Shown here one piece after another: positions 1 to 64,000 of a stretch of 64,000 bases of DNA. Every line of letters begins with the position of its first letter. Positions within the stretch are counted from its first letter, which is position 1. Both the position numbers and the translations under genes were made by a program. Under the pieces are notes generated by a model, which saw only the letters and a program-made list of their open reading frames with translations, did no database searches and had not been told where the DNA came from. The stretch covers positions 2,056,801 to 2,120,800 of the forward strand of contig MU004184.1 of the NCBI GenBank assembly GCA_010093605.1. The letters are read 5' to 3'. The DNA comes from Lophium mytilinum. Lineage: Eukaryota.

Positions 1-1874
1 TCATCCTGTTCAAACTCAGTGTCTCCAGTCATAGGCTCGCTGCCATTCGCAGATGGTAGACCCGAAGTGTCAAGTGTTAGAGTTTGTGGCTCTAACAGGT
101 GGACATCGGGAGGTTGCGTGTCCGTGCCATGCTCAGCGGTGGGAGAATCCCCCGAGCTCTGGTCCTCGTCGTTCCGTGGTACGGGTTGTGTACGACCAAC
201 TAGCTTCCCAACCCTTTTACCTGCCAGAACCTCTTTCGACCCCGCACTCTTCAAGTTTTCTTTCGATGCCTTCTCTATGAGAGCTCGCCTATCCGAGACC
301 TTGAGACCTCCAACTGCGATGTTGTTCCTAGTTTTGGGTTTGTCGGACGGCTGATCGCGAGCTGCGGCAGCATGTCTACCAGTACTTCGCGCCCTCGACG
401 CAGATGTGGTTGCCATAGAGACCGGCTGCCTGTCGCGGGAGTGCCGAAGTCGTGGTGAAGTTGGCTGAGGCGGCGCGTGGATGACTGCTTTAAGGAGGTT
501 GGCCCCGTTCGCAGGTTTGTTTGCTGTCGGCCCGCCGTACCTCTTAGAGGTCAAGGTGAGCGGAGGCGGGGTCTTGGTGGTTTTCTGAGGTACGTTCTCT
601 TTCCCGGGATGATATCTGCCCCGAGATCTTCCTTCCCTCCCTGGCGTGTGGTCTAACGATGATCCAGCGCGGGAGGTAGATTGGATGGACGAGCCAGAGT
701 CCGACGTGATGCTAGTTCGCCGTGTCGTTGAAACGGGAATTCTGGAGGGTGGGGAGGCCCTCCTCGCGGCATTCAAGTCGGTCATGCGGGGTGAATGTGG
801 TGAAGTCGGTGAAAAATTGGCCAGGTCTAGCGAATGGTTGTACCGTCCTACCGTTGGTGATAATTGGATATCGCTTCGAGAGCGGCGGTGTCCCCCAGCA
901 GAAGCTGTCCTGTCAGGAGGCAGAACCCCGAGATTCGCTCCTTGCGGTGCTTGAAACGAGGCCTCCACGTTGGACTGGCTCCTCGAGTGGCCAGCAGTAG
1001 AGTTGGTCGGGAATACTCCGGAATCCGAACCTCGACGCCGACTGTCGAAATTCGCGATGCCATAGCCTGGACCTAGCAATCCATCCTGCCCTTCAACAAC
1101 CTCGCCGAAAAAGGGCTGCCGACTCGACTGGAGGTTTTGCGTACTTGCGGCCCCCGAGAGTGCTCCCCTCGCTCCCGAGGACTGTGAGCCCACACTCTGG
1201 CGGGCGCCGTTTGCTCTCCTTGACGCCGCAGGAGAAGCAGGGGCAGGCTGCGGCCGCTCTCTCGGCTTCAGATTGTTGAATTTATATGAGCCGTATGTGT
1301 GTTCCTTGCCGGGTCGGGCAGGAGAGGATGTGGAAGCGGACTGTGGTATCGAGGACGATGATTTCGTAGTCGTTGCTAGGCGAGGCGGTCGGGCCCGGGT
1401 GGTCGAGGAGGGAGAGGCGGTGGGACTTGAATTTGCGGAGGAGTCGAACTTTTGCACGAGGCTCCTTACGGGCGGGCGGGTCGAGGTTGGGAGCGCGGGA
1501 TTCGACTTTGCAGCGGACAGCGACGAGGACACTGGACTGGAAGCAGAGCGCGCTCCGGTGCGCTGAGCAGTGCGCAAGGCCGGCGAGGGCTTTGCGGAGG
1601 CCTGGGAGGCGCCGTTTATGGGGGGCTGGCGCTGGCGGGAGGTGGTGGTCATGTTGGGACCTCCCTCGACGACAATGTCCGGAGGGTGTGGCGATCGTTG
1701 CAGGCTGCCGGCTGGAGGATTATAGGATCGATAGAAGGCATCCGCGTCGTGCTCCGTGGGGTCGTCGGTCACGGAACCATTGACGTGTGCTTCGGGGGAG
1801 GTGGAGTTGAGCCAGTCAGCCACGCCGCCGGTGTAGGCATAGTTGTGATATGAGTGCTCTTCAGGCCCCTCCAT
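1..1874 (-). CDS. Ser/Pro/Arg-rich hypothetical protein, 5' part; runs off the left edge of the window
   Basis: ATG at 1874 (MEGPEEHSYHNYAYTGGVADWLNSTSP...), frame open where I translated it (e.g. QSSRQPFFGEVVEGQDG near 1.1 kb). Probably absent from the ORF track because no stop falls in the window. Divergent from TERT. Confidence 0.65.
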   Translation of the reverse strand, partial: MEGPEEHSYHNYAYTGGVADWLNSTSPEAHVNGSVTDDPTEHDADAFYRSYNPPAGSLQRSPHPPDIVVEGGPNMTTTSRQRQPPINGASQASAKPSPALRTAQRTGARSASSPVSSSLSAAKSNPALPTSTRPPVRSLVQKFDSSANSSPTASPSSTTRARPPRLATTTKSSSSIPQSASTSSPARPGKEHTYGSYKFNNLKPRERPQPAPASPAASRRANGARQSVGSQSSGARGALSGAASTQNLQSSRQPFFGEVVEGQDGLLGPGYGIANFDSRRRGSDSGVFPTNSTAGHSRSQSNVEASFQAPQGANLGVLPPDRTASAGGHRRSRSDIQLSPTVGRYNHSLDLANFSPTSPHSPRMTDLNAARRASPPSRIPVSTTRRTSITSDSGSSIQSTSRAGSSLDHTPGREGRSRGRYHPGKENVPQKTTKTPPPLTLTSKRYGGPTANKPANGANLLKAVIHAPPQPTSPRLRHSRDRQPVSMATTSASRARSTGRHAAAARDQPSDKPKTRNNIAVGGLKVSDRRALIEKASKENLKSAGSKEVLAGKRVGKLVGRTQPVPRNDEDQSSGDSPTAEHGTDTQPPDVHLLEPQTLTLDTSGLPSANGSEPMTGDTEFEQD

Positions 1875-2942
1875 TATGGTCACTTATCATGGGCATACTC
1901 GCATGGTAGGGTCCCGTCGTCGCGGTGGATCGGTCGAGCGCGAATCAAGACAACGAAGGAGTCTGGGACGGGATGCAGCACCAATCAACCGGCGCGGACA
2001 GAGGGGGCTCTGAGCTCCTGGACACGCAGAGTGAAGAGACCGGGGGGTGCCAATCGCCAGCGCAGAGAGACGTCGTGAAGAGCGCGACGCATGGGCCAAT
2101 GGGGGAGGGTATGCGGTCAGGCCGCGAGCAGGTTTGATGCCAGGCGCGGCGTTTCGAAATGGCAGCCAGGGGCGCCGGAGTGAGGCTGGGGGCGCGGGCG
2201 TCTGGACGGCGACGGGATGGATGGGAGAATAGGTGAATAGGCGCGAGGGGTGGAGGAGAGGTGGGAGAGGGCGTGGGAGACTGGGTGGGAGTCCGACGGG
2301 AGGGTCGTGATGCGGCGGATAGCAGCGAGGCCTTCACCTTGGATCAGCGAGCCGTTGTGGGCTGCGCTGTTAATTGGCTTACGGCGGGGCCAGCGGCAGC
2401 GCTCCGGCGAGCACGCGTGGAGCGGGCGGCCAGGCAGGACAGGCGTAAACATGGTGCTGGATCAGGGCAACAATGTGGGAGGTGAGACACCAAGCGTGTG
2501 TGCTTGATTAACTGTCATCTACCGTGTACGCCGTGCCTGGAGAAAGGCAGCTGCTCGTCAACAAAGAAGCTCTCTCCCGCAACACCACGAGCCCGGACTC
2601 TGCCAGCCCGACTGCTCTCGCAGCAGCCTCTTCCAACACCCACCCCGGCCCACGACGCCACCACACGGCTGTCCACCGCGGCCACCGGTACAACGTCTGG
2701 CGGCTTTCGGGGCCTCGTCGGGGAAGGCTGGTGTTGTGGCGGCGAAACTGTGGACTGTGGCCCTTCCCGACCCTGTTCCTGTCTCCAGGTTCCCGGCAGC
2801 TAAGCTCCCTGTCCGCCCTGACGATTGCAGGCGTGGCTGCATTGAGCATCGTCGTCCAGCATCGCCGTCCAGCAGCACCTCGCGACAGTGACATCTCCAT
2901 AGCTACTGGCACAGAGCCCGCGGGAGCAGCGCACCCGGCAGC

Positions 2943-5900
2943 ATGAAGAGGAAACGCAGCCATGGCCAGCCCGTCACGAGTCCTGCGCCGTCGAGCCAAT
3001 CTGCCCTCGCCACACCTCAGGGCGTCGTCCACCCCGTGCTACAGCGCCTCTACCCTCAATTGCAGACCCTGCGCCAGTACCTGCTGTCACGGCTGCCTGC
3101 CTCGTCTAAGAAGCGTCGTCGCCGCATAGAGCAGCTGGGGCAGTCCCCGGACCCCAATCCTAGCCCCGACGAGGATGCAGCCCTGGGCCTTCTCCTCGAC
3201 GCCACTCTGGTCGGCCTCCCCAAGGCTGGCCAGTCTGAATTCGACAAAGATGCAATTGCGCGGGATATCGAGAGCTTCTCGCAACAGCTGCCCGAGTCCA
3301 CCTTGTTCCTCAGCTCCAACCCCGGCCACTTCCTGCAACCAGAGGTATGCTTTTTTTCTCTCATTGGTCTCCTACATATCGTCCTCGTACATGAAGCAAG
3401 AATGATATCGATTCCGAAACAAGCGTGCTGTCTCACTTCTGCCCTCGAACCTCCTGCATACTGACAAATGCAAGACCGTCGACTTCGTGGTATGGCTGCT
3501 TTTCAAGAGACACCACTCCTCCCATCGGCCACCTCATCTGCTCTGCCATGGGTTCCAGCGTGCGTCTGCCCGGGGTCAGAACGACCTCGCACTCGGAGCT
3601 GCTCCCGGCATCCCAGGCATCCTGTCACATGCCTCCAACACCTATGTGGACACCGTCAAAGGGCCACTCTGGTGCAAGCTGCACTCTCACCTTGGACAGG
3701 GAGGCGACCGTGTCATGATGGACCTTCTTCTAGACTGCGGCATCTTTCGTCCGCTCCAAGGCCAGAACGGAAACTACGTCCAGATCAGTGGTTAGTTGCT
3801 TTTGTGTGACTTCAGTCGAGCTTTCTAATATGACCAGGCTTTCCGGTGTCGGAGCTCAAACCGAATTGGGCATCAAAAGTAGGTCCAGACACTATTGCTG
3901 CAAAGGACCCAAAGGCTTTGCCGATGCGCGGCCCCCTTCCAAAGTTCGAGGCCAGAACACCAGCTTCTATCAAATTTGTCCGTAGTCGGATGCTGTATGC
4001 GAGAGCGGCGCTCAATGCTAAGGGCGGAGTGCGCTTCGGCATGCGTCACATTCGTAAGGGTTCCTGTGAGGCAGCACCTGCGCAGTCTACTAATCGGCTA
4101 GACGTTTTGAATCGTTTTTCGGACAGAAATGACCCTCAGCAGACGATACATATCATGAGATATATATTCCCGCGCCAGTTCGGACTGCATAACGTGTTTA
4201 CGTCGACGGTAGATTACCGAGACACCGCTTTACCATTCAAAGACTATACCCTTCGCGAGAAAGAAATCCAGCAGCAGTTCTACCGTGAGTCGTTAAAGCA
4301 CAAGAGCGCGGATGCTAGCATAGAAGGCTTCAAATCGCATGTGCCAAAGAGACTCAGGGGTGAAGCGACAACCCTAGTCAATAGACTCCGGAAGCTAAAC
4401 CAGAAGTGCTCGTATGCAGAACTCCTGCGCCACTATTGTCCGGTCGAGGTAACTATACCGGGTATCCAATTGAGGCTAGAGTTGACTGGTATAGGGTCTA
4501 GATTTATCCCCGAAGCCAAACTGGAGAAGCAACCCACTTCAGCCTACTATGGGCGGGAAAGTGGCTGAAATTAGAGCGCAATGCGATCAGGAAGTCGCTT
4601 TACCCCATCTTGCTCACCGATCTATCGAGGAAACGTGCTTTACGGACTTAGCGTGTCCAGCAGCCCATGTCTCAGCATTCTGTCGCGCAACGATATCGAA
4701 TGTTGTACCCAATGGCTTTTGGGGTGGCGACCACAACAGGCGAATGATCATGAAGTCCGTGGATCAGTTTATTCAGCTAAGGAAGTTTGAGAGTCTTACC
4801 TTGCACCAAGTAACTCAGGGGCTCCAGGTATTCTTCCGAAATGATTGCCATGTGCGCATCTCAACTGACTAGGTTTTAGATTACTGATGTTGCCTGGCTT
4901 AAATCACCAGGCCAGCAATCCAATGATAAAACGTCCAGGTCTGACATAGTAAAACGACAAGAAGTCTTTTTCGAGCTAATCTACTACGTCTTTGACTCTT
5001 TTCTCATCCCTCTCATCAGATCAAATTTTCACGTGACTGAATCCAACGTCCACAAGAACCGCCTCTTCTACTTTCGACACGACGTATGGCGAATGCTTAG
5101 CGAACCTTCTCTGACGAACTTGAAATTGAAGATGTTTGAAGAGCTGTCAACTGAGCGTGCGACGAAGGTATTGTCATCAAGGCCTATCGGTTTTAGCAAG
5201 ATTCGCTTGCTGCCGAAAAAGACCGGAGTGCGACTTATCACGAACTTGAGGAGAAAGCAGCAAATAATGCGAAACGGAACGATGATACTAGGACGGAGTA
5301 TCAATTCCGTCATGACTCCCGTCTTCAATGTCCTGAATTATGAAAAGGTAAGCAGATAAAACTCCATAAAGTGACCGCCGCTTATCAGTGCAGTCTCATC
5401 AACCTGAAAAACTTGGGAGTTCTCTTTTCTCGGTTGGAGATATGTTTCCTAAGCTTGCAGCGTTTCAATCATCGTTGCGAGGACGGGGTCTGTCGCAGTC
5501 TAAGTTGTACTTTGCGAAGGTTGATGTCGAGTCTTGTTTCGACACGATTCCACAGCGGCGGCTAGTCACGATGGCTGATAGTCTTCTTTCTCTCGAAGAA
5601 TACCAGACTGGGCGCCACGCCGAGATGGCCCCCTTGGGGCGTTTGCAGAGCTTGGAGGGATCGTACTCAGACCCTGCTCCTATTACGAGATACGTTCCGC
5701 ATGGAAGGGCTGCAGGCGAGCTTACGTCTTTTGAGGAGCTTCTGCACGACAAATATGTTGGTACTAAAGCGAACACAATCTTCGTTGACTCTGCAGTGCG
5801 ACGATTCGAAACTAAAGACGATATGATGCGGCTTCTTCAGCAGCACGTTGAGCACAACCTTGTCAAGATTGGCAAGAAGTTTTACCGGCAGAAGAATGGT

Positions 5901-7260
5901 ATCCCGCAGGGCTCTGTGCTTTCGAGTCTATTATGTAATTTCTTCTATGCGGAACTCGAGCGAGATCTGTTGAGCTTCCTTAACGAGGACAGCCTGCTGG
6001 TGCGACTGCTTGATGACTTTCTTCTCATCACCATACGGCGAGACCACGCCGAGCGGTTCGTAAGAATCATGCATCAAGGTCACCCCGAATATGGCGTTGT
6101 GGTCAAGGCTGAGAAGTCGTTGGCCAATTTTGATATCGTCCTCCACCCTGATCACAAGATCGCCAAACCAGACTCAGATATCAGCTTCCCATTCTGCGGC
6201 ATACTCATCGACACAGGCACCCTAGACGTTGAGAGGAACCGGGAGGGCAAAGGAAGCAAGTCTCCGATTTCTTGGCCGCTAAATACAGCACTGACGATAG
6301 ACAGACATGGGCGATTCGCTGACAGTGGACATGACCAAGATGCCAGGGCAGACATTCCACCGCAAAGCATTAAAGTAAGTCAATAACGCGCTCCGGATGG
6401 GAGGAAATTGGCGAGTGGCAATGGAGCGTCGTCGTCCAACCGTTGGCCGATACGTATCAGCATTCCTTGCTCCCATCATCCAAACCCCGGGAGGTTTCCC
6501 CTGGAAGAAACTGCTGCGTTCCCCGTCTGGGGATCCCGCCACACACCGGATATTGTTGGCGATCACTTGCTGCCACGCGCAAAGGCTGCCCCTCCACTCG
6601 CTCCACTGCTTGCGAGGATGGTTTTCGCTAATAGTGCTAACCCGGGCATAGCGCATTCAAAATCCAGCTGCACGCCATGTTCCTGGACACGGGCTTCAAT
6701 TCGCTTGACACGGTGCTCGCCAACGTGTACCAAAGCTTCCTGGAAGCAGCGGTGAGGTGTGCTGAATACATGCGCCAGCTTGCCACGTCAAGAAAGCCGA
6801 ATTCGCGACTTCTTATCAGTGAGTGCTCCCCATCCGGTTTGGAGTCGCGACGCTTCAGGCGTTGCTGTCCGCTGTCGATCCAGCCACCACCGGCCCCCTC
6901 ACTAACTAGATGGGTGTTCGGCGCAGAAACTATCGACCATCTCGTCGCGTTGGCCGCAGTCCTGCTTCAGAGACCGTCCAGGCGCGTCACGACCACGCAT
7001 CAGCGGCGGTGTGCAGTCGGCAGACGGCAAGTCCAGTGGTAAGTGTGGCTTGCTCCCTCACCGCATCATCCCGTCTCAAATGCAATAATCTTACGGGCAC
7101 GGGCAGGCTCTGCTGCACTGCTTTCCACGCAGTGTTTCACAAACGACAGACGCAGCATCGCGAGCTGCTGCGGTGGCTGGACTCCAGCCTGGCTGCCGTC
7201 GTGCCGACCTCCCGCGCGGAGCTGCAGCTGTTGGCGGCGGCCACGGCTGGGCGTGCATGA
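2943..7260 (+). CDS. TERT: Telomerase reverse transcriptase, 11 exons, ~1148 aa
   Basis: Exons 2943-3344, 3475-3790, 3838-4053, 4102-4448, 4495-4827, 4880-5347, 5394-6255, 6305-6374, 6652-6818, 6927-7038 and 7107-7260 join in frame. T motif FHVTE..RLFYFRHDVW, motifs 1/2 IRLLPKK..RLITN, motif A YFAKVDVESCFDTI, B' QKNGIPQGSVLSSLLC, C LLVRLLDDFLLIT, E FPFCGILID. Confidence 0.96.
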
Positions 7261-7776
7261 TGGATGCAGAATCATGATGAGGATGACAGCTGCATGACGG
7301 CCAACCTTGGAACAAGCACCGCCCGGCTCTCCCACGGGCGATTGGCGATGCTTGACCGGCCACCTAGATAGTTTTGCACTTAGATAGTAACAAGCTCCTT
7401 CACTGGCTCGTTGACTTGCGTTTGTCTTGGTTCGTGATGCAGGAAAGCGGAAAGGCGGAGGCGACCAGCCACTCCAACCATCCGGTTTCAGTGCGGTGCA
7501 CTTCGAACGTCGAGAGCTCCCAGAGCCGCCGCGGGGAGCCCCCTTTGCCCTATACTCCCTCGCACCCTCCCAATTGCCCTGTATACCGCCATGTACACAT
7601 CTTCAATCGTGCTGCCTTCTCTGAAATCATCCTCGTAATCGACTAGGCCCGCCGTTGCGCCGCCAATCGCGCCGCCTCCCTGGCCGTTTAGCTTGCACAG
7701 GCCCCGTAGTAGTCCAGGGGCAGGTCTTCCCGAAATTGCCCAGTGGATCTAGCAACGGCGTGAGACGACCGCGAGC

Positions 7777-10535
7777 ATGCTCTCCCTCGAGGCCGACAAC
7801 TCTTCCCTCTCGCATCCGTATCCATACCTCTTTGGGCCGCCGTCGCCCCGGCTGAATTCGTTCCCAGAGCATGAGTATGTGCGCTCGTTGATCCGCAGCG
7901 CCGAAGAGCATTGTATCAAGCATCCCCGGATCCACGACCTCTCCGCGTCAAATCCAAGCCCGTTGTGTCCGTTGAAGCTGCAGAGAACGCTCCCGCGCAC
8001 TCTAATGGCCACCATGGTCTTCTCCCGCGAGGCTTCTATGGCCGTAGAACCAGCCCCTGGGTCGCCGCCCGACCTCACGAACAGCAAATCCTCGAAATCC
8101 TCCTCTTTCCACTCATCCTGCCTCAGTGACTTCGCCGGGCCCCACGATATCTCGCACTTCGAGGACATCAACCTAGAGGACTTGCAGGCCGGCCTCCCAG
8201 CGGACCCCTACCACCACTATGCCCCCCACGCGGCCTTTGAGCACGCCCGGCCTCCTGCGCGCTCGTCAGTGTCAGTTCCAGGCAATAGGAGCGGTGCGAA
8301 TGCGGTGAACACGTTCAGGGACCTTACAAGCGGGGGGAAGCCGAGATATCCAAGCCTGAAGGCGCAGACAAGCAGTGTGGTGAGAGGGCAGCCGAATTTG
8401 AACGTCTCGCGACCACTTCGCCGCGGGTTTACCTCTCCTTCTGCCCCCTCGCTCACCAACACCGGCTTCACACCTTCAACACACCGCACTGCATCAAGAT
8501 CGCCCTCCCCTTCGCACTCGCAGGTCTACTCTACTGCCTCCCCCCGCTCCCTCTCGCGGCGGAGCTCAAGAACAAATCTCGACGTCTCCCCCGGCACCGC
8601 CCACAACACCCGGCGGCAGTCGTGGCAGCAGAGCACGCGCAAGACGGTCAAAGAGCGCGAAGCCGAGTGCGATCAAGAAGACGATGAAGAGCTTCCCGAA
8701 GATGCTATCATTCTCGGAGTCCCAATTAGTCCTCGGCCCCCCAGTGAGCGCCGCTTTACAATCTCCGCGAATTCGTCTCCTCCTACGCTCAACCCCTCAG
8801 AGCAAGACCCGCAATCAGCATCCCGCACTCCAGAAGACTCTCGCAATCCATCGCGAGATCCTTCTCCAGCTTCGGCTGCGCCTTTCGACTCCTCTCTAGC
8901 TCTGTCGCACGTGCCGACAGAATCAAGTCCCCCGGTCGGTGGGCAACCACCATTGCGCGCAAGGACGCAGTCTTGGCAGAATACGTACTCAGGCCTAGAC
9001 CCAGACGCGAAATTACTTACGGAAGCATTGGAGCAATATCAAGAAGACGCAGATCAGAGGTACGAAGAAAGAATCCAGAACGGGGGATCGCCTCGCTCGT
9101 CGGAGGAGAAACAGAAGACCAAGACTTCGGTGGTCGAGCTACCACCTCTTAGGACGGGGGACCCACTGGTAGATCCGTTTGGCATATCGAAAGAGAAGGA
9201 GAAGTATCTGTCGCGCACACGTCCTTCGTGGTTGCCACCGAAAGACCCGAAGGAAGAAAAGAAGCATCTCAGGGAGTATAAGAAAATGCAGCAGCGGGCG
9301 CAGGAAGCGAGTAAGTCTACCCTATCTTGAACTGATGTGGCTTGCAAGGCCGCTGGTATACTCGCATGACTCGGGGAAAAAGAAAGAGATGGAAAAGTCT
9401 GAATGGGAATGGGATGGAATGGCTTGCTTACAACAAACACTGAAAAGAAACGCATAAGAAGAGGGCCAAGACGACACAAGGAAAGAGAGAAAAGGAAGAG
9501 ACGGCAACACATTGCCTAGATCAGAGCATGCGAGACCACCAGCGGTCTTCTGGATATTCAGTTCATGTACCCTTCACAAGACTTGAAGCTGACCCCTAAA
9601 CAGAACAACGAGAAACAGAAAAAGCCCACAAAATAGCCCAACTAAAGCAAGAGCTCGAAATGGCCCGCGGAAAGCACTGGGAAGAGGTGATCCTACCCAC
9701 CCTGGGCAATCCAGCGATCCAGTTCGACTACAGCGGCAATCGCAAGCAATGGTGGTCCGGCATCCCCGAAAAAACCCGCGGAAGAGCCTGGGAAGGAGCC
9801 GTAGGCAACGAGCTCGAACTCTCCCCCGAATCCTTCGCCGCAGCGTTGAACAAAGCAAAGCTTCGTCAGGAAGAGCTCGAACTTACCAAAGACGTCAATT
9901 CCCCCGAGTATGCCATCTACACCCTCATCCACTCCTCTTTCACGAAGGATGTCTACCCTGAGCTCGGCCTTTTCCAGGATGATCAACCCTTACATCAAGA
10001 ACTCGTCGACCTATGTCTAGCCTACACCTCGTACCGCCCAGACACGCTGCGTTTCGCCTCGCACATCCCCTCCCTCGCCGCCGTGCTCATGCTGCACATG
10101 CCGCAGCCACAGGCCTTCATGTGCATGGCCAACGTGCTCAACCGCCCGGTACCCATGTCCTTCCACACGGCCGACGCGTCGGGCAAGCACCAAACGTACC
10201 AGCTCACGTTCGACACCATCGCGAAGAAGCTGCCCGCGCTGTACGCGCACTTCATGGCCGTCGACGTGCCCCCGGAAGTCTTCGACGCGTTCTTCCTGAG
10301 CGTCTTCACGCGGGCGCTCCCCGTGGACTCGGCGTGCCGGCTCATGGACGTCTATGTGTTTGAGAACGACAAGACGCTCATTCGCGGGATTTTAGCCGTG
10401 CTGACGCTGCTGGAGCACGAGTTGTACGGGTCTAGGAAGGAGATTATGGGCGTTTTGGGGGGTTCTTTCCACGGGCTGGCTAAGGATGAGGCGCATTTCG
10501 TGGACGTTTTCATGAAGGCGGGGAAGGCGAATTAA
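7777..10535 (+). CDS. TBC (Rab-GAP) domain protein, TBC1D12/14-like, with long disordered N-terminus
   Basis: Intron 9311-9603 (GTAAGT..CTGAC..CAG) joins the two ORFs in frame. C-terminal WWSGIPEKTRGRAW, YPELGLFQ, LAYTSYRPD, RLMDVYVFE. The start may be the downstream ATG at ~8006. Confidence 0.85.
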
Positions 10536-10888
10536 GACGGTTTGGTGGATTATGAGGCGAAAGAGGGCCTGGTGCTTATGACGGTTAATGCGGCTGCCGG
10601 AGTAGACGCTTTCTGAGGTGTTTGTAGTAATTATGGACAGCGTCCTGCTACTATTTGGCGCTTCTTGTACGATGTTTCTGGGGCTAATTCTAACGGCTTA
10701 CCGCAGGATAGCTTCTAGGGTCCGGATTCGGCCGGTGGTTAGATGATTCTGCGGGGGTTTTGAGGATATTGAGGGCCGTCTGGGCTATGTGTGGCTGAGA
10801 GAGGAGGATGTCAAGCTCGTGAGTCCCTATATCAGGCATTAGTTCACTGCTAACCATATTCTAGGCCTCTGGCATGCTGGCTGCGATT

Positions 10889-11398
10889 CTAGCACCGTTT
10901 TGCTGTGACTTTCCAGCATCCATAGCCTTCTGTTCCTCCCCTTAATGTTGTGGTCGAGAGCGAGCGGCGATGTCTCGTTCCAGAGCTGCTGAAACGCCCT
11001 GCCGCCTCGGGAGAGCGGTGCAATACGTGCGGAGCCGCTCGAGCTTCGATTAGATGTATCCAGCGGCTCCTGGTGCGTGTCTGGATCTCCAGGCCGTGGT
11101 GTTGAGGCAGCGGAGGAGGTGGTGAAGGAGCTCCGTCGCAATGAAGGTGTTCGATTTGGAAGGTGTAGGTGGCTGGCCCGAGGTAGTGGTGAGGAATGTG
11201 AACCACGGCTCGGGGTTCAGCTGGGTGCCACGGTTCGCGAGGCCGCGGATCTGGCAGCATTATCCGCCCTGGATATTGACCGCTTGGTGTTTTCCGAGTT
11301 CCTGGAGTTGTGGTGGTGTTGGGGGAGGTGGAGGAGGGTTGGAACCACCCATTCCCAAGGTTTAGGGCGGCGAATCCATGGTGTTGCGGATTTGACAT
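10889..11398 (-). CDS. Orphan Pro/His-rich ORF (169 aa), doubtful
   Basis: ATG-initiated ORF only, with no recognisable domain. Confidence 0.25.
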   Translation of the reverse strand: MSNPQHHGFAALNLGNGWFQPSSTSPNTTTTPGTRKTPSGQYPGRIMLPDPRPREPWHPAEPRAVVHIPHHYLGPATYTFQIEHLHCDGAPSPPPPLPQHHGLEIQTRTRSRWIHLIEARAAPHVLHRSPEAAGRFSSSGTRHRRSLSTTTLRGGTEGYGCWKVTAKRC

Positions 11399-12753
11399 CC
11401 TGAGCAGCCCAGAGTGTGTTGTTCAAGGGGTGTCTCACACGGATATCCGCATTGCCATTCCCGTGGTTTTGGAAGCCTGAATTGAGGGTATTCACAGCCC
11501 TATCACCCCATTTCCCACCCCCAGACGTCCCTTTCTGCACCCCCCTTGCCGCCGTCAGGGGTGCACATTCCATAGAATCGAAAATTGAGGCAGATGTCAT
11601 TTCCACAGCGTCAAAACCGCATCCCCCATCTCAAAACACCATAAAACCACCAAAAAAGCCGCTATCACCACCAAAAAATCGCCAAACACACTCCTGACCC
11701 TCTAGAATTCAGCCGGATGCTCTAACCTACATTTCTGCTGAATCCCAGGCCTTAGAATCCCTTAAAACCAAGGAGAAAGCTAGGGAATAGAGGATATCTC
11801 TGGTTAAAATGGATATCCCCAGCGCCTTGATTTATCAGGTTTTATGGAAGAAAGAGGTCCCAGGCTCTAGATGGCTGGGCCATTGCTTAGAGGCCATCAG
11901 GAGAATGCGGCCCGGCGATTTGGGGTCTTGGGAGGCTCTGGGGAGGCCTGGGGATCGAGTTGGGATCACGGGAGGGTGCATGTTGGGATGAGGTTTGGTG
12001 GGATTTGGTCACGTGGGGGATGTTTGATGTCTGAGGAGGGCATTGCTATGGCATTGGAGCATTGGAGTATCTCTAGCTAATGCGGGTAGGCTATGCTATG
12101 TAGAGTTTATCAAAATAGCACGTATAAACATAGGGAAGCAAGATGTTGGATATTCCAAGTCGTTTTCCCAAGATGGGTTCCCCAGGTGGGTTCCGAGACT
12201 GGAGATTTTGGGTCCCTGAGGTCGCTTTTTTCTGTTAAGGTTTCATTGTCAAGGTTGCAAGATTTATTTCTTCTCTCAGTTATTACTATTAGACTCTTTC
12301 CATCAGACGGCACGGCTCGTTCGCGATGTCAGGACTTTGTTCTACAGAAAGAGATTTATATTGCGGCACAGCAAAATTAGCGCCCGAGGCTGAGGGCCCA
12401 GCCTGGACCCCACGTTTCTTCGCCGTGCTTGGGGTCTAGTCAAACGTCTCAGAGCTGCTTATCATCAGAAGAGGGCTGGTCTATGGCGTAGGCGATATGT
12501 TATTCGTGGGCGGCTTTGCCGCCCGACTCCGTCCTGGGTGCATCCCATCCCCGGACTCGTGAGCGCCTGGCGACAGTGTCGCCAAATCGCTACTTTTCTA
12601 CTTCCCAACCTTACTTTCACGTAGGCTCCATCCCGATACTGGTGCTGTTGACCAACACCGTGTCCATAGAGGACTTTCATCGATTGATTCGTATTGCATA
12701 TCTAGCAACATCTTTCCCGTTCATCCACACTCAAGAACCTGGGTTCATACAAT

Positions 12754-15700
12754 ATGACCATTGTATCCAGAGCAGACGCATGCGTCTACGTTGATAAAAT
12801 CAGGGAAGGGAATGGTGGAATTTCCCGACAAGATCGAGAATTCTTGGAGCGAGAGAAGCCACAAGTACTTGTAGCACTGGAGAATTTGCAGCGAAGGCTA
12901 GGCGCTACAACGAAAGCGTAAGCCTACCTGCAACTGAAGTTTGCCTTTTCGGCTTCCACATATCTTCTACACTCTCAAGCTCGTTCAGGTGCTGACCTGC
13001 TACTCCGTCATAGACTTGCTGCAGAGCTTTACGCAAAAGACACCCGCTTTGTATACGAGTTGATCCAAAATGCCGAAGACAACAGTTATAGAGTCGCAAA
13101 TAATGAGTCTGAGCCCCCTTGGCTTCGGTTTGCCCTCGACCAGGACCGAATCGTGATCGATTCTAACGAGGATGGGTTCTCAGAAGCGAATATAAAGGCT
13201 ATCTGCTCCATCGGCGAAAGTACGAAGACCTCTATTCAGGGCTATATCGGTGAGAAGGGCATCGGGTTCAAGTCTGTCTTCAAGGTTGCACGCAAAGTTC
13301 ATGTGCAGTCCGGGTCCTACTCATTTGCTTTTGAGTACCAGCGCGATGGAAATGACAACGGTCTAGGAATGGTCACGCCAATGAATGAAGAGTACCTCGA
13401 CATCCCAAATGGAGTTCGCACCCGGATAATCTTGTATCTTCTCACAACATGTGACAGAGATGCGTTGCGCAAGGAGTTCCTGGATCTTCCAGATACGTTG
13501 TTGCTATTTTTGAAGAAGCTGGAGAGGCTGTCGATCATGATTACCATTCCAGGTGAGCGCGACGTAGAGCGGAACTATTCATTATCAGAATCTGGAAACA
13601 AGGTGAGTATCCACAAGAGTCTTCCTCAGTTGAATTCTACCTCGACACAAAATTACTGGACGACGAGACGCGAGGTTTCGAACATGCCAAACGATCACGC
13701 ACGCAAGAACGTCTCAAAGGCTGAAGTAGTTCTGGCATTTCCTTTGGATGCAGACGATACTCCTGTTATCAAAAATCAGCACGTTTTCGCTTTCCTTCCT
13801 TTGCGGAAGGTTGGGTATAAGGTTGGTTACCTTGATTGATCTTGATGAGTAGAAAAAGAGCCCTAGCTAATGCGTTTTACCGTATTATAGTTCCTAATCC
13901 AATCCGACTTCATCACTCAGACCAGCCGTGAAGATGTCATTAATTCTCCATGGAACAACCGCTTACTCGACGAGGTTACCGAAGCATTTTTATCAAGCGT
14001 AACCGACTTTTTATACCATCCAGTTCTCCGGCATTGCTGGGTACGTTTCATCCCAACCCGCCACATCGCCGACGATTTCTGGGGACGCCTTCAGACCAAG
14101 ATATTCAAAGCAGTCTCGTCACGCAAACTATTCTTCGATCGTTACAATGACGAAGAAGGCCTAAAATTTGCCTATATGTTACGGATCGTTCCCGAGAAAT
14201 TCAGAGATGAGGAAGGCGACCCACTACTTGCCGATTTCGAAAACGAAGAGCACACAGCCTACATGTCAGAGCAATATGACAAGACGTTGGATCTTCCTAT
14301 TTTGAGAAAAATTGGCGCCGAAGATTTGTCGGACGGGGACTTTTTGGATAGACTTCAGCATGATCTCAATCTCTCAGATGTCACGCAGAGCCGCATGCGT
14401 TCCAAGCCATTGCCCGCTCAGTGGCATACCGACGTTGCAAATCTGCTTGTATTGATGATGAGGTACTCGAACTTAATTCCGAGAATTAAGATCCTCCCAA
14501 TTGTGCCCCTCGATACGGGCAGATGGGCCAGCTCGCGGAATGCCAGTATATACTTCCCAACATCAGGCGGCATTGAAATCCCAGCGAACTTGGGCTTGGC
14601 CCTCATTGACTCGGGCGCGCTCCGTAACAGCAGCCGGATGACATTGTTTGGCAAGCTTGGGGTTACGGAGTGTGACCCATCCAGGGTCTTTCCATTGATA
14701 GAACAGTTTCATCGAAACCCCGTACTGCAATCGAGAGAAACCATCCCGCACATAAAGTTTATGTTCTGGCATCACACCAAATTACCTACTGAAGGAATCA
14801 AGATAATGCTGCTTGGTAACCTGGGCCTTTTCCCGACCGATGCCTTTGCCAGATGGACGTACAATCCTCGCTCCGAAGCTCCTTACTCCATGTCTAAAGT
14901 CTTTGGCGCATCAATCCCGGACGTGTTAGACAACACAATAGTGAGATTTCTGAGCCCCATATATCACGAGGCACTTGAGCATCTTGATCGCCGGAACGAT
15001 CAGACAGCCCTCGACTGGCTTGCAAGGTTCCTAGAAATGAAGAACAACCCCCAGCTTCGTCAGAGATCCAACGCCCGGAAGGTCTCTTCGGAGCTCAAAT
15101 ATATCATGAACCACCAGCCGCAGTTCCTACTACATGTGCTCGAGGCAAATTGGTATCAATACCAGCTTCGCTTGTGGGATAGACATGTGAAACCTACTAG
15201 AGTTCCAGTCCTTCATTCAGATCAATTACAAAGCCTCGACAAGACGTATCTGCCTTTACCGAAACTCATGGCTATTGTTCTTCGTCTTGGCCTTGAGCAA
15301 GATTTTGGATTTCTCAAAGAGCTTGACGGTATTGCAGATTCTGCGGCAAGCAAATGGATGTTCTTGGAGCGCTTTGGCGTCGGGATGGAAGAAAACGTCT
15401 CGTTTTGGTTGGCACTGTTGAAGCAAGCCAAGCACCAGGAAGCTGTACAAAGTGCAGTCGTCTTCGAGATATATACGAACTTGCAGAAGTTTGTCGGATC
15501 AAAAGATATTGAGGAAATCAGGTATGTTTTGTTCATTCTACTCCTTAAACGTCTTCTCGTTAACGGTTGCCAATCAGGACAGTATTCAATGAGGATGCTT
15601 ATGTCTTCTTGCCTTCAGAAAGCTCTAATGAGACTCCGTCCTGGCGATTTGCTGAAGACTGTGTGTGGGACGGCCCGCAGTGGTTCACGTATAAGGCCAG

Positions 15701-18230
15701 CCTTACGAGCACCGAACAGTATCGGCAGCTTTACAGTCTCTTCCAAGTTACTTTAGGGGTCAGAGATGCCAACTGTGACGATTTCATGGCCTGTTTAGAG
15801 TCTTTTAAAAACTCTGAGACCGACATGTCGAGCGACGAGGAAGCGAAAGTTGTGCTTCTCTATCAACAGTTATACAAAGTGGCCATCGATAGTAACGAAC
15901 TCGGTGTGAACGAGAAAATCAGGTACGTAGGAACTCTTTTTACGTGTGCACCATCTTCATAGAAATTACGGTGCTGGCTACCGTTTAAAGTGACGTCAAG
16001 AGCTTGCCAATGTGGAGAGGGAATCCCGTTGATCCGGGGTTTCCTCCCTAGAAAGGAATAGTATGAAAGCATGCGTCTAACCTCACCAGGATCGAGATTG
16101 AAGTGGAGTGCCTGGTATATAACTACCACAGTAGAACTTGGCATAACCCATCTTCTTGTATCTGGGCTGAAGACGAGATTCGATTACCCGGAAAGCTGTC
16201 AATTGCCACGATGTACAAAACGCTAAAGCCTTTCTTTCTCGGCGTTCTTCGCATCACGAAACCAAGCTTGGAGATGCACATATCTGCTCTTAAAGAGAAG
16301 GCATCGACAAACCCGGACAAATATAGTATTTTTCGGGAGATACTAAACATATGTGCGTTCGACATACCGTTCAAAGCTTTGGAAAGTCTGCGCAACTGCA
16401 AATGTCTTCCGGTAAAGCTATCCTCTGGGACCACCGAGTGGTCGGATTGCTCCAAGGACTTCGCTATCGTAAATCGTCGCGACTATAGTCAAACATTCGC
16501 GGGTCGAATAAACGTCTTGGATTTCTCCCTTGAAGAGGTCCATTCTTTGAAGCCATTCCTCTCCGGGTTGGGGTTAGAGGAACGATTTTTGTCCAGAGCG
16601 GTCAGGGAAGAGACCACCGTCCAAGGCGGTTCGAAGGACGAGCGGCTCACAGCTGACTTGAGAAAGAAGTCTTATGCGATCTGCCGGTGAGTCTTGAGCT
16701 ACCTGAAGGTGAAGAAACGTGCTAACTTTATAGATATGCTGCTCATCTAGGAAGTAAGAGAGCCCACGAGGATCCGGTCTCCATGCATCAGACTCTTCAG
16801 AACATAGACGTCTACGTCAGTAACGCAATCTCCAAATCTGTGTCCATTGACCAAAACGGCGCAACCGTTACGGTCCCGCAAGCCATAGCGTACTTTCATC
16901 TTGATCAAGTAGAAGGAAAACTCAACCTCTACGTCCCGCAAAGCAAGAATAACCAGCGACTGTGTCTATCGAGAGAGCTCCCGATCACCCTTCTCCAGCA
17001 TTTCGGAGTTCCGAAAGACGCGAACGGGGCAGAGCTTGGGTCTATCATTACGGAGTCCAGCCTCTTTGTGATTGATGGGCTTCTAGAGCAAGCTGGTATC
17101 ATCGAAGTGGAGGGAATAATGAGGCCGGAAGACGAAAGCGAAGACGAAGTAAGCTCACCGGGGACGGAAGATATAGCAAGGAGTCTTTTGTTAGCAAGAG
17201 ATGCTTCTCAGGGTATCGAAGCCCATGCACCACGTCTACCGGCCGCTATCAACACACCCGAAAATACTTCGCCGACGCAGGTCCTTGACCTGAATACTGG
17301 ACCCAGAGCACCAACACCATCTGGAATTGCAGGCACCCCAGGAAGTACTGCTCAGACACGAAGCTCTCGCCATGGCACTGAACCACAGGCACCACGTACT
17401 CCGCCGTCGCAGTCGAGCAGTACTCAGGAGTCCTATCCTACACCCAACTCATCACAGTTCGATAGGGCGCCTAGCCCTCCAGAGCGACCAGATCTTTACC
17501 AAGAATTGCTGAATGCCGTGGTTCTCCAAGCAGAAAGTCTTCATCATCTACCGCAGAAAGGACAGACTATCCTGGCTCCAGTCCTCGGGCGCCTAGCAAT
17601 CGGATTCGATACATCCCTTGCCGTTCACTCATCCATTGTCGGCGAAAGAGAGTTCAAGATAGGCGCTGCCGGTGAACTATTTGTAAGTGCTTCTCGTCAA
17701 TCCGCTGCCCTTTATGTCAGTCAGATGTCAGTCATACTGAACTGAATCAGGTATTCGAATTCTTGAAAGGCCTTGCGCTCCCCAACTTTACCCTCAGGAA
17801 CTGGCAAAGCACGATCCGCCACCGAGTTGCTGTGCACGAGCGGTACCACGGCTTGTTGCGTTGGATCGGCTCGGAAACCGCAGATATTGTATACCTGGAC
17901 CGTGAAAGTACTCTCACAAACCTGCTGATTGCAACGGGGTATCTGCAAGCTTCCACCTGGAGGCATAAGACGCCAGAATACTACATTGAGGTCAAAACAA
18001 CAACCGGATTACTAGACACACCGTTCTATTGCAGTCAGGCACAGTACGATAGGATGGAGGATATGAAGTTTCTTGCGACTTTTTCGTCAGAAAAGGTGTA
18101 CTTAGTGGCAAGAGTCTTCTCATTAGGAAGTTCTAGGATGGGTCTGAAGTTGTATATGGATCCGGCAGAAAAGCGAGAATTAGAGTTCAAAACGGACAAG
18201 TACTCTGTCACGCCTATATATACGTTCTAG
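12754..18230 (+). CDS. Sacsin/NO VEIN-like protein: N-terminal GHKL/HATPase, C-terminal DUF3883-like PD-(D/E)XK nuclease-like domain; 7 exons, ~1657 aa
   Basis: Exons 12754-12917, 13014-13821, 13891-15521, 15578-15922, 16090-16686, 16734-17682 and 17751-18230 join in frame. Motifs ELIQNAEDN, SNEDGF, IGEKGIGFKSVF, FLIQSDF; C-terminal IGAAGELFV..ADIVY..YYIEVKTT..FYCSQAQY. Confidence 0.85.
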
Positions 18231-18249
18231 AATAGGCATGGGAAGATTG

Positions 18250-18990
18250 GGCCCCGATTCACGCTCCTAAGAACGTGACATTGCGATTTTCAAATGATGA
18301 ATAGGCTTGAAGGGTCTCAAATAGCTACCCACACGTGCAGGACGCTCTCAAAAGGCTTCCAAATTAGGCTGATGTGCAATAGGGAGCGATATCTCGACCT
18401 GAGCGGCAGGTGTTTAGTGTGAAGGCTCGTGAACATGACATCGTGAGTTCTAAAAGATGAGTAGGCATGAGGCGTCTCACACAGTTACCCGCACGTGCAA
18501 AACACTCCCGCCAGGCCTCCGATCTAGGTTGGTGTACAAAAGGGAGCGATATCTCGTTCTTGGCGGCAGGTGTGTAGTTTGAAGGCTCGTGAACATGACA
18601 TCGTGATATTTGAAAGATGGTTAGGCCTGAGGGGTCTTACGCAGCTATTCACACGTGCAGTACGCTCCTCTTAGGCTTCCGATCTAGGTTGTTGTGCAAA
18701 AGGGAGTGAAATACGGTCATCAGGGGCATGCCCCTGAATCACGTGCATGTGGACTTGACATCGTCAATTTCAAAAGCTGCATAGGTGTGGAGCCCTTCAA
18801 ACGGTTACCTGTATTGTCAAAGCATTCGCTGTAGAGGTATGAATGCCGCTCTTAGGCAAACAGAAGCCGGATCTTGTCAATAGGAGCAGGTGTTCAATTC
18901 ACGGGTCCGCGGACGTGACATCGTCAAATTCAAAAGCTGCATAGACTCGGAGCCTCTCAAACGTTCGCCTGTATAGCCAAATAACTCGCT
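18250..18990. repeat. Diverged tandem array, exact 160-bp period, ~5 units
   Basis: Anchor G(A/G)ACNTGACAT recurs at 18271, 18431, 18591, 18751 and 18911. AGGGAG at 18381/18541/18701 and CACGTGCA at 18332/18492/18652. Confidence 0.92.
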
Positions 18991-19043
18991 ACACACGCCT
19001 GAATTGGAGTTGCCTCTGATTTTGTTCCGAAGGCTGCCAGACA

Positions 19044-19382
19044 TCGCTCCGAATCACTTCGGCCCAGTCCCTATCATCCATCACGACACCTCACCACCAT
19101 TCTTCCACCTTCCACGCTAGGCTCCAACACTACACACCACCATATAGCCCCACCATCAGGGCCACAAAACCCTTCCTCCTACACCAATCTTTCCTTCCAC
19201 AAGGGTCCTCCGGCTCGCTCCGAATCACTTCGGCCCGCTCCCTATCACCCATTGCGACACCTCACTACTATTCTTTCACCTTTCACGCTAGGCTCCAACA
19301 TCAACCACCACTATATAACGCCGTCGCCTAGCCCGCCCAACCCTTCCTCCTACACCAATCTTTTCTCCTCCAAGGCTCCTCC
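19044..19382. repeat. Tandem duplication, 171-bp period, 2 copies, C-rich on + strand
   Basis: TCGCTCCGAATCACTTCGGCCC starts at 19044 and 19215. Both copies continue to CCCTTCCTCCTACACCAATCTTT. Confidence 0.9.
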
Positions 19383-19868
19383 AGTACCAAGGATCCGCCG
19401 GCCCACGCCAATTCCGCCCCTCCACAGCGCAGTACTACACCACTCACCGCCATTCCAACTCTATTTCTTAGAAGTGCTCGATTCTAAGGCAAAAGAAGGG
19501 TAGAACCGGCATCCCCGTGCGCGCTGCGCTGTCCCCAGAGCTGATATCCCGATATTCGGCAGCGGGGAACAGATCCCCGGTCACAGGTACAAATACCCCC
19601 CATCGCGCACATTTCTTCTTTTCTCTTCCACTCACCTCTGGAACCAGCAGCCTGAGCGCTTCAAACGACACCAGACTGCCTGCCTCTTTGACCAGCCTCC
19701 TGAACCCATTGAAGCCAGTCTGACGCCGGCATCTGCACGCCAAAGCCCCTATCACGACCTCCCGATTTTGGCTGCCCTGCTCGTGCCTTCTGGAGTGTCT
19801 CTTCAAATCCCGCCATCTCGGTCATCCTTTTGACTGCCTCTTCCTCACCTTGAGGTACCCCTGGCACC

Positions 19869-21437
19869 ATGGGCCAGCTTCTCTCAACCGCCAATCCCGC
19901 GCCTGATTCGCAGGCTCCCCCTATCATCCCTTTGGCGGCTGCCCGATTCCCGCCTTCCCCTCCCTCTTCCACGGCCGGAGACCGTGAATCGTACGTCCGG
20001 ATCGGTGAGCTTGGCGCCCTGGTAAAGGACCTTGAGGGACGCCTGGACGCCGCAGCCAAGGAGAATGCCGCCGTCCAGAAATACCTCCTCGGGCAATTGG
20101 TTGCCCAAACTGGCCTGATTTCAGCTCCTGTTCCTGATGTTTCTGCCCAGGACGCCAGATTGGAGGCCTGCTTGAAGAGAATTGGCGAGTTGGAAAAGGA
20201 GGTGGAGGCCTCCAAGCAGCGCCAAGAGGCTCGCCAAATCGCTGAGGATTTCATCTCATTTGAAGAGGAGGAGATTCTGGATGCTGAGGTTCTGACTCCT
20301 TCCCAAGGCCTTCAAATCGGACCTGTGGCGGTTGAGTTTGGCGAGGATAGGAAGGAGGCTGAGGAGCCCCTGGAGGTGGTGAAGGGCAAGGAAAAAGCCA
20401 CTCCTGATCCGGCTGATTCGCAGCCTTCCCGCGTCAGCATCCCGCCGCACCTCCGATATCAGAGCGAGAAGAAGACGGTTTTGGACCCCCAGGACAGCCG
20501 TGCGAATGTCTCCAGAGGGCGCTCACCTGCTCCACGCCCTCGACCTGATCTGAAGGGTGCTGCCGATGTCAACCAGCCAGGGCCTTCAAATCGCGTCCAG
20601 ACAGGTGCTGGTTTGACGGCCTCCAAATACGGTCCTGGTCCCCCCGGACCCCCTCGGAATGCTCCCACTGGCCCACGCATCCCAACTCAGAGCGCCTACT
20701 TCACCCACATCGAGCCCCCAGCTCCTGGGACTATTCACCGCACTGAGGACCTCCGCTACGCCCCAGAGGACGTCACAGGAACCCGCCGTTCGGTCCTGAT
20801 CCTCGGCATTCCACGCCAAGTTCGCCTCTATCAGGTCCTCCAGCTCGTCACCACGGGTGAACTCATCTCTGCGCGCCTCGCGAAGACCGGTACCATCACC
20901 GGCTTCGAAACCGCCTACCTTGTCTTCGCCGAGGAACGCGCTGCCGTGGAGCTCGCGCAGAACGGGCCGCTCGTCATCAAAGGCCGTCGTCTCACCGTGA
21001 GCCTCATCAACAGCCCTACCTGGCGCATGAGTAGGGAACTGCACGATGGGGTGGTAAACAAGGGATGGACGCGGTTCATTCGTATTGCGGACCTCCCGGC
21101 GGATTTCGAGCCGGCCAACCTGGAGCATCACCTGCGACTCCTAACGTGCGAGTGGCAGATCAACCCAGCGCTGCGCTATTGGAACATGGATGGCGATCTC
21201 TGGGTGGAGTTTGAGGGCGTCATGGAGGCGAAGGCGGCCGTGGAGCACTTTGCGCACTTGTTCAGGCAGGTGGGCTGCGCTGTGAGGTTCGGCAGGGACC
21301 CGAACATTTTTGATGAGTCGGAGGACGGAGAGGATGAGAGTGAGTATGGAGATGAGTATGACGGAGATGGAGAGGAGACTGCTCAGGATGAACAGGCGGC
21401 TGCGGGTGCTGATGAGCGCCCCCTTATTGAGTTCTAG
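19869..21437 (+). CDS. Intronless 522-aa protein: coiled coil, Pro-rich linker, two degenerate RRM-like domains, acidic tail
   Basis: Long clean ORF. RRSVLILGIP..TAYLVFAEERAA..LVIKGRRLTV and TRFIRIADLP..LWVEFEGVMEAKAA..VRFGRDP resemble RRM beta1/RNP1 patterns. Confidence 0.7.
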   Translation: MGQLLSTANPAPDSQAPPIIPLAAARFPPSPPSSTAGDRESYVRIGELGALVKDLEGRLDAAAKENAAVQKYLLGQLVAQTGLISAPVPDVSAQDARLEACLKRIGELEKEVEASKQRQEARQIAEDFISFEEEEILDAEVLTPSQGLQIGPVAVEFGEDRKEAEEPLEVVKGKEKATPDPADSQPSRVSIPPHLRYQSEKKTVLDPQDSRANVSRGRSPAPRPRPDLKGAADVNQPGPSNRVQTGAGLTASKYGPGPPGPPRNAPTGPRIPTQSAYFTHIEPPAPGTIHRTEDLRYAPEDVTGTRRSVLILGIPRQVRLYQVLQLVTTGELISARLAKTGTITGFETAYLVFAEERAAVELAQNGPLVIKGRRLTVSLINSPTWRMSRELHDGVVNKGWTRFIRIADLPADFEPANLEHHLRLLTCEWQINPALRYWNMDGDLWVEFEGVMEAKAAVEHFAHLFRQVGCAVRFGRDPNIFDESEDGEDESEYGDEYDGDGEETAQDEQAAAGADERPLIEF

Positions 21438-21593
21438 GGATGGATCGTATGTGCGACTGACTGACTGGAGATCTTTTCTTACCTTATTGATACCCCTGGA
21501 GACTGGATTCTAAAAGTTGGGGCTATGCGATGATTTTTTTGATATTTGGCCTGAAATAGGCCCTATTATTCAGATAGGAAACCCCTGCATCAG

Positions 21594-22167
21594 AAATCAA
21601 ACCATGAAATCTCAAGATTTGCCGCCTGCTTGCCACTGTCTGAGGTGCCCCCGTGGGTCATAAAAATCCGGAAAAGTCAGTTTTGATAAGCCCAAAAGCT
21701 CGCTGGGCCACCTCAGACGGCGTTAAACCACTGCGACTTCATGTTCAACCTACCCCCATAATCCCCTTGAGCCAAAATCAAACCATGATATACCATGATT
21801 TTCCACTTACTTGCCACCGTCTGAGGTGCCCCCATGGGTCATCAAAATCCAGAAAAGTCATTTTTGACAAGCCCAAAAGCTCGCTGGGCCACCTCAGACG
21901 GCGTCAAACCCACCGCAACACTAATACCTAAACATCACAATCCTAGGCTCCTCAGATCCAACTCCCCCAAAATCAAATCATGATACACCATGATTTTCCG
22001 TCTGCTTGCTACCGTCTGAGGTGCCCCCGTGGGTCATAAAAATCCAGAAAAGTCGGTTTTGGCAAGTCCAAAAGCTCGTCAGGGCACCTCAAACAGCGCC
22101 AAACCCACCCCAAAACTAATACCTAAACGCCACAATCCCCGCCCTCTCCGGATCCAACTTCCCCAAA
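21594..22167. repeat. Tandem array of 3 units (periods 181 and 195 bp), each with an internal inverted repeat
   Basis: AAATCAAA(C/T)CATGA begins units at ~21594, ~21775 and ~21970. The pair CCGTCTGAGGTG / CACCTCAGACGG is perfect at 21817-21828 / 21890-21901 and degenerate in the other two units. Confidence 0.92.
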
Positions 22168-24173
22168 ACCGTCTTATCCACCCTATCCAACGCCAACGCG
22201 CCATTAATCACCAAACTCACGCTGCGCCCCAGCACCTCGACATACTTCTCCCGCACCTCGGGCCGCAGATGCTCCATACTCACGATGCTATCCAGCCACT
22301 CGCACACCTGCTCGTGGTGCACGTCGGCGCTGTACCCGCCGCCGGGCGCGTACTGCCCCATGCGCATCTGCGACAGCGTCCAGGGCGACCAGGCGACGAT
22401 GGGGGCGCGCGCGGTGACGGGGAGGACGATGGCTGGGCAGCCGTCGAGGATGTGGAAGATGATGGTGCCGCAGCCGGGGCGGCGCGAGGTCGACCACATG
22501 TTGGCGCGGTAGGGGGAGATGCCGGTGAAGAGGAGGACGAGGCGGTTGGTGCGCAGGTCGTGCGAGGGGTCGGGGTCGCAGAGGGAGAGGACGTGGGCGG
22601 ATTCGGAGACGAGTTTGTGGGCCATGGCGTAGTCGGCTGGGAGGCGGTTAGTTGGGAGGATGTAGTTTGGGGAGGGGGTAGGGGCGGGGATGTGTGATGT
22701 GTGAGAGGGGATATTTGAGGGAAGTTGTGCATGCTTGTTCACTGCTGTTTGGGGTACTTCGATGCATTGCCAAAGATCTGAACGGTATGAGAGGCGCAGA
22801 AACTGATAGACTGGACGCCTTTTAAGCGGTCGTGCAGATCTTGAAACCGAATCGAAGCAGGCAAATAGTGACGCACAAGTACGCGCAAGCATGTATCCCA
22901 GGACTGAAAGGAAAATTGGGTACGAACCACCAACGAACGGCCCAAAGAACTGGGCAATAGAAAAATCGTTGCAGCGCGGTATAGAAGGAGTCCGAGCACT
23001 CGCAAAGAGATATGGACAGAACCATCCTTTTTCGCAAGCCTGCGAGTTCCGCGCAGGATAGATGCCAGCGAAACGTAGATCTGCATCTACACCCATAAGT
23101 TTGTGCTTGATGCCAACCTGCATGCTCTTGACCGACGTCGTCTGGACCATCTTCTCTTCCTCTGGGAGCATATGTTCCAGGAAGCCCTTGTCGAGTGCTT
23201 GCTCTACAACCTGAAAGATACCATATTTCAGTATAGTGGTCCCAACTATTACGCCTGCACCACTTGACACAATTTCAGCAACGAAGCTGTCCGCACCAAA
23301 TAGACCGGTAACAAGGCCGTCGGCCCCATCAACAAGTGGCGCGCCAACGAAAGCAAAAGTCGTGAAGAGCACGGCATCTCGATACCGAACATTGGGCAGA
23401 GTGACCGGGTTGTTATCACCCCACGGAGAAAGGGCCTTTGGCATCTTCAAGGCCGTAGTGGCAGTTTGGACGGAGGAACGCGCGACTCGACCAACAAGGG
23501 TATCTCCGAAGAACCGCTGCACTTTTCCAGTCTTCTTCTCATCTTGAGCGCCCGGGGGCGACATCTGACCGGGTTGACCCGGGATCTGCGGCTTGCTTGC
23601 GGAGGAAGAACCGAAAAGTCCACCTGGAGTAGTTTGAACGAAAGACGGTTGCGGCTGCATAGGCTGCATCATTGGTGGCTGGGCAAACTGTTGCTGAGGT
23701 TGCATCATCTGCTGCTGTGGCATCATTTGCTGAGCTTGCTGTTGGATGGCTTGGAGCTTCTCTGGAGGCATGTTTTGGACAATCTTTTGGAACTGTTGCT
23801 GCTGATCGGGAGTCATGTTTTGAGGGTACTGCATAGGCGGCTGTTGGAATCCTGGCTGCATCATTTGAGGAGCTGCGGCCATAGGCTGGAACTGCTGTTG
23901 AGGGGCTCCCATGGGCTGGAACTGTTGTGGTGCAGCCATTCCGGGGTGAGGTTGAACCTGCGGGACATATTCGTGCTTTTCTGGCGGATATGACGACTGT
24001 TGAGGCTGTTGTGGTTGCTGCTGCATCGGGGATTGAATGAACGTGGGCTGGGGCTGTCCCATGGCTGGCGTTTGAGTAGTGGGATAGCCTTGAGGAGTTG
24101 ACTCGTATGGCGGAGGTGCCGGATTCTGGTCAAACTGACCCACCGAAGGCGCTTGTTGATGTATGAGTGGCAT
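22116..24173 (-). CDS. Hypothetical protein with Gln/Pro/Met-rich N-terminus and globular C-terminus; one intron
   Basis: 685-aa ORF with a probable in-frame intron 22927-22637 (GTTCGT..CTAAC..CAG) giving GPFVG|ADYAMA. N-terminal PPPY motif. Confidence 0.8.
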   Translation of the reverse strand: MPLIHQQAPSVGQFDQNPAPPPYESTPQGYPTTQTPAMGQPQPTFIQSPMQQQPQQPQQSSYPPEKHEYVPQVQPHPGMAAPQQFQPMGAPQQQFQPMAAAPQMMQPGFQQPPMQYPQNMTPDQQQQFQKIVQNMPPEKLQAIQQQAQQMMPQQQMMQPQQQFAQPPMMQPMQPQPSFVQTTPGGLFGSSSASKPQIPGQPGQMSPPGAQDEKKTGKVQRFFGDTLVGRVARSSVQTATTALKMPKALSPWGDNNPVTLPNVRYRDAVLFTTFAFVGAPLVDGADGLVTGLFGADSFVAEIVSSGAGVIVGTTILKYGIFQVVEQALDKGFLEHMLPEEEKMVQTTSVKSMQVGIKHKLMGVDADLRFAGIYPARNSQACEKGWFCPYLFASARTPSIPRCNDFSIAQFFGPFVGGSYPIFLSVLGYMLARTCASLFACFDSVSRSARPLKRRPVYQFLRLSYRSDLWQCIEVPQTAVNKHAQLPSNIPSHTSHIPAPTPSPNYILPTNRLPADYAMAHKLVSESAHVLSLCDPDPSHDLRTNRLVLLFTGISPYRANMWSTSRRPGCGTIIFHILDGCPAIVLPVTARAPIVAWSPWTLSQMRMGQYAPGGGYSADVHHEQVCEWLDSIVSMEHLRPEVREKYVEVLGRSVSLVINGALALDRVDKTVLGKLDPERAGIVAFRY

Positions 24174-25335
24174 CTTTGACGTTTCTCCTAGCAGTGCTGT
24201 TATATTCTAGGCCGATTGATTCCCAAAGATGAGGCTCGAAATGGGTTGTAATTCGGTGCTACGTTGCTCTCCAGGCAGCGGTTCTGAGTCGCACAATGAC
24301 TTCACGGACAAGAGAAAAACGAGAAAATTTTTGAGAAAATGGCATTAGAGATATATAGAGTATAGAAAGGAACATGGACAGGGAGAGACGAGAAGGATGC
24401 GACTGCAGTGAAAGAGACACGAGGGATAAAGGCTGGAACTTCAGCCGCTCTTGGCTTGCTTCATACTTGCCCGTGTCTGGCAGGCTGTTCCACGCTTGCT
24501 CGTTTACGCGAGGAATCAATACCGCTCCGTAGCGCCATGCAGCAGCGGCGGTCCCACCAAGCTCGGACGACTTTTTACGGCAAGGAGGCGGTGCACGATG
24601 GACGGGGTTTGTGGCTGGGGAGGGCGTGGTGTTGAGTCTGGCCATCTGCTTTGCCATCGGGTTTCAGATCGTGGAATCGACGCTCGGCTAAAGGGGCTCC
24701 CGCACCTATCAAATCCCCGTGCCGTGCCCTTGGGTTTGAGAAGGGCCGTGTCCCACATGAAGAATAGAAGAGCCCAAAGGTGTTCTAAGGGCACGAAGAT
24801 GGACGAAAAGGTGGCAATAGCAGCAAGAGGCCAACAAATGGGTCGCCAGGGTGGATGCATATCGTGCCGAGCCGCCCTCACTGCGTCGGCACATGGTCCC
24901 GGATTGCTTGGAGGGCGCTTAGGGTCACGTGAGGCATCCCAAAATGATGAAGGCTCGGATCGCAGCCAACCACGAGCCCGCCATCCAACCCTGCTGCACC
25001 GGGCGGGTACTTGGCACATCACAGCACGCGGATAGGCACTGCGTCGGGCGCTTCGAGCAGGCCCAAGGGCCAAGCAGGCCGATTTCGACGTCTGCCCAAG
25101 ATTCAGTAGCGGCGCGAGTACGTAGACGTGCGACTATCGAAGCTGTATGTATGTCCTGGCGACCACTGCCCCGGAACTCTCTGACACTTCATCTCTCCAG
25201 TGCCTTCCGCCTCCTGGCACACAGCTGCTGCCGCCCATCGTCATCTCCCGCCTACCTACCCCGCGATACCACGCCACGTTTGAGCCCGCACTCGCGGCGA
25301 ACATCGCGAAACCACAACCTCATCCGCCTCCAACC

Positions 25336-28300
25336 ATGGATCAACGCAGGCAGGGCCGTCCGGAAGAGGAGCTGTTTTTCCGTCCCGCTGCAGAAGCTCC
25401 CGAGACGCCCACCGTCGGGCCCCTGAGAATCAACAAGGCCTCTCCTCCGCCTCGAGTCCCCTCTGCGAGCAGCGGCAGCGATGGTGGATTCTCGCGCCCT
25501 CCTCCTATGCCAGCCTTCCCATCGCCCCCTACAAACCCTCCCACAGCTCCTCTGCCGTATCCAGATGACCGCGCTAAAGATAAAGCTCCCTCAGGGCGCC
25601 CCGTATACACACCGCTATCAGCACAGGAGCGGGCATCGCGGAACGCCACGCCTCCTGAGAATGACGAAAGACGACGACGGTCAAGCACTACGCAGCCTTC
25701 AGGGGGCTCGCCGCGCACAAAATTCAGCGCCGACGATCCGAACAGGCCTACATTGTCAGGTTACGGTCACGCACCGCGGGCGGGCGAGGGGCGCGAGGGG
25801 GCTTTTCAACCATCAAAGCTAGCAGAGAGGCGTGGGACTGTCCCAAAGCCTCTCCCAGACTCCCCAGGCCCAGAGACGCCAGAGAAGGAGAGCTTGTTCC
25901 AGAAGCAGCCTGTCCGGCAAGGCTCGGTCCCAGGAGAGGTGCCAAACCCTTATCCAGACTACCATCAACAATACTGGCCACCTCCCGGGGGAAATCCTGT
26001 TTCGCCGCGAGGTCCCGCGCCAACTCTCAAGATTCCAAACCCAACCGGTATCAACAGACTGAGTTCTACAGCATCGACCTCGACTACCAGAGCGCAGAGG
26101 GGATCACCTCCCCCTCCGGAGACCCCTATCATTCCACCCCCGAGTGGTGGTATCGAAGCTCGATTTGCAGCCGCCGGGATCGCTGGAAACTCTACACTTA
26201 CCAGTCTTCAGGCGCAGAATCTTCAGAATGCCGCGGCAGCACAGCGTAACCAGGTGTATGCAAACTCCCAGCCTAAGGCTACTGTCTCATCGCCTCCCCC
26301 AGCTCAGCAACAGCCCCCGCGAAGACCTTGGACGCCTACCGAACAGCCTGGAAGCCAGCCACATGGCCCACCGACTGTTTACCAAGGGCCAGATGAAGTC
26401 AACGATCCGCTCCCTGAACCGGTATCTGCGCCTCAGTCTGTGGCCCGATTCTCTCCACCGCCAGCAGCAAGTCAGGTGCCCCCCGAGCATCCGGTACAGC
26501 AGGACTTGTCTCGAATGCACATCCACGATGAGCCTCCCCCGGCCTATTCGAGTGTTCCACAACAACCTGCAGGGGGGATGTCGGCACAAGGCTATCCTAA
26601 TGAGAAACGCAACACCGTTATCAATCAGCCCACGCCTGCTCCTGCTGTTATGAGCGATCCCAGCGTTCAAAACCATCCTGCTTTTGCAAACGATCCTCGC
26701 CAGCCGAGCAGATCAACTCCCCAGCCCGGAGGATCGGTTGGCATGACTCCTGTCCAACACCCCAATGCCTCACCTGGGCCAGGGCCAGCTTCTCCGCCTC
26801 CACTACCGGAAGGCTGGATCGCACACCTTGATCCTGGCTCTGGGCAATACTACTATATCCATCTTCCCACACAGTCAACACAATGGGAATTCCCCAAAGG
26901 ACCCACACCGTTGAATTTAAATGAGCCCATGTCTCCCACGGGTACTTTCGTCAATCCCTTGGCTTCGCCAAGTTTTGGGCCAATGGGTGGCAAGACACCA
27001 ATGGCTTCGCCTGGATTCCCTCCACAGTCGGCCACGTATCACGGCGATATGATGAGCATGGCAGGCATTACAAGCCCAACCGCTTCAGGCTTCACGGGCC
27101 CGCCTCCAGCCGCTGGCGTCGACATGTACAAAGTTGCGCCCACCAACAATGTCTACTTTGGGCCTTATTTGAGGTACACCAATATGGATATTGAGCGAGG
27201 GTTGTGGCTTGGGTCAATTCTTCTCGTAACAAATGCACCCCAGCCCCCCACCATCCACATCCATCAAAGTTTGGATCTCTCTCCAAATCCCCGACAACTC
27301 AAGGCAAATCCTATCTTCACCCATCAGACGTGGATATTCTACAGATATGACGTGGATCTGAGAATGGAGGACGATCGCAGCGCCAAGTGGACCTATGCAA
27401 TTACGTCTCATCTTGGGTGTACGCGGTTCGAATTCTTAGTTGCGGGACGCCATGAAACAAGTTGGCGGTTCATTGCACATTCTGGCAATGACTTTGCCCT
27501 CAATGTCAACGCAAACGAGAGATCTAAGCTTGGCGGCATTGGGTTCATGTGGAAAGACATTCTCCAGAAGAACGCTGAATGTGGTGGGTTCCACGTGCAA
27601 TTAGGGTTAGGAGATCAAATCTATGCGGATCGTCTATGGAAAGATATTCCACTGCTGAAACAATGGACGGCCACAAGCGGGAAAGAGAACAGAAAGAACG
27701 CCCTATGGACAGCGAAGCATGAAGAAGAGGTTTCGCATGCCTACTTCCACTACTACACGAGCCATTTTGATCAACCGCATCTGAGAGAGGCCTTCGCTCA
27801 GATCCCACACATCCTATCTCTCGATGACCACGACATTTTCGATGGCTTCGGATCGTACCCTGAGTACATGCAATTCTCAAACATGTTCAAGAACATTGGA
27901 AGGATCGGTATCGAGATGTATCTTCTCTTCCAGCATCATACTACCCTGGAAATATTGCGAAACGTCGGTAACGACCAAGACCTGTTCACCATCACCGGAA
28001 CCGGATGGCATTTCCTCAAGTATCTAGGACCTTGTGTTGTGGTAGTTGGGCCAGATTGCCGATCGGAGCGAAATCCACATCAAGTGATGGCAGGGCCTAC
28101 GTATCAAGGAATCTTCCCCAAGGTGGCTACCCTTCCGCCCAGCGTTCAGCACTGCATCTGGATGATTCCCGTGCCCCTCATTTACCCCCGCCTGGAATCT
28201 CTAGAAACGCTGGGTAACACGGTGGCGACTGGAAAGAAAGCCGTTACTGGAACCTTCAACATGCTAGGGAAGGTGACTAGCTCTGTTGCAGGTGTCGTTG

Positions 28301-29085
28301 GCGCCAAATCGGTCGTCGGCGAAGGTTTCAGCTCTGTCAAGAAAGCTATCGGCAAGTCGGGTCTGATGAGCGGAGTCCTCAGTCCATTCGGGGATATCGA
28401 TATGCTCGACGAATTACGAGATCAATGGACGCATGAATCGAAGGTGAGCATCACGGACGCTTCGATTTTGGCTTGTATGCTGACTTTTCTCAGGATCTAG
28501 AACGCACCTACCTCATTCGGACACTGCAGGGTATCGCGCATAACAAGTCACTGCGCATGAGCTTCTTCTCCGGTGGTAAGTTCTCTATGTGTCTCTGAAA
28601 TCGATTCAATGTTAATCCATCTTTCAGGTGTTGACTGCTGTGGCGCTGGACTTGTCCATGATCCCTCAAAACCGCAAGATCACAAAACAATGTACCAGAT
28701 AGTTTCGTCATCAGTCGTGAACGCTCCACCTAGCAACTACGTCCTCCGGCTACTACACAACAACAAAGCTCTCTACATTCCCGCGAACGGACACCGCAGC
28801 ACTCACACGCCATCAGACACCAAGGAGGACATGATGGAGATCTTTACTCAAGACGTAAATGGCGCGGCTCGCGAGTTGAAGCGGCTCATGGGACGCAGGA
28901 ACTATGTCGCCTGCGTAATCTACGATCCTGAGATTGTCAACGGGACTTTCGGACAGGCAGTCCCAGGCCATGGTGGTGGAAAGCTCAGTCTCGCAGTTGA
29001 CTTTATGGTGCAGAACGACGGTCCATACGCATCGCCAATGAAGTACGGGCCCGTCATTATTCCCAGCTTGGAGTATGGTCGTTAG
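25336..29085 (+). CDS. WW-domain / PhoD-like metallophosphatase-domain protein
   Basis: WW domain LPEGWIAHLDPGSGQYYYIHLPTQSTQWEFP. PhoD-like GDQIYAD, DDHDIFDGFGSY and SGG|VDCCG. Introns ~28444-28493 and ~28576-28627. Confidence 0.88.
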
Positions 29086-29396
29086 GAGGGTATCTTTCTG
29101 GGTTATGCTTGCTTGGTGTTTGGTCGCAATTAGCGTGGCATAGCCAGTCTTGTACTTTCTTCTACATATGGGGGATGTTCGGAGCGTCAAGACTATGGGT
29201 AGACAGCGAAAGAAATTCAATAACACAATAATGCCTAAATTTGATCTGTACGACTGCTTGAAGTTCTTCTATACATTTTTCTGTACTTGTAGCGGGATCT
29301 GATCTTTTCTCGTTTTGGCACGTGATCGCCGATGCCGGCTTCTTTTGGAGCTTGAAGCGCAGTCTTGTCCCGCCTTCGAAAGTTACACGCTACAAC

Positions 29397-30360
29397 ATGG
29401 CAACTTCAGCAATACAAACGGCGGCTATACCGCGCTTTCTACTCCCTAAGTTAACGTGGGCCTCGACATCGGTCAGCCCTGCGATTTCCGCCGGACTCCT
29501 CCAGCCAAATCGTAACCGGAGCTTCACAACAGAGTCCAGAGCAGGCGCACGGCATGCTCCTCCCAGAGGCCCAAAGTCCACCTGGATCAGAGGCGCATCA
29601 CTCAATTGCGGCATCATATCAAAATTTCTACCGACCCCACGACCTTCAGAGATGCTATCGACTCTAAATGCGCAGCGCAACTTTTCCTCCACAACGCGTC
29701 AGGCGCGGGACCACCACTTCGACACGCTCAAATTCGTGCAGCGGTTAAAAGGCGATGGCTTCACGGAGGAACAAGCAGTGGCCATGATGAAGGTGTTGAG
29801 CGATGTCATAGAAGAGAGGTAAGCTTCCCAGACCATCCGATCTAAAGCGTATGCTAACACGGCGCAGCATCCAAAACCTCACGCGCACGATGGTGCTCCG
29901 CGAAGACCAGGAGCGCGCGACCTACACGCAGAAAGTCGACTTTGCGAAACTGCGCTCAGAGCTGCTGACGGCCGACTCGACGGAATCGTCCCTCACGCGC
30001 GCCTCGCACGAGCGGCTCACGAATGAGCTGACGAAGCTGAATTCGCGGCTACGAGATGAGATACAACGGACGCAGGCATCTGTGCGGCTGGATCTGAACC
30101 TCGAGAAGGGGCGGATTAGGGAGGAGGCGAATGTGCAGGAGCTGAAGATTAAGGAGACGGAGACGCGGATTGAGCAGGAGACGGCGGTGCTGAGGGAGAA
30201 GCTGGAGGCGGTCAAGTTCTCGACGCTGCAGTGGCTGATGTATGTGGAGAATTTCATTGTGTTCATTCTTATGGCGATATGAAAGCTAACTGTTCTATCT
30301 AGGGGTGTCTGTACCGGTACGGCGGCGCTCATGCTGGGTGTGTGGCGGTTGTTGATGTAG
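29397..30360 (+). CDS. Mitochondrial DUF1640 / CCDC90-MCUR1-Fmp32-like coiled-coil protein
   Basis: HHFDTLKFVQRLKGDGFTEEQA, RLDLNLEKGRIREE and a C-terminal TM segment (LQWLMGVCTGTAALMLGVWRLLM). Two introns. Confidence 0.88.
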
Positions 30361-31510
30361 AGGGTGTATTCCTTGCTACAGTGCTAAAGGACGTACCTCT
30401 CTGGAAGTTGAGAGAGCATCTCTTACTGCAGCATATCCTTCGTACAACTGTATTATCCAACTGTAGGTTATCAGGATACGGATGCTCTCCTCTGACCTCA
30501 TCGCGGTCGGTGGCAGACAACCAATCCCTGCAGTATCAAACATCGCGCATGACAGCCGGTGCACAGCGTTCTCAAACGCGTGATTCGACCAGAGTCAACG
30601 AGAAGAACATGCTGGGATAACAGGCAGCAGCCTGGTGGGGGTGTAACGATACGAACTGCGGCGGCGTGTAACGATAGACAGCCTTCTTCCTTGTGCAGTA
30701 CATAAATACCACGCTTCTGGCATCAATTGCCGTAAATGCCTCAAAGCGGCAATAACACATTGGGGCCGTGACGATGGCGTAGAATCACATCGAAACACGC
30801 ACCTGAGACGCCTGGCCGTGGGCTCTCCGACCCAGCTGAAACACACGATACTGCAATACCCGTGACGGTGACTGAGCCGCGAGATTACACGAATCACGGA
30901 GCGATGCGGGTGCGTTTGCTGGCAGCGTTGCCAGGTTTTTTTTTATCGGGGTGGTGCCCAACAGATGGCGGTTCACAGCCCCCTCCTCCTCTGCTATGGT
31001 GTTGCCAGCCAACAGAGGGCGCCCAAAGAAGGCTATCCGCTGGGCCCTATCAACGCGTGACTGGTGTAATGGCTGGGCCTCTGCGCAGTCCACGTTCAGT
31101 GGAAGCAATGGAGCGCTGTGGAGGGCTCCAGAGGCAAAGCAGACGGCCTATCGTCTCGCGCTTGCACAGGGCCGATGTGACGATGCCGGAGCCAGCACGG
31201 CGCGGGCAGGGCGATGCCGGGGGCGGGCATCTGCTGCAGCAAGCAGTAATGCAGCAGCAGTGGTGAAGGGTCGCGGGGCGCGGGCACTTGGGCAATAATG
31301 GCACCGGTGAAATGGTGTTGGCGGCGTTTTGTTGCGGTGCTTGTGGTGCTTCGCTGCCACCCCTCTCTCTTCGCTAAGCACTGAGTGATTCAAAACAAGC
31401 GTCCTCCTACTTCTTCAACAGACACCACCCTCTATCCACCCCGAACACCAACAACAACGCCCTCCCCCACACAACCCACACTCACACTCACATACTCTAC
31501 ACCAGTCAGA

Positions 31511-32852
31511 ATGGCAACTGAAGTAAGTCCCCGCCCCCAGCAGCATCCACACCCGCCGCCTCCTCCACGGCGGGATGCCCCTCTGGGCGCTTGCCATGTC
31601 ACGATAGGCCTCAATGCTAACCTCGTCCCAGCGCGAGAGGTACCCGGCGCCCCCATGCCCCGCCTGTCGAGCCTCCCATTGACCTCCCCAACAGCAAGAC
31701 TTTCCTCGCGCGGCTCTGCGAGCAGGCCGAGCGCTACGATGGTGAGTGTCGGCCGTCCGCCAATTCCTGCCGTGCATCGCGTGCTGACTTTAGTCCTCTA
31801 CAGAGATGGTCACGTACATGAAGGTTAGTGATCTCCGCGTCCTCGAATGTGCTGAGTGCATGGCTGACACGCTCGCAGGAAGTTGCTAAGGTAGGCCTAT
31901 CCCACCGCATCCGATCACGCCAGCGCCGCCCCTCAATGCAGCGCTGCTTATCGCCGTGTCCTAACAACTTTCCCAGATCGGCGGCGAGTTGACCGTGGAC
32001 GAGCGCAACCTTCTCTCCGTCGCCTACAAGAACGTCGTTGGCACGAGGCGTGCGTCGTGGCGCATAATCTCGTCGATCGAGCAGAAGGAGGAGTCCAAGG
32101 GCTCCGAGAAGCACGTCGGCACCATCCGTGACTACCGCCAGAAGATCGAGACCGAGCTCGAGAAGGTCTGCCAGGATGTCCTCAACGTGCTCGACGAGTC
32201 TCTCATCCCCAAGGCCGAATCTGGCGAGAGCAAGGTCTTCTACCACAAGATGTACGTGCATCCGGCCCCATCGGCCCTCGCAGCCTGAACGCAGCAATAG
32301 CGTCTTATCAAATACTAAACAACCGTTCTCTACAGGAAGGGCGACTACCACCGCTACCTCGCCGAGTTCGCCTCTGGCGAGAAGCGCAAGGTTGCTGCTA
32401 CCGCCGCACACGAGGCGTACAAGGTATGATGCAATCACAGTGACAGCGTCCCATCGCGAGACTACCCGGCTGACCGTCGCACACAGACTGCTACCGATGT
32501 CGCCCAGACTGAGCTCACCCCCACCCACCCGATCCGCCTCGGTCTCGCGCTGAACTTCTCTGTCTTCTACTACGAGATCCTCAATTCACCCGACCGCGCT
32601 TGCCATCTTGCCAAGCAGGCCTTCGATGATGCTATCGCCGAGCTCGACTCATTGTCCGAGGAGTCCTACCGGGACAGCACGCTCATCATGCAGCTGCTCC
32701 GTGACAACCTCACCCTCTGGACGTCGTCGGATGGCGCCGAGGCTGAGCCCGCGAGCGAGGCCCCCAAGGAGGAGAAGGCTGCTGAGCCTAAGGAGGCTCC
32801 CGCTGCTGCCGAGACGACCGAGGAACAACCGCCTGCTCCGGCCGCCGCTTAG
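31511..32852 (+). CDS. 14-3-3 protein, 8 exons
   Basis: [113 protein letters not shown]. Confidence 0.97.
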
Positions 32853-33895
32853 ACGTGCCCAATCTCAATCCTACGGCTATCTGTTTCCTAGTCGAGCACG
32901 CCGGGCAAGCAAACGGGTGGATCATCTCGCAGGAGACATCTCAAGGACAGCAGGCAGGACAGGAACACGATGGTCGGGTCGTCACGGCGCGAGTCGATTG
33001 GAGTTTGTTTCCTTGTCTTGAAAATTGGTACAGTACACTAGCGGCTCGGAATTTACCCTACGAATTGTCATGCCTGTTTTCATTCCAGATGCCCCCCAGC
33101 ACCTCCCTGCTGTTTGTTTGTCCTCCTCTCTTACACCCGGACTTCTCTTAGTCTCCCTGCTGTTTTTGCGGTTTGCCCCTCCTCCTGTGTTTCCTTTCCT
33201 TTTCTATTCCCACAAACCTTAAACCAAACACAACCACAAACGACCCCAGTTCCTAACGGATTAAAGGCACTTTGATGGACATATCACATCTGGCTGTAGC
33301 GGTTTCTTTCTTCTTGTAGTGTGTGTGCTATTGGAGAAGGCGTAAGGGAGATGGGCGGCCGGTATGCTATTGATGCAGATGCCTTCTCTCTTTTAGCCTG
33401 GTCAGATCTTAGGCTGCACTTTAGAATGGACTGCTGGAGATACTTTTTCCGTGGTAGTGTCTTGCATGTGATAATGTGGTGATTTACACTGTCTGGTTTT
33501 GAGGTGCTCAATCGTGCAGTGAGATGTAGTTAAGTGTTATATAAAGATAGCTATAAACTACCTCACATCTCTACTCATCCTCATAAAACCGACTCTCATG
33601 TTCATCCTCTATCATCCAGATAAGACGGCGTTGGTATTGTTCTCAACCCCGCTCACCCGCCAACCTAAAAAATGTTGCCCCACCAACGCCACCGGGACAG
33701 ACTTCGTACCCAAGAACTCTAGCTACATGCCACACAATTCTTCCCTCCCAAACCTATCTCAAACTTTCGACATATCTCAGCGAAATGCCGCTTCGATGAC
33801 CCGTCCTAACCTCTCGATACCCAACCACGACACCTCAGACATGCGCCTGCGTCCATAACCCACCTCCAACGCGTTGACCGAAGAGAACCGCCGCA

Positions 33896-34507
33896 ATGGC
33901 CCGCCACCACAACACGACGCTCGCCATCTACCCAAACGCCTACGCCGTCCTCGCCCTCCCCTCCCCCTCCGAAGGCGCCACCACCACCACCGCTATACCC
34001 GCCGACGAGGTGCGGAAAGCCTTCCGCGCCGCGCTGCTGCGTTGGCATCCCGATAAAACCGCCGCCAACCCCGGGAACACAGCTATACCAGCGAAAGAAG
34101 CGGGAAAAGAGGCCCCGGCATACTCCGTCGACGACATCACAGCCGCCTACCGCACGCTCTCCTCCCCCGTGCTGCGGCGCGAGTTAGACGAGCATCTGGC
34201 GACGCATTTCGCGGCGCTGCAGTTGGGAGCGAGTGGGAGGGGGCAGGGCGAGAGGGGGTGGTTGGCCGGGTTGGAGGTTGTGGATTTGGAGGAGTTGGTG
34301 TTTGAGGAGGAGGGCGGCTCGCCCACCGAGGCGGTGTGGTATAAGAGCTGCCGGTGTGGCAGTAAGCGGGGGTTTGTAGTGCGGGAGAGGGAATTGGAGG
34401 AGGCGCTGGAAGGGCAGGCGGAGGGGGCGAAGGCGGGGGAGGTGTTGGTTGGGTGTCGGGGGTGTAGTTTGTGGATAAGGGTTGGGTTTGGGGTTGTGGA
34501 GGGGTGA
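33896..34507 (+). CDS. DPH4: Diphthamide biosynthesis protein 4 (J-domain + CSL zinc finger)
   Basis: J-domain with WHPDK, followed by VDLEEL, SCRCG and GCRGCSLWI. Confidence 0.88.
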   Translation: MARHHNTTLAIYPNAYAVLALPSPSEGATTTTAIPADEVRKAFRAALLRWHPDKTAANPGNTAIPAKEAGKEAPAYSVDDITAAYRTLSSPVLRRELDEHLATHFAALQLGASGRGQGERGWLAGLEVVDLEELVFEEEGGSPTEAVWYKSCRCGSKRGFVVRERELEEALEGQAEGAKAGEVLVGCRGCSLWIRVGFGVVEG

Positions 34508-34957
34508 TGGGGATGGTATATCAGGAAGGGAGGAGGCTTAATGCTCTGTTTGGGTAGACTCGAAGCGTTGGGCAAGGCGCATGGAGGATACGTTTCATGA
34601 CGGGATTCGGAATAGATATCAGCTACAGGGTATACGGAAACTACATGGCTTTTTGGGATAATAAAGTATCCAGAAACCCTTTCCTCTCGAGCGCCCCAGC
34701 CCAGCTATCATTGACAGTCATAGACTTATACATGCAATCGTGTCACTTCTTCCCTTGTATCCTAACTCCCAAGCTCTCCGGAATACGGACGCCGAGTCTT
34801 TGTTGATACGCCTTGCTCCATCAATAACGTGAACGTATTTTCGTGAAATGTCATGTCGCCTGTACTCCGAAAAGAGAGCTGATATACGATGAGATGCCGA
34901 CACGGAGCGAAACAAATGAGATGAAATATATGGTAGGCCGTGATTAATGGATCGTTT

Positions 34958-37704
34958 CTATGACGGCAGCCAGAAGGAGAGGAGGAATTGAGCCGTAAGT
35001 CGTGAGCCATATTGCCCTTGGTTTTCCTGGGCGATGCTAACATGCTGTCTCCTGTAGAGGTAATCGCCTAAACACCACGAGTTAGCATACATTGCTAAAT
35101 TCGCACTTCGAGTCGCGGAAGTACTCACTATTCTCCGTAACCAATCCCGCGACATCCCTCACAAACTTGATAGCACCCGCATCCTTGAGTTTGCTCATCC
35201 AGTCAATCTCCGAATCCTTGAGCGGGTTGTAGCTGCGATTATACTTCCACCTGAAAATAGCCATCACAAACGCGAACTGCTCGTCGATGTCCTTGCAGGC
35301 GAGCTCGGATTGGGCCTTCGCTTCCTGCGGCAGGATCTCCAGGCTGGCGGCGCGCGTCTCCATGACCAAATGGATTGTCTGCTGGTTATCTTCATGCGCC
35401 ATTGCAAGGCCGAGGATAGCGCAGAATGCTGCCGTCCACTTATCGCAGCCTTTGCTGCTTTTGAAGATCTGCTGAAGCTTGTTCAGCACATTCTGCATGA
35501 TCGTCTGCTGCAGGCGACAGAAGAAGTACTTGAGCTGGCGGTTCGTCATGCGCGGGCTGCAGAACTCCTCAGCGTAGATGCCAGGCTGGTAGCTGCGGAG
35601 CTTGCGGAGACTTTCCTCGCGGGTGTCCTCGGCGATGGTAAAGGTGCGGGCCATGATGTAGGTGACGACGACGAGCTTGAAGACTTCGCGGAGAAGCTTC
35701 TTCTCATCTTCGGCCTTGGGCTTTAGCTGCGTCATCATGAGGAAAAGCTTGAGCTGGAAGTCGTGTTGCTCGTATCCGAGATGATTGTGTGCGAAGACGG
35801 GGAGGTGCTTGTCAACGATCAGGTCGATGTATCGATCGTACTTTTGTTCGTCTTTGTGGTTGATCTGCACCATGCCTAGCGGTGGTGAGCGCTTCTCTAC
35901 ACGCGATTGGTCGCCGGTGTATTGATCGGTGATGTATTGGAATTGCCGTAGTAACTCGTTCGTTTTTGGTGTAAATTCGTAGACTTTGACGGGGAACTCT
36001 GGGAGCCCTTCGCCGCAGCTCATTCGAAGCGAAACCTCGGTGTTGGACCACTGGTGGATGTGTAAGGCAACAAAATTTGTGAGTTGGCTATCCTCGTGCA
36101 TCGAAGTCGTGATACCTTTGTGGAGAGATTAGCATGGCGCTTGAAGTAGGGGGTGACGGAGTCCCATACTTGGAAGGAAGTAGCATGCGAGCTCCCAAAG
36201 ACGCACTCGGCTACATCCTAGCCCGCAGTCGGTATTGGGTCTCATAGATCGTTTCAAGCAGCGTTCGCAGATGTCGCCAGGGCCACACTAAAATCACATG
36301 TTAGCCTAAATGCATTCGAGGACCAGCGCAACTACATGCTTACTTTATCTCGTTGAAGAACGCAATGCCAACATGCAACAACCTTCCGCATATCATGTGC
36401 ATCCTTTGCAACTTCTGGCCTGAGATGGGATCCGAGTTGTCTGCCACCAGGTCTGTTTGCTTGTTGTCTCGAAGTCCTACTTCGAGCGGGTTCCGGTCCG
36501 TAGGTTATCGGTGCTGCGTATTGCGAAGTTGATATAGAAGCGTTACTGCTTGTTGGCGCAGGCGAGGGCGAGTTCTTGAGATGTTCTGGTGGTTGGAAAG
36601 AGTCCATGTTTGCGCCAGGATCTGATGGCTGATAGGAGGAAAACACGCCCTCCGATCCAGGAGAAGGGCCACCCTGAGCCGAGTACGGGCTCGTCGGATC
36701 CGGGTATGGAGAAAGACGCGGCATGACACCCGTTGACGCAGCATCTGATGGCGCCCTGCCTAACGAGCTCTGGGCATACGCGTTGGGGACTATAGGAGAC
36801 TGTCTGTACGTGTATGGATCCGGGTGAGGTCCAGAGATGGACACTTCCATTTCCACGGAGGCCATCTGGTTGTCGTAGCCATATCCAGTGTTGAGCGGGA
36901 AGTCATTTGGTGAATGGGGAGATACCAGGAAACTACTGAAATCAGTAGCAGTAGGCCAGTTATTGCTGCCCAAGCTGATTGAAGACTCTGGGTCGAAGAG
37001 AAGTGAGTCGGAATTTGAGACAGTTTCGTTTCGCAAATGGCCAACAGCAGACCAAGGCTCCTGTTGCGGTGACTGCTGGGTGAACGTATTGGCGTACATC
37101 TGGTTGTATGCTGGATGAGATCCCATGTGGCCAACATTGCTAGTTTGCAAGGGCCTGGAAGGCATCTGCCTTGGTATAGACACAAACGAATTCTGTGAGT
37201 CTGGTGACTTGATTAGCATATGCATCGAGAGGCGTTGTTCGACGGAGGCACACCATGACCAAGGTAGTTGAACGCGGTCGCATCCTGGCCAGAAATGTCC
37301 ATCGGGTGGGACTGGTCCTGCCTCGGACGAGGCTCCATGGCTTCAAATTGATAAAAGTTGCGCAAAGACTCTGAATCCAGCAGGTCTAGGTCTAGCTCAA
37401 AGGCCTCATTATCGGGAGTCAGAGCTGAGGTTGGCGATGTTGATAGACTTCCTGGATGGTTGATCTCATGCCAGTCCATCTCTTCGGAACCCTGGGAGAC
37501 GTTGCGGCCCCGGACGGTATTGATAGGACCGGTCCTCACAGGGGAGTAGGCCGTGTTAGTCACCAGGGTACCTGTAGCCGCCGAATTAGGTGGGCCAGCA
37601 CTCGGGACTGATCTTCCTAAGCAAGAGTAGCCAGTTTGAGGGATATGCGGGTAGAGATCCTCTGTTTCTATTTTCCAACATGTATTATAATCGACGCCGG
37701 CCAT
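34958..37704 (-). CDS. Zn2Cys6-like transcription factor with internal zinc cluster; multi-exon
   Basis: RKVVACWHCVLQRDK|CGPGDICERC..CGLGC across an intron near 36.3 kb. C-terminal helical domain ORF 35082-36101 and last exon ending at TAG 34958. Start codon uncertain. Confidence 0.75.
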
Positions 37705-39332
37705 GTTTGAAAGCAGTGTCCACCAGCGGCCTCTCGGGTAGGGAGGGGAACTGGGTAGCTCTAAAGGCGCATGGGCTGGTGCCTTGGGGGCCGCCTGGCG
37801 CTGGAACGTCAAAGGCTAGCCTGGAGTTGCACGTCTGAAGGGTGCAACTGAGAATACTGAGGTCGCACGGGAAAAAATGAGGGCGAGCACAAGAGTTGGG
37901 CGACTGAGACCGGACCGGTCCTTTGTGAGGGCGAGTGGAGAAGACTGAGGAATTAATGGCAAGAAGAAGGCTTCAGCCCAGATGAGGCGCCTGGGAAACG
38001 GGGCGTAGTCGAAGTCGGTGTTGCTCTACAGATCCGTCAGACCAGACGCCGCTAGGATGAGAGGGCGTCCGGTGAGAGAACCCTGCAAGAATGCCGCCAT
38101 TGGCAGCACGACGCGACGCATGCCAGAGGGCAGACTGGCGGCAGACGGCTGTGGGGCAACACTGCTCCGCGTCGTCCTCATTTCAAAATACTTCATCTTG
38201 ATGTTTTGGGGAGAGAGACTGGATTGCAACCGAGCTTCTTCGTCGACATGATATGCCATCTTAACCATGTTCGCCAGCAAGTCGGTGAGCTCAAATGCAG
38301 CGCCCGAACGAATGCCCCAGCCACACTCGTGCTGACCTCGGGATGCGGCATGCCTGACTCTGGCTCATGACGAATCACCCCACGCCGTAGTGGAGTGCAC
38401 CAGTGGAGCTGCTATGTCGAGTTACGTCGTGCAGGAGACCCCATATCGCGAGATGCTGCTGCGTTGCGGCTCTGCTGTTTCACCGGACCGTAGGGGGCAC
38501 CTGGGAATCAGTATACGCCATTACCCCGAGCCAAGAACGATGAGGGGCATGGACCGTCGGTTCTGCCTTACCAGCTGCATGAGCGAACCGGCGCGACGTT
38601 CTGCGATCTTGTTCTTACTGGTGCCGCGTGTGCCTGTGTGCCGCATACATGAATATGCAAGCCTCAAGACTTCCGGTCTGAGCCAAGCGCACCCACGCTC
38701 TTGGACGTGCAGCAAGAGTGAGGCGAGCATCTGAATATCGAGATAGAGAGCCTGGTGTTGAATGTCGTCGCCGGATTTAGCAAGCCTTCCAACCAATCAT
38801 GGAGGATTTATGCAACAACCGGTCAGCCTGGTGGTGGTGAGGCCCATAGTCGCGATTTTTAGTTATCTAACAGCGTGGGGAATCTGCATGAGCGGTTTGG
38901 ACAGTTTTCCACGTGAAAGAGAATGCAAATGGGTGGATATAGTTCTCTATACACAGCATTCGTGGTGTTGTAGTGTGCTAGGAGGAAAGGTGGTGCCTTG
39001 CTCTCGGAGTGGATTGAAGGATGAGCTCCGATACGATATGTGATTGGTTGAAGCACTCCGAGATAGCATTTACAACCTCAGTTCTACTCCGAAAACATGC
39101 CCTTCCGTATCTAGCTTTGTGTCTCAGCAAATCAAGACCTCCTAGATATATTAAATCAACAGTAGTTGAAGTAGATCGTAGAACACGTGACTATCTTACT
39201 AATCAAGTGGATCCTTTTCGGAGTAGATGTGTGACTGTTCTCCAATTTATCGCTCTGTGTCGCGACGCGTGTAATAATGAGTCGTGTCAGTCTCATCACT
39301 GCTGCGTCTACACAGACACCTGAGTATAGGCA

Positions 39333-41805
39333 ATGTTTCGACGAAATGGGAAACCCATGTAGGAAGCCATCCGCTCGTCATGCTCTGTACCTAGTAGCCT
39401 CAGGAACGCTAACCTTAGATATTCAGGTCCTGTGAGCCTTGTCGTCGCTCGAAGGTGCGATGCGACCATACCAGGCCGGTTTGCCTGAAATGTCAGGCTC
39501 GAAAGATTGAAGATCAAGTGTGCCTTGCAATATCATAGCCACGAGCAACAATGCTGATTGACGACCCAGTGTCATTTTCATCCCTCTCCAATGACAAAGG
39601 CCCAGTCCCAGAGTAGCCCTATTCGGCCTCGACCCCGTCATGTCATACCAAGGTACAGAGATTCTGTCACAAAGTCCACTCGTGCCGAAGGAGTTAATCA
39701 GGTGTCCAGAACCTTCGAACGCGGAGAGGCTGATTCAACCCCCTCAAATTTTCTCTCAAATCCAACGCCAGAAAGTACTCCTGGCACTCATATGCTTGCC
39801 CGAAGCCCCGAAGATTCCACAGGCACATTTTATTTAGGCTCCACAAGCTACGCCTCTGCGTTTCGGAGTCTCAATTCCCACCCCGAGGACCACGCTGTGA
39901 ATGATGAGGCTATTATCCCGATGTCTCCTGCCGGCGCTAACTTCACTGAACGCGTTGGAGTTGATTCACTCATAGCAGCAAAGCTGACATCCTCGGCGTT
40001 AACTGTATATGAGAGGGCCCTCAAAGACTATTTTGAATCTACTACTGCCACTGCCCTCATTGGACCTCTCATTTTAATGGCACTACCTCAGATTAGAGTT
40101 GACCTTGAAGGTTTATCAGTCCGCAGCAGATGGGACGGCATGTGCGCCGAGATCACAGAAAATACAGCTCGATCATTGAAGATTCCTCCAACTTGTACTC
40201 CAAATACGTTTCATACGCTATTCACAGGCGCGAATCTACGATGGGAAATCATTGGTTTGATTTTTTCCATAGCTGGCTTTCACGCTCAATTCGTACCTCC
40301 TGATGACCCACTTTTTGACCTTGTGGGCGGCCAAAAACTCAACAAGGAAGAATTCATTGCAGATATGATTCAAGGGAGTAACAGCTGCATCCATGTTTGT
40401 CAAGATTATGACTGTGTCAACGATCTCATGATATGGTTGATCTACACGAATGCACTATTGCAAAGCAATTATTACGGAGACAACTGTGAGTACCTAGAGC
40501 GCACCCTTGAGCAATTCTAATCAGAGTCTAGATCACGGTGTTTGGCGTCGCATGGGCGATGGCGTGATCTGTGCATATGCCGAAGGCTATCATTGTGAAG
40601 AACCGTTTGAGATACCATTCTTTTTGAGAGAAGCTAGGAGAAGGGTCTTTTCCGCGATGTACAGAAGTGACAAGACGATGGCGACCTTCTTTGGGCGACC
40701 TCCGCTCATAGCGGGACGGTACTGCAGTCGAAAGATGCCGTTTGATCTACACGAGACCACCCTTCTAACGGAGGATACGAATACCTTGAATGCGGCTCTT
40801 GCTCGGTTGGATAGCCAAGGGTGGAATACTGATGGCGTCATCTATACTGCGACGTGGTTGCGAGTACGATATTCGACAGCGCGGATCAGAGAGAGGGTTC
40901 TCGAGCTTTCCCTCGCTGGTGAAACGGACCCTGACTTGTCGGAAAAGCTGAGGTATGCCTTTCCATGCTATGAATCAATGAAGTAACCTTAATCTGTCAT
41001 CCAGCGACCTTTCGAATGAGAATCGTGTAGCCTGGGAGAATCTTCCTCAGCACATGCGGTACGACGTCTATAAAGATGCTTGCTGGGATACGCTCCCACC
41101 GTACACATGTCTAAGAATGCTGTACGTGTATCTGGACCATCTCAACAGTGAGTTTCAGATGCAGAGACTCCGTCGGCGGCATTTCCCGGATTCGACTCCA
41201 CACTTGCTTGAGATATCGATGCAATTGCTTACGTATGTCCTCGTGTTAAACAAGCAAAGAAACCGACCCTACCAGTTGGAAAGGCATTATGCTTCCATCG
41301 TGAGTTCCCATTGCGAGTACAAAGCCCATTGGTTTACAGAATCTATCAGATCCTCTTCTACGTTCTTCCTGGGGCTGGCGTGCTTGCCCTCGAGCTCAGA
41401 CGCTGCACCTTGGAGAATAAACCACTCCCAGGTTCCATCAAACGCGCCGATTTGATCCGGAACCTTTCGATCTTGATATCTCTCCTGGAAGGGGTGGTCT
41501 ATCCAGGCGACGGGAATCACAAACTCTGTGCTGAGCTGAACAAGATGCTGGCGCTGGTATTAGATGAAGTATTAAACTATCAACCAGCGTCAAGCGCAGG
41601 CTCTGGGGATGGAATGGATCAACAACTTGACCAAATCACGTTCTTTGACCTACCGATGATGGAAGGCATGGAACCTATTCCTACTGAGAGCGAAAACTTT
41701 CTCAATTGGCTGGATAATGCAAATTGGGACAACACTGTAAATGTCTCGAGAGTCATGACTTCTTTCATTAACAGGTTGCTAATAACCCTGCAGTACCTAA
41801 CATAA
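39333..41805 (+). CDS. Zn2Cys6 transcription factor with fungal-specific TF domain
   Basis: MFRRNGKPM|SCEPCRRSKVRCDHTRPVCLKCQARKIEDQ|CHFHP. Middle region contains RRRVFSAMYRSDKTMATFFGRPPLI. About seven introns. Confidence 0.9.
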
Positions 41806-43085
41806 CCTTTCAAGGCTTTAGAGCTCTTTGAATTGGCTCGGCCTCTCCACAAGCTCCCTCATAAATTGCATGATTTCCAAACGCCGACCGCCAGTTTGCT
41901 TCCACAATCTTTTCTACTAATAGGCGGTACTTGAATCTTCTAAATCCTTGGAACCTAATAATGAGGCGTGCGGCTGAATTTCTTTAATCCATGATCACGA
42001 ACATCCTGTATCTATTTAAATGATAGATAGAATGCTGCCGCGTCGCGGAAAGGTTGTTGTTCGATCGATGAATGTCGTTGGCTACTCATAGCGTATTTCC
42101 TCTCTGCATCAGCATGTCAGCAACGCCTTTTGGTGTTGATTGAGAACACTTCATAGCATACTTTCTTTCTTTTCTTTGAATATCTGTTTCACCCCCTCCT
42201 TCCACGAGTCTAATGAGCTTCGAGGCGTAGCCTTGCTGTCTGATCGATACTCAGGAGGAGCCTCAGACGTCGAGTAGCGAGGTAATGATTGGTCTTGGTG
42301 GGAATTTGACGAAGTGGTATGAGAAGACATGTTGAGATGATGCTCGGATCGGTTTTGGACTTCGAGGTAGTTGATAGATAGGATTGGTACATATATGCTA
42401 GGGATTTGCTCATATTTATATACATTTTTTCCATCTCTGTCGGAACAAATACACTCAACTCGTGTCTATATCGGAATAAACTTTGATAAATTTCTCGGAC
42501 TAGAGGGTTATTCTCGTGAGGTCCACCTACCTAACATCGGAGTGGGCAGGCTAGTCCGAATGCATCTATTCCGAATTATGCTTGATGACCTCACTGCTTA
42601 GCATTCCACATAAGAAGCTGGGATGTATTCTTATACCCAGTCAATCAACAAAGCCAACAAGCGCATTGCACTCATTGCAAGTCGGCACATCGGTTCCATG
42701 TCACCCGTTTCATAATACTCACGTGATGAGCGATCCGGCATTGTTTCCGGTGGCGCTGCGGGGATCGCGTAGGTAGATCTGACGCGAAAACAGGCGACAG
42801 TTGGCACAAACGTCATCTTTTCTGGTCACCATAGCGTTACGCAGGGCCAAGGTATTTGTGGGGAATGAACGTGCAGGGCTGTTGCTGCTTCAATCTTGTA
42901 CATACACTCTCAATCCTATCTCTACTTTTCGAAGCCCGGATCCACCTTCCATTATCCTACAGCGAGAGCTCTTGCGACTCCTGCTGGAGCTACTTTTGAC
43001 TACTGATATCTTCAGGGACTCACAGCTCTCACCCTTACATCCTCATATCACCTCATATTCCTAAGACTCGGTGGGACTGCCCACA

Positions 43086-46000
43086 ATGTCCGGCAACGAA
43101 GACACCGAGACGAGCCGGCGGGACTACCGACCCTCTTATACACCACACCACCAGATCCCGACGATTCAAAAATATCGCGAAGAGAAGGAACAGCGGAAAG
43201 AAGACTATGGCTCTCCGCAAGACGAGGCAGCCGCGCCGAGTAGGACACAACAGCTTGGAGATGCATGGAATAAATACCGTCATGGAGAAGAAGCCGACAA
43301 CACAGATGCGTCGAAGCAACCTTACCAGAGCGAGAACAAGAACAAGATGGGGCAGGAGCAGACTAAAGCAGAAGATCATGCAGACGGAGACTATACACAG
43401 GGTGCCGGCTCAGAGACCAAAACGGAGCAGGACAGTGAGGAGCATGCACAAGGGGACTACACACAGGGTGCCAGCTCAGGAAAAACGGAGCGGGATGGTG
43501 AGGATGTGAAGGACCCAAACGTTGCCGAGGACACATCCCAAACTACGTACGCTCAGATGAATCCGAAGCAGAAGCGGAAAGATATGAAAAAGCGCTCGGA
43601 TGACCGTATAGAACGCGAGGTCACAGACCCTGTCACGCATCTGCCGGTTACGATTCACGACTTTACGGGTAAGGACTTGAAGCAGACGCCGCAAAATGGA
43701 CCACCAGCCGGCGAGGAGCCGCGTTCAGCGACTGGTGGTGCAAATATAGGCAAAGATGATGGGCAATTGGCTAAAGAACAAGATGAGATACAGCAAAGCC
43801 ATGAAGAGATGGAGGCACTATTCCCACCGCCAGAGTTTGAAGCCGCAAGGGAGGAGATTGCGTATGTGTACAAGACTGCTGTGACGATCGGCGTAGGGCT
43901 TGTCTCAGCCGCTCTCACGTCTATCATTTTACTCTTCCAGCTCACGAAAAACTCCACAGGCGTGTCGAGAGTGCTCCTTTCAGCCATTGAAGGAGCCCTC
44001 GCTTTGGCTAGCTCTATAGCTGTCATCATGGGCATGCGGCAATGGACCGAGAATAGGATCAAGGGTGTCTGGGAAACGGAAGTTTGGAATGCGGAAAGGC
44101 AGCAGGGAAAGAAACAAGCCAATTCCAAGACGCCCGAATCGACGCAGTGGCTCAATTCACTCATGGCTTCTATTTGGCCACTCGTCAATCCAGATCTGTT
44201 CACGAGCGTAGCGGATACGTTGGAAGACGTCATGCAAGCTAGTTTACCACGCATGGTAAGAATGGTTAGTGTAGATGACATTGGCCAAGGGAGTGAAGCT
44301 CTACGTATTCTTGGTGTCCGATGGCTTCCAACTGGTGCAGCCGCGAGATCAGTAACTAAAGATGGCAAACTCGAAAAAGGCGAGGAAAAGGGTAAGAGTG
44401 ATCGCACTGTTCCAGGACAAGGGGAGCTTCAAGAGAAACCGGACGGCGATAATCCTAAGGGTCAAAATGACGATGGCGATGGCGAGAAAGAAAAGGAGCA
44501 AGGTCAGAGTGTTGCAGAGGGTATGGAAGCCGAAGAAGGCGATTTCGTCAACGTGGAAATTGCCTTCGCATATCGACCTCGGACCGGCAAGAAGGGCATG
44601 AGGGATAGGGCAAACAACGCTCATCTCTATCTTGCCTTCTATCTCCCGGGAAATATCAAGCTCCGTAAGTGTTTGCATCATCTTCACGTTCTTACTCTCG
44701 TATATCAGAAGCGCAAGCACACATTCGCTAACCTTTTCCAGCTGTCTGGGTCGAATTACATGGCATCGTTGGAACCCTTCGACTTCGACTTCAACTCACA
44801 CCTGACCCACCATTCTTCTCTTTATGCACGCTCACGTTTCTTGGACAGCCAAAAGTAGACCTATCGTGCATACCCTTGCTTAAGAAAGGACCAAACATCA
44901 TGGATTTGCCACTTATTTCGAACTTCGTGCAGAGTTCGGTGGACGCAGCTATGGCTGAATACGTGGCCCCGAAGAGCTTGACGCTCGACTTGAAAGATAT
45001 GCTCGTCGGCGACGACTTCAAGAAAGACACAACCGCTCGCGGCGTGATTGTCGTTACAATCAGGCGCGCTTTCGATTTCAAGGAAGGCGATCCTGGCATC
45101 GCTATGATCAAATCTGGTTCCTCGGACCCGTACGTCTCCGTGGGATGGGCCAAATTCGGAAAGCCCGTGTGGTCGACTCGAGTCATCTTAACTGAGATGC
45201 ACCCGCACTGGGAGGAGACTGCTTATATACTTGTCTCTCCCGAGGAACTGAATGTGGATGAGCGTCTTCGTGTGCAGTTATGGGATTCGGATCGTTCGAC
45301 GGCAGACGATGATCTCGGCCGTATCGAGCTTGATGTCAAAATGCTCATGCGCGACCCCCACTCGAATGGCAAGATGTGGGATCGGGAAGATGGCTTCAAG
45401 GCACTTAAAGCTGGAGAAGGTATGCCGGGTAAGCTGGACTGGAGCGTCGGCTACTTTTCCAAGCAGCGAATTACGGACAATCAGCTCGCGGAGCAGGATG
45501 AAGATCCCGATGTTAAAAATATCGACCAACTCAAGAAGAAAGTGTATGAAGAGAGTGGGCGAAAACTGCGCGAGGCCTCGAAGGATGAGTCTGCTGAAAT
45601 TGAGCAACAGAAGGCTCAAGATTTGAAGGTATTACCTAACTCGGGCTGTTCCGTTTTTGCTTTCAATTGCCAAGTGACTAACACACAATCAGGCACGTCA
45701 AGATGAACTCATCATCGCCTCGCCTCCTGCGCATGATTACCCTACTGGTATCCTGTCCATCCAAATCCACCAAATCACGGGTCTTGAACTCGAAGCCATC
45801 AACAAGAACAAAGCGAGCAAAAACGAGAGCGGAACGGATGAGGAGGAAGACGGAGATGACCTCCCCAGTGCTTATTGCACTATCATCCTCAACCACCAGA
45901 AGATTTTCCGCACCCGAACGAAGCCCAAGAACTCGAAGCCTTTCGTACGTCGATCCAACAATGTTCTCCTAGTCCCTTGTATCCAACAGAACACTAACAT

Positions 46001-47156
46001 GGTTATAGTTTAATGCTGGTTGCGAACGCGTGATCCGCGACGTTCGCACCTCCGAAGTCCACATCTCCGTCCGCGACTCCCGCGTCCACGAAGACGACCC
46101 CCTCCTCGGCATCATCTACCTCCCTCTAGCCAAACTCTTCGCAAAACGCTCCCAGATCAACGGCTTCTTTCCCCTAGCCGGCGGTATCGGCTACGGCCGT
46201 GCTCGCGTCTCCCTCGTCTTCCGCTCCATCCAACTCCAGGCACCGCGGCAAATGCTCGGCTGGGACTACGGCACCGTAGAGATCGGCTCTGAAGCCAAGT
46301 CGATTGGTCTACCGAAGGAACTCGAAGGACTACGATTGAAAGCTCGAATCGGGAGTGCCAAGGGAAAGATGCAGGCAAACGGCGGTACCTGGAAGACCAA
46401 GGGCGACAAATCGATCAAGCTCCCCGTGCGGAAGCGATACACCGCCTGTCTCATCGTTGAGTTCCGCACTGCGTCGTCGATACGCGACCACACACCCGCA
46501 TTTGCCGTACTCTGGCTCAAGGACATTCCCGACGACGAGGAGCAAACCATCAAGGTCCCCGTCTGGAAAGGCGACATGAAGCGCGCTGAGCACAACTGCC
46601 TCCCAGAGTCCGGCACCAAGGTCGGGGAAATCGAGCTAAAAGTTAGTTTCTGGAGCGGCCTAGGCGCGTTCCACAGCAAGCTTGCGTCGAAAGACACGAA
46701 TGTGGGCGATGTTATGGAGGTGCTGGACACCTGCCAGGACAACGACGACACGGACTTCACGGACGGTGCGCATCATGAGGTCGACACTGATGGTGCTAGT
46801 ACTAGTAGTAGTAGTGATTCGAGCTCGGATGACGAGGGCGAGGCGACGCCGACGACGCGGAGTGGAGCGAGTACGGATAGTTTGGAGAGTAATGGGAAGA
46901 GGGGCACGATTGATCAGATTAAGGATTATAGGGGGCATAGGAAGCAATTGCATCGGAAGAATCGGGGGATTATGCAGTGGAAGGTATGTTACGATCATCT
47001 CTTCGCTTTAGAGCGCGGATTTAACTGACTTTGCGTGCGCTTTAGGGACCGCGAACACTGCAATGGATGAAGCATAAAATTGACCACGCGGAGGAAAAGA
47101 TTACCAGCCAATTCAAGCACTCTGAGCGGGACACGGGGATCGAGACGGAAGTCTAA
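43086..47156 (+). CDS. Membrane-anchored SMP + C2-domain protein (Mug190/tricalbin-like)
   Basis: VTDPVTHLPV, two TM helices, ESTQWLNSL, C2 motifs SSDPYVSV / LWDSDRSTADDDLG / VRDSRVHEDDPLLG, and C-terminal QLHRKNRGIMQWK. Confidence 0.87.
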
Positions 47157-48831
47157 TGGTAGGCGGTTTTGGAAAGCTTGAAAATGAAGTGCGTTGGAGT
47201 TTGGGACGTCGTTCTTGCCTCCTTATAATTAACGAGTGTATGCATCAAGGGATAGGTATCAAATTGGCTTGGTAAAGCTGAGGTATTCTTGGGCATGGCT
47301 GGCGCTGGGACTTTTATTATTCTAATACCAGTTGATACTACGAAATAGCTGGCCATTCTGAGATTAATGTGACCCTTGACTGAAGCTAATCGCGATGAAG
47401 TCGCGTATTGAGTTCTGCATGTAGAAGAGATTAGCTCAGGGAGCACCACGACGAATTATTAGCAGCGTAAAGATGTGGACGGACAAGGCGAGTCCAAGGC
47501 GCGTGGTTTGTAGAGAATCATTGCCTTTTGAATCTAGTAAGCTGTAGTCGCATCGCTCAGGCTGCCCTGGAGGCGTGGCGAAAGACTTGCACTGAAAGCG
47601 TGGCGAAAGACTTACATGGGAGGTAGCGAACGACTCGGGTGGGGTCGCGGCTAAGGAGAAAAACCAGGATGACGCGATGGTGTGAATGGTTGCAGAAGGT
47701 TGCGGGATACCCAAGTGAGAAAAAATCAGGATGATGCGACGCTGTGAATGGTTGGCAGAAGGCCGTGGAATCCAAGCTTAGAATAGCCGTGTCGGACAGG
47801 GATCGCGCTTCTAGCCGATCTTTCGCTCTTCTGGAAGCCCTCCTTCATGCACTTAGCGACGCCTGGAGGTGCATGATTGGCCCAGCTGACTTATTGGATG
47901 AGGATTACTGGATGGACGGGGAGGAGACAAGAACAGGAGCAACAAGTGGAGTGTGATGGAGGGGAGCACTAGGCCAAATGTGTCGTCGGACTGCGTTAAA
48001 GCTCCGAATGATAGAGTGAGAGGCAGTAAGGCAAGGCAGGGTGAGGAAGCGCCTTCCGTAGATTAGAATATATATATAGGTAGAGTTTACTTTAAAAAGG
48101 TGTAGAAGGCCGCTTAAGTTAAGTACAAGACTATTAATTGATCAAGTCCATGACGGTGCTTAACGCAGATCTAGGATATCGACAACTGCCTGGACGGTCA
48201 GGTTCGCTGTATTACTGGCTGGCGACGCCGCAGCGTGCATTCAGTTTCCCTCGGCTACCATGCAGCGCGTGGTGCAAAGATGCATGCCGCGTGCAGGTGC
48301 ATGAAGCCAGGGACTAGCTTGTCGACGGTGAAGGGCAGCAATTATTCTCCATTGAAACGCATACTCGGATTGATATTGCTCATGTTCATACGATTGGAGA
48401 CGGCTGAACTGAATCAAACCTCTTCAACATGCCTATTGGATAGTCTGGTGGTTGGGCTCGAGGTTTTGCAGCGTTTCGCGGCAACTGTCACTTCGCGGGA
48501 CAACACAATCAGGTGTCAGCAAGACAGCCCTACAGCCCCAGCCTAGCATATTGGCTCGTAAATGCAGAGAAGCTTAAGCCACCCGAAAAAACAGTCTACC
48601 GGAACACGTCAACGGGCGCGAGGAGCAAGGTAGGCCTCCTGCCGCGCCCACTCATCTTCCCATAAAAGCCGGCGTCTACCCCAGTGCTCTAGCTTTCAGC
48701 TTACAAGTTTGAGCCCTCTTGTGATCGCTCAGCCTTGTTCTCAGCCACATCTTGCCGTCAAAGTTTTTTTGAAGTATGCTATACTGTTCAATATACTAGC
48801 CGACGCCAATATGACTCCATATAGTTCCACC

Positions 48832-49521
48832 ATGCAGGATGGAGTAAGCTCTACTGGTGAGAAAAGGTACGTACGGAAACATCTCGTAGAGACAATGTGT
48901 CAACATCCAACTACGATGGCTCATAGCCTGGCTCTCGAGGCCGCCGTTACTATTGAGGTCGTGATTGTGACTTCTAGTCACGTGACGTGCACCTTCCATT
49001 TGCAACTTCCGCAGGTTGTTACGAAACTTGAAGCTGAGATCAAGGGCGGTCTTACTGTGGTCGTCGATTATCGTCGATAGACTAATACAGCTTTTCTCTA
49101 TTCCTTCACTCTCATCAGCCTTCCCAGCTCTAGGGTGCACTTGAAAGGTCTAGGAGACTTACTGACATGTCCCAGCCTCGACCAGCCAAAACCCTCCTCC
49201 ACCTCCGCCGCCACTACTCATCATCCCACCGAACCTGCACAACAGACTTTAGCCAACGGGGCTGACGCTATAGCCGAAGACTTGGATGCATACATGGCCA
49301 AGGCCAACGAAGCCGCCCCGAAGATAGATCTTACCCAGCCGTCTGCCTGCCCTTGCCACCACCACGTCTTGAACTATCAAGTTGGCGAGAATGGAACCTT
49401 GCATGTTCCTACGAGAGCTGGCTCTATCTCTGGACAACAACCTACAGCATCGAAGAAGTGTACGTGCGATCAAGCACTGGAGGCGGCGTATCGGAACTCT
49501 TGCAGCAACGCTCAAGGGTAG
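48832..49521 (+). CDS. Small hypothetical protein, 2 exons
   Basis: ATG 48832 with intron 48867-49175 (GTACGT..CTGAC..CAG) joining in frame to the 49135-49521 ORF (CPCHHH..CTC). Confidence 0.45.
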
Positions 49522-50100
49522 CCCCAGCTTCGGTTCGTACACTAGGAGGATACTGCTTGGACGGAGTTTGTCTTGGATATGTGTATGACTGGCGCTGGGT
49601 TGGCAGGCGTTAACGATACCGTTGTCAAGCTGAAGGGAAAGCTTAGCGAAAGGAGTTGTGGTTTGAGGAAGGCGTTGGATTTCTTAGGCAAGGTCTGGAT
49701 GTTATGTAGTTGATCGTATAAGTTCTGTATATCCATACCTATTTTATCCATTCATTAGCATAAGTCTTGAAGCGAGAGCGACACCAAAGCACAAAAAGAA
49801 CTCACCAACCAACCAACCATCCCGATACAGCCTACGCGAAATATCATGCAAGTAACCGCAAAAACCTCCGCATTCCTCCTTTGTCCCACCCCACAGGCCC
49901 ACAAGCTCCCGGCTCCACATTCCACACACCACCTCCGCAAACGTCATCCCAAAACATCAAACACCTGATCCCACCCGCTTTGTCCACAGCACACCTATAT
50001 CTCCAACTCAGACATTACCCACTCTACCACGCAGCAACCTCGAAACCTACCCACAGACTAAACCCACGACCGCATCCCCGGATCCCAAGTCTCGCCAGCG

Positions 50101-51097
50101 ATGTACAAGCTCAAAGGCGGCACAGTGCCCCTCCCACGCTGGATCCTTGTCTTCCGCCTCCTCCAACTCATCTTCGCCGTCTTAATCATCGCGTTGACGA
50201 GCTACTCCATCTCGATCAACAAAGGCGGTCCCGTACGCGCATCCCTCTCCACCTCCATCCAGCTGCCCACTAACACCCCCACAGCTCCGCCCCGGCATTA
50301 TCGCCGTGCTCATAATCGCCATCTTAACCGTCTTCCCAATCCTAGCCTTCATCGCCCCCCTGCACATCGCGCAACGCCGCATCTACGACCCCCGCATCGC
50401 GCTGATCGGAGACGGCATCGCAACGTTGTGGTGGTTGGGCGCGTTTGCGGCGCTGGCGGTGTATCAGCGGATTTTCCATAGCTACGCGTACGATTACGAT
50501 AACAACTTTAAGCGGGACGAGAGGGCGCTGGAGGAGCGAGCTCTTTACTATGCCGGATGGAGGTGTGATGGGGGACGCTGTCGGCGGGCGTGGAGAACGG
50601 GGACGGCGGCGACGGTGTTTGCGGCGATTGAGTTGTGAGTTTTTCTTTTTGGCTAGGGCTGGTCGGGACTAATGCAGTGTTGTAGTCTGCTCTTCCTCTT
50701 GACGACTGTGCTCTTCCTCTACTACTACCACGCCCACATGGCCGGAGTTTCCGTATTGGGAGTATCCAGACACCACAAGGGCGGCCTTGAGGCTGGGGCA
50801 GTTGGAGCGGGGGTTGGTGCTGGAGCTGGTGCGCATCATGAGAGCCACGCTATGAACGAAATGCCTGCGAATACCGGCCCAACAGGCGTCGGTGCTGGCA
50901 ATAGTGTGGGTGGTCACCACAACGGCGGATCTATCGGTCACCACAATGGCCAATCCGTGGGCCAACATAACGGCCCAAGTGGTCCGGGGATGAATGGCGG
51001 TACTGGTGTCGTCGGGAATGCTGGAGACTATGGGGGACATAATGACATACCGCACCCGGATCGCCCGCCGCGTGAGGGCGCGTATGGCGGGATGTAG
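50101..51097 (+). CDS. MARVEL-like four-TM membrane protein with Gly/His/Asn-rich tail
   Basis: RLLQLIFAVLIIALTSY, DGIATLWWLGAFAALA and TAATVFAAIEF. Two introns (~50233-50284, ~50635-50685). Confidence 0.75.
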
Positions 51098-51628
51098 GAG
51101 TGAGTAGGAAAGAGTTTTCCAGGTTGAAGACTGCGAACTTTATGAGAAAGGGTTTTGAGAGGGTCATGATGAAGAAGTATTGCTCAAAGTAGCTTTTGAG
51201 GTTTTAGTCTATGATAATATCCCCTTCAAGAACAGTACGGGGTTTTGTTCAAGTCGATGACTAGAGGAAGAACGAAAAAGGATAATTGAGAGTATGAGAA
51301 TTGGAGAATTGCCATTTTGGGGCGACGACTAGGGGACACTCGAAACTGGCTATATTTATGTGATTGGAACGGCAGTTATCACGTGATATCCACGTGCATA
51401 TTGGAAATTGCCAGCCTTGGAGCAGCAATCAATACCCTGAAGCGCTAGAGAGGACGAGCCTGGACTTTTATGTCATGTAGGGATCCTTGAGCTTCAGTGC
51501 TTACCTTCAGGGCTGAGAGTTAATAGGCCATGCTAAACATATGTAGCTGATAAATTACGACTGAGTTTTTTTCGGCCTATTTGGATAGCCGCAAGTGCCG
51601 AAACAAGTCCTGAGAGCCGCTTGAAGAT

Positions 51629-51752
51629 GCCCAGCGCCAGGAATGCGACACTGGGCCTTCAAACGTACGATAGCTTGAAGAAATTTGATACCAAAGGTAG
51701 GTTTGGGCGACATTGCAGGCTCACCACATCGGAGCCACTAAACTACACCGGG
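51629..51752 (-). tRNA. Degenerate tRNA-like copy C with a 51-nt GT-AG intron
   Basis: Acceptor CCCGGTG/CGCTGGG, D-arm GTTTAGTGGC, intron GTGAGC..AAG 51724-51674, T-arm CCAGTG TCGCATT CCTGG. The anticodon stem does not pair well after splicing. Confidence 0.55.
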
Positions 51753-51796
51753 TTACAAAGCGCAGAGAACGGATCTCTGCAAAGAGCAAAAATCAA

Positions 51797-51931
51797 GTCC
51801 GGCGCCAGGATTCGAACACTGGGTCTTGGGATTCCAGTTGGCATAACTGTCCCTTCGTAAGGGCTTAGCGTGTGGTCGCGAGGGGTTATGACTGCTGCCT
51901 TACCATATTATAGCCACTAAACCACACCGGA
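51797..51931 (-). tRNA. tRNA-like copy B (anticodon GTT) with a 51-nt spliceosomal-type intron plus an 11-nt canonical-position tRNA intron
   Basis: After removing 51903-51853 (GTAAGG..GCTAAG..AAG): TCCGGTG TG GTTT AGTGGCTA TAAT A TGGGA CAGTTA[TGCCAACTGGA]A TCCCA AGAC CCAGTG TTCGAAT CCTGG CGCCGGA C. T5 downstream. Confidence 0.75.
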
Positions 51932-51981
51932 TTTAAGTTTGCTAGGAATAAATCACCACAAGACAGTTAGTTAAAAAAAGT

Positions 51982-52158
51982 GTCCGGCGCCGGGAATCGA
52001 CTGTTTTGTTAGAGAAAGGTACACAGACGGCGGAAGGACTCTTACACTCCGGGTCTCCCTCTTGAAGGGAGCTGCCCGCTGTGTTAGTCTTTGTGCAGCT
52101 ATTGATTGTTGTTGCCTCCGGATGGACTTACGGAATTATGCCACTAAACCACACCGGA
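51982..52158 (-). tRNA. tRNA-like copy A (anticodon TTC, Glu-like) with two spliceosomal-type introns
   Basis: After removing 52131-52072 and 52045-52001: TCCGGTG TG GTTT AGTGGCA TAAT T CCCTC CCTTCAA GAGGG AGAC CCGGAG TTCGATT CCCGG CGCCGGA C (72 nt). T7 tract at 51979-51973. Confidence 0.8.
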
Positions 52159-53249
52159 TTCCGCTGCGTGAAGAATAAATGGATACTTGAGTAGAGATTG
52201 TGCTTACTGGTCTGCTTGTCGGTGGAAGCAGATGATTCAGGATTGTACGTGCAGTACTGAGGCGAAGGGCTATTGATAATGAGCTCGACAGCAGGAGGCG
52301 TTCGTGTGTGGGGACACACGTACCAGGTAATCACACCAAAGAGATTCCAATTCATGTGTAGGTGGAGGTGAGAAGGATACCGTGTCATATAGAAATGTGT
52401 AGACTCTGGCAAGAATCATGAAGGGTTGAGAGCTGAGTTCGAGTTAAGCATCCGGATCACTCAGCGTGCAAAGAACTGGCGATGCTTCGAAGATGCGTGG
52501 CAACGGCTGTCAAGTGACGGATGCAAGGCGGAAAAAGTAAGGATGGTGGACCGTGGCAGTCTGCAGGATGGAAGTGTTCTGATTTGTGAGGGACCAATCT
52601 ACTGCCGGGGGAAACGGAGAACCCCTGCGGCGGTTGGTGAATGTCTCTGCAACTACTCCCATCCGCCATTGGCATTATTGGCAGAGTGACGATTAGTGGC
52701 GTGCGTCGAGACCGTTAAGAGCGACGCAGCCATCACCTCAGAGTAGCCTTTGCCAGCGCCATCGCCTTCGCCTTCTTCTGCCGCTGTTTCGAAATGGAGC
52801 ATCTTTGAAGGCCAGAACGATCGACCTCGGGGTTGATATGTAGAATGGCGGAGGGCAGAGATTGGACGCGGCACAGAGCGGGCGCCTTATCTGTGAAGGA
52901 TGGCATCGCATCCCCACACTGGCCAGGGTCTGTTGGAACGACTCCGACGTCGACCCTCCACGCCCTTTTCTTAGGGCTCCTCCAGCATGCGCCAAGGCAG
53001 TCGTTACGCTACTGCACTTAGAGAGCGTATGTGCAATCCGGTCCTCTTCAGTTGCACCCCGCCGCAACCCTCACCAGCCACCACGACGCCTGCAAGTCTT
53101 CAGCTCGTAGTAACATGCCGTAGTATTTAGCTACGCAGCTACGCGCCTGTGACTCCAAGCCCTACGAACCGCCCTATATCTATCCCGTCCGCCCGAACGT
53201 CGGGATTCCTAGAGGTATGCCGATACTGGACGCCTGGTAGCCTCGCAGA

Positions 53250-55984
53250 ATGCCTCGACCGAAGAAACCCGGCGCTGCTGAGCCCAAAAAGCGTTCGCGC
53301 AATGGCTGCTGGTATAGACCCTGCGCGCGGGACGCTCGCCCCCATTTATAAATTAAGGGACCAGTCTGACGTTGCTTATAGGCCCTGCAAGGCACGGAAG
53401 GTGAAATGGTAAACTTCCCATATTGTATTACCCCGCCCAATATCATAGTAACCCTCTCCCAGTGGCGAGGAGAAGCCGCGCTGTCTCAATTGCGAGCGTC
53501 AGGGCGAAGCTTGCGACTATAGCATCCGTCTCAATTGGAATGGCCGCTCAAAGAAGAGCGCAGACACTTCGGGGTCTGAAACTCCCCAGAGTGGCACCAG
53601 TAGCCCGTATACCTCGACCTTCTCCCAATCCGACATCTTCGCGCCGCCCGCGTATACCCATACCCATACCCCTTCGCCCGTATCTGGGCCACCTCCGCAT
53701 ATCTTCCACCATGCGAGAGGACATTCGAATACATCTGCGCCCAGCCCCGAGGTCTCCATGATTGATCCAGAGTTGATGAGGATCAGTCAGAGCCAGACAC
53801 AACCCATCATGGCTGCGTACGACACGTTGGAGATGCCGAGACGAGGGAACCCGACCTCTGCACCCATTGACAATCGTCTTCAGCAAGTGCAGTATCGAGG
53901 TAACATAGACTACCCGTCACCTACTGCCTCGAGTTTTGATGGCGGGAGTTATGGAGGAGGCTACATGTCTAGCGGGACTATTGACTCGCCCGCTTCTCCT
54001 CCTGCAATGCCACCCCCTGGGCGAAATATGTTCTCGCACGACTCGGCGACTGGTGGGGCTAGGCCTTACCCAGAGATGTCTGAACTGTCTGGACACCAAG
54101 CTAAGCGCCAGAAACGAAGCCATTCTAGGGACTCTCCAAATGTACTCCCCGGGCCTGGAAAGCAGGATAGTAGATGGGAGAAGGGAAGCGGGACTCTGTC
54201 TGTTGCAGACGCATTTTCGCCGAATTCAGGTCCGCTTACCCCTTACAGCCCATTTCAGGGTAATCCTTTGACGCCCGTTTCTTCAGTCGCCTCGGAAGAC
54301 AGCGGCATGCGTAATGGCCCTGGCCCTACTACTAGCCCGTACCCTCCACCGGATCTTCGTCGACTTTCCGTCAACTCTCTGCTCACTGGCCCTCCGGGTG
54401 ATAATCCGTCTGGATGGAATACCGACGTGCATGGCAGACATTATCCAGTTGCCGACTCAAGCACAACTACATATGGATACGATGTTGGAAATCCTGACCT
54501 AGATACTCTGAAGAACGACGATTTGAATGCTATCGCTGTATTCAGTCCTCCTGTTGGTAGTGCCGGGTTTGCAACCGACAGTCAATTCGATTCGCAAACC
54601 GAGAACGGCTTTGGCGACCGATCTAAAGATATCGCGTTCGAAAAAGGGGGATACTATGCAAAACCAGTTCCTATAAAAATCTCGAGATCACTGGAGCCAC
54701 TTCCAAGGCTCTTGCACGACAATCCAATGAACCTCCTATACTTTCATCATTTCCTGAACCACACAGCTAGGATATTAGTCCCGCATGATTGCGAGCAAAA
54801 TCCTTTCAGGAGCATTCTCCCACGTAGTGAGTTAGACTCCTTCAATGAGTAATCCCTAGCTGACCCGAACAGTGGCTGTCCAAAACGAGACCGTTCTCTG
54901 CTTGCTGTTAGCCTTTTCTGCGAGCCATCGCGCGCGTCTCTTAAATCATCCCGAGCCAGCTAATCGAATAGCCGTCTGGGTGCAGGATGTGTTTCCCAAG
55001 CTCCGACAGGATCTAAATAGCAACAACGAAATCTCCAATGCCACACTTACTACAGCCATCATGCTTGCATCTTTGGAGATAATCTCACCAAACACCTTCG
55101 AAGTTCCAATATCCTGGCAGAACCACCTCACCGTCGCTCGCCAAATGATCATTGCTCGTGGAGGGCCAAAGACTGTGCAGCGTAGCGACCCAACAGCCTC
55201 GTTCTTAGGACGTTGGTTTGCGTATCTCGATGTCCTCGGCAGTCTAAGCGGTGGCAAGAACGACCTTCCCCTGGATTCGTCTTACTGGTCCGACGACGAC
55301 TACGATACAGACGAAGACTATCAAATCGACTGCTTGCTTGGATTTACGAGTCGCTGTATTGGTATTCTCGCGAGGATTGCCGAACTTGCAAAGCAGTGTG
55401 AGAAGATCCGTTTTGACGAAGATGGCAACGTCCGAGAAGGGTGGAAGCCTACCCCCGAGATCCTTGAAAAGGCCGACAAGATCAAGGAAGACCTAGCAGA
55501 GGGCCGCGATCACGTGTACAAGGGCTGCAATCATCGAAGCGCGGATAACTCCGAGAGCGAAGCTGGTTGGGACGCTCTGGAGATTTACGCAACGAATGAA
55601 GCTTTCCACTGGGCTGGACTGATCCACCTCTGTCGCAGAGTGTTGGGGAAGCCGGCAACTGATCCAGACGTCCAGAATGCCATACGAGAGATCGTTGGAA
55701 ATCTGTATAAGGTCCGTCGCGGAAGCACGGCTGAAGCGTGTCTCCTGTTCCCGATGTTCACCGCGGGCTGCGATGCCATCGACGCAACCCAGAGGAACAA
55801 GATCATGGAGAGATTGAAGAGCGTGGAGGGATTTGGAATGACTCAGGTATGTTGCGAAGATTACCGTCGCAAAGGGGAATGACTAACGAGGTTCTAGATC
55901 CACAAAGCACGACAACTTATGCAAAAGGTCTGGGACACTGGAAAGCCGTGGGAAACGTTGGTGTATGGAGAGTTTTTGGGTTGA
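53250..55984 (+). CDS. Zn2Cys6 transcription factor with Fungal_trans_2-type C-terminal domain
   Basis: MPRPKKPGAAEPKKRSRNGCW|PCKARKVKC|GEEKPRCLNCERQGEACDY, then YFHHFLNHTARILVPHD, WFAYLDVLGSLS and CLLFPMFTAGC. Confidence 0.92.
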
Positions 55985-56556
55985 TTTTCGGTGTTTTGTT
56001 TGCTTGTCTGATGTGTACATGATTTTCTTTACATGTTGATGATTCCCATATAGATCAGCTTGACGGCAGCCTTTGCGATCGAGCGTGTTCGATGCAGCTG
56101 TTACAAAAATTAGCGCCTCTTATTGTACATTTTGCCTGTCTCAAGTCGGCGGCGAAATTGGAGCTACTTTCTAGCAAACTTACGAGCTTCACACCGCCAG
56201 CCTAATCTGGGAATTTTCTAAATGCCATGAATGCGTGATAGGAACTACGGCGTGGTAAGAAGAGGCTACCACATCAACTCACGTGCCTAACTTTTGCAAG
56301 ACTTAGAGTGATATTTTCTCTCAACACACTGAACATTGCATAAAATTTGATGAACGGTATATAACATGAGACGTAATAACAATCTCTCGTGCCCCCTAAA
56401 ATTACATTTCTTGAATGATGTGAGGTCAGGCCTGTCAGGGATGTCGCGTGCCAAGACTTTAAATCCGCAAGACGTCAGGCCCCAATCCACGGTTCCGTAA
56501 ATCATCCACCACGTCTCCTCCACCACGAACAACCAAACCACACATCTCCACTCACC

Positions 56557-57402
56557 ATGCTCACAACAACAACGCTCCGCTCCACGCGGGTCGTGATCCC
56601 GCGCCTGCAGTCCTCCGCCTTCGGTCCTTGCACCTCAGCTCCATACTCGACGACACCATGCTCCACCTCCTCGAAATCGCAATCCCAGCGCTCAGCACGC
56701 CGTCCAGCCCTCCACAAGCCCTCCATCGTCTTCCCCACCCGCTGCCTCTCCGCGCGCAACGCCTCGACCGCGACCGCCCCGTCCACCTCCCCCTCGTCCC
56801 CGCAGGAGCCCCTCACAGAAACCCTTACCTGGAACCGGTTCCTCCACCTGCGCAAAATCCGCCGTCGCATCTCGCTAGTGTCGTCGATGGTCAGCGCGAT
56901 CGGCTTCACAGGCGTAGGGATCGTCACGCTGACAGAGCGCGATCTCGATTCGTGGGGCGCGGCGGCGCTGGGCGCAGATCCGATGATTGTGCTAGGGTTG
57001 GGGACGGTGGGGTTCGCGGGGGTGGGGTGGTTGCTGGGGCCGTTCTTTGGGAATGCGGTGTTCAATGCTTGGTATAGGAGCGTGAGGGGGCAGATGGAGG
57101 TTGTGAGTCTAACCCCGTTTTTTTTATGTCCCAGGCCTGAGGCCGTGTTGTATGATATGGCTTTGGGACTGGGAAGCGCATCTGGAGAGGAGTCAAATGC
57201 TAATATGTTTGGTGTGTTATAGAAAGAGCGAGCGTTCTACGCGCGAATCAAAAAACACCGCGTCGACCCCACAGCCTCCTCCCTCTCGAATCCGGTTCCG
57301 GACTACTACGGCGAAAAGATCGGCAGCGTGGCGGGCTACAGGCGGTGGTTGAAGGACCAGCGGGCGTTCAATCTGAAGCGTGGGAGCTTCCCCAAGGAGT
57401 AA
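56557..57402 (+). CDS. PAM17: Presequence translocase-associated motor subunit Pam17
   Basis: LTWNRFLHLRKIRRR and GWLLGPFFG. After the intron (~57103-57222): KERAFYARIKKHRVDP..NPVPDYYGEKIGSVAGYRRWLKDQRAFN. Confidence 0.93.
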
Positions 57403-58448
57403 AGGGAGCGCGTTATATTGGGTGGGATCTTTTGGGACGGTTGGGAGCGGACAACACAGGTGGTGCGAAAGCGAGAATTCCTTCCTCTGTGTATTACTTT
57501 CGGTTTTGGGCGCATCGATTTTGTACGCTTGGAACTTCACCTTAGCTCCCAACTCGATATATAGGCGGAGTACGGATTGAGGGAATTGCATTGGAAAAAG
57601 TTCTTGAAACCAACTCTAATGCGATCTTGAGAGTGGACGGATGTTAATCACGGTCCTCCCTTGAAATCTGGAGTCTGTAAATTGACTACCTTTGACCTGC
57701 GAGGCGATCCCCGCTACGTTGTGCGAGCTAGAAAAACTGCAGCCTGATATATGGTGTGGTAAACTTCCATTTTCCTCCAGAATTTCTACGTCCACTCGAA
57801 GCTCCTCAGACAGCGTCAAACAACTGCAAAAAGGAGCTCAAACCTCAGTGTAAATCACAACGTCAAACTCATACTATCACGTTCTAATTTGCATACATTG
57901 AAGCACCTAAGCCAGTGTGTAAAGAGGTGTCAATAGCGCGAAGTCTTGGCACACGTGTTTTCGTAAATAGGGTGTGAATGATTAGTCGCGTCAACTACCC
58001 GCTGGTGGCGTTCCGATTCCCGTTCGATACGGATCACTAAGATCATGGCGGCCTCAGTTCTCAAGATGGATTAGGCTGTTGTCCCTTTAATGATTAACCC
58101 CAATCCCATCTCCTCCACAGGCATCTGATGTCACGTTTCCTGTATAAAGCATCGTCAACGTGATGACTCAGAGGTCTGGTTCTCCGGAGCACGATGAGAT
58201 TCGAGACGAGGCATGTAGGAGGATGAGAGCCTATGAATGAGTAGTCTGTGTAACGCGGGCGTTCGACTATTGGGAGAATGAAACTAGAATGTGATATGTC
58301 GAATACTGAAGGAGAACAAATGATGAATAGGTGTGCCTATTGGATATATATACCACTGCCTTTCGCTCCTAATAGCTTCGCTTCTGTCTCTCATCCCACT
58401 ATCCATAATCGCTGTAAGAAGTTTGGAGATACATTCACACCACCCATC

Positions 58449-58886
58449 ATGACAACTTCCAATGATTCTCTGCAACCTCTCGCGACAACCCTCCCTCCGC
58501 TCATCATAGCTCTATCTTCCCACCCCGCTTTCCCCGCCCAGTACCTCTCCACATCTGGGAAAGCTTATTATGTGTGGAACTTCGTGATACGCACGAAGGC
58601 GCTCCTCGAATCCTTACTCAACGGAACTACACCTCCCGACACAGGACGGGTGACCCGCCACATTACCGCAAACATGGCACCGGGGGGCATGACTGCGGAG
58701 CAGAAAGACAAGGTCAGAAAGGACGTTGTGATCAGATGTGGGTTGATTAACTGGATCATCCAAGATGCGACTGGAGCGGGCGGTGAGATGGGTCCTGATG
58801 TGGACTTGGGGGATGAGGTGAAGAGGGCGAGTGAGGCAGTTGTGGGGTGCTGCTATAAGGAGGACGAAGGAGCGCCGAGGAGATGA
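58449..58886 (+). CDS. Small hypothetical protein (~145 aa)
   Basis: Globular-looking ORF (GKAYYVWNFVIRTK..DVVIRCGLI) with no family recognised. Confidence 0.55.
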   Translation: MTTSNDSLQPLATTLPPLIIALSSHPAFPAQYLSTSGKAYYVWNFVIRTKALLESLLNGTTPPDTGRVTRHITANMAPGGMTAEQKDKVRKDVVIRCGLINWIIQDATGAGGEMGPDVDLGDEVKRASEAVVGCCYKEDEGAPRR

Positions 58887-58896
58887 AGACTGGGAT

Positions 58897-60024
58897 TCAA
58901 TCCGCGGGTGGTTTTGTGGGGCCTGATTGGGAGGATAGGGCAGTGATGCTGGATCCTGGGGTGTCGACCCATGTCATTGTTTCCGAGAAACTGAGGGTTT
59001 GGAAGGATGGGTTTTCGGTTGTCAGTCGCATTGCGTTTGGTGGTAGTGGTTGCTCGTCTTCCGTGGTTGACTGGCTTCCGGGTGGTGGGTCGGCAGAATG
59101 AGGGTCTCTGCTCTGCAGATTCTCTGGTTGCTGGTCTTCTTGTTTTGACGTCGTCCCATCGTCTGGAGTTTTTGGAGAGCTAGGATCCTTATTCTTCGCA
59201 TTCTCCACGTGCTGTTTCTTCCAAGTTGACTCTATTCGGTCAGGTTGAGGTGACTTAGAGGGAAGTTTCGTTGGTTTCCCAGCAGCCTCCAATTTCTTGT
59301 CAACGTCTTCGAGTTTGGCGAGAATGAAGGTAACACTGGCATCTCTCGCCTTGTTTATTCGATCCAATGCTGGCTTCTCCATAGTGTCGTAGTCTGGAGT
59401 TTTACTTGGAGTAGGCGGAACTGGGTCCGTGTCAGCCAGAAAAGCCGTCTTGTCCGCCAGTAATTGTCTCATGGTAGCGATATTCTGATCTCTGGCCCGC
59501 AGGCGGTTCCGGAGTCTGTGTAGAGCGGCCTCCTCTTCTACCTTCTTTCTCTTTCGAGCCTCAGATTGCTTGCCCTCCTCTACCGCATCCAGAAATTTCT
59601 GCACGGCCTGTTTTGCGACGGTCTCCATATGCGTAAACCGAACCGGTCCGATGTTCCCCCCTTTCATCCACCGCGCAACAACCACACTACCTTCTACCTC
59701 CAAATCGTTAAGTACTTTCTCAAGGCGCTTTCCAGCCCACTGCTCTCCATCGTCGTCATGCCCCGTTTCCATGATTGGGGGAGCATTGGGAACAATAGAT
59801 CGCTGTCGCGAGGGCTTCCGCCATGCTGCGATTTTATGATTCGCATAGTCAGCGACTCGGGGGCCCTTGAAGTCTGGTAATTTCTGTAATTGTTTTGCGG
59901 GCACCGAGGCTGAGAAAACGCCGACGAAGGTAGAGCCGCGCTCCTCAACCTCTCCTGAGCGGAAAATGCTAGAGTAAATGTCTTCGAATGGCGGCGACGG
60001 AGCGCGCGTACGCTTGCGAGACAT
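58897..60024 (-). CDS. IMPACT/UPF0029-family protein with coiled-coil C-terminus
   Basis: ERGSTFVG, ANHKIAAWR, HDDDGEQWAGKRL and VVVARWMKGGNIGPVRFTH. Confidence 0.88.
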   Translation of the reverse strand: MSRKRTRAPSPPFEDIYSSIFRSGEVEERGSTFVGVFSASVPAKQLQKLPDFKGPRVADYANHKIAAWRKPSRQRSIVPNAPPIMETGHDDDGEQWAGKRLEKVLNDLEVEGSVVVARWMKGGNIGPVRFTHMETVAKQAVQKFLDAVEEGKQSEARKRKKVEEEAALHRLRNRLRARDQNIATMRQLLADKTAFLADTDPVPPTPSKTPDYDTMEKPALDRINKARDASVTFILAKLEDVDKKLEAAGKPTKLPSKSPQPDRIESTWKKQHVENAKNKDPSSPKTPDDGTTSKQEDQQPENLQSRDPHSADPPPGSQSTTEDEQPLPPNAMRLTTENPSFQTLSFSETMTWVDTPGSSITALSSQSGPTKPPAD

Positions 60025-60790
60025 GTTTGTTCTAGTCAATTTTGTATGGAACCGAGATTGAGAAGAATGGTTGATGTGGGGAGGTTAGAAGAAGTTCGGT
60101 GTTGGTGCCTGCGGGGATAAGGCTCCAGCGCAAGGCTGCGTCACGTGCGGCGATCTGGGGGTTTATCTTCACGCACTGCCTCCTTCGCCCCCACGGTTCA
60201 ACCTCGCCCTAAAGAACTCTCCGGCATGGCCTCTCGCTTCTTGTCACGTCACAACGGCGCTTGCCTGTTCAGCCCCAGGGGCAGAGCCGTTGGTCGGTCC
60301 GATGGTTGGCTAGAGAGCGCCACGAGCTGAAGAGAAGCTCCTAGAGGCTGGGCATGCATCTGTCCAACATCAACACAATGGCGGCTAGGAAGCAGTACGG
60401 TGGATTTAGATAAGTTTTCTTCTCACCAGATATCACTCGGCATCGATAAAACATAGCATGCTTCAAGATATTACTCTTCTGGACATCGCTAGCAAGATCC
60501 CGAAGTCGAAGGGAGCCTGGTGGTTGAGATTACCCCAAAGCCACCAAAAGCACTATCCCGTTGTTGTGGCTTCGATCGTATCCCAGATAGTTCCACGCCC
60601 CCTTTCTGCCAGCATCATGGCTCTGCAAGGGCGGGCAAAAGGGCAAAGCTTGTCTTTAGGCGCCTATGCAACAGCTAGGGCCTCTCAGCTGAGTATATAC
60701 CTTATGAGGGGCTTTCCTCTTCTCTCTCTTCTTTCCTACTAGTCACTCTTTACATTATATACCCTCCGTCTTTACCTGCGTGCAGTCGCT

Positions 60791-61916
60791 ATGCGCTCTG
60801 AATACCTGTCGTTCTTTTGCGCGTTTTTGAGTGTTTCGTTCGTTGGGAGAGTTGAAGCTTCATGGTGAGAAAATTGGATTAATCCGATTCGAAGCTGCTT
60901 CTAAATATGTGCTTCTAGCTACTATCCGGACGGAACCTTTCCTACTGACTACATCTATACCGCTTGCACCGGAGACACGTTTTCGTCATGTTGCATAGCG
61001 AGTGAAGGAGATCAATGTCTCTCGAACGGTTCGTCTATCATCGAAAGCGTCGCTTCCACTGAGATGTCTTCTAATGGTTCATAGGCCTATGCGAGTATCC
61101 AGGCGGCGATTACGTATTCCGAGGAGCATGTACAGACAAGACATGGGAAGCGCCAGAATGCTTCCAGCACTGCAAGACTGGAGGTAGGTAGAGTCGCTTG
61201 CTAGAATTTCCACTCAGCGCTTATCATCTCCAGACTCGAGCGATACATATGATACCTTGGTGTCTTGCGGTGGCACTAAGTATTGCTGTAACAGCGATGG
61301 TAGCACATGCTGTAATGACGACAGCAAAGTCTTCGACGTCGGCGTCGCTTCCGTCATCAACGACCTAGCCAGCTCAACCTCTGCAGATTTAATCGCAACA
61401 CAAACGGACGGGCCGGCCGCTACACCAACAGACGCCGGCGTTGGTGCGCCCAGCACATCTTCCCACGCCCTCTCCCACAGCGTCACAAAGTCATCGCCCT
61501 CTGCATCAACGGGGACCGCCGCCGCTGCCAGTAGTACCTCCACTCCCACACCCCAACCAGCTCACTCAAGCCACGTCGCCATATACGCGGCCATCGCCGC
61601 GGGAGTGGTGATTCTCGTGGTGGCCATATTCCTCGTCTGGTTTTTCCTACGGCGACACTATAGGAAGAAGGCAGGCGCTACGACGGCGAACTCAATCTCA
61701 TACCCGCTCACCAACGCTGGGTTTGAGCGCCTCCCTGACAAGAGTCCAAGGCCGGTTGACGTACCAGCTCCGCGTACGCCGGCACCGCCTTATCAGCCTC
61801 CTTTGTATCAGCCGCAGTACCAACAACCGACAATTCAAGGGGCGATGGAGCTGGATTCGCCATATAATCCGCCAAGGAATAATAGCTATGGGAAGCCGGT
61901 TTATGAGGCGCCGTAG
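60791..61916 (+). CDS. Single-pass surface protein: signal peptide, Cys-rich domain, Ser/Thr stalk, TM, PPxY tail
   Basis: Spliced CYYPDG..SSCC..DQCLSNG|LC..FRGACTDKTW..CFQHC. TM AIYAAIAAGVVILVVAIFLVWFFL followed by RRHYRKK. Three introns. Confidence 0.8.
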
Positions 61917-62261
61917 GTGCAACGTGGAGACATTGGGTGGCTCTGATGAGATGATGGACGTAGTTCTATCTAGGGAACCGCGAATTAAATGTGCGGTGTG
62001 CTGGTGATGTTTTGGTGACGGAGTAGGTACATGGCGTCTCTTGCGTTCGGTGATAGATTTGCAGGAGAAGGGCGTTTGCATGTCTTCTACGTCATTTCAT
62101 GAGACTCCGCGTTTGAGTAGGTTATCATGATCAATTCCTAGTCACTTAAAAAGAGATTCTATTTGGCTTTCACTCTCTCTGAAGACACATCGCGTGGTTA
62201 AGCGACTTATCTCCTATGCCCATTTCGCATGCTCACATCCCAAGATCCAAAAAAAGAAAAA

Positions 62262-62428
62262 GTCCGCTCCACGATTTGATCCAGGGAGCAATACACCACC
62301 CTCCCGAAGGAGGGTATAGCCACCAAATTCTTGGTTTCTGAGATAAAGCAACTGAACCATCAGCGAAATGACGATGGTATTGCCGACGGTGGTGGTCCGG
62401 GCAAAGTCCGATTCAGAGCTTGATTGGT
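62262..62428 (-). ncRNA. Candidate structured small ncRNA (Pol III-like), family not recognised
   Basis: Upstream TATAAATA (62464-62457), several stems including ACCCTCC-TTCG-GGAGGGT, and a T5-C-T7 tract directly downstream (62261-62249). Confidence 0.5.
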
Positions 62429-63012
62429 TTATTGAAATATGCTAAGGAATAATAGGTATTTATACTTGACTTGGGGATTGGGGTGCATAAGTTATATTAT
62501 GCTGGGGATATTTATGTTGAGTGCGAGCGACGGGAATCGTTCCACATCAACCTCTCACGGCTTCACGCCTTGACGACTCTGATATCAGAGCTCCATCACT
62601 ACTTCACAACCCTTACTCTCTTCTCAGATCTGCACTACGACGTCGGTGATGGGGCAAGGTTGCGATCTTGCGCATAATCCGCGCATATAGAGTTAGAAAC
62701 CGCCCGTCGCGTTCATCTTTGGTTACGTATATCCTTCTTCTGCATCTAGTCAGCATAGATTTTTGGGGCGTCGTTGGAGGCAAACCTTGCAAGAGGAGGA
62801 GAGTCAACGTGTATCATGACACACCCTCTCCCAGGCTCGTACGGGTGAATTGGGCATTCATCTCGTACGTGGCATCGAGACAACGGACTCTCTCCACACC
62901 GCAGTCGCACTTACAACAACACCGCACCACCTATACAGCGGCCATACGACACACCATATATCACTATAAGGTCCACAACCCCCTCCATTTCATAAAATTC
63001 GACCCTTCCAAA

Positions 63013-63720
63013 ATGACTTACGCAATCTCCGCAGCTTTCGCAACCGTCCTCGCCGGCACCCACTCGCCCACCGACCGCTGCCCATACGAAAGACGCTTAC
63101 TCTTCAACACCAAAGGCTGCTCCGGCATCCCCCGCTCCTCTTTCTTCGGCAAGCTGAAGCGCAAGGCCGCAAACATGATTCAGAAATGCGGCCCCAGCTC
63201 TCCACAGACGCGTACTTGGCCTTCTCGCACTCGTCGCGCGTCGATCCCCCGACGATGCTCGGTGGTCTCGATCTCGGGGGACTGGGTGGGCGAGAGCCCG
63301 GCTTCTTCGGCGGGTGAGCTTGTGGAGGCTTCTCCTGGTAGCGAGCACGCGCGGGAGGAGGTTCCGACGCATGGTCTGGGAGCGCCGCCGAAGGGGGCTG
63401 GAGAGGAGGTATACGAGCGGTCTTCGACCGAGAACAAGAAGCGGCGGTCCTTTTCCCGCGCGACTCCGTCTAAGGGCGAGGATGAGAGCTTCCACCTCGT
63501 TAGGTTCGCGCGACCGAGAGCGCCCAAGGTACCGTGGGAGCCAAAGATTTTGGTTGGACCGCCTGTGATGGAGGTGGAGACTGATTTCTGGGCCGAGAAG
63601 AAGGGGGGTGAGCGGAGAGAGAGGAAGACGTTCACGGATTCGTGGGGATCAGAATCTGAAGAGGAGGAAGAGAGTGATAGTGAAGGCGAAGACACGAGGG
63701 ACGTCCGGAACTCGCAGTGA
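63013..63720 (+). CDS. Hypothetical basic/acidic low-complexity protein
   Basis: ATG at 63013 inside a 350-codon open frame, with an acidic C-terminus and no domain recognised. Confidence 0.5.
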   Translation: MTYAISAAFATVLAGTHSPTDRCPYERRLLFNTKGCSGIPRSSFFGKLKRKAANMIQKCGPSSPQTRTWPSRTRRASIPRRCSVVSISGDWVGESPASSAGELVEASPGSEHAREEVPTHGLGAPPKGAGEEVYERSSTENKKRRSFSRATPSKGEDESFHLVRFARPRAPKVPWEPKILVGPPVMEVETDFWAEKKGGERRERKTFTDSWGSESEEEEESDSEGEDTRDVRNSQ

Positions 63721-64000
63721 GTGGGATTTACAGCCTCATGAGAAGTGAGGAGCTGATATTTGTCATAGGAAAAAGCGACGCAGTATAGCAGCTGAAATCA
63801 AGCAAGCGATGAGGGAAACATGGACAAAGGCGGAGGAGCTGGGGGCCTGAACGATGAACGATGTGAGGGATGAAGAGCTGTTGCTGTATCATGTTTCTTT
63901 GCACTAGGACTAGCACAACTTACGGCTTTTGTCTTTCCTACTCGTTGTTGTAGCTTCTGAAACTACCAACTGTTGCCAAATCACCATGTCTGGGTTTGTT

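Follow-up and report, generated by a model that had tools for sequence, protein, structure and literature searches.

Tandem tRNA-derived units in Lophium mytilinum whose tRNA fold may form only after spliceosomal splicing

Can an RNA with the shape of a tRNA be encoded in pieces that only mRNA-type splicing joins? The question is raised by a locus on the minus strand of a 64,000-nt stretch of contig MU004184.1 of Lophium mytilinum (the whole analysed stretch, hereafter the window), in which three tandem tRNA-like units are each interrupted at the same place by a segment with a GT donor. Our analysis favors, at about even odds (a probability near 0.5), a locus of tandem tRNA-derived genes whose tRNA fold forms only after spliceosomal splicing.

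The array and its surroundings

In the order of the minus strand, the array consists of unit C (52158-51982), unit B (51931-51797) and unit A, a degenerate copy (51752-51629); the locus thus extends from the first base of C at 52158 to the discriminator base of A at 51629, with spacers of 50 nt between C and B and 44 nt between B and A. A T7 tract resembling a Pol III terminator lies 2 nt past unit C (51973..51979, minus strand), and a T5 tract 4 nt past unit B (51788..51792, minus strand). The preliminary description of three tandem units with a shared donor site was confirmed, the donors being GTAAGT in C, GTAAGG in B and GTGAGC in A, as were the insert lengths of 60, 51, and 51 nt, respectively. 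The position common to all three is after tRNA position 28, the second base of the anticodon stem. That description is extended by a second intron of 45 nt in the T-loop of C and by an 11-nt insert of B at position 37/38.

Standard tools do not see these units in genomic form. ARAGORN predicted no tRNA genes in the unspliced 64-kb window, intron mode at the default score included, and the 168 calls obtained in the window at lowered thresholds were discarded as noise. Rfam gave no match in the window at the gathering score and no tRNA match at E up to 10; the only match at that level was a chance one to NEAT1_3 (51031-51184). In contrast to these results for the genomic sequence, unit C with both observed introns removed is a molecule of 72 nt that ARAGORN calls at default settings as tRNA-Glu(ttc), 72 bases.

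With nhmmer, a profile of the 5' exon recovered each of the three units at E 1e-5 to 3e-5, and a profile of the 3' part found A and B (E 6e-8 and 4e-7), the split 3' part of C scoring 0.11 and 1.7. Elsewhere in the window nothing better than E 3.8 was obtained with these profiles, so that three tandem copies are all that the window holds. A 16-mer of the 5' exon occurs three times in the 64-kb window against a mean expectation of 0.57. As this count exceeds expectation and the profiles match these units alone, the three-unit array is not a product of chance. A fourth degenerate unit upstream of C (~52230-52345, around a 54-nt intron) was considered and dropped, as nhmmer gave no match there at E up to 100.

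The locus is intergenic, flanked by a gene for a MARVEL-domain protein and a gene for a fungal transcription factor. Gene context was taken from a scan of 62 of the 108 open reading frames of at least 130 amino acids in the window; among these 62, no tRNA-dependent enzyme or biosynthetic cluster was found. Other genes of the window encode TERT, RabGAP, PhoD-like and Pam17 proteins, among others.

Introns of the array and their removal

One contig of 7389 nt from the public sequencing run X3 crosses the locus with four exact GT..AG skips and no mismatches. The run is labelled 'RNA?', its RNA kind being only guessed, and no listed run is recorded as RNA. The skips comprise 51 nt (B), 45 nt (T-loop of C), 60 nt (C) and 54 nt (leader). 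All four have CT..AC ends on the plus strand, that is, GT..AG on the minus strand, and three of the four sit at exon borders that restore the tRNA shape. Contigs of this kind give neither level nor RNA ends nor strand, and the strand of the transcript is deduced from the GT..AG ends. At 7.4 kb, the contig probably merges neighboring genes.

Following the minus strand, the host transcript enters the region with an upstream exon (52324..52500; contig piece 52324-52500 of record 1), the contig itself extending past 52500. A 54-nt leader intron (GTACGT..TAG, 52270..52323), located outside all tRNA-like units, is removed as an exact skip, and a leader of 111 nt (52159..52269, within contig piece 52132-52269) is joined directly to unit C. 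In the leader, about 22 nt before the start of C, lies the motif ATTTATTC, which also occurs in the upstream flank of B.

Unit C is assembled from three exons, all coordinates being on the minus strand. Exon 1 (27 nt, 52132..52158, present in the X3 contig) contains the 5' strand of the acceptor, the D-arm and the anticodon stem as far as its second base. Intron 1 (60 nt, 52072..52131) has a GTAAGT donor and an ACTAAC branch-like site, the second AG is the one used, and it is skipped exactly in X3. Exon 2 is a 26-nt micro-exon (52046..52071) holding the rest of the anticodon arm (loop CCTTCAA), the variable AGAC, and the 5' strand of the T-stem with a bulged A, up to T54. Intron 2 (45 nt, 52001..52045), also an exact skip, lies in the T-loop between positions 54 and 55 and has a GTAAGA donor, a TCTAAC branch-like site and a CAG acceptor. 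Exon 3 (51982..52000) supplies the remainder of the T-loop, the 3' strands of the T-stem and the acceptor, and C73. The B-box of C is split by intron 2, and removal of this intron exactly restores a TTCGATT T-loop. The T7 tract after C is read through in the contig, piece 51903-52000 being continuous.

Unit B has a 28-nt exon 1 (51904..51931, minus strand), an intron of 51 nt (51853..51903, minus strand; X3 skip with CT..AC ends, cut +1) with a GTAAGG donor, a GCTAAG branch-like site and an AAG acceptor, and an exon 2 of 56 nt (51797..51852, minus strand) comprising an anticodon arm with an extended hairpin, the variable AGAC, a T-arm with a bulged T, the 3' strand of the acceptor and C73. In unit A, the proposed 51-nt insert (51674-51724, GTGAGC donor) is retained in the contig, whose piece 51300-51851 has no skip. 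The earlier claim that every unit has an intron therefore stands for B and C and fails for A.

The branch-site consensus is CTRAY. In C, CTAAC precedes the AG used by 12 nt in intron 1 and by 8 nt in intron 2; the B intron (CTAAG) and the leader intron (CTCAT) contain weaker branch-like matches, and the insert of A has none. Candidate introns of local coding genes are 41-55 nt long; that of the transcription-factor gene is 46 nt (GTGAGT..GCTGAC..CAG), and the array introns match it in length and signals.

Could the four skips be DNA deletions in another strain, or assembly errors, the locus itself being unspliced? The kind of the X3 run is guessed, and its total of 32.7 million letters is compatible with a fungal genome as well. 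However, this would take four independent exact GT..AG deletions of 45-60 nt, all on one strand, with no other difference over about 1 kb, and the contig contains no other letters over the whole of 51300-52500. Besides, a k-mer contig joins across a skip only if reads hold the junction, and a DNA copy lacking exactly these segments would still imply a spliced RNA intermediate. We regard such an artefact as very improbable. The data support the view that the inserts in B and C are real spliceosomal-type introns, removed as exact GT..AG skips in a run whose RNA kind is guessed.

Paired structure, decay and decoding

The exons of the three units are 74-86% identical to each other. Between B and C, 24 of 28 and 26 of 35 positions are identical, and between A and B 22 of 28 and 27 of 36; in neither comparison did any of 1000 shuffles reach the score. 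Identity is about 50% in the introns and flanks, where between 16 and 335 of 1000 shuffles attained the score: the inserts of B and C agree in 31 of 60 aligned columns (93 of 1000 shuffles), those of A and C in 29 of 62 (335 of 1000) and those of A and B in 28 of 54 (16 of 1000, a faint residue). The insert interiors had been described as lacking evident similarity; they indeed stand at chance level by shuffling, apart from the faint A/B residue.

The pairing has been kept where the sequence has changed. All five pairs of the anticodon stem differ on both sides between C (CCCTC/GAGGG) and B (TGGGA/TCCCA), and all are still Watson-Crick, as proposed before; the first two of these pairs exist only across the splice junction. 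Position 1 pairs with 72 as T-A in B and C but as C-G in A, and 51 with 63 as G-C in C but as A-T in the other two units, again in agreement with the preliminary description. Acceptor pairing is 7/7 in all units, with the 3' half complete, and T8, A14, the GG of the D-loop and the T-loop TTCGA are present in B and C. Spliced C has 20 of the 21 cloverleaf pairs and a UUC loop, although its minimum-energy structure predicted by RNAfold is not a clean cloverleaf (z-score -2.2). These comparisons support the conclusion that the tRNA-like structure has been maintained while introns and spacers were randomised.

Unit A departs from this pattern, with 17 of 21 cloverleaf pairs, only two of the five anticodon-stem pairs and a degenerate T-loop (TCGCATT). 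Being unspliced, with a broken anticodon stem and a 5' half that has diverged in a relative, it looks like a copy in decay. The equivalence of the three copies implied by the preliminary description is therefore not supported.

In unit B, removal of the spliceosomal-type intron gives an 84-nt pre-tRNA-like molecule with an 11-nt insert (51833..51843, minus strand) after position 37, i.e., at the canonical 37/38 site. From its sequence and its RNAfold structure, the insert is a putative tRNA intron of the endonuclease type. The triplet GTT lies in an 18-nt loop composed of 7 nt plus the insert, and manual excision of the latter yields a GUU loop with 20 of the 21 cloverleaf pairs. In eukaryotic pre-tRNAs, position 32 pairs with intron base -3, and a 3-nt bulge is found at the 3' cut. 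In the RNAfold structure of spliced B, the insert pairs with C32-T36 in a 5-bp anticodon-intron helix, forming a 5+5-bp hairpin, and a 3-nt GAA bulge occurs at the 3' cut. Canonical eukaryotic tRNA introns are given as 6-133 nt long, and the A-I pair is named, in the portion of PMC4090602 cited here, which includes a figure legend. The 11-nt insert is retained in the long X3 contig, as expected for a precursor. That the canonical intron architecture of a pre-tRNA is kept suggests that B may pass through the normal tRNA maturation pathway. B also has A-box-like and B-box-like sequences in addition to its T-tract; the A- and B-box consensus is that of the internal promoter of Pol III. Spliced B was not called by ARAGORN at default settings, its 3' exon alone gave no Rfam match, and its minimum-energy fold is not a clean cloverleaf (RNAfold, z-score -1.2).

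The array might be a relic, that is, an old set of disabled tRNA genes caught in an intergenic non-coding transcript, in which short GT..branch..AG segments are spliced as they would be from any Pol II transcript and the exons have no function. Full-signal short intron patterns are not rare in the 64 kb (8 on the minus and 14 on the plus strand), the decay of unit A is clear, the features of B and C unusual for tRNA (the base at position 33 and the T-stem bulge) could be damage, and no mature product has been seen. Eukaryotic tRNA genes with insertions in their arms are generally taken for pseudogenes, by the account in the cited part of PMC4090602. Nor were homologs found outside close relatives: in a metagenome scan with an 18-mer of the 5' exon, none of the seven loci obtained was related and none had GT..AG inserts, and we read them as tRNA arrays and unrelated DNA of other organisms. 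However, neutral decay should randomise exons in the same way as introns and spacers, yet the exons are far more similar, B and C each retain 20 of 21 pairs, the anticodon stem has changed on both sides with pairing kept throughout, the T-loop of C is intact once its intron is removed, and the anticodon-intron helix of the pre-tRNA type is preserved in B. We therefore consider a functionless relic unlikely.

Close relatives, at ~92-97% identity, agree with maintenance of the exons, but with low power: exon 1 of C has no differences in X5 and X6, and the start of the intron of C is as invariant as its exon. In X4, no difference is listed in exon 2 of B, as against three in the B-A spacer and one in the intron of B, six of the ten differences of its record 2 falling in unlisted end zones.

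It is also possible to read B and C as working elongator tRNAs, Asn and Glu respectively, whose expression runs through the spliceosome, for instance as a means of coupling the supply of tRNA to a Pol II promoter. The ARAGORN call of spliced C, the canonical-position insert of B with its expected helix, and the T-tracts after B and C, similar to those of tRNA genes, speak for this, and so do the loops CCTTCAA of C and CAGTTAA of B, which we take to depart from the usual loops of Glu and Asn tRNAs chiefly at position 33. The earlier statement that decoding identity is not under selection exceeded the data. Against the elongator reading, U33 is absent from both intact units, position 33 being C, A, and C in C, B, and A; an extra base inserted between 52 and 53 (A in unit C, T in units B and A) adjoins the G53-C61 pair; the discriminator C73 is at odds with the identity sets of Glu and Asn; the B-box of C is split; and the species would surely be expected to have ordinary tRNA genes for Glu and Asn. 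The extra T-stem base, C73 and the lack of U33 had all been noted before and hold under the fold originally proposed. Service in ordinary translation seems improbable to us. As both intact units lack U33 and have a one-base T-stem bulge and C73, B and C are probably not ordinary elongator tRNAs, and their use may be specialised or regulatory. The preliminary view of the units as something other than ordinary tRNAs finds indirect support in these features and the split B-box of C, and is qualified by the tRNA-Glu(ttc) call and by the pre-tRNA intron architecture of B.

By analogy with MALAT1, the tRNA shapes could instead be processing modules, serving only as sites where RNase P and RNase Z cleave a host non-coding RNA or form its end, the tRNA-shaped pieces being by-products. 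The units do lie within a longer spliced transcript that has a leader with its own intron, and anticodon identity varies between them. The host RNA also appears to be non-coding. An open reading frame of 104 codons running from the leader across three splice junctions was rejected as coding: relatives have 17 variants in its region, 4 intronic and 13 exonic, and only 3 of the exonic ones are synonymous while 10 are not; by our estimate, chance alone would give about 0.6 frames of this length in the stretch. On the other hand, no conserved cargo is apparent, the spacers being at chance similarity; the units are still joined in the contig, so that cleavage would be at least incomplete; and the anticodon-intron helix of B would be needless in a mere cleavage signal. 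A role limited to processing thus appears doubtful at best. A TFIIIC or insulator role at the DNA level was rejected, since the B-box of C is split and protein binding needs no covariation of paired stems.

The reading of the array as tandem tRNA-derived genes completed by the spliceosome would work as follows. A long minus-strand transcript, as represented by contig X3 with the strand taken from the GT..AG ends, covers the array together with its spacers and T-tracts. It has lost four short GT..AG introns: that of the leader, that after position 28 of B, and the two of C, after position 28 and in the T-loop. The observed exons, once joined, yield the 72-nt cloverleaf of C and the 84-nt pre-tRNA-like form of B; RNase P and RNase Z would then cut the spliced precursor, and the tRNA splicing endonuclease and ligase would then finish B. 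The predicted products are tRNA-shaped RNAs of 72-73 nt. With slightly less confidence than an even chance, we extend this to nuclear tRNA-shaped RNAs with true spliceosomal introns, made from a spliced long transcript, one of them needing both the spliceosome and the tRNA endonuclease, gated by Pol II and mRNA-type splicing, and possibly acting outside ordinary decoding, e.g., in regulation, as decoys, or as donors in a non-ribosomal reaction.

Relation to known systems and meaning

Spliceosomal introns are recorded in U6, U2, U5, U1 and rDNA in the section of PMC5855946 cited. Like the units described here, fission-yeast U6, Rhodotorula U2, U5 and U1 snRNAs and ascomycete rDNA fold only after removal of a GT..AG intron. 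However, none of these is a tRNA or tRNA-like, whereas the array has up to two introns per 72-nt unit, one of them in the T-loop, and the units are tandem in a longer transcript.

With canonical nuclear tRNA genes the array shares the cloverleaf, the elbow nucleotides, the downstream T-tracts and, in B, the 37/38 insert with its helix. It differs from them in the placement of its introns (after position 28 and, in C, also between 54 and 55), in their spliceosomal signals and their removal as GT..AG introns, in the lack of U33, the bulged T-stem and the split B-box of C, and in that its genomic units are invisible to ARAGORN and Rfam. Tandem repetition also recalls tRNA-derived SINEs and pseudogene arrays, which are likewise locally repeated tRNA-related sequences outside the normal gene set. 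Unlike SINEs, the units here are full-length paired cloverleaves with no SINE body or tail, three tandem copies in 64 kb.

MALAT1 has a tRNA-like element at the 3' end of a long RNA. In trypanosomes, tRNA-Sec is a tRNA made from a Pol II transcript, according to the passage cited from PMC2943599. In both cases, as here, a tRNA shape is contained in a long transcript rather than in a classical Pol III unit; in contrast to the array, both are contiguous in DNA and need no splicing to form a cloverleaf.

Multiple introns at unusual places in tRNA genes are described, in the parts of PMC4090602 and PMC3728597 consulted, for Cyanidioschyzon merolae and nucleomorphs, where they interrupt the D arm, the anticodon stem and the T arm, and a single gene may have several. 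The ectopic introns of nucleomorphs are 3-24 nt long, and those of C. merolae are attributed to an endonuclease recognising bulge-helix-bulge motifs (PMC4090602, same portion). The likeness thus lies in ectopic and multiple introns, and the difference in the length of 45-60 nt and the GT, branch-like and AG signals found here.

In the literature covered, we found neither spliceosomal introns reported for tRNA or tRNA-like genes nor a description of the spliceosome as a route to tRNA-like RNA; subscription journals lie outside this coverage and absence is not proven. In textbooks and reviews, such as the sections cited from PMC10275265 and PMC12530127, the two nuclear splicing systems of eukaryotes are kept apart, with the spliceosome acting on Pol II transcripts and a protein endonuclease on tRNA introns at 37/38. 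If our reading is true, a tRNA-shaped RNA that needs the spliceosome, and one unit that needs both systems, would cross that divide. tRNA would join the few structured RNAs into which mRNA-type introns have spread (U6, U2, U5, U1, and rDNA), and 'tRNA pseudogenes with insertions in the arms' could be live genes hidden from standard tRNA finders. The locus would also offer a simple case of a tRNA-like RNA under the control of Pol II and splicing.

Locus and splicing of the array

The window belongs to the nuclear genome of an ascomycete; its Pfam matches include TERT, a fungal-specific transcription factor, Pam17 and MARVEL, and the Atlas neighbours of the transcription-factor gene are Ascomycota. 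The tRNA-like array occupies a gap flanked by two plus-strand genes identified from Pfam matches and ORFs: the MARVEL-domain gene, with 51097 as the end of its last long ORF and a 3' end placed by eye near 51450, and the transcription-factor gene (ORFs 53452-55882). Read on the minus strand, unit A occupies 51752-51629, unit B 51931-51797 and unit C 52158-51982, with spacers of 50 and 44 nt, and the outer limits of the cluster given in the preliminary description are exact. Neither ARAGORN nor Rfam found a tRNA in the genomic window, and the intron mode of ARAGORN at default score again found none. Elsewhere, the window carries a telomerase reverse transcriptase gene split over several ORFs (3834-7039, plus strand; domains Telomerase_RBD, RVT_1 and TERT_C) and, ~7 kb away from the array, a UPF0029-domain ORF (58900-60084, minus strand), which we assign to the IMPACT/Yih1 family; its members regulate Gcn2, the sensor of uncharged tRNA. 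A weak Rfam match to NEAT1_3 (51031-51184, plus strand; 19.9 bits, E 2.3, where the gathering score is 55) straddles the end of the MARVEL gene's last long ORF and was taken as chance.

A single 7389-nt contig from the public run X3 matches 51300-52500, with no letter differences besides four exact skips: 51853-51903 (51 nt) in unit B, 52001-52045 (45 nt) and 52072-52131 (60 nt) in unit C, and 52270-52323 (54 nt) in a 5' leader upstream of C, outside every tRNA-like unit. Every skip is bounded by CT..AC on the plus strand, that is, GT..AG on the minus strand, from which the strand of the transcript was inferred. With X3 taken as RNA, the removal of GT..AG introns from B and C re-forms the cloverleaf, and the host transcript has its own leader intron. 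The introns previously proposed in B (51 nt) and C (60 nt) are skipped with identical borders; the 51 nt proposed in A are retained, the contig piece 51300-51851 being continuous. The 45-nt intron, located within the T-loop of C, is an addition to that description. The contig continues across the spacers and also across a T7 tract after C (51973-51979) and a T5 tract after B (51788-51792, both minus strand), so one long transcript spans the array; at 7.4 kb, the contig probably merges neighbouring genes. Run X3 is typed 'RNA?', which is only a guess, and its organism label differs from those of the source runs; with four exact skips in an otherwise identical sequence, an artefact of this run is very improbable.

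The signals of the inserts fit fungal spliceosomal introns, with whose consensus they were compared. Intron 1 of C has the donor GTAAGT and CTAAC 12 nt ahead of the AG used, while the AG before it, just 5 nt beyond the branch-like A, is ignored; intron 2 has GTAAGA and CTAAC 8 nt ahead of its AG. The B intron has GTAAGG and a branch-like CTAAG, the leader intron GTACGT and a branch-like CTCAT, and the insert of unit A has the donor GTGAGC and no branch motif of that kind. A coding intron candidate of the adjacent transcription-factor gene is alike (46 nt, GTGAGT..CTGAC..CAG). A strict full-signal intron pattern gave eight minus-strand matches in the 64-kb window, two of them being the introns of C.

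Fold of the spliced products

The units are tRNA-derived. The three exons of C joined at the observed junctions give 72 nt, which ARAGORN at default settings calls tRNA-Glu(ttc). Spliced B (84 nt) received no call at default settings because of its 18-nt anticodon loop, and its 3' exon searched alone in Rfam gave no matches. In RNAfold, the first five bases of this loop pair perfectly with five further on; of the remainder, 5 nt form the end loop and 3 nt bulge out on the 3' side. B can be read as a pre-tRNA with a putative 11-nt insert following position 37 (51833-51843); its removal gives the loop CAGTTAA with the triplet GUU. Position 32 of B pairs in RNAfold with the intron base three ahead of the 3' cut, and such a pair is the arrangement of eukaryotic tRNA endonuclease substrates. 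An A-I pair appears in a figure legend of a paper that gives 6-133 nt as the known range of intron length (PMC4090602).

By explicit count, 20 of the 21 cloverleaf pairs form in C and likewise in B, the sole miss in either being T13-T22 in the D-stem, and the first two anticodon-stem pairs join bases from either side of the spliceosomal intron. Both are intact at T8, A14, the D-loop GG and the T-loop TTCGA, in C once the T-loop intron is removed. Unit A has 17/21 pairs, just 2/5 in the anticodon stem, and the T-loop TCGCATT. The minimum-energy folds of spliced C and B are not clean cloverleaves, with modest z-scores (-2.2 and -1.2, respectively).

Constraint among units and relatives

Units were compared by identity over aligned columns, with significance taken as the number of 1000 shuffles reaching the score. 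No shuffle did so for the 5' exon and last 35 nt of B and C (24/28 and 26/35) or for the 5' exon and 3' part of A and B (22/28 and 27/36). The corresponding values for introns are 31/60 for B and C (93 shuffles), 29/62 for A and C (335) and 28/54 for A and B (16); for the 40-nt upstream flanks, 21/41 (71), 24/45 (71) and 22/43 (205), in the same order; and for the downstream spacers of B and C, 26/51 (250). The exons being similar and the introns and flanks not, the duplication is old enough for neutral sequence to be erased while the exons survived. The covariation described earlier is borne out: no base of the five anticodon-stem pairs is the same in B and C, yet each pair is Watson-Crick in both, pair 51-63 is G-C or A-T, and pair 1-72 is T-A or, in A, C-G.

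Sequence of relatives (~92-97% identity over aligned pieces) came from two air-metagenome runs and one run with a third organism label. The 5 differences over 150 nt of X5 and the 8 over 205 nt of X6 all lie outside the 57-62 nt spanning exon 1 and the intron start of C. Over unit B, 177 nt of X4 hold 10 differences, of which six belong to unlisted end zones; the four listed are divided between the B-A spacer (three) and the B intron (one), with none in the 56-nt B exon 2. These differences are a weak sign of selection on B and C. Over the 5' half of A, X4 is too divergent for alignment, its loose end having an altered donor and D-loop, which supports decay of unit A as judged from sequence. 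That the whole array is a relic, spliced incidentally, is a tenable if unlikely reading, with the state of A on one side and the compensated anticodon stems of B and C on the other. The leader is present in three relatives at ~92-96% identity. A 104-codon ORF over three splice junctions was rejected; it is probably non-coding, because among its variants in the relatives 10 are non-synonymous and 3 synonymous.

A metagenome scan with the 18-mer pattern of the 5' exon gave seven loci, none of them related. On the unrelated contig L006 (~3001-3165), the match begins a tRNA-like sequence, without an ARAGORN call, whose acceptor strands pair, by eye, around an insert of ~80-90 nt; this could be another organism's tRNA gene, interrupted by a large intron. 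On the tRNA-rich contigs L001, L005 and L007, the 18-mer lies within a fragment resembling a tRNA 5' half, directly after a tRNA-like sequence, recognised by eye, that closes with its T-arm and acceptor 3' end; ARAGORN called neither at these sites, and L005 holds extra sequence there relative to the other two.

Transcription, known systems and possible function

The B-box of C is split, so this unit would lack a normal internal Pol III promoter. The motif ATTTATTC lies on the minus strand ~22 nt upstream of both C (about 52172-52179) and B (51945-51952), equidistant from the two, in flanks otherwise of chance similarity. Together with the T-tracts, it is reminiscent of Pol III gene architecture, though the X3 contig reads through these tracts; such features may be left over from an ancestral state or may reflect dual transcription. 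A tRNA transcribed by Pol II is exemplified by trypanosome tRNA-Sec, as described in PMC2943599.

Spliceosomal introns are listed for U6, U2, U5 and U1 snRNAs and ascomycete rDNA, tRNA being absent from that list (PMC5855946), and tRNA and spliceosomal introns are handled as distinct systems in the relevant parts of an extensive tRNA review (PMC10275265) and of a recent paper on intron types (PMC12530127). Eukaryotic tRNA genes with arm insertions are, according to PMC4090602, usually taken as pseudogenes, except in nucleomorphs and Cyanidioschyzon, where an endonuclease recognising bulge-helix-bulge motifs is thought responsible for removing the latter's arm introns. Our literature search, with most subscription journals outside its scope, turned up no published case of a tRNA or tRNA-like gene with a spliceosomal intron.

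Canonical tRNA genes are detected by tRNA finders on genomic DNA, carry U33 and a regular T-stem, and confine their introns to 37/38; the array shows none of these features and is therefore outside the canonical family. The units share three peculiarities that argue against plain elongator function: position 33 is not U (it is C in unit C and A in unit B), one base bulges out between 52 and 53, and position 73 is C; true decoders are accordingly improbable, the Glu call for C notwithstanding. Processing signals and nothing more, as might be placed in a long transcript, also carry little probability. We favour, at about even odds, the view that the units give functional tRNA-shaped RNAs of a non-standard kind that depend on the spliceosome. 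RNase P and RNase Z would release these RNAs from the spliced transcript, tRNA endonuclease and ligase would excise the 11-nt insert of B, and CCA would be added to the products. The array resembles both structured RNA genes interrupted by mRNA-type introns and long transcripts that contain tRNA-like units and, from the literature comparison, would be a variant on the two.

Follow-up and report, generated by a model that had tools for sequence, protein, structure and literature searches.

Our data suggest that the minus strand of the 64-kb window (i.e. the whole stretch of DNA analyzed here) carries three tandem tRNA-like units, which we refer to as units A, B and C, that derive from tRNA-Glu and lie within a longer spliced non-coding transcript. 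In this model, which we hold with moderate confidence to be the best explanation, each cloverleaf comes into being only by splicing of the mRNA type and the units are modules of the RNase P/Z type. RNA polymerase II would make the precursor, and the spliceosome would then take out the introns, which interrupt the cloverleaf at tRNA positions 28/29 in units A and B (in unit C by homology) and, in unit A, also in the T loop. By analogy with mascRNA, the restored cloverleafs could serve as recognition sites for RNase P and RNase Z, and tRNA-like RNAs of ~72-84 nt would be released. The embedding in a long transcript is indicated by a contig that is continuous over 51300-52700 and by a further intron upstream of the units. 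The original prediction concerned the locus of unit B and regarded it as one gene; this view has to be revised because unit B is one of three tandem units in a longer spliced transcript and unit A has two introns.

The array and its genomic setting

The three units are of the tRNA-Glu type, have tRNA ends and arms, and follow each other on the minus strand from 52158 to 51629 (Table 1). The array fills part of a 2.3-kb gap that extends from a gene for a MARVEL-domain protein to a gene for a Zn2Cys6 transcription factor, both on the opposite strand. The window is fungal, as seen in Pfam matches to Fungal_trans_2, Mug190-type and PhoD_2/WW domains, and the nearest named protein, 98% identical, belongs to the dothideomycete Mytilinidion resinicola.

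The 18-mer CCGGTGTGGTTTAGTGGC in the 5' half of the units has three occurrences with at most one mismatch vs 0.03 expected in the 64-kb window, and none of its occurrences in these 64 kb is outside the three units. The motif at the 3' end is present with 0 mismatches in units A and B and with 3 mismatches at 59984-60001 (0.2 matches expected in the window). A profile of the 3' halves also picks up unit C, and profile searches with the unit halves gave no further copies in the 64 kb. A tRNA-derived SINE was considered and rejected: the 3' acceptor strand is complete in every unit, and the three copies stand in a single tandem arrangement, with no others in the 64 kb. A metagenome scan with the shared 18-mer returned seven loci, which were rejected as homologues; their flanks differ, and they resemble other tRNA genes or matches by chance.

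Table 1. Features of the array and its neighbors (coordinates in the window; introns and joints as seen in the contig of run X3)
Feature	Position	Strand	Description
MARVEL-domain gene	about 50062-51100	+	Neighbor of the array, opposite strand
Unit C	51629-51752	-	Degenerate third copy
Unit B	51797-51931	-	Locus of the original prediction, two exon pieces
Unit B 5' piece	51904-51931	-	tRNA positions 1-28
Unit B intron, 51 nt	51853-51903	-	GTAAGG..GCTAAG..AAG; between tRNA positions 28/29; X3 joint 51851->51903, cut +1
Unit B 3' piece	51797-51852	-	tRNA positions 29-73, 11-nt segment included
11-nt segment	51833-51843	-	tRNA position 37/38 of unit B; candidate SEN-type intron or anticodon-arm extension
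T5 run	51788-51792	-	Starts 5 nt past the unit B discriminator
Unit A	51982-52158	-	tRNA-Glu-type tRNA-like gene, three exon pieces
Unit A exon piece 1	52132-52158	-	tRNA positions 1-28
Unit A intron 1, 60 nt	52072-52131	-	GTAAGT..ACTAAC..CAG; positions 28/29; X3 joint 52071->52132
Unit A microexon, 26 nt	52046-52071	-	tRNA positions 29-54
Unit A intron 2, 45 nt	52001-52045	-	GTAAGA..TCTAAC..CAG; T loop 54/55 (T54-T55); X3 joint 52000->52046, no ambiguity
Unit A exon piece 3	51982-52000	-	tRNA positions 55-73, discriminator C
T7 run	51973-51979	-	Starts 3 nt past the unit A discriminator; Pol III-terminator-like
Fourth GT..AG intron, 54 nt	52270-52323	-	111 nt upstream of unit A, outside any unit; X3 joint 52269->52324
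Zn2Cys6 factor gene	53452-55882	+	Neighbor of the array, opposite strand

Splicing joints and the nature of the long introns

Three runs were matched to the window, i.e. the DNA runs X1 and X2 with all sampled words and run X3 with 75% of the words. Small shares of the sampled words matched in two runs of a relative, X4 and X5; these two have most differences in common, and therefore represent one lineage.

In X3, a single 7389-nt contig covers the array. Over 51300-52700, it deviates from the window by no other letters than those removed at four joints. All four removed stretches end in CT..AC on the plus strand, i.e. in GT..AG on the minus strand, and three of the four are inside units A and B, while the same stretch is unspliced in the DNA run X1. 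The label of X3 as RNA is a guess and the evidence is one contig from one run; we take X3 as RNA because four precise GT..AG deletions in otherwise identical sequence are cDNA-like. Contigs show no ends, strand or level, and rare and short forms drop out of them.

For unit B, a GT-AG intron with an AAG acceptor had been predicted at 51903-51853, and the X3 joint, which has 98 letters on its shorter side, has exactly these borders. Excision of this intron gives a spliced RNA in which ATAATATG is directly followed by GGACAGTTATGCC. This singly spliced intermediate, the presence of which had been proposed as a check, is found in the X3 contig, which is 100% identical elsewhere. By contrast, the downstream CAG acceptor at 51847, i.e. 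the alternative that had been named as refuting the prediction, is not used in the X3 joint. In unit C, the X3 contig has no joint. The contig runs unbroken through all units and spacers and past the T runs; thus, cutting by RNase P/Z, if any, is incomplete or absent in the RNA that it represents.

The introns of units A and B are 45-60 nt long and start with GTAAGT, GTAAGA or GTAAGG. A branch-like motif (ACTAAC, TCTAAC or GCTAAG) is present 10-20 nt before the acceptor in three of the four introns; none was read in the fourth intron at 52270-52323. The first AG that lies at a suitable distance serves as the acceptor. In other words, GT..AG borders, a branch-like motif and a fungal intron length come together, as in spliceosomal introns, and removal in X3, with its guessed RNA label, is precise.

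The cloverleaf, its identity and its conservation

Removal of the introns 51853-51903, 52072-52131 and 52001-52045 restores a cloverleaf in which the acceptor, anticodon and T pairs are all formed in units A and B. Because spliceosomal introns interrupt the cloverleaf, the architecture of acceptor, D, anticodon and T arms exists only in the spliced RNA. With the observed joints applied, units A and B follow one common segment plan. The acceptor stem TCCGGTG/CGCCGGA has 7/7 pairs and is followed by TG, and the D stem GTTT/TAAT has 3/4 pairs with T13 facing T22, with a single base at position 26. The variable loop is AGAC, the T loop TTCGAWT and the discriminator C. The T stem, CC(G/A)G-N-G with CC(C/T)GG, has 5/5 pairs plus one bulged base, which is A in unit A and T in unit B. 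Set against the canonical 7/4/5/5-bp stems, the D stem lacks one pair and the T stem is bulged; all three units have this additional base on the 5' side of the T stem.

In unit A, the anticodon stem CCCTC/GAGGG (5/5 pairs) closes a plain 7-nt loop with no insert, CCUUCAA, which in the register parallel to unit B reads UUC (Glu) with C33; in a slipped register, CTCCC-TTCAAGA-GGGAG, ARAGORN reads Leu(CAA). In spliced unit B, the predicted stem TGGGA (27-31)/TCCCA (39-43) is present on the minus strand with 5/5 pairs and closes the 18-nt CAGTTATGCCAACTGGAA. Unit C has the 5' half and a T loop TCGCATT, and the anticodon arm is absent. It has GTGAGC at 28/29, and the first 11 intron bases resemble those of the unit B intron, i.e. 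the two intron starts are homologous. Because the intron at 28/29 and the T-stem bulge are common to all units, both would predate the triplication.

The body of the units is presumably of the Glu/Asp type, judged by its likeness to known tRNA sequences, and we take this as a lead. Unit B combines an Asn-type triplet with a Glu-type body, and the same body has a Glu-type triplet in unit A. Position 33 is C in unit A (in the register parallel to B) and A in unit B; to our knowledge, U33 is near-universal in tRNAs. Units A and B therefore deviate from canonical tRNAs in that U33 and a fitting anticodon are missing; in addition, tRNA models do not detect them in genomic DNA, and introns are at 28/29 and 54/55 rather than only at 37/38. 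At its default threshold, ARAGORN finds 0 tRNA genes in the genomic window. Rfam finds nothing at gathering scores in genomic DNA and, with E values of up to 10 allowed, still no match to tRNA; Rfam matches to NEAT1_3, RMST_1 and bxd_2 (E 3.8-7.1) are far under the gathering scores and were taken as chance.

After splicing, ARAGORN calls unit A at the default threshold and unit B only at the 90% threshold. As a control, GT..AG removals were enumerated. For unit A, 7/86 two-intron combinations, including the observed one, and 0/67 single removals were called at the default threshold. For unit B, the 90% threshold gave calls for 5/34 removals, among them the observed joint as well as the alternative with the CAG at 51847, and only an odd joint, 51903-51864, was called at the default threshold. 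ARAGORN is thus permissive, and its calls were down-weighted as proof of tRNA-hood after these controls; we rely instead on the base pairs themselves, on the common layout of units A and B and on how the paralogues compare. In our reading, the units are tRNA-like modules in a spliced non-coding transcript rather than decoding tRNAs.

Judged by its sequence, the transcript is apparently non-coding. Splicing opens a 95-aa ORF through unit A. A coding reading of this ORF was rejected: most of it is covered by the stop-to-stop frame 52128-52415, for which neither a homologue nor a Pfam family turned up, and the 13 differences in the relatives are spread evenly over codon positions 1, 2 and 3 (3/5/5 by hand count).

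Comparison of the paralogues suggests selection on the folded body of the units. The tRNA bodies of units A and B agree at 24/28 and 26/30 positions (86-87%). By contrast, the introns (31/60; shuffle mean 31.1), leaders (24/50; 27.1) and trailers (26/50; 25.4) are at shuffle level. Moreover, pairs have changed on both sides: at pair 51-63, unit A has G-C and the other two units have A-T; at pair 1-72, it is unit C that differs, with C-G instead of T-A; and in the anticodon stem, all five pairs differ between units A and B and all still pair.

The relatives add conservation on a regional scale. In X4, 113 nt of unit B (51780-51892) show 1 listed difference and 218 nt upstream of unit A show 18 (Fisher p = 0.005); 6/10 differences of the unit B contig are unlisted and near its ends (51746-51775 or 51893-51922), and the 5' exon of unit B is outside the comparison. 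In X5, 62 nt of unit A show 0 differences and 163 nt of flank show 12 (p = 0.04). The conserved block also takes in the intron of unit B, with 1 change in 40 nt; because this intron is covered too, the conservation in the relatives is regional and not structure-specific. The 5' half of unit C is strongly diverged in X4, at a loose contig end.

These comparisons bear on the possibility that the array is a relic, i.e. a decayed tRNA-Glu cluster in a transcribed region in which splicing is real and the cloverleafs are functionless. We consider such a relic possible, if rather unlikely. It would account for the degenerate unit C and its fast divergence in the relative, for the decoding defects (the base other than U at position 33 and the T-stem bulge) and for the T runs after units A and B, which resemble left-over Pol III terminators. 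Furthermore, intron gain leaves the exon continuous, and therefore a restored stem alone needs no selection. A functionless array is, however, difficult to reconcile with a tRNA body that has stayed similar between units A and B while introns, leaders and trailers have drifted to shuffle level, or with the compensation at pairs 1-72 and 51-63 and the exchange of all anticodon-stem pairs with pairing kept. This stem-conserving divergence postdates the 28/29 intron and the T-stem bulge that the three units have in common. Also, three of the four introns in the 1.4-kb stretch are within ~150 nt of tRNA-like exon. We favor tRNA-like modules that fold after splicing. Because unit C is decaying, the array may nevertheless be on its way out.

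The 11-nt segment, transcription of the units and known systems

The original prediction included an ordered maturation of unit B in two steps, in which the spliceosome acts first and builds the anticodon stem, and SEN and tRNA ligase subsequently remove 11 nt, giving a 73-nt RNA with the loop CAGUUAA. The first step stood up, as a spliceosomal-type removal that builds the stem is visible in X3; the second is less likely, and X3 keeps the 11 nt: the contig has no joint across 51833-51843, at which the product would read GGGACAGTTA followed by ATCCCA. Little weight attaches to the missing final product, given that rare forms, ends and strand are not visible in contigs and that a rare or short product would be missed.

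On geometric grounds, a SEN-type step is sound. The pairing of CAGTT with AACTG inside the 18-nt segment, with a GAA bulge, was borne out and is also the minimum-free-energy fold. The anticodon-intron geometry is likewise as predicted, with C32 pairing with the third-last base of the segment, five consecutive pairs and the 3-nt bulge GAA at the 3' cut. In spliced unit B, a relaxed bulge-helix-bulge can be drawn with an outer helix of 3/3 and a central helix of 4/4 pairs, in which both cuts are after base 2 of a 3-nt bulge, and of 11-nt inserts that were shuffled or random, 0.8% yield an anticodon-intron register of five pairs in a row. At the 90% threshold, ARAGORN reads spliced unit B as tRNA-Asn(GTT) with an 11-nt intron, and the segment is unchanged in the relative X4. 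Against this, the product would be an odd tRNA-Asn, with A33, a bulge in the T stem and a body of the Glu type; its paralogue A has no insert, the folding energy of the anticodon arm is ordinary (z = -0.54; 55/200 shuffles fold as well) and ARAGORN misses spliced unit B when run at the default threshold. We therefore regard the 11 nt as a candidate SEN-type intron for which the modeled geometry speaks and which is, on balance, unlikely; more probably, the segment is a retained extension of the anticodon arm rather than a second intron. The wider idea of a spliceosome-dependent family of tRNA-type RNAs, in which a nested SEN intron follows in unit B and the two splicing systems act in fixed order, is equally doubtful.

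A different question is which polymerase makes the RNA. If the units were Pol III genes with transcripts spliced by the spliceosome, the long transcript would be read-through. An A-box-like TGGTTTAGTGG is present in all three units, and TGTTCGAATCC in unit B agrees with a B-box consensus at 10/11 positions (one mismatch tolerated). The T7 and T5 runs stand right behind units A and B, while the remaining trailers are unalignable, and X4 has no listed difference at the T5 run. The T runs and the near-intact B box in unit B look Pol III-like, and in this respect do not fit the preferred explanation. However, the X3 contig covers the spacers past the T runs and the fourth intron upstream of unit A, and in DNA, the B-box-like sequence of unit A is split by intron 2. 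Pol III genes with read-through are therefore, in our estimate, improbable, and we retain the long precursor made by RNA polymerase II as the proposed origin of the units.

Finally, it is hardly tenable to regard the long interruptions as non-canonically placed introns of the tRNA type that the tRNA endonuclease cuts out via a bulge-helix-bulge. Introns at such places, 27/28 and the T loop among them, are known according to PMC3978253; however, the three long-intron junction pairs have no bulge-helix-bulge (central helix 1-3/4 and outer helix 1-2/3 pairs in the best-ranked registers), the joints are GT..AG in 4/4 cases, branch-like motifs are present and one joint is outside any unit.

MALAT1 mascRNA and MEN-beta/NEAT1 have tRNA-like elements of long Pol II transcripts that are recognized by RNase P and RNase Z. 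The array described here resembles these elements in that a non-decoding cloverleaf is part of a long non-coding transcript, and recognition by RNase P/Z is what we propose. It differs in that the cloverleaf is split by spliceosomal introns, that three units are arranged in tandem and that these derive from tRNA-Glu; at gathering scores, the units have no Rfam match to any family.

In PMC10275265, the MEN-beta tRNA-like RNA is mentioned as a known case, and eukaryotic tRNA introns are described as being at 37/38, cut by the endonuclease and set against those of the spliceosome. The 11-nt segment of unit B is similar to such an intron in its position at 37/38, in pairing with positions 32-36 and in the 3-nt bulge at the 3' cut. 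Unlike it, the candidate substrate in unit B first needs the spliceosome, and its product has A33. As for disrupted tRNA genes, PMC3978253 describes bulge-helix-bulge introns at non-canonical positions in Archaea, Cyanidioschyzon merolae and nucleomorphs. As in these genes, the anticodon stem and T loop are interrupted in the array, and the genes are hidden from tRNA finders until the pieces are joined. However, their introns have the bulge-helix-bulge and are cut by the tRNA endonuclease, while here the introns have GT..AG borders and branch-like motifs and lack such a motif.

In general, the introns of tRNAs and those of mRNAs are regarded as separate worlds; here, tRNA-shaped RNAs are joined by splicing of the mRNA type. 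Searches of the full-text literature, with most subscription journals outside their scope, returned no case of a spliceosomal intron within a gene for a tRNA or tRNA-like RNA. Should the units be functional, they would be the first tRNA-type RNA with folding gated by the spliceosome, structured RNA genes would be able to tolerate and keep spliceosomal introns in stems and loops, and tRNA finders and Rfam scans of genomic DNA would be blind to such genes. Independently of this, unit B is a concrete substrate for the question of whether SEN acts on a product of the spliceosome. The wider picture of three tandem units with three spliceosomal introns inside two cloverleafs comes from one organism and one RNA contig and is more interesting than a single gene.

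The U6 snRNA gene of Schizosaccharomyces pombe is a Pol III gene with an mRNA-type intron. As in the array, a gene for a small structured RNA has features of the Pol III type together with a spliceosomal intron. The RNA is, however, a different one, and the junctions described here are found in a contig that spans the spacers and a further intron, which argues for a long precursor.

Anticodon arm and splice sites of the tRNA-like units

In unit A, the first of the three tandem tRNA-Glu-type units, everything in the anticodon arm beyond position 28 is encoded in the microexon, together with the variable loop and the 5' side of the T-stem. After splicing, the anticodon arm can be paired in two alternative registers that are offset by two bases. 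In one register, the stem is CCCTC/GAGGG and the loop CCUUCAA with UUC as the anticodon; in the other, the stem is CTCCC/GGGAG and the loop UUCAAGA with CAA. ARAGORN chooses the CTCCC/GGGAG register, while alignment with unit B favours CCCTC/GAGGG.

In the unit B intron (51853-51903, minus strand), bases 1-6 (GTAAGG) are exactly complementary to CCTTAC, which lies 4 nt upstream of the acceptor, and, therefore, a hairpin could sequester the 5' splice site. This pairing is absent from the minimum-free-energy fold of unspliced unit B.

Features in and around the array, and metagenome loci
Feature	Position	Strand	Remark
Microexon, unit A, 26 nt	52046-52071	-	GT..AG intron on either side, both confirmed
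Anticodon arm, unit A, spliced	52046-52071 + 52132-52134	-	two possible pairing registers
Open frame, 95 aa, spliced	52388 to about 51941	-	passes through unit A
T7 run	51973-51979	-	immediately 3' of unit A
T5 run	51788-51792	-	immediately 3' of unit B
MARVEL-domain membrane protein gene	50062-51100	+	Pfam E = 1.1e-07
Metagenome loci containing the 18-mer	L002 1454-1530; L006 1501-1660		

Flanking T runs and the open frame

The trailers of units A and B cannot be aligned apart from their T runs, which may be retained Pol III terminators or relics; unit C is not followed by a T run. The 95-aa frame opens only when three upstream introns are removed. For the stop-to-stop frame spanning most of it, no homologue and no Pfam family was found, and substitutions in the relatives (runs X4 and X5) show no codon-position bias.

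Neighbouring genes and metagenome loci

The contig from X3, a sequencing run that we take to be RNA, is 7389 nt long and overhangs 51300-52700 by about 3.3 kb and 2.9 kb. Probably, the contig joins the minus-strand transcript to both plus-strand neighbour genes; in that case, divergent and convergent transcription would overlap here.

The 18-mer, a 5'-half sequence common to the three units, also occurs at metagenome loci, among them L002 and L006. These loci look like unrelated tRNA genes and are not homologous to the fungal array; in L006, the two halves seem to be separated by a long insertion.

Coding sequence of the MARVEL-domain gene is spread across three frames and, thus, the gene contains introns. 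Gly, His and Asn are abundant in the C-terminal part of its protein.

Follow-up and report, generated by a model that had tools for sequence, protein, structure and literature searches.

The locus considered here raises the question of whether an RNA with the shape of a tRNA can be put together by the spliceosome and, if so, whether the product is a tRNA at all. An earlier note, made from the sequence alone, had described on the minus strand of a 64-kb window (the whole stretch of DNA analysed) a tRNA-shaped gene interrupted by two inserts with fungal splicing signals, and had proposed it to be a spliceosome-matured tRNA or tRNA-like RNA. Its coordinates and segment lengths proved exact on the minus strand: three exons (27, 26 and 19 nt) are separated by two inserts (60 and 45 nt). 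Exon 1 (27 nt, 52132–52158) holds the 5′ strand of the acceptor stem, the D arm and the first two bases of the anticodon stem. Intron 1 (60 nt, 52072–52131) follows at tRNA position 28/29. Exon 2, a micro-exon of 26 nt (52046–52071), contains the rest of the anticodon arm with its TTC loop, a 4-nt variable loop and the 5′ strand of the T stem plus an extra base. Intron 2 (45 nt, 52001–52045) lies at position 53/54 and splits the T loop, interrupting the B-box region in the DNA, while exon 3 (19 nt, 51982–52000) provides the remainder of the T loop, the 3′ strands of the T and acceptor stems and a discriminator C. The donor, branch and acceptor signals attributed to the inserts can be read directly: GTAAGT, ACTAAC and CAG in intron 1, and GTAAGA, TCTAAC and CAG in intron 2.

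The fold proposed for the joined exons was also recovered. The ARAGORN drawing shows a 72-nt cloverleaf with a 7-bp acceptor stem, an anticodon stem formed over junction 1, a 7-nt loop containing TTC, and the T loop TTCGATT formed over junction 2. When the variable loop is given 5 nt, the T stem pairs at only three of its five positions, so one bulged extra base has to be placed in its 5′ strand. The D stem is weak (G-U, U-A, U-A, U-U), and the cloverleaf, at -18.8 kcal/mol, is not the minimum-energy fold (-29.2 kcal/mol).

The inspection of a 7389-letter Logan contig from the public run X1 showed both inserts to be removed at exactly the junctions for which a search in RNA-derived sequence had been suggested. 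The contig covers positions 51000–53000 with 0 differences from the window apart from four skipped segments: 52072–52131 (60 nt), 52001–52045 (45 nt), 51853–51903 (51 nt) and 52270–52323 (54 nt). Exon 1 is thus contained in the contig piece 52132–52269, and exon 2 forms a piece of its own (52046–52071). The two junctions of this tRNA-shaped unit, 52132/52071 and 52046/52000, are unambiguous (‘both’ = 0); the borders of 51853–51903 have an ambiguity of 2 nt and were placed so as to give GT-AG. All four segments read CT..AC on the plus strand, and therefore GT..AG on the minus strand, and their lengths fall between 45 and 60 nt. Their donors (GTAAGT, GTAAGA, GTAAGG and GTACGT) are GTRNGT-like 5′ splice sites. 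The fungal branch consensus is CTRAY, located shortly before a YAG acceptor; the combinations ACTAAC..CAG and TCTAAC..CAG are found in introns 1 and 2, and weaker signals in the 51-nt intron (GCTAAG or CTTAC, with AAG as the acceptor) and the 54-nt intron (CTCAT..TAG). Four gaps on the same strand, all GT-AG and of fungal intron size, in an otherwise identical sequence suggest splicing and are hard to explain otherwise. The type of run X1, the one public run found to contain this stretch, was guessed as RNA, and the evidence consists of one run and one contig, which carries no information on strand, ends, abundance or polymerase. With the contig taken as cDNA-derived on this basis, we regard it as nearly certain that the inserts are U2-type spliceosomal introns that are actually removed.

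The contig also shows that the tRNA-shaped unit does not stand alone. The 54-nt intron (52270–52323, minus strand, GTACGT..TAG) is located 112 nt before the unit, in sequence that is not tRNA-like, and downstream of the unit the contig runs on through further units and the spacers between them. A T7 run resembling a Pol III terminator lies 2 nt after the unit (51973–51979), and a T5 run lies 4 nt after the next one (51788–51792). Pol III stops at such T runs, and the contig reads through both. This and the upstream intron speak for a long RNA made by Pol II and against an isolated tRNA gene transcribed by Pol III. Since the contig is unbroken at each unit border, at least some molecules are uncut there, and any cleavage must be incomplete. 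The description given in the earlier note therefore stands for the anatomy of the unit, and has to be amended in that the unit is one of three inside a longer spliced transcript that has an intron of its own upstream.

The three units are arranged in tandem on the minus strand, all of them tRNA-Glu-like; the one described above comes first and is referred to below as unit 1. An 18-nt motif at their 5′ ends occurs three times in the 64-kb window, where 0.03 copies would be expected, and a motif from the 3′ part of the units occurs twice, against 0.09 expected, so the pattern of units is not due to chance. Unit 2 spans positions 51797–51931 (minus strand). Its exon 1 (28 nt, 51904–51931) has a body that differs from that of unit 1 at one of 25 aligned positions, and the intron that follows (51 nt, 51853–51903; GTAAGG donor, GCTAAG or CTTAC as branch-like motif, AAG acceptor) lies at position 28/29, a position thus common to units 1 and 2. 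Exon 2 (56 nt, 51797–51852) contains the rest of an anticodon arm different from that of unit 1, followed by the variable loop, the T arm, the 3′ strand of the acceptor stem and a discriminator C. Unit 3 (51629–51752, minus strand) is a degenerate copy. Both halves of the body are kept, and the acceptor and T stems show compensatory changes; the T loop is altered to the point that its motif is lost, no anticodon loop is present, and the 68-nt middle part is retained, unspliced, in the contig. The 3′ part of unit 3 (51629–51658, minus strand) folds on itself as an 11-bp hairpin that competes with the cloverleaf, because the 5′ strand of its T stem resembles the 5′ strand of its acceptor stem.

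A search for further decayed units upstream of unit 1 and downstream of unit 3 gave nothing significant, the best alignments being equalled by 33 of 300 and 24 of 300 shuffles. Downstream of unit 3 (51470–51545, minus strand), a stretch resembling a D arm precedes a GGTAAGC donor. It may possibly be what is left of a fourth unit, its alignment being non-significant (24 of 300 shuffles match the score).

The array lies in a gap of 2.6 kb between a gene for a MARVEL-domain protein and, on its far side, a gene for a Fungal_trans_2 transcription factor found by the Pfam scan, both on the plus strand. Three of the nine stop-to-stop frames scanned around the gap gave Pfam family matches, and the neighbouring frames tested inside it gave none. 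The MARVEL-domain gene (50657–51097) ends at 51097, beside the array; it converges on the array, and the 3′ ends of the two transcripts thus probably overlap. Its own 3′ end codes for a low-complexity tail rich in Gly, His and Asn. A TATAAAT sequence was noted at 53344–53350 (minus strand), roughly 1 kb before the first intron. It may belong to the promoter of the minus-strand non-coding RNA, which would then be transcribed divergently from the transcription-factor gene. Elsewhere in the window, the longest open reading frame (25147–28500) codes for an Aso-1/WW-domain protein, with a gene span of 25147–29082 on the plus strand. A search found its best named relative, in Mytilinidion resinicola, to be 97% identical, and tblastn aligned 1160 identical residues out of 1212, with small indels. 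The window is therefore from a wood-inhabiting ascomycete of the Dothideomycetes that is closely related to this species.

The prediction that standard tRNA finders would miss the genomic form of unit 1 was borne out. ARAGORN found no tRNA in the genomic window with a standard run or when introns in the anticodon loop were allowed, nor in the region itself with lowered thresholds. Rfam models run at gathering scores over the whole window gave 0 matches. A permissive Rfam search (E up to 10) of positions 51500–52450 returned no tRNA, only a chance-level match to HOTAIR_2 (E 4.9), and the permissive search of positions 52300–53800 returned nothing. Once the introns skipped by the contig were removed, ARAGORN at its default settings called a 72-nt tRNA-Glu(ttc) that coincides with unit 1; when only one insert was removed, or none, no call was made. 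With ARAGORN, a tRNA-Glu(UUC) is thus called on the spliced form alone. Of 2401 variants in which each border was shifted by up to 3 nt, 112 were still called tRNA, which means that ARAGORN is not a sharp test of the exact borders of intron 1. For most of these 112 variants the call was Leu(caa), owing to a separate hairpin within exon 2.

Comparison of the units indicates which parts of the sequence have been kept. In the bodies of units 1 and 2, 24 of 25 positions of the 5′ part agree, as do 24 of 28 of the 3′ part (86–96%; z about 12; 0 of 500 shuffles). The sequences around and within them, in contrast, are at chance level: z is 0.1 for the 5′ flanks, -0.6 for the 3′ flanks and 1.0 for the two introns at position 28/29. 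Similarity among the four introns and the insert of unit 3 was likewise at chance in ten pairwise tests (in the lowest case 21 of 300 shuffles reached the score), and no second copy of any of the introns was found elsewhere in the 64-kb window.

Several stem pairs are changed in a compensatory manner. Units 1 and 2 have T-A at acceptor pair 1:72, where unit 3 has C-G. At the third pair of the T stem, unit 1 has G-C and the other two units have A-T. In the anticodon stem all five pairs are changed on both sides between units 1 and 2, with pairing kept, and two of these pairs in each unit cross a splice junction. This covariation rests on three paralogues in one genome, and the five changes in the anticodon stem could represent a single module swap, which would leave about three independent events. 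Conserved tertiary nucleotides of tRNAs include U8, A14, G18 G19, T54 T55 C56, A58 and the pair G53-C61. All of them are present in units 1 and 2, in which direct reading also finds G15, A21, C48 and the T-loop sequence TTCGA; those of the T loop are lost in unit 3. The fold rebuilt in the spliced RNA is therefore likely, as far as sequence comparison goes, to be under selection. The conserved parts are the stack of acceptor and T arms and the elbow, while the anticodon arm has been exchanged wholesale. This stack and elbow are what RNase P, RNase Z and the CCA enzyme recognise. A conserved stack and elbow combined with a free anticodon arm would be the pattern expected of a substrate of these enzymes, and not that of a decoder.

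The exchanged anticodon arm of unit 2 has features of its own. In the minimum-energy fold of the spliced unit, it consists of a 5-bp stem and a second 5-bp helix separated by a 3-nt bulge on the 3′ side and closed by a 5-nt loop. Both this fold and ARAGORN with lowered thresholds point to a candidate insert of 11 nt (51833–51843, minus strand) at position 37/38, with a geometry like that of SEN substrates, which would be removed in a second stage. With these 11 nt treated as the insert, position 32 pairs with the third-last insert base, which is the geometry of eukaryotic endonuclease substrates. Unit 2 may thus be a ‘twin’ substrate of two splicing systems, with a spliceosomal intron and a candidate endonuclease-type intron at 37/38. 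Only this 11-nt segment fits position 37/38; the introns at 28/29 and 53/54, with their spliceosomal signals, are not of the endonuclease type. Spliced unit 2 received no call from ARAGORN at default settings; with lowered thresholds it was called either Asn(gtt) or an intron-bearing Ser(gga).

The explanation we favour, to which we give an even chance of being right, is that the units are selected tRNA-like processing modules within a spliced non-coding RNA, most likely a product of Pol II. Modules derived from tRNA-Glu and arranged in tandem would be interrupted by U2-type introns within a minus-strand non-coding Pol II transcript. Splicing brings their halves together again, allowing the acceptor, anticodon and T arms to form along with the elbow between D loop and T loop; the introns would in this way make formation of the cloverleaf dependent on prior splicing. 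Small tRNA-like RNAs are then predicted to be released from the long RNA by excision of the spliced modules, which would not serve as standard decoding tRNAs. The array also carries Pol III-type signals, namely an A box, the intact B box of unit 2, the T runs and the sequence ATTTATTC, so transcription by Pol III is still conceivable. This 8-mer is found in identical form upstream of unit 1 (52173–52180) and of unit 2 (51946–51953), at the same offset of -22 to -15 (minus strand). A same-offset run of 8 nt was reached by 28 of 20000 shuffles, and the pair could have been left over from the duplication or serve as an upstream element of the Pol III type.

A distinctly less probable alternative, although the most serious of those weighed, is that the units are neutral relics: old tandem tRNA-Glu pseudogenes in an intergenic region subject to pervasive transcription, which gained introns that are duly spliced while the cloverleaf has no function. 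The degenerate and unspliced state of unit 3 would fit such a history, as would the departures from a normal tRNA at position 33 and in the T and D stems, and the absence of contig breaks at unit borders. The search for relatives points in the same direction. One metagenome scan with the shared 18-nt 5′ motif yielded seven loci, all seven unrelated to the array; ARAGORN found a tRNA in five of them (three Val, one Gly and one intron-bearing Met) and none in the other two. Decay does not explain, however, why bodies that are 86–96% identical should lie beside introns and flanks that cannot be aligned, nor does it account for the compensatory changes in the stems. It also leaves unexplained the presence of three introns within module sequence totalling about 156 nt, one of the positions being common to two units.

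It is unlikely, in our judgement, that unit 1 is a decoding tRNA-Glu(UUC) that needs the spliceosome for its maturation, whether its precursor is made by Pol II or, as for S. pombe U6, by Pol III. If it were, unit 2 may be a tRNA that requires the spliceosome first, at 28/29, and the tRNA endonuclease afterwards, at 37/38. Several observations speak for a decoder: the default ARAGORN call of tRNA-Glu(ttc) once the unit is spliced; the retention of the nucleotides for tertiary interactions and of a 4-nt variable loop; trappings reminiscent of Pol III, namely the T7 and T5 runs, the A-box-like D arm and the shared 8-mer at -22; and the extended anticodon helix with its 3-nt bulge in spliced unit 2, which resembles an endonuclease substrate. 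Against these stands position 33, where unit 1 has C in place of the near-universal U. A regular 7-nt anticodon loop with U33 is in fact found in none of the units, unit 2 having A33 and unit 3 no loop at all. A regular 5-bp T stem is not found either, each of the three units having one base too many in its 5′ strand (A, T and T, respectively), and the D stem of unit 1 is weak. Further, unit 3 is degenerate, the cloverleaf of unit 1 is not its most stable fold, intron 2 divides the B box of unit 1 in the DNA, the T7 run after this unit is read through by the contig, which is also unbroken at the unit borders, and unit 2 combines a Glu-type body with a foreign anticodon arm and A33. The original phrase ‘spliceosome-matured tRNA or tRNA-like RNA’ is thus upheld as regards splicing of both inserts at the predicted junctions, but not as regards the fold of a decoding tRNA; with no U33 and a bulged T stem, its second half, ‘tRNA-like RNA’, is the better fit. 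If the decoding tRNA were nonetheless real, the two nuclear splicing systems would no longer be as separate as textbooks have them, and the supply of a tRNA would be coupled to Pol II transcription and splicing.

The two remaining alternatives together claim only a very small share of the probability. The exons might be micro-exons of a small protein-coding gene, their likeness to a tRNA being secondary, but this is most improbable. A stop-free frame of 104 codons does run through the spliced minus strand (52415–51945) and crosses the three upstream junctions, and with them three introns. Yet the 45-residue peptide encoded by the exons has no relative among proteins of 80–2000 residues, no Pfam family was matched in the neighbouring stop-to-stop frames tested in the gap, coding does not explain the tRNA-specific pairing and tertiary positions, and no convincing open reading frame was apparent in the stretch covered by the contig. 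The weakest alternative is an artefact, in which run X1 would represent the DNA of a strain without the inserts, or a mis-assembly of it: the type of the run was guessed (‘RNA?’) and only contigs are available, but four skipped segments that are all GT..AG, on one strand, 45–60 nt long and provided with branch-like motifs, in 2 kb that otherwise show 0 differences, make it scarcely credible.

What sets this locus apart is that a tRNA-shaped RNA can form only after spliceosomal splicing, with the junctions present in RNA-derived sequence. If the modules are functional, as in the explanation we favour, tRNA-like RNAs would join snRNAs and rRNA as structured non-coding RNAs with mRNA-type introns, and the array would offer a natural case of a tRNA fold gated by splicing. 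A class of fungal genes overlooked by tRNA finders would also be implied. Even if they are neutral, the array would be a clean example of repeated intron gain, leaving micro-exons of 26–27 nt, in a structured RNA. The earlier note knew of no spliceosomal introns in tRNAs, and our search of the full-text literature, with subscription journals mostly outside its scope, agrees with it in having found no published report of a spliceosomal intron in a tRNA or tRNA gene. Passages in two papers (PMC12530127, PMC13149111) describe tRNA splicing as independent of the spliceosome, and tRNA introns and spliceosomal introns as unrelated types.

The nearest precedents are found in other structured RNAs. 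Titles in the reference list of PMC5855946 (Tani & Ohshima 1989, 1991; Frendewey 1990; Takahashi 1993, 1996) document mRNA-type introns in fungal snRNA genes, namely U6 of S. pombe and U1, U2 and U5 of Rhodotorula, and the same list includes work on the interaction of the S. pombe U6 intron with the B-box promoter element. Like those of the array, these introns are short, of the GT-AG type and removed by the spliceosome, and they interrupt small structured RNA genes with Pol III-type signals. Their hosts, in contrast, are components of the spliceosome, whereas the host here is tRNA-shaped, arranged in tandem, interrupted by up to two introns per 72-nt module and contained in a longer spliced transcript. 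The introns of spliceosomal snRNAs are usually explained by mis-directed reverse splicing.

Ectopic spliceosomal introns are also recorded in the rDNA of ascomycetes, in a statement in PMC8527467 that cites Bhattacharya et al. 2000. They resemble the introns of the array in being spliceosomal introns that interrupt a structural RNA and are removed by the machinery of the host, in their case from an RNA that is not a Pol II product. Unlike in the array, the host is rRNA, no micro-exons are formed and no small cloverleaf is restored. Among tRNA genes proper, introns cut by the tRNA splicing endonuclease lie at 37/38 in eukaryotes, and BHB introns at other positions occur in archaea and in Cyanidioschyzon (PMC3978253, which describes genes with several BHB introns, PMC12530127 and PMC13149111). 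These are interrupted tRNA genes too, sometimes with several introns and at unusual positions, but endonuclease-cut introns are recognised by RNA structure, whereas the array introns at 28/29 and 53/54 carry GT-AG and branch signals.

As to the origin of the introns and the fate of the modules, two further systems offer a comparison. The introner-like elements of Dothideomycetes are introns gained recently, through insertions that do not disturb the host sequence. They occur in the same fungal class, but the introns of the array are dissimilar to one another and have no further copy in the 64-kb window. In the MALAT1 mascRNA type, a tRNA-shaped module in a Pol II lncRNA is released by RNase P and RNase Z, and the half comprising the acceptor and T arms is conserved while the anticodon arm is not. 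Elements of this type are known from vertebrates as single modules without introns. Both they and, as far as the contig shows, the array place tRNA-shaped modules in a long transcript; those of the array are in tandem and interrupted by introns, and their cleavage from the transcript is a prediction of the explanation favoured here.
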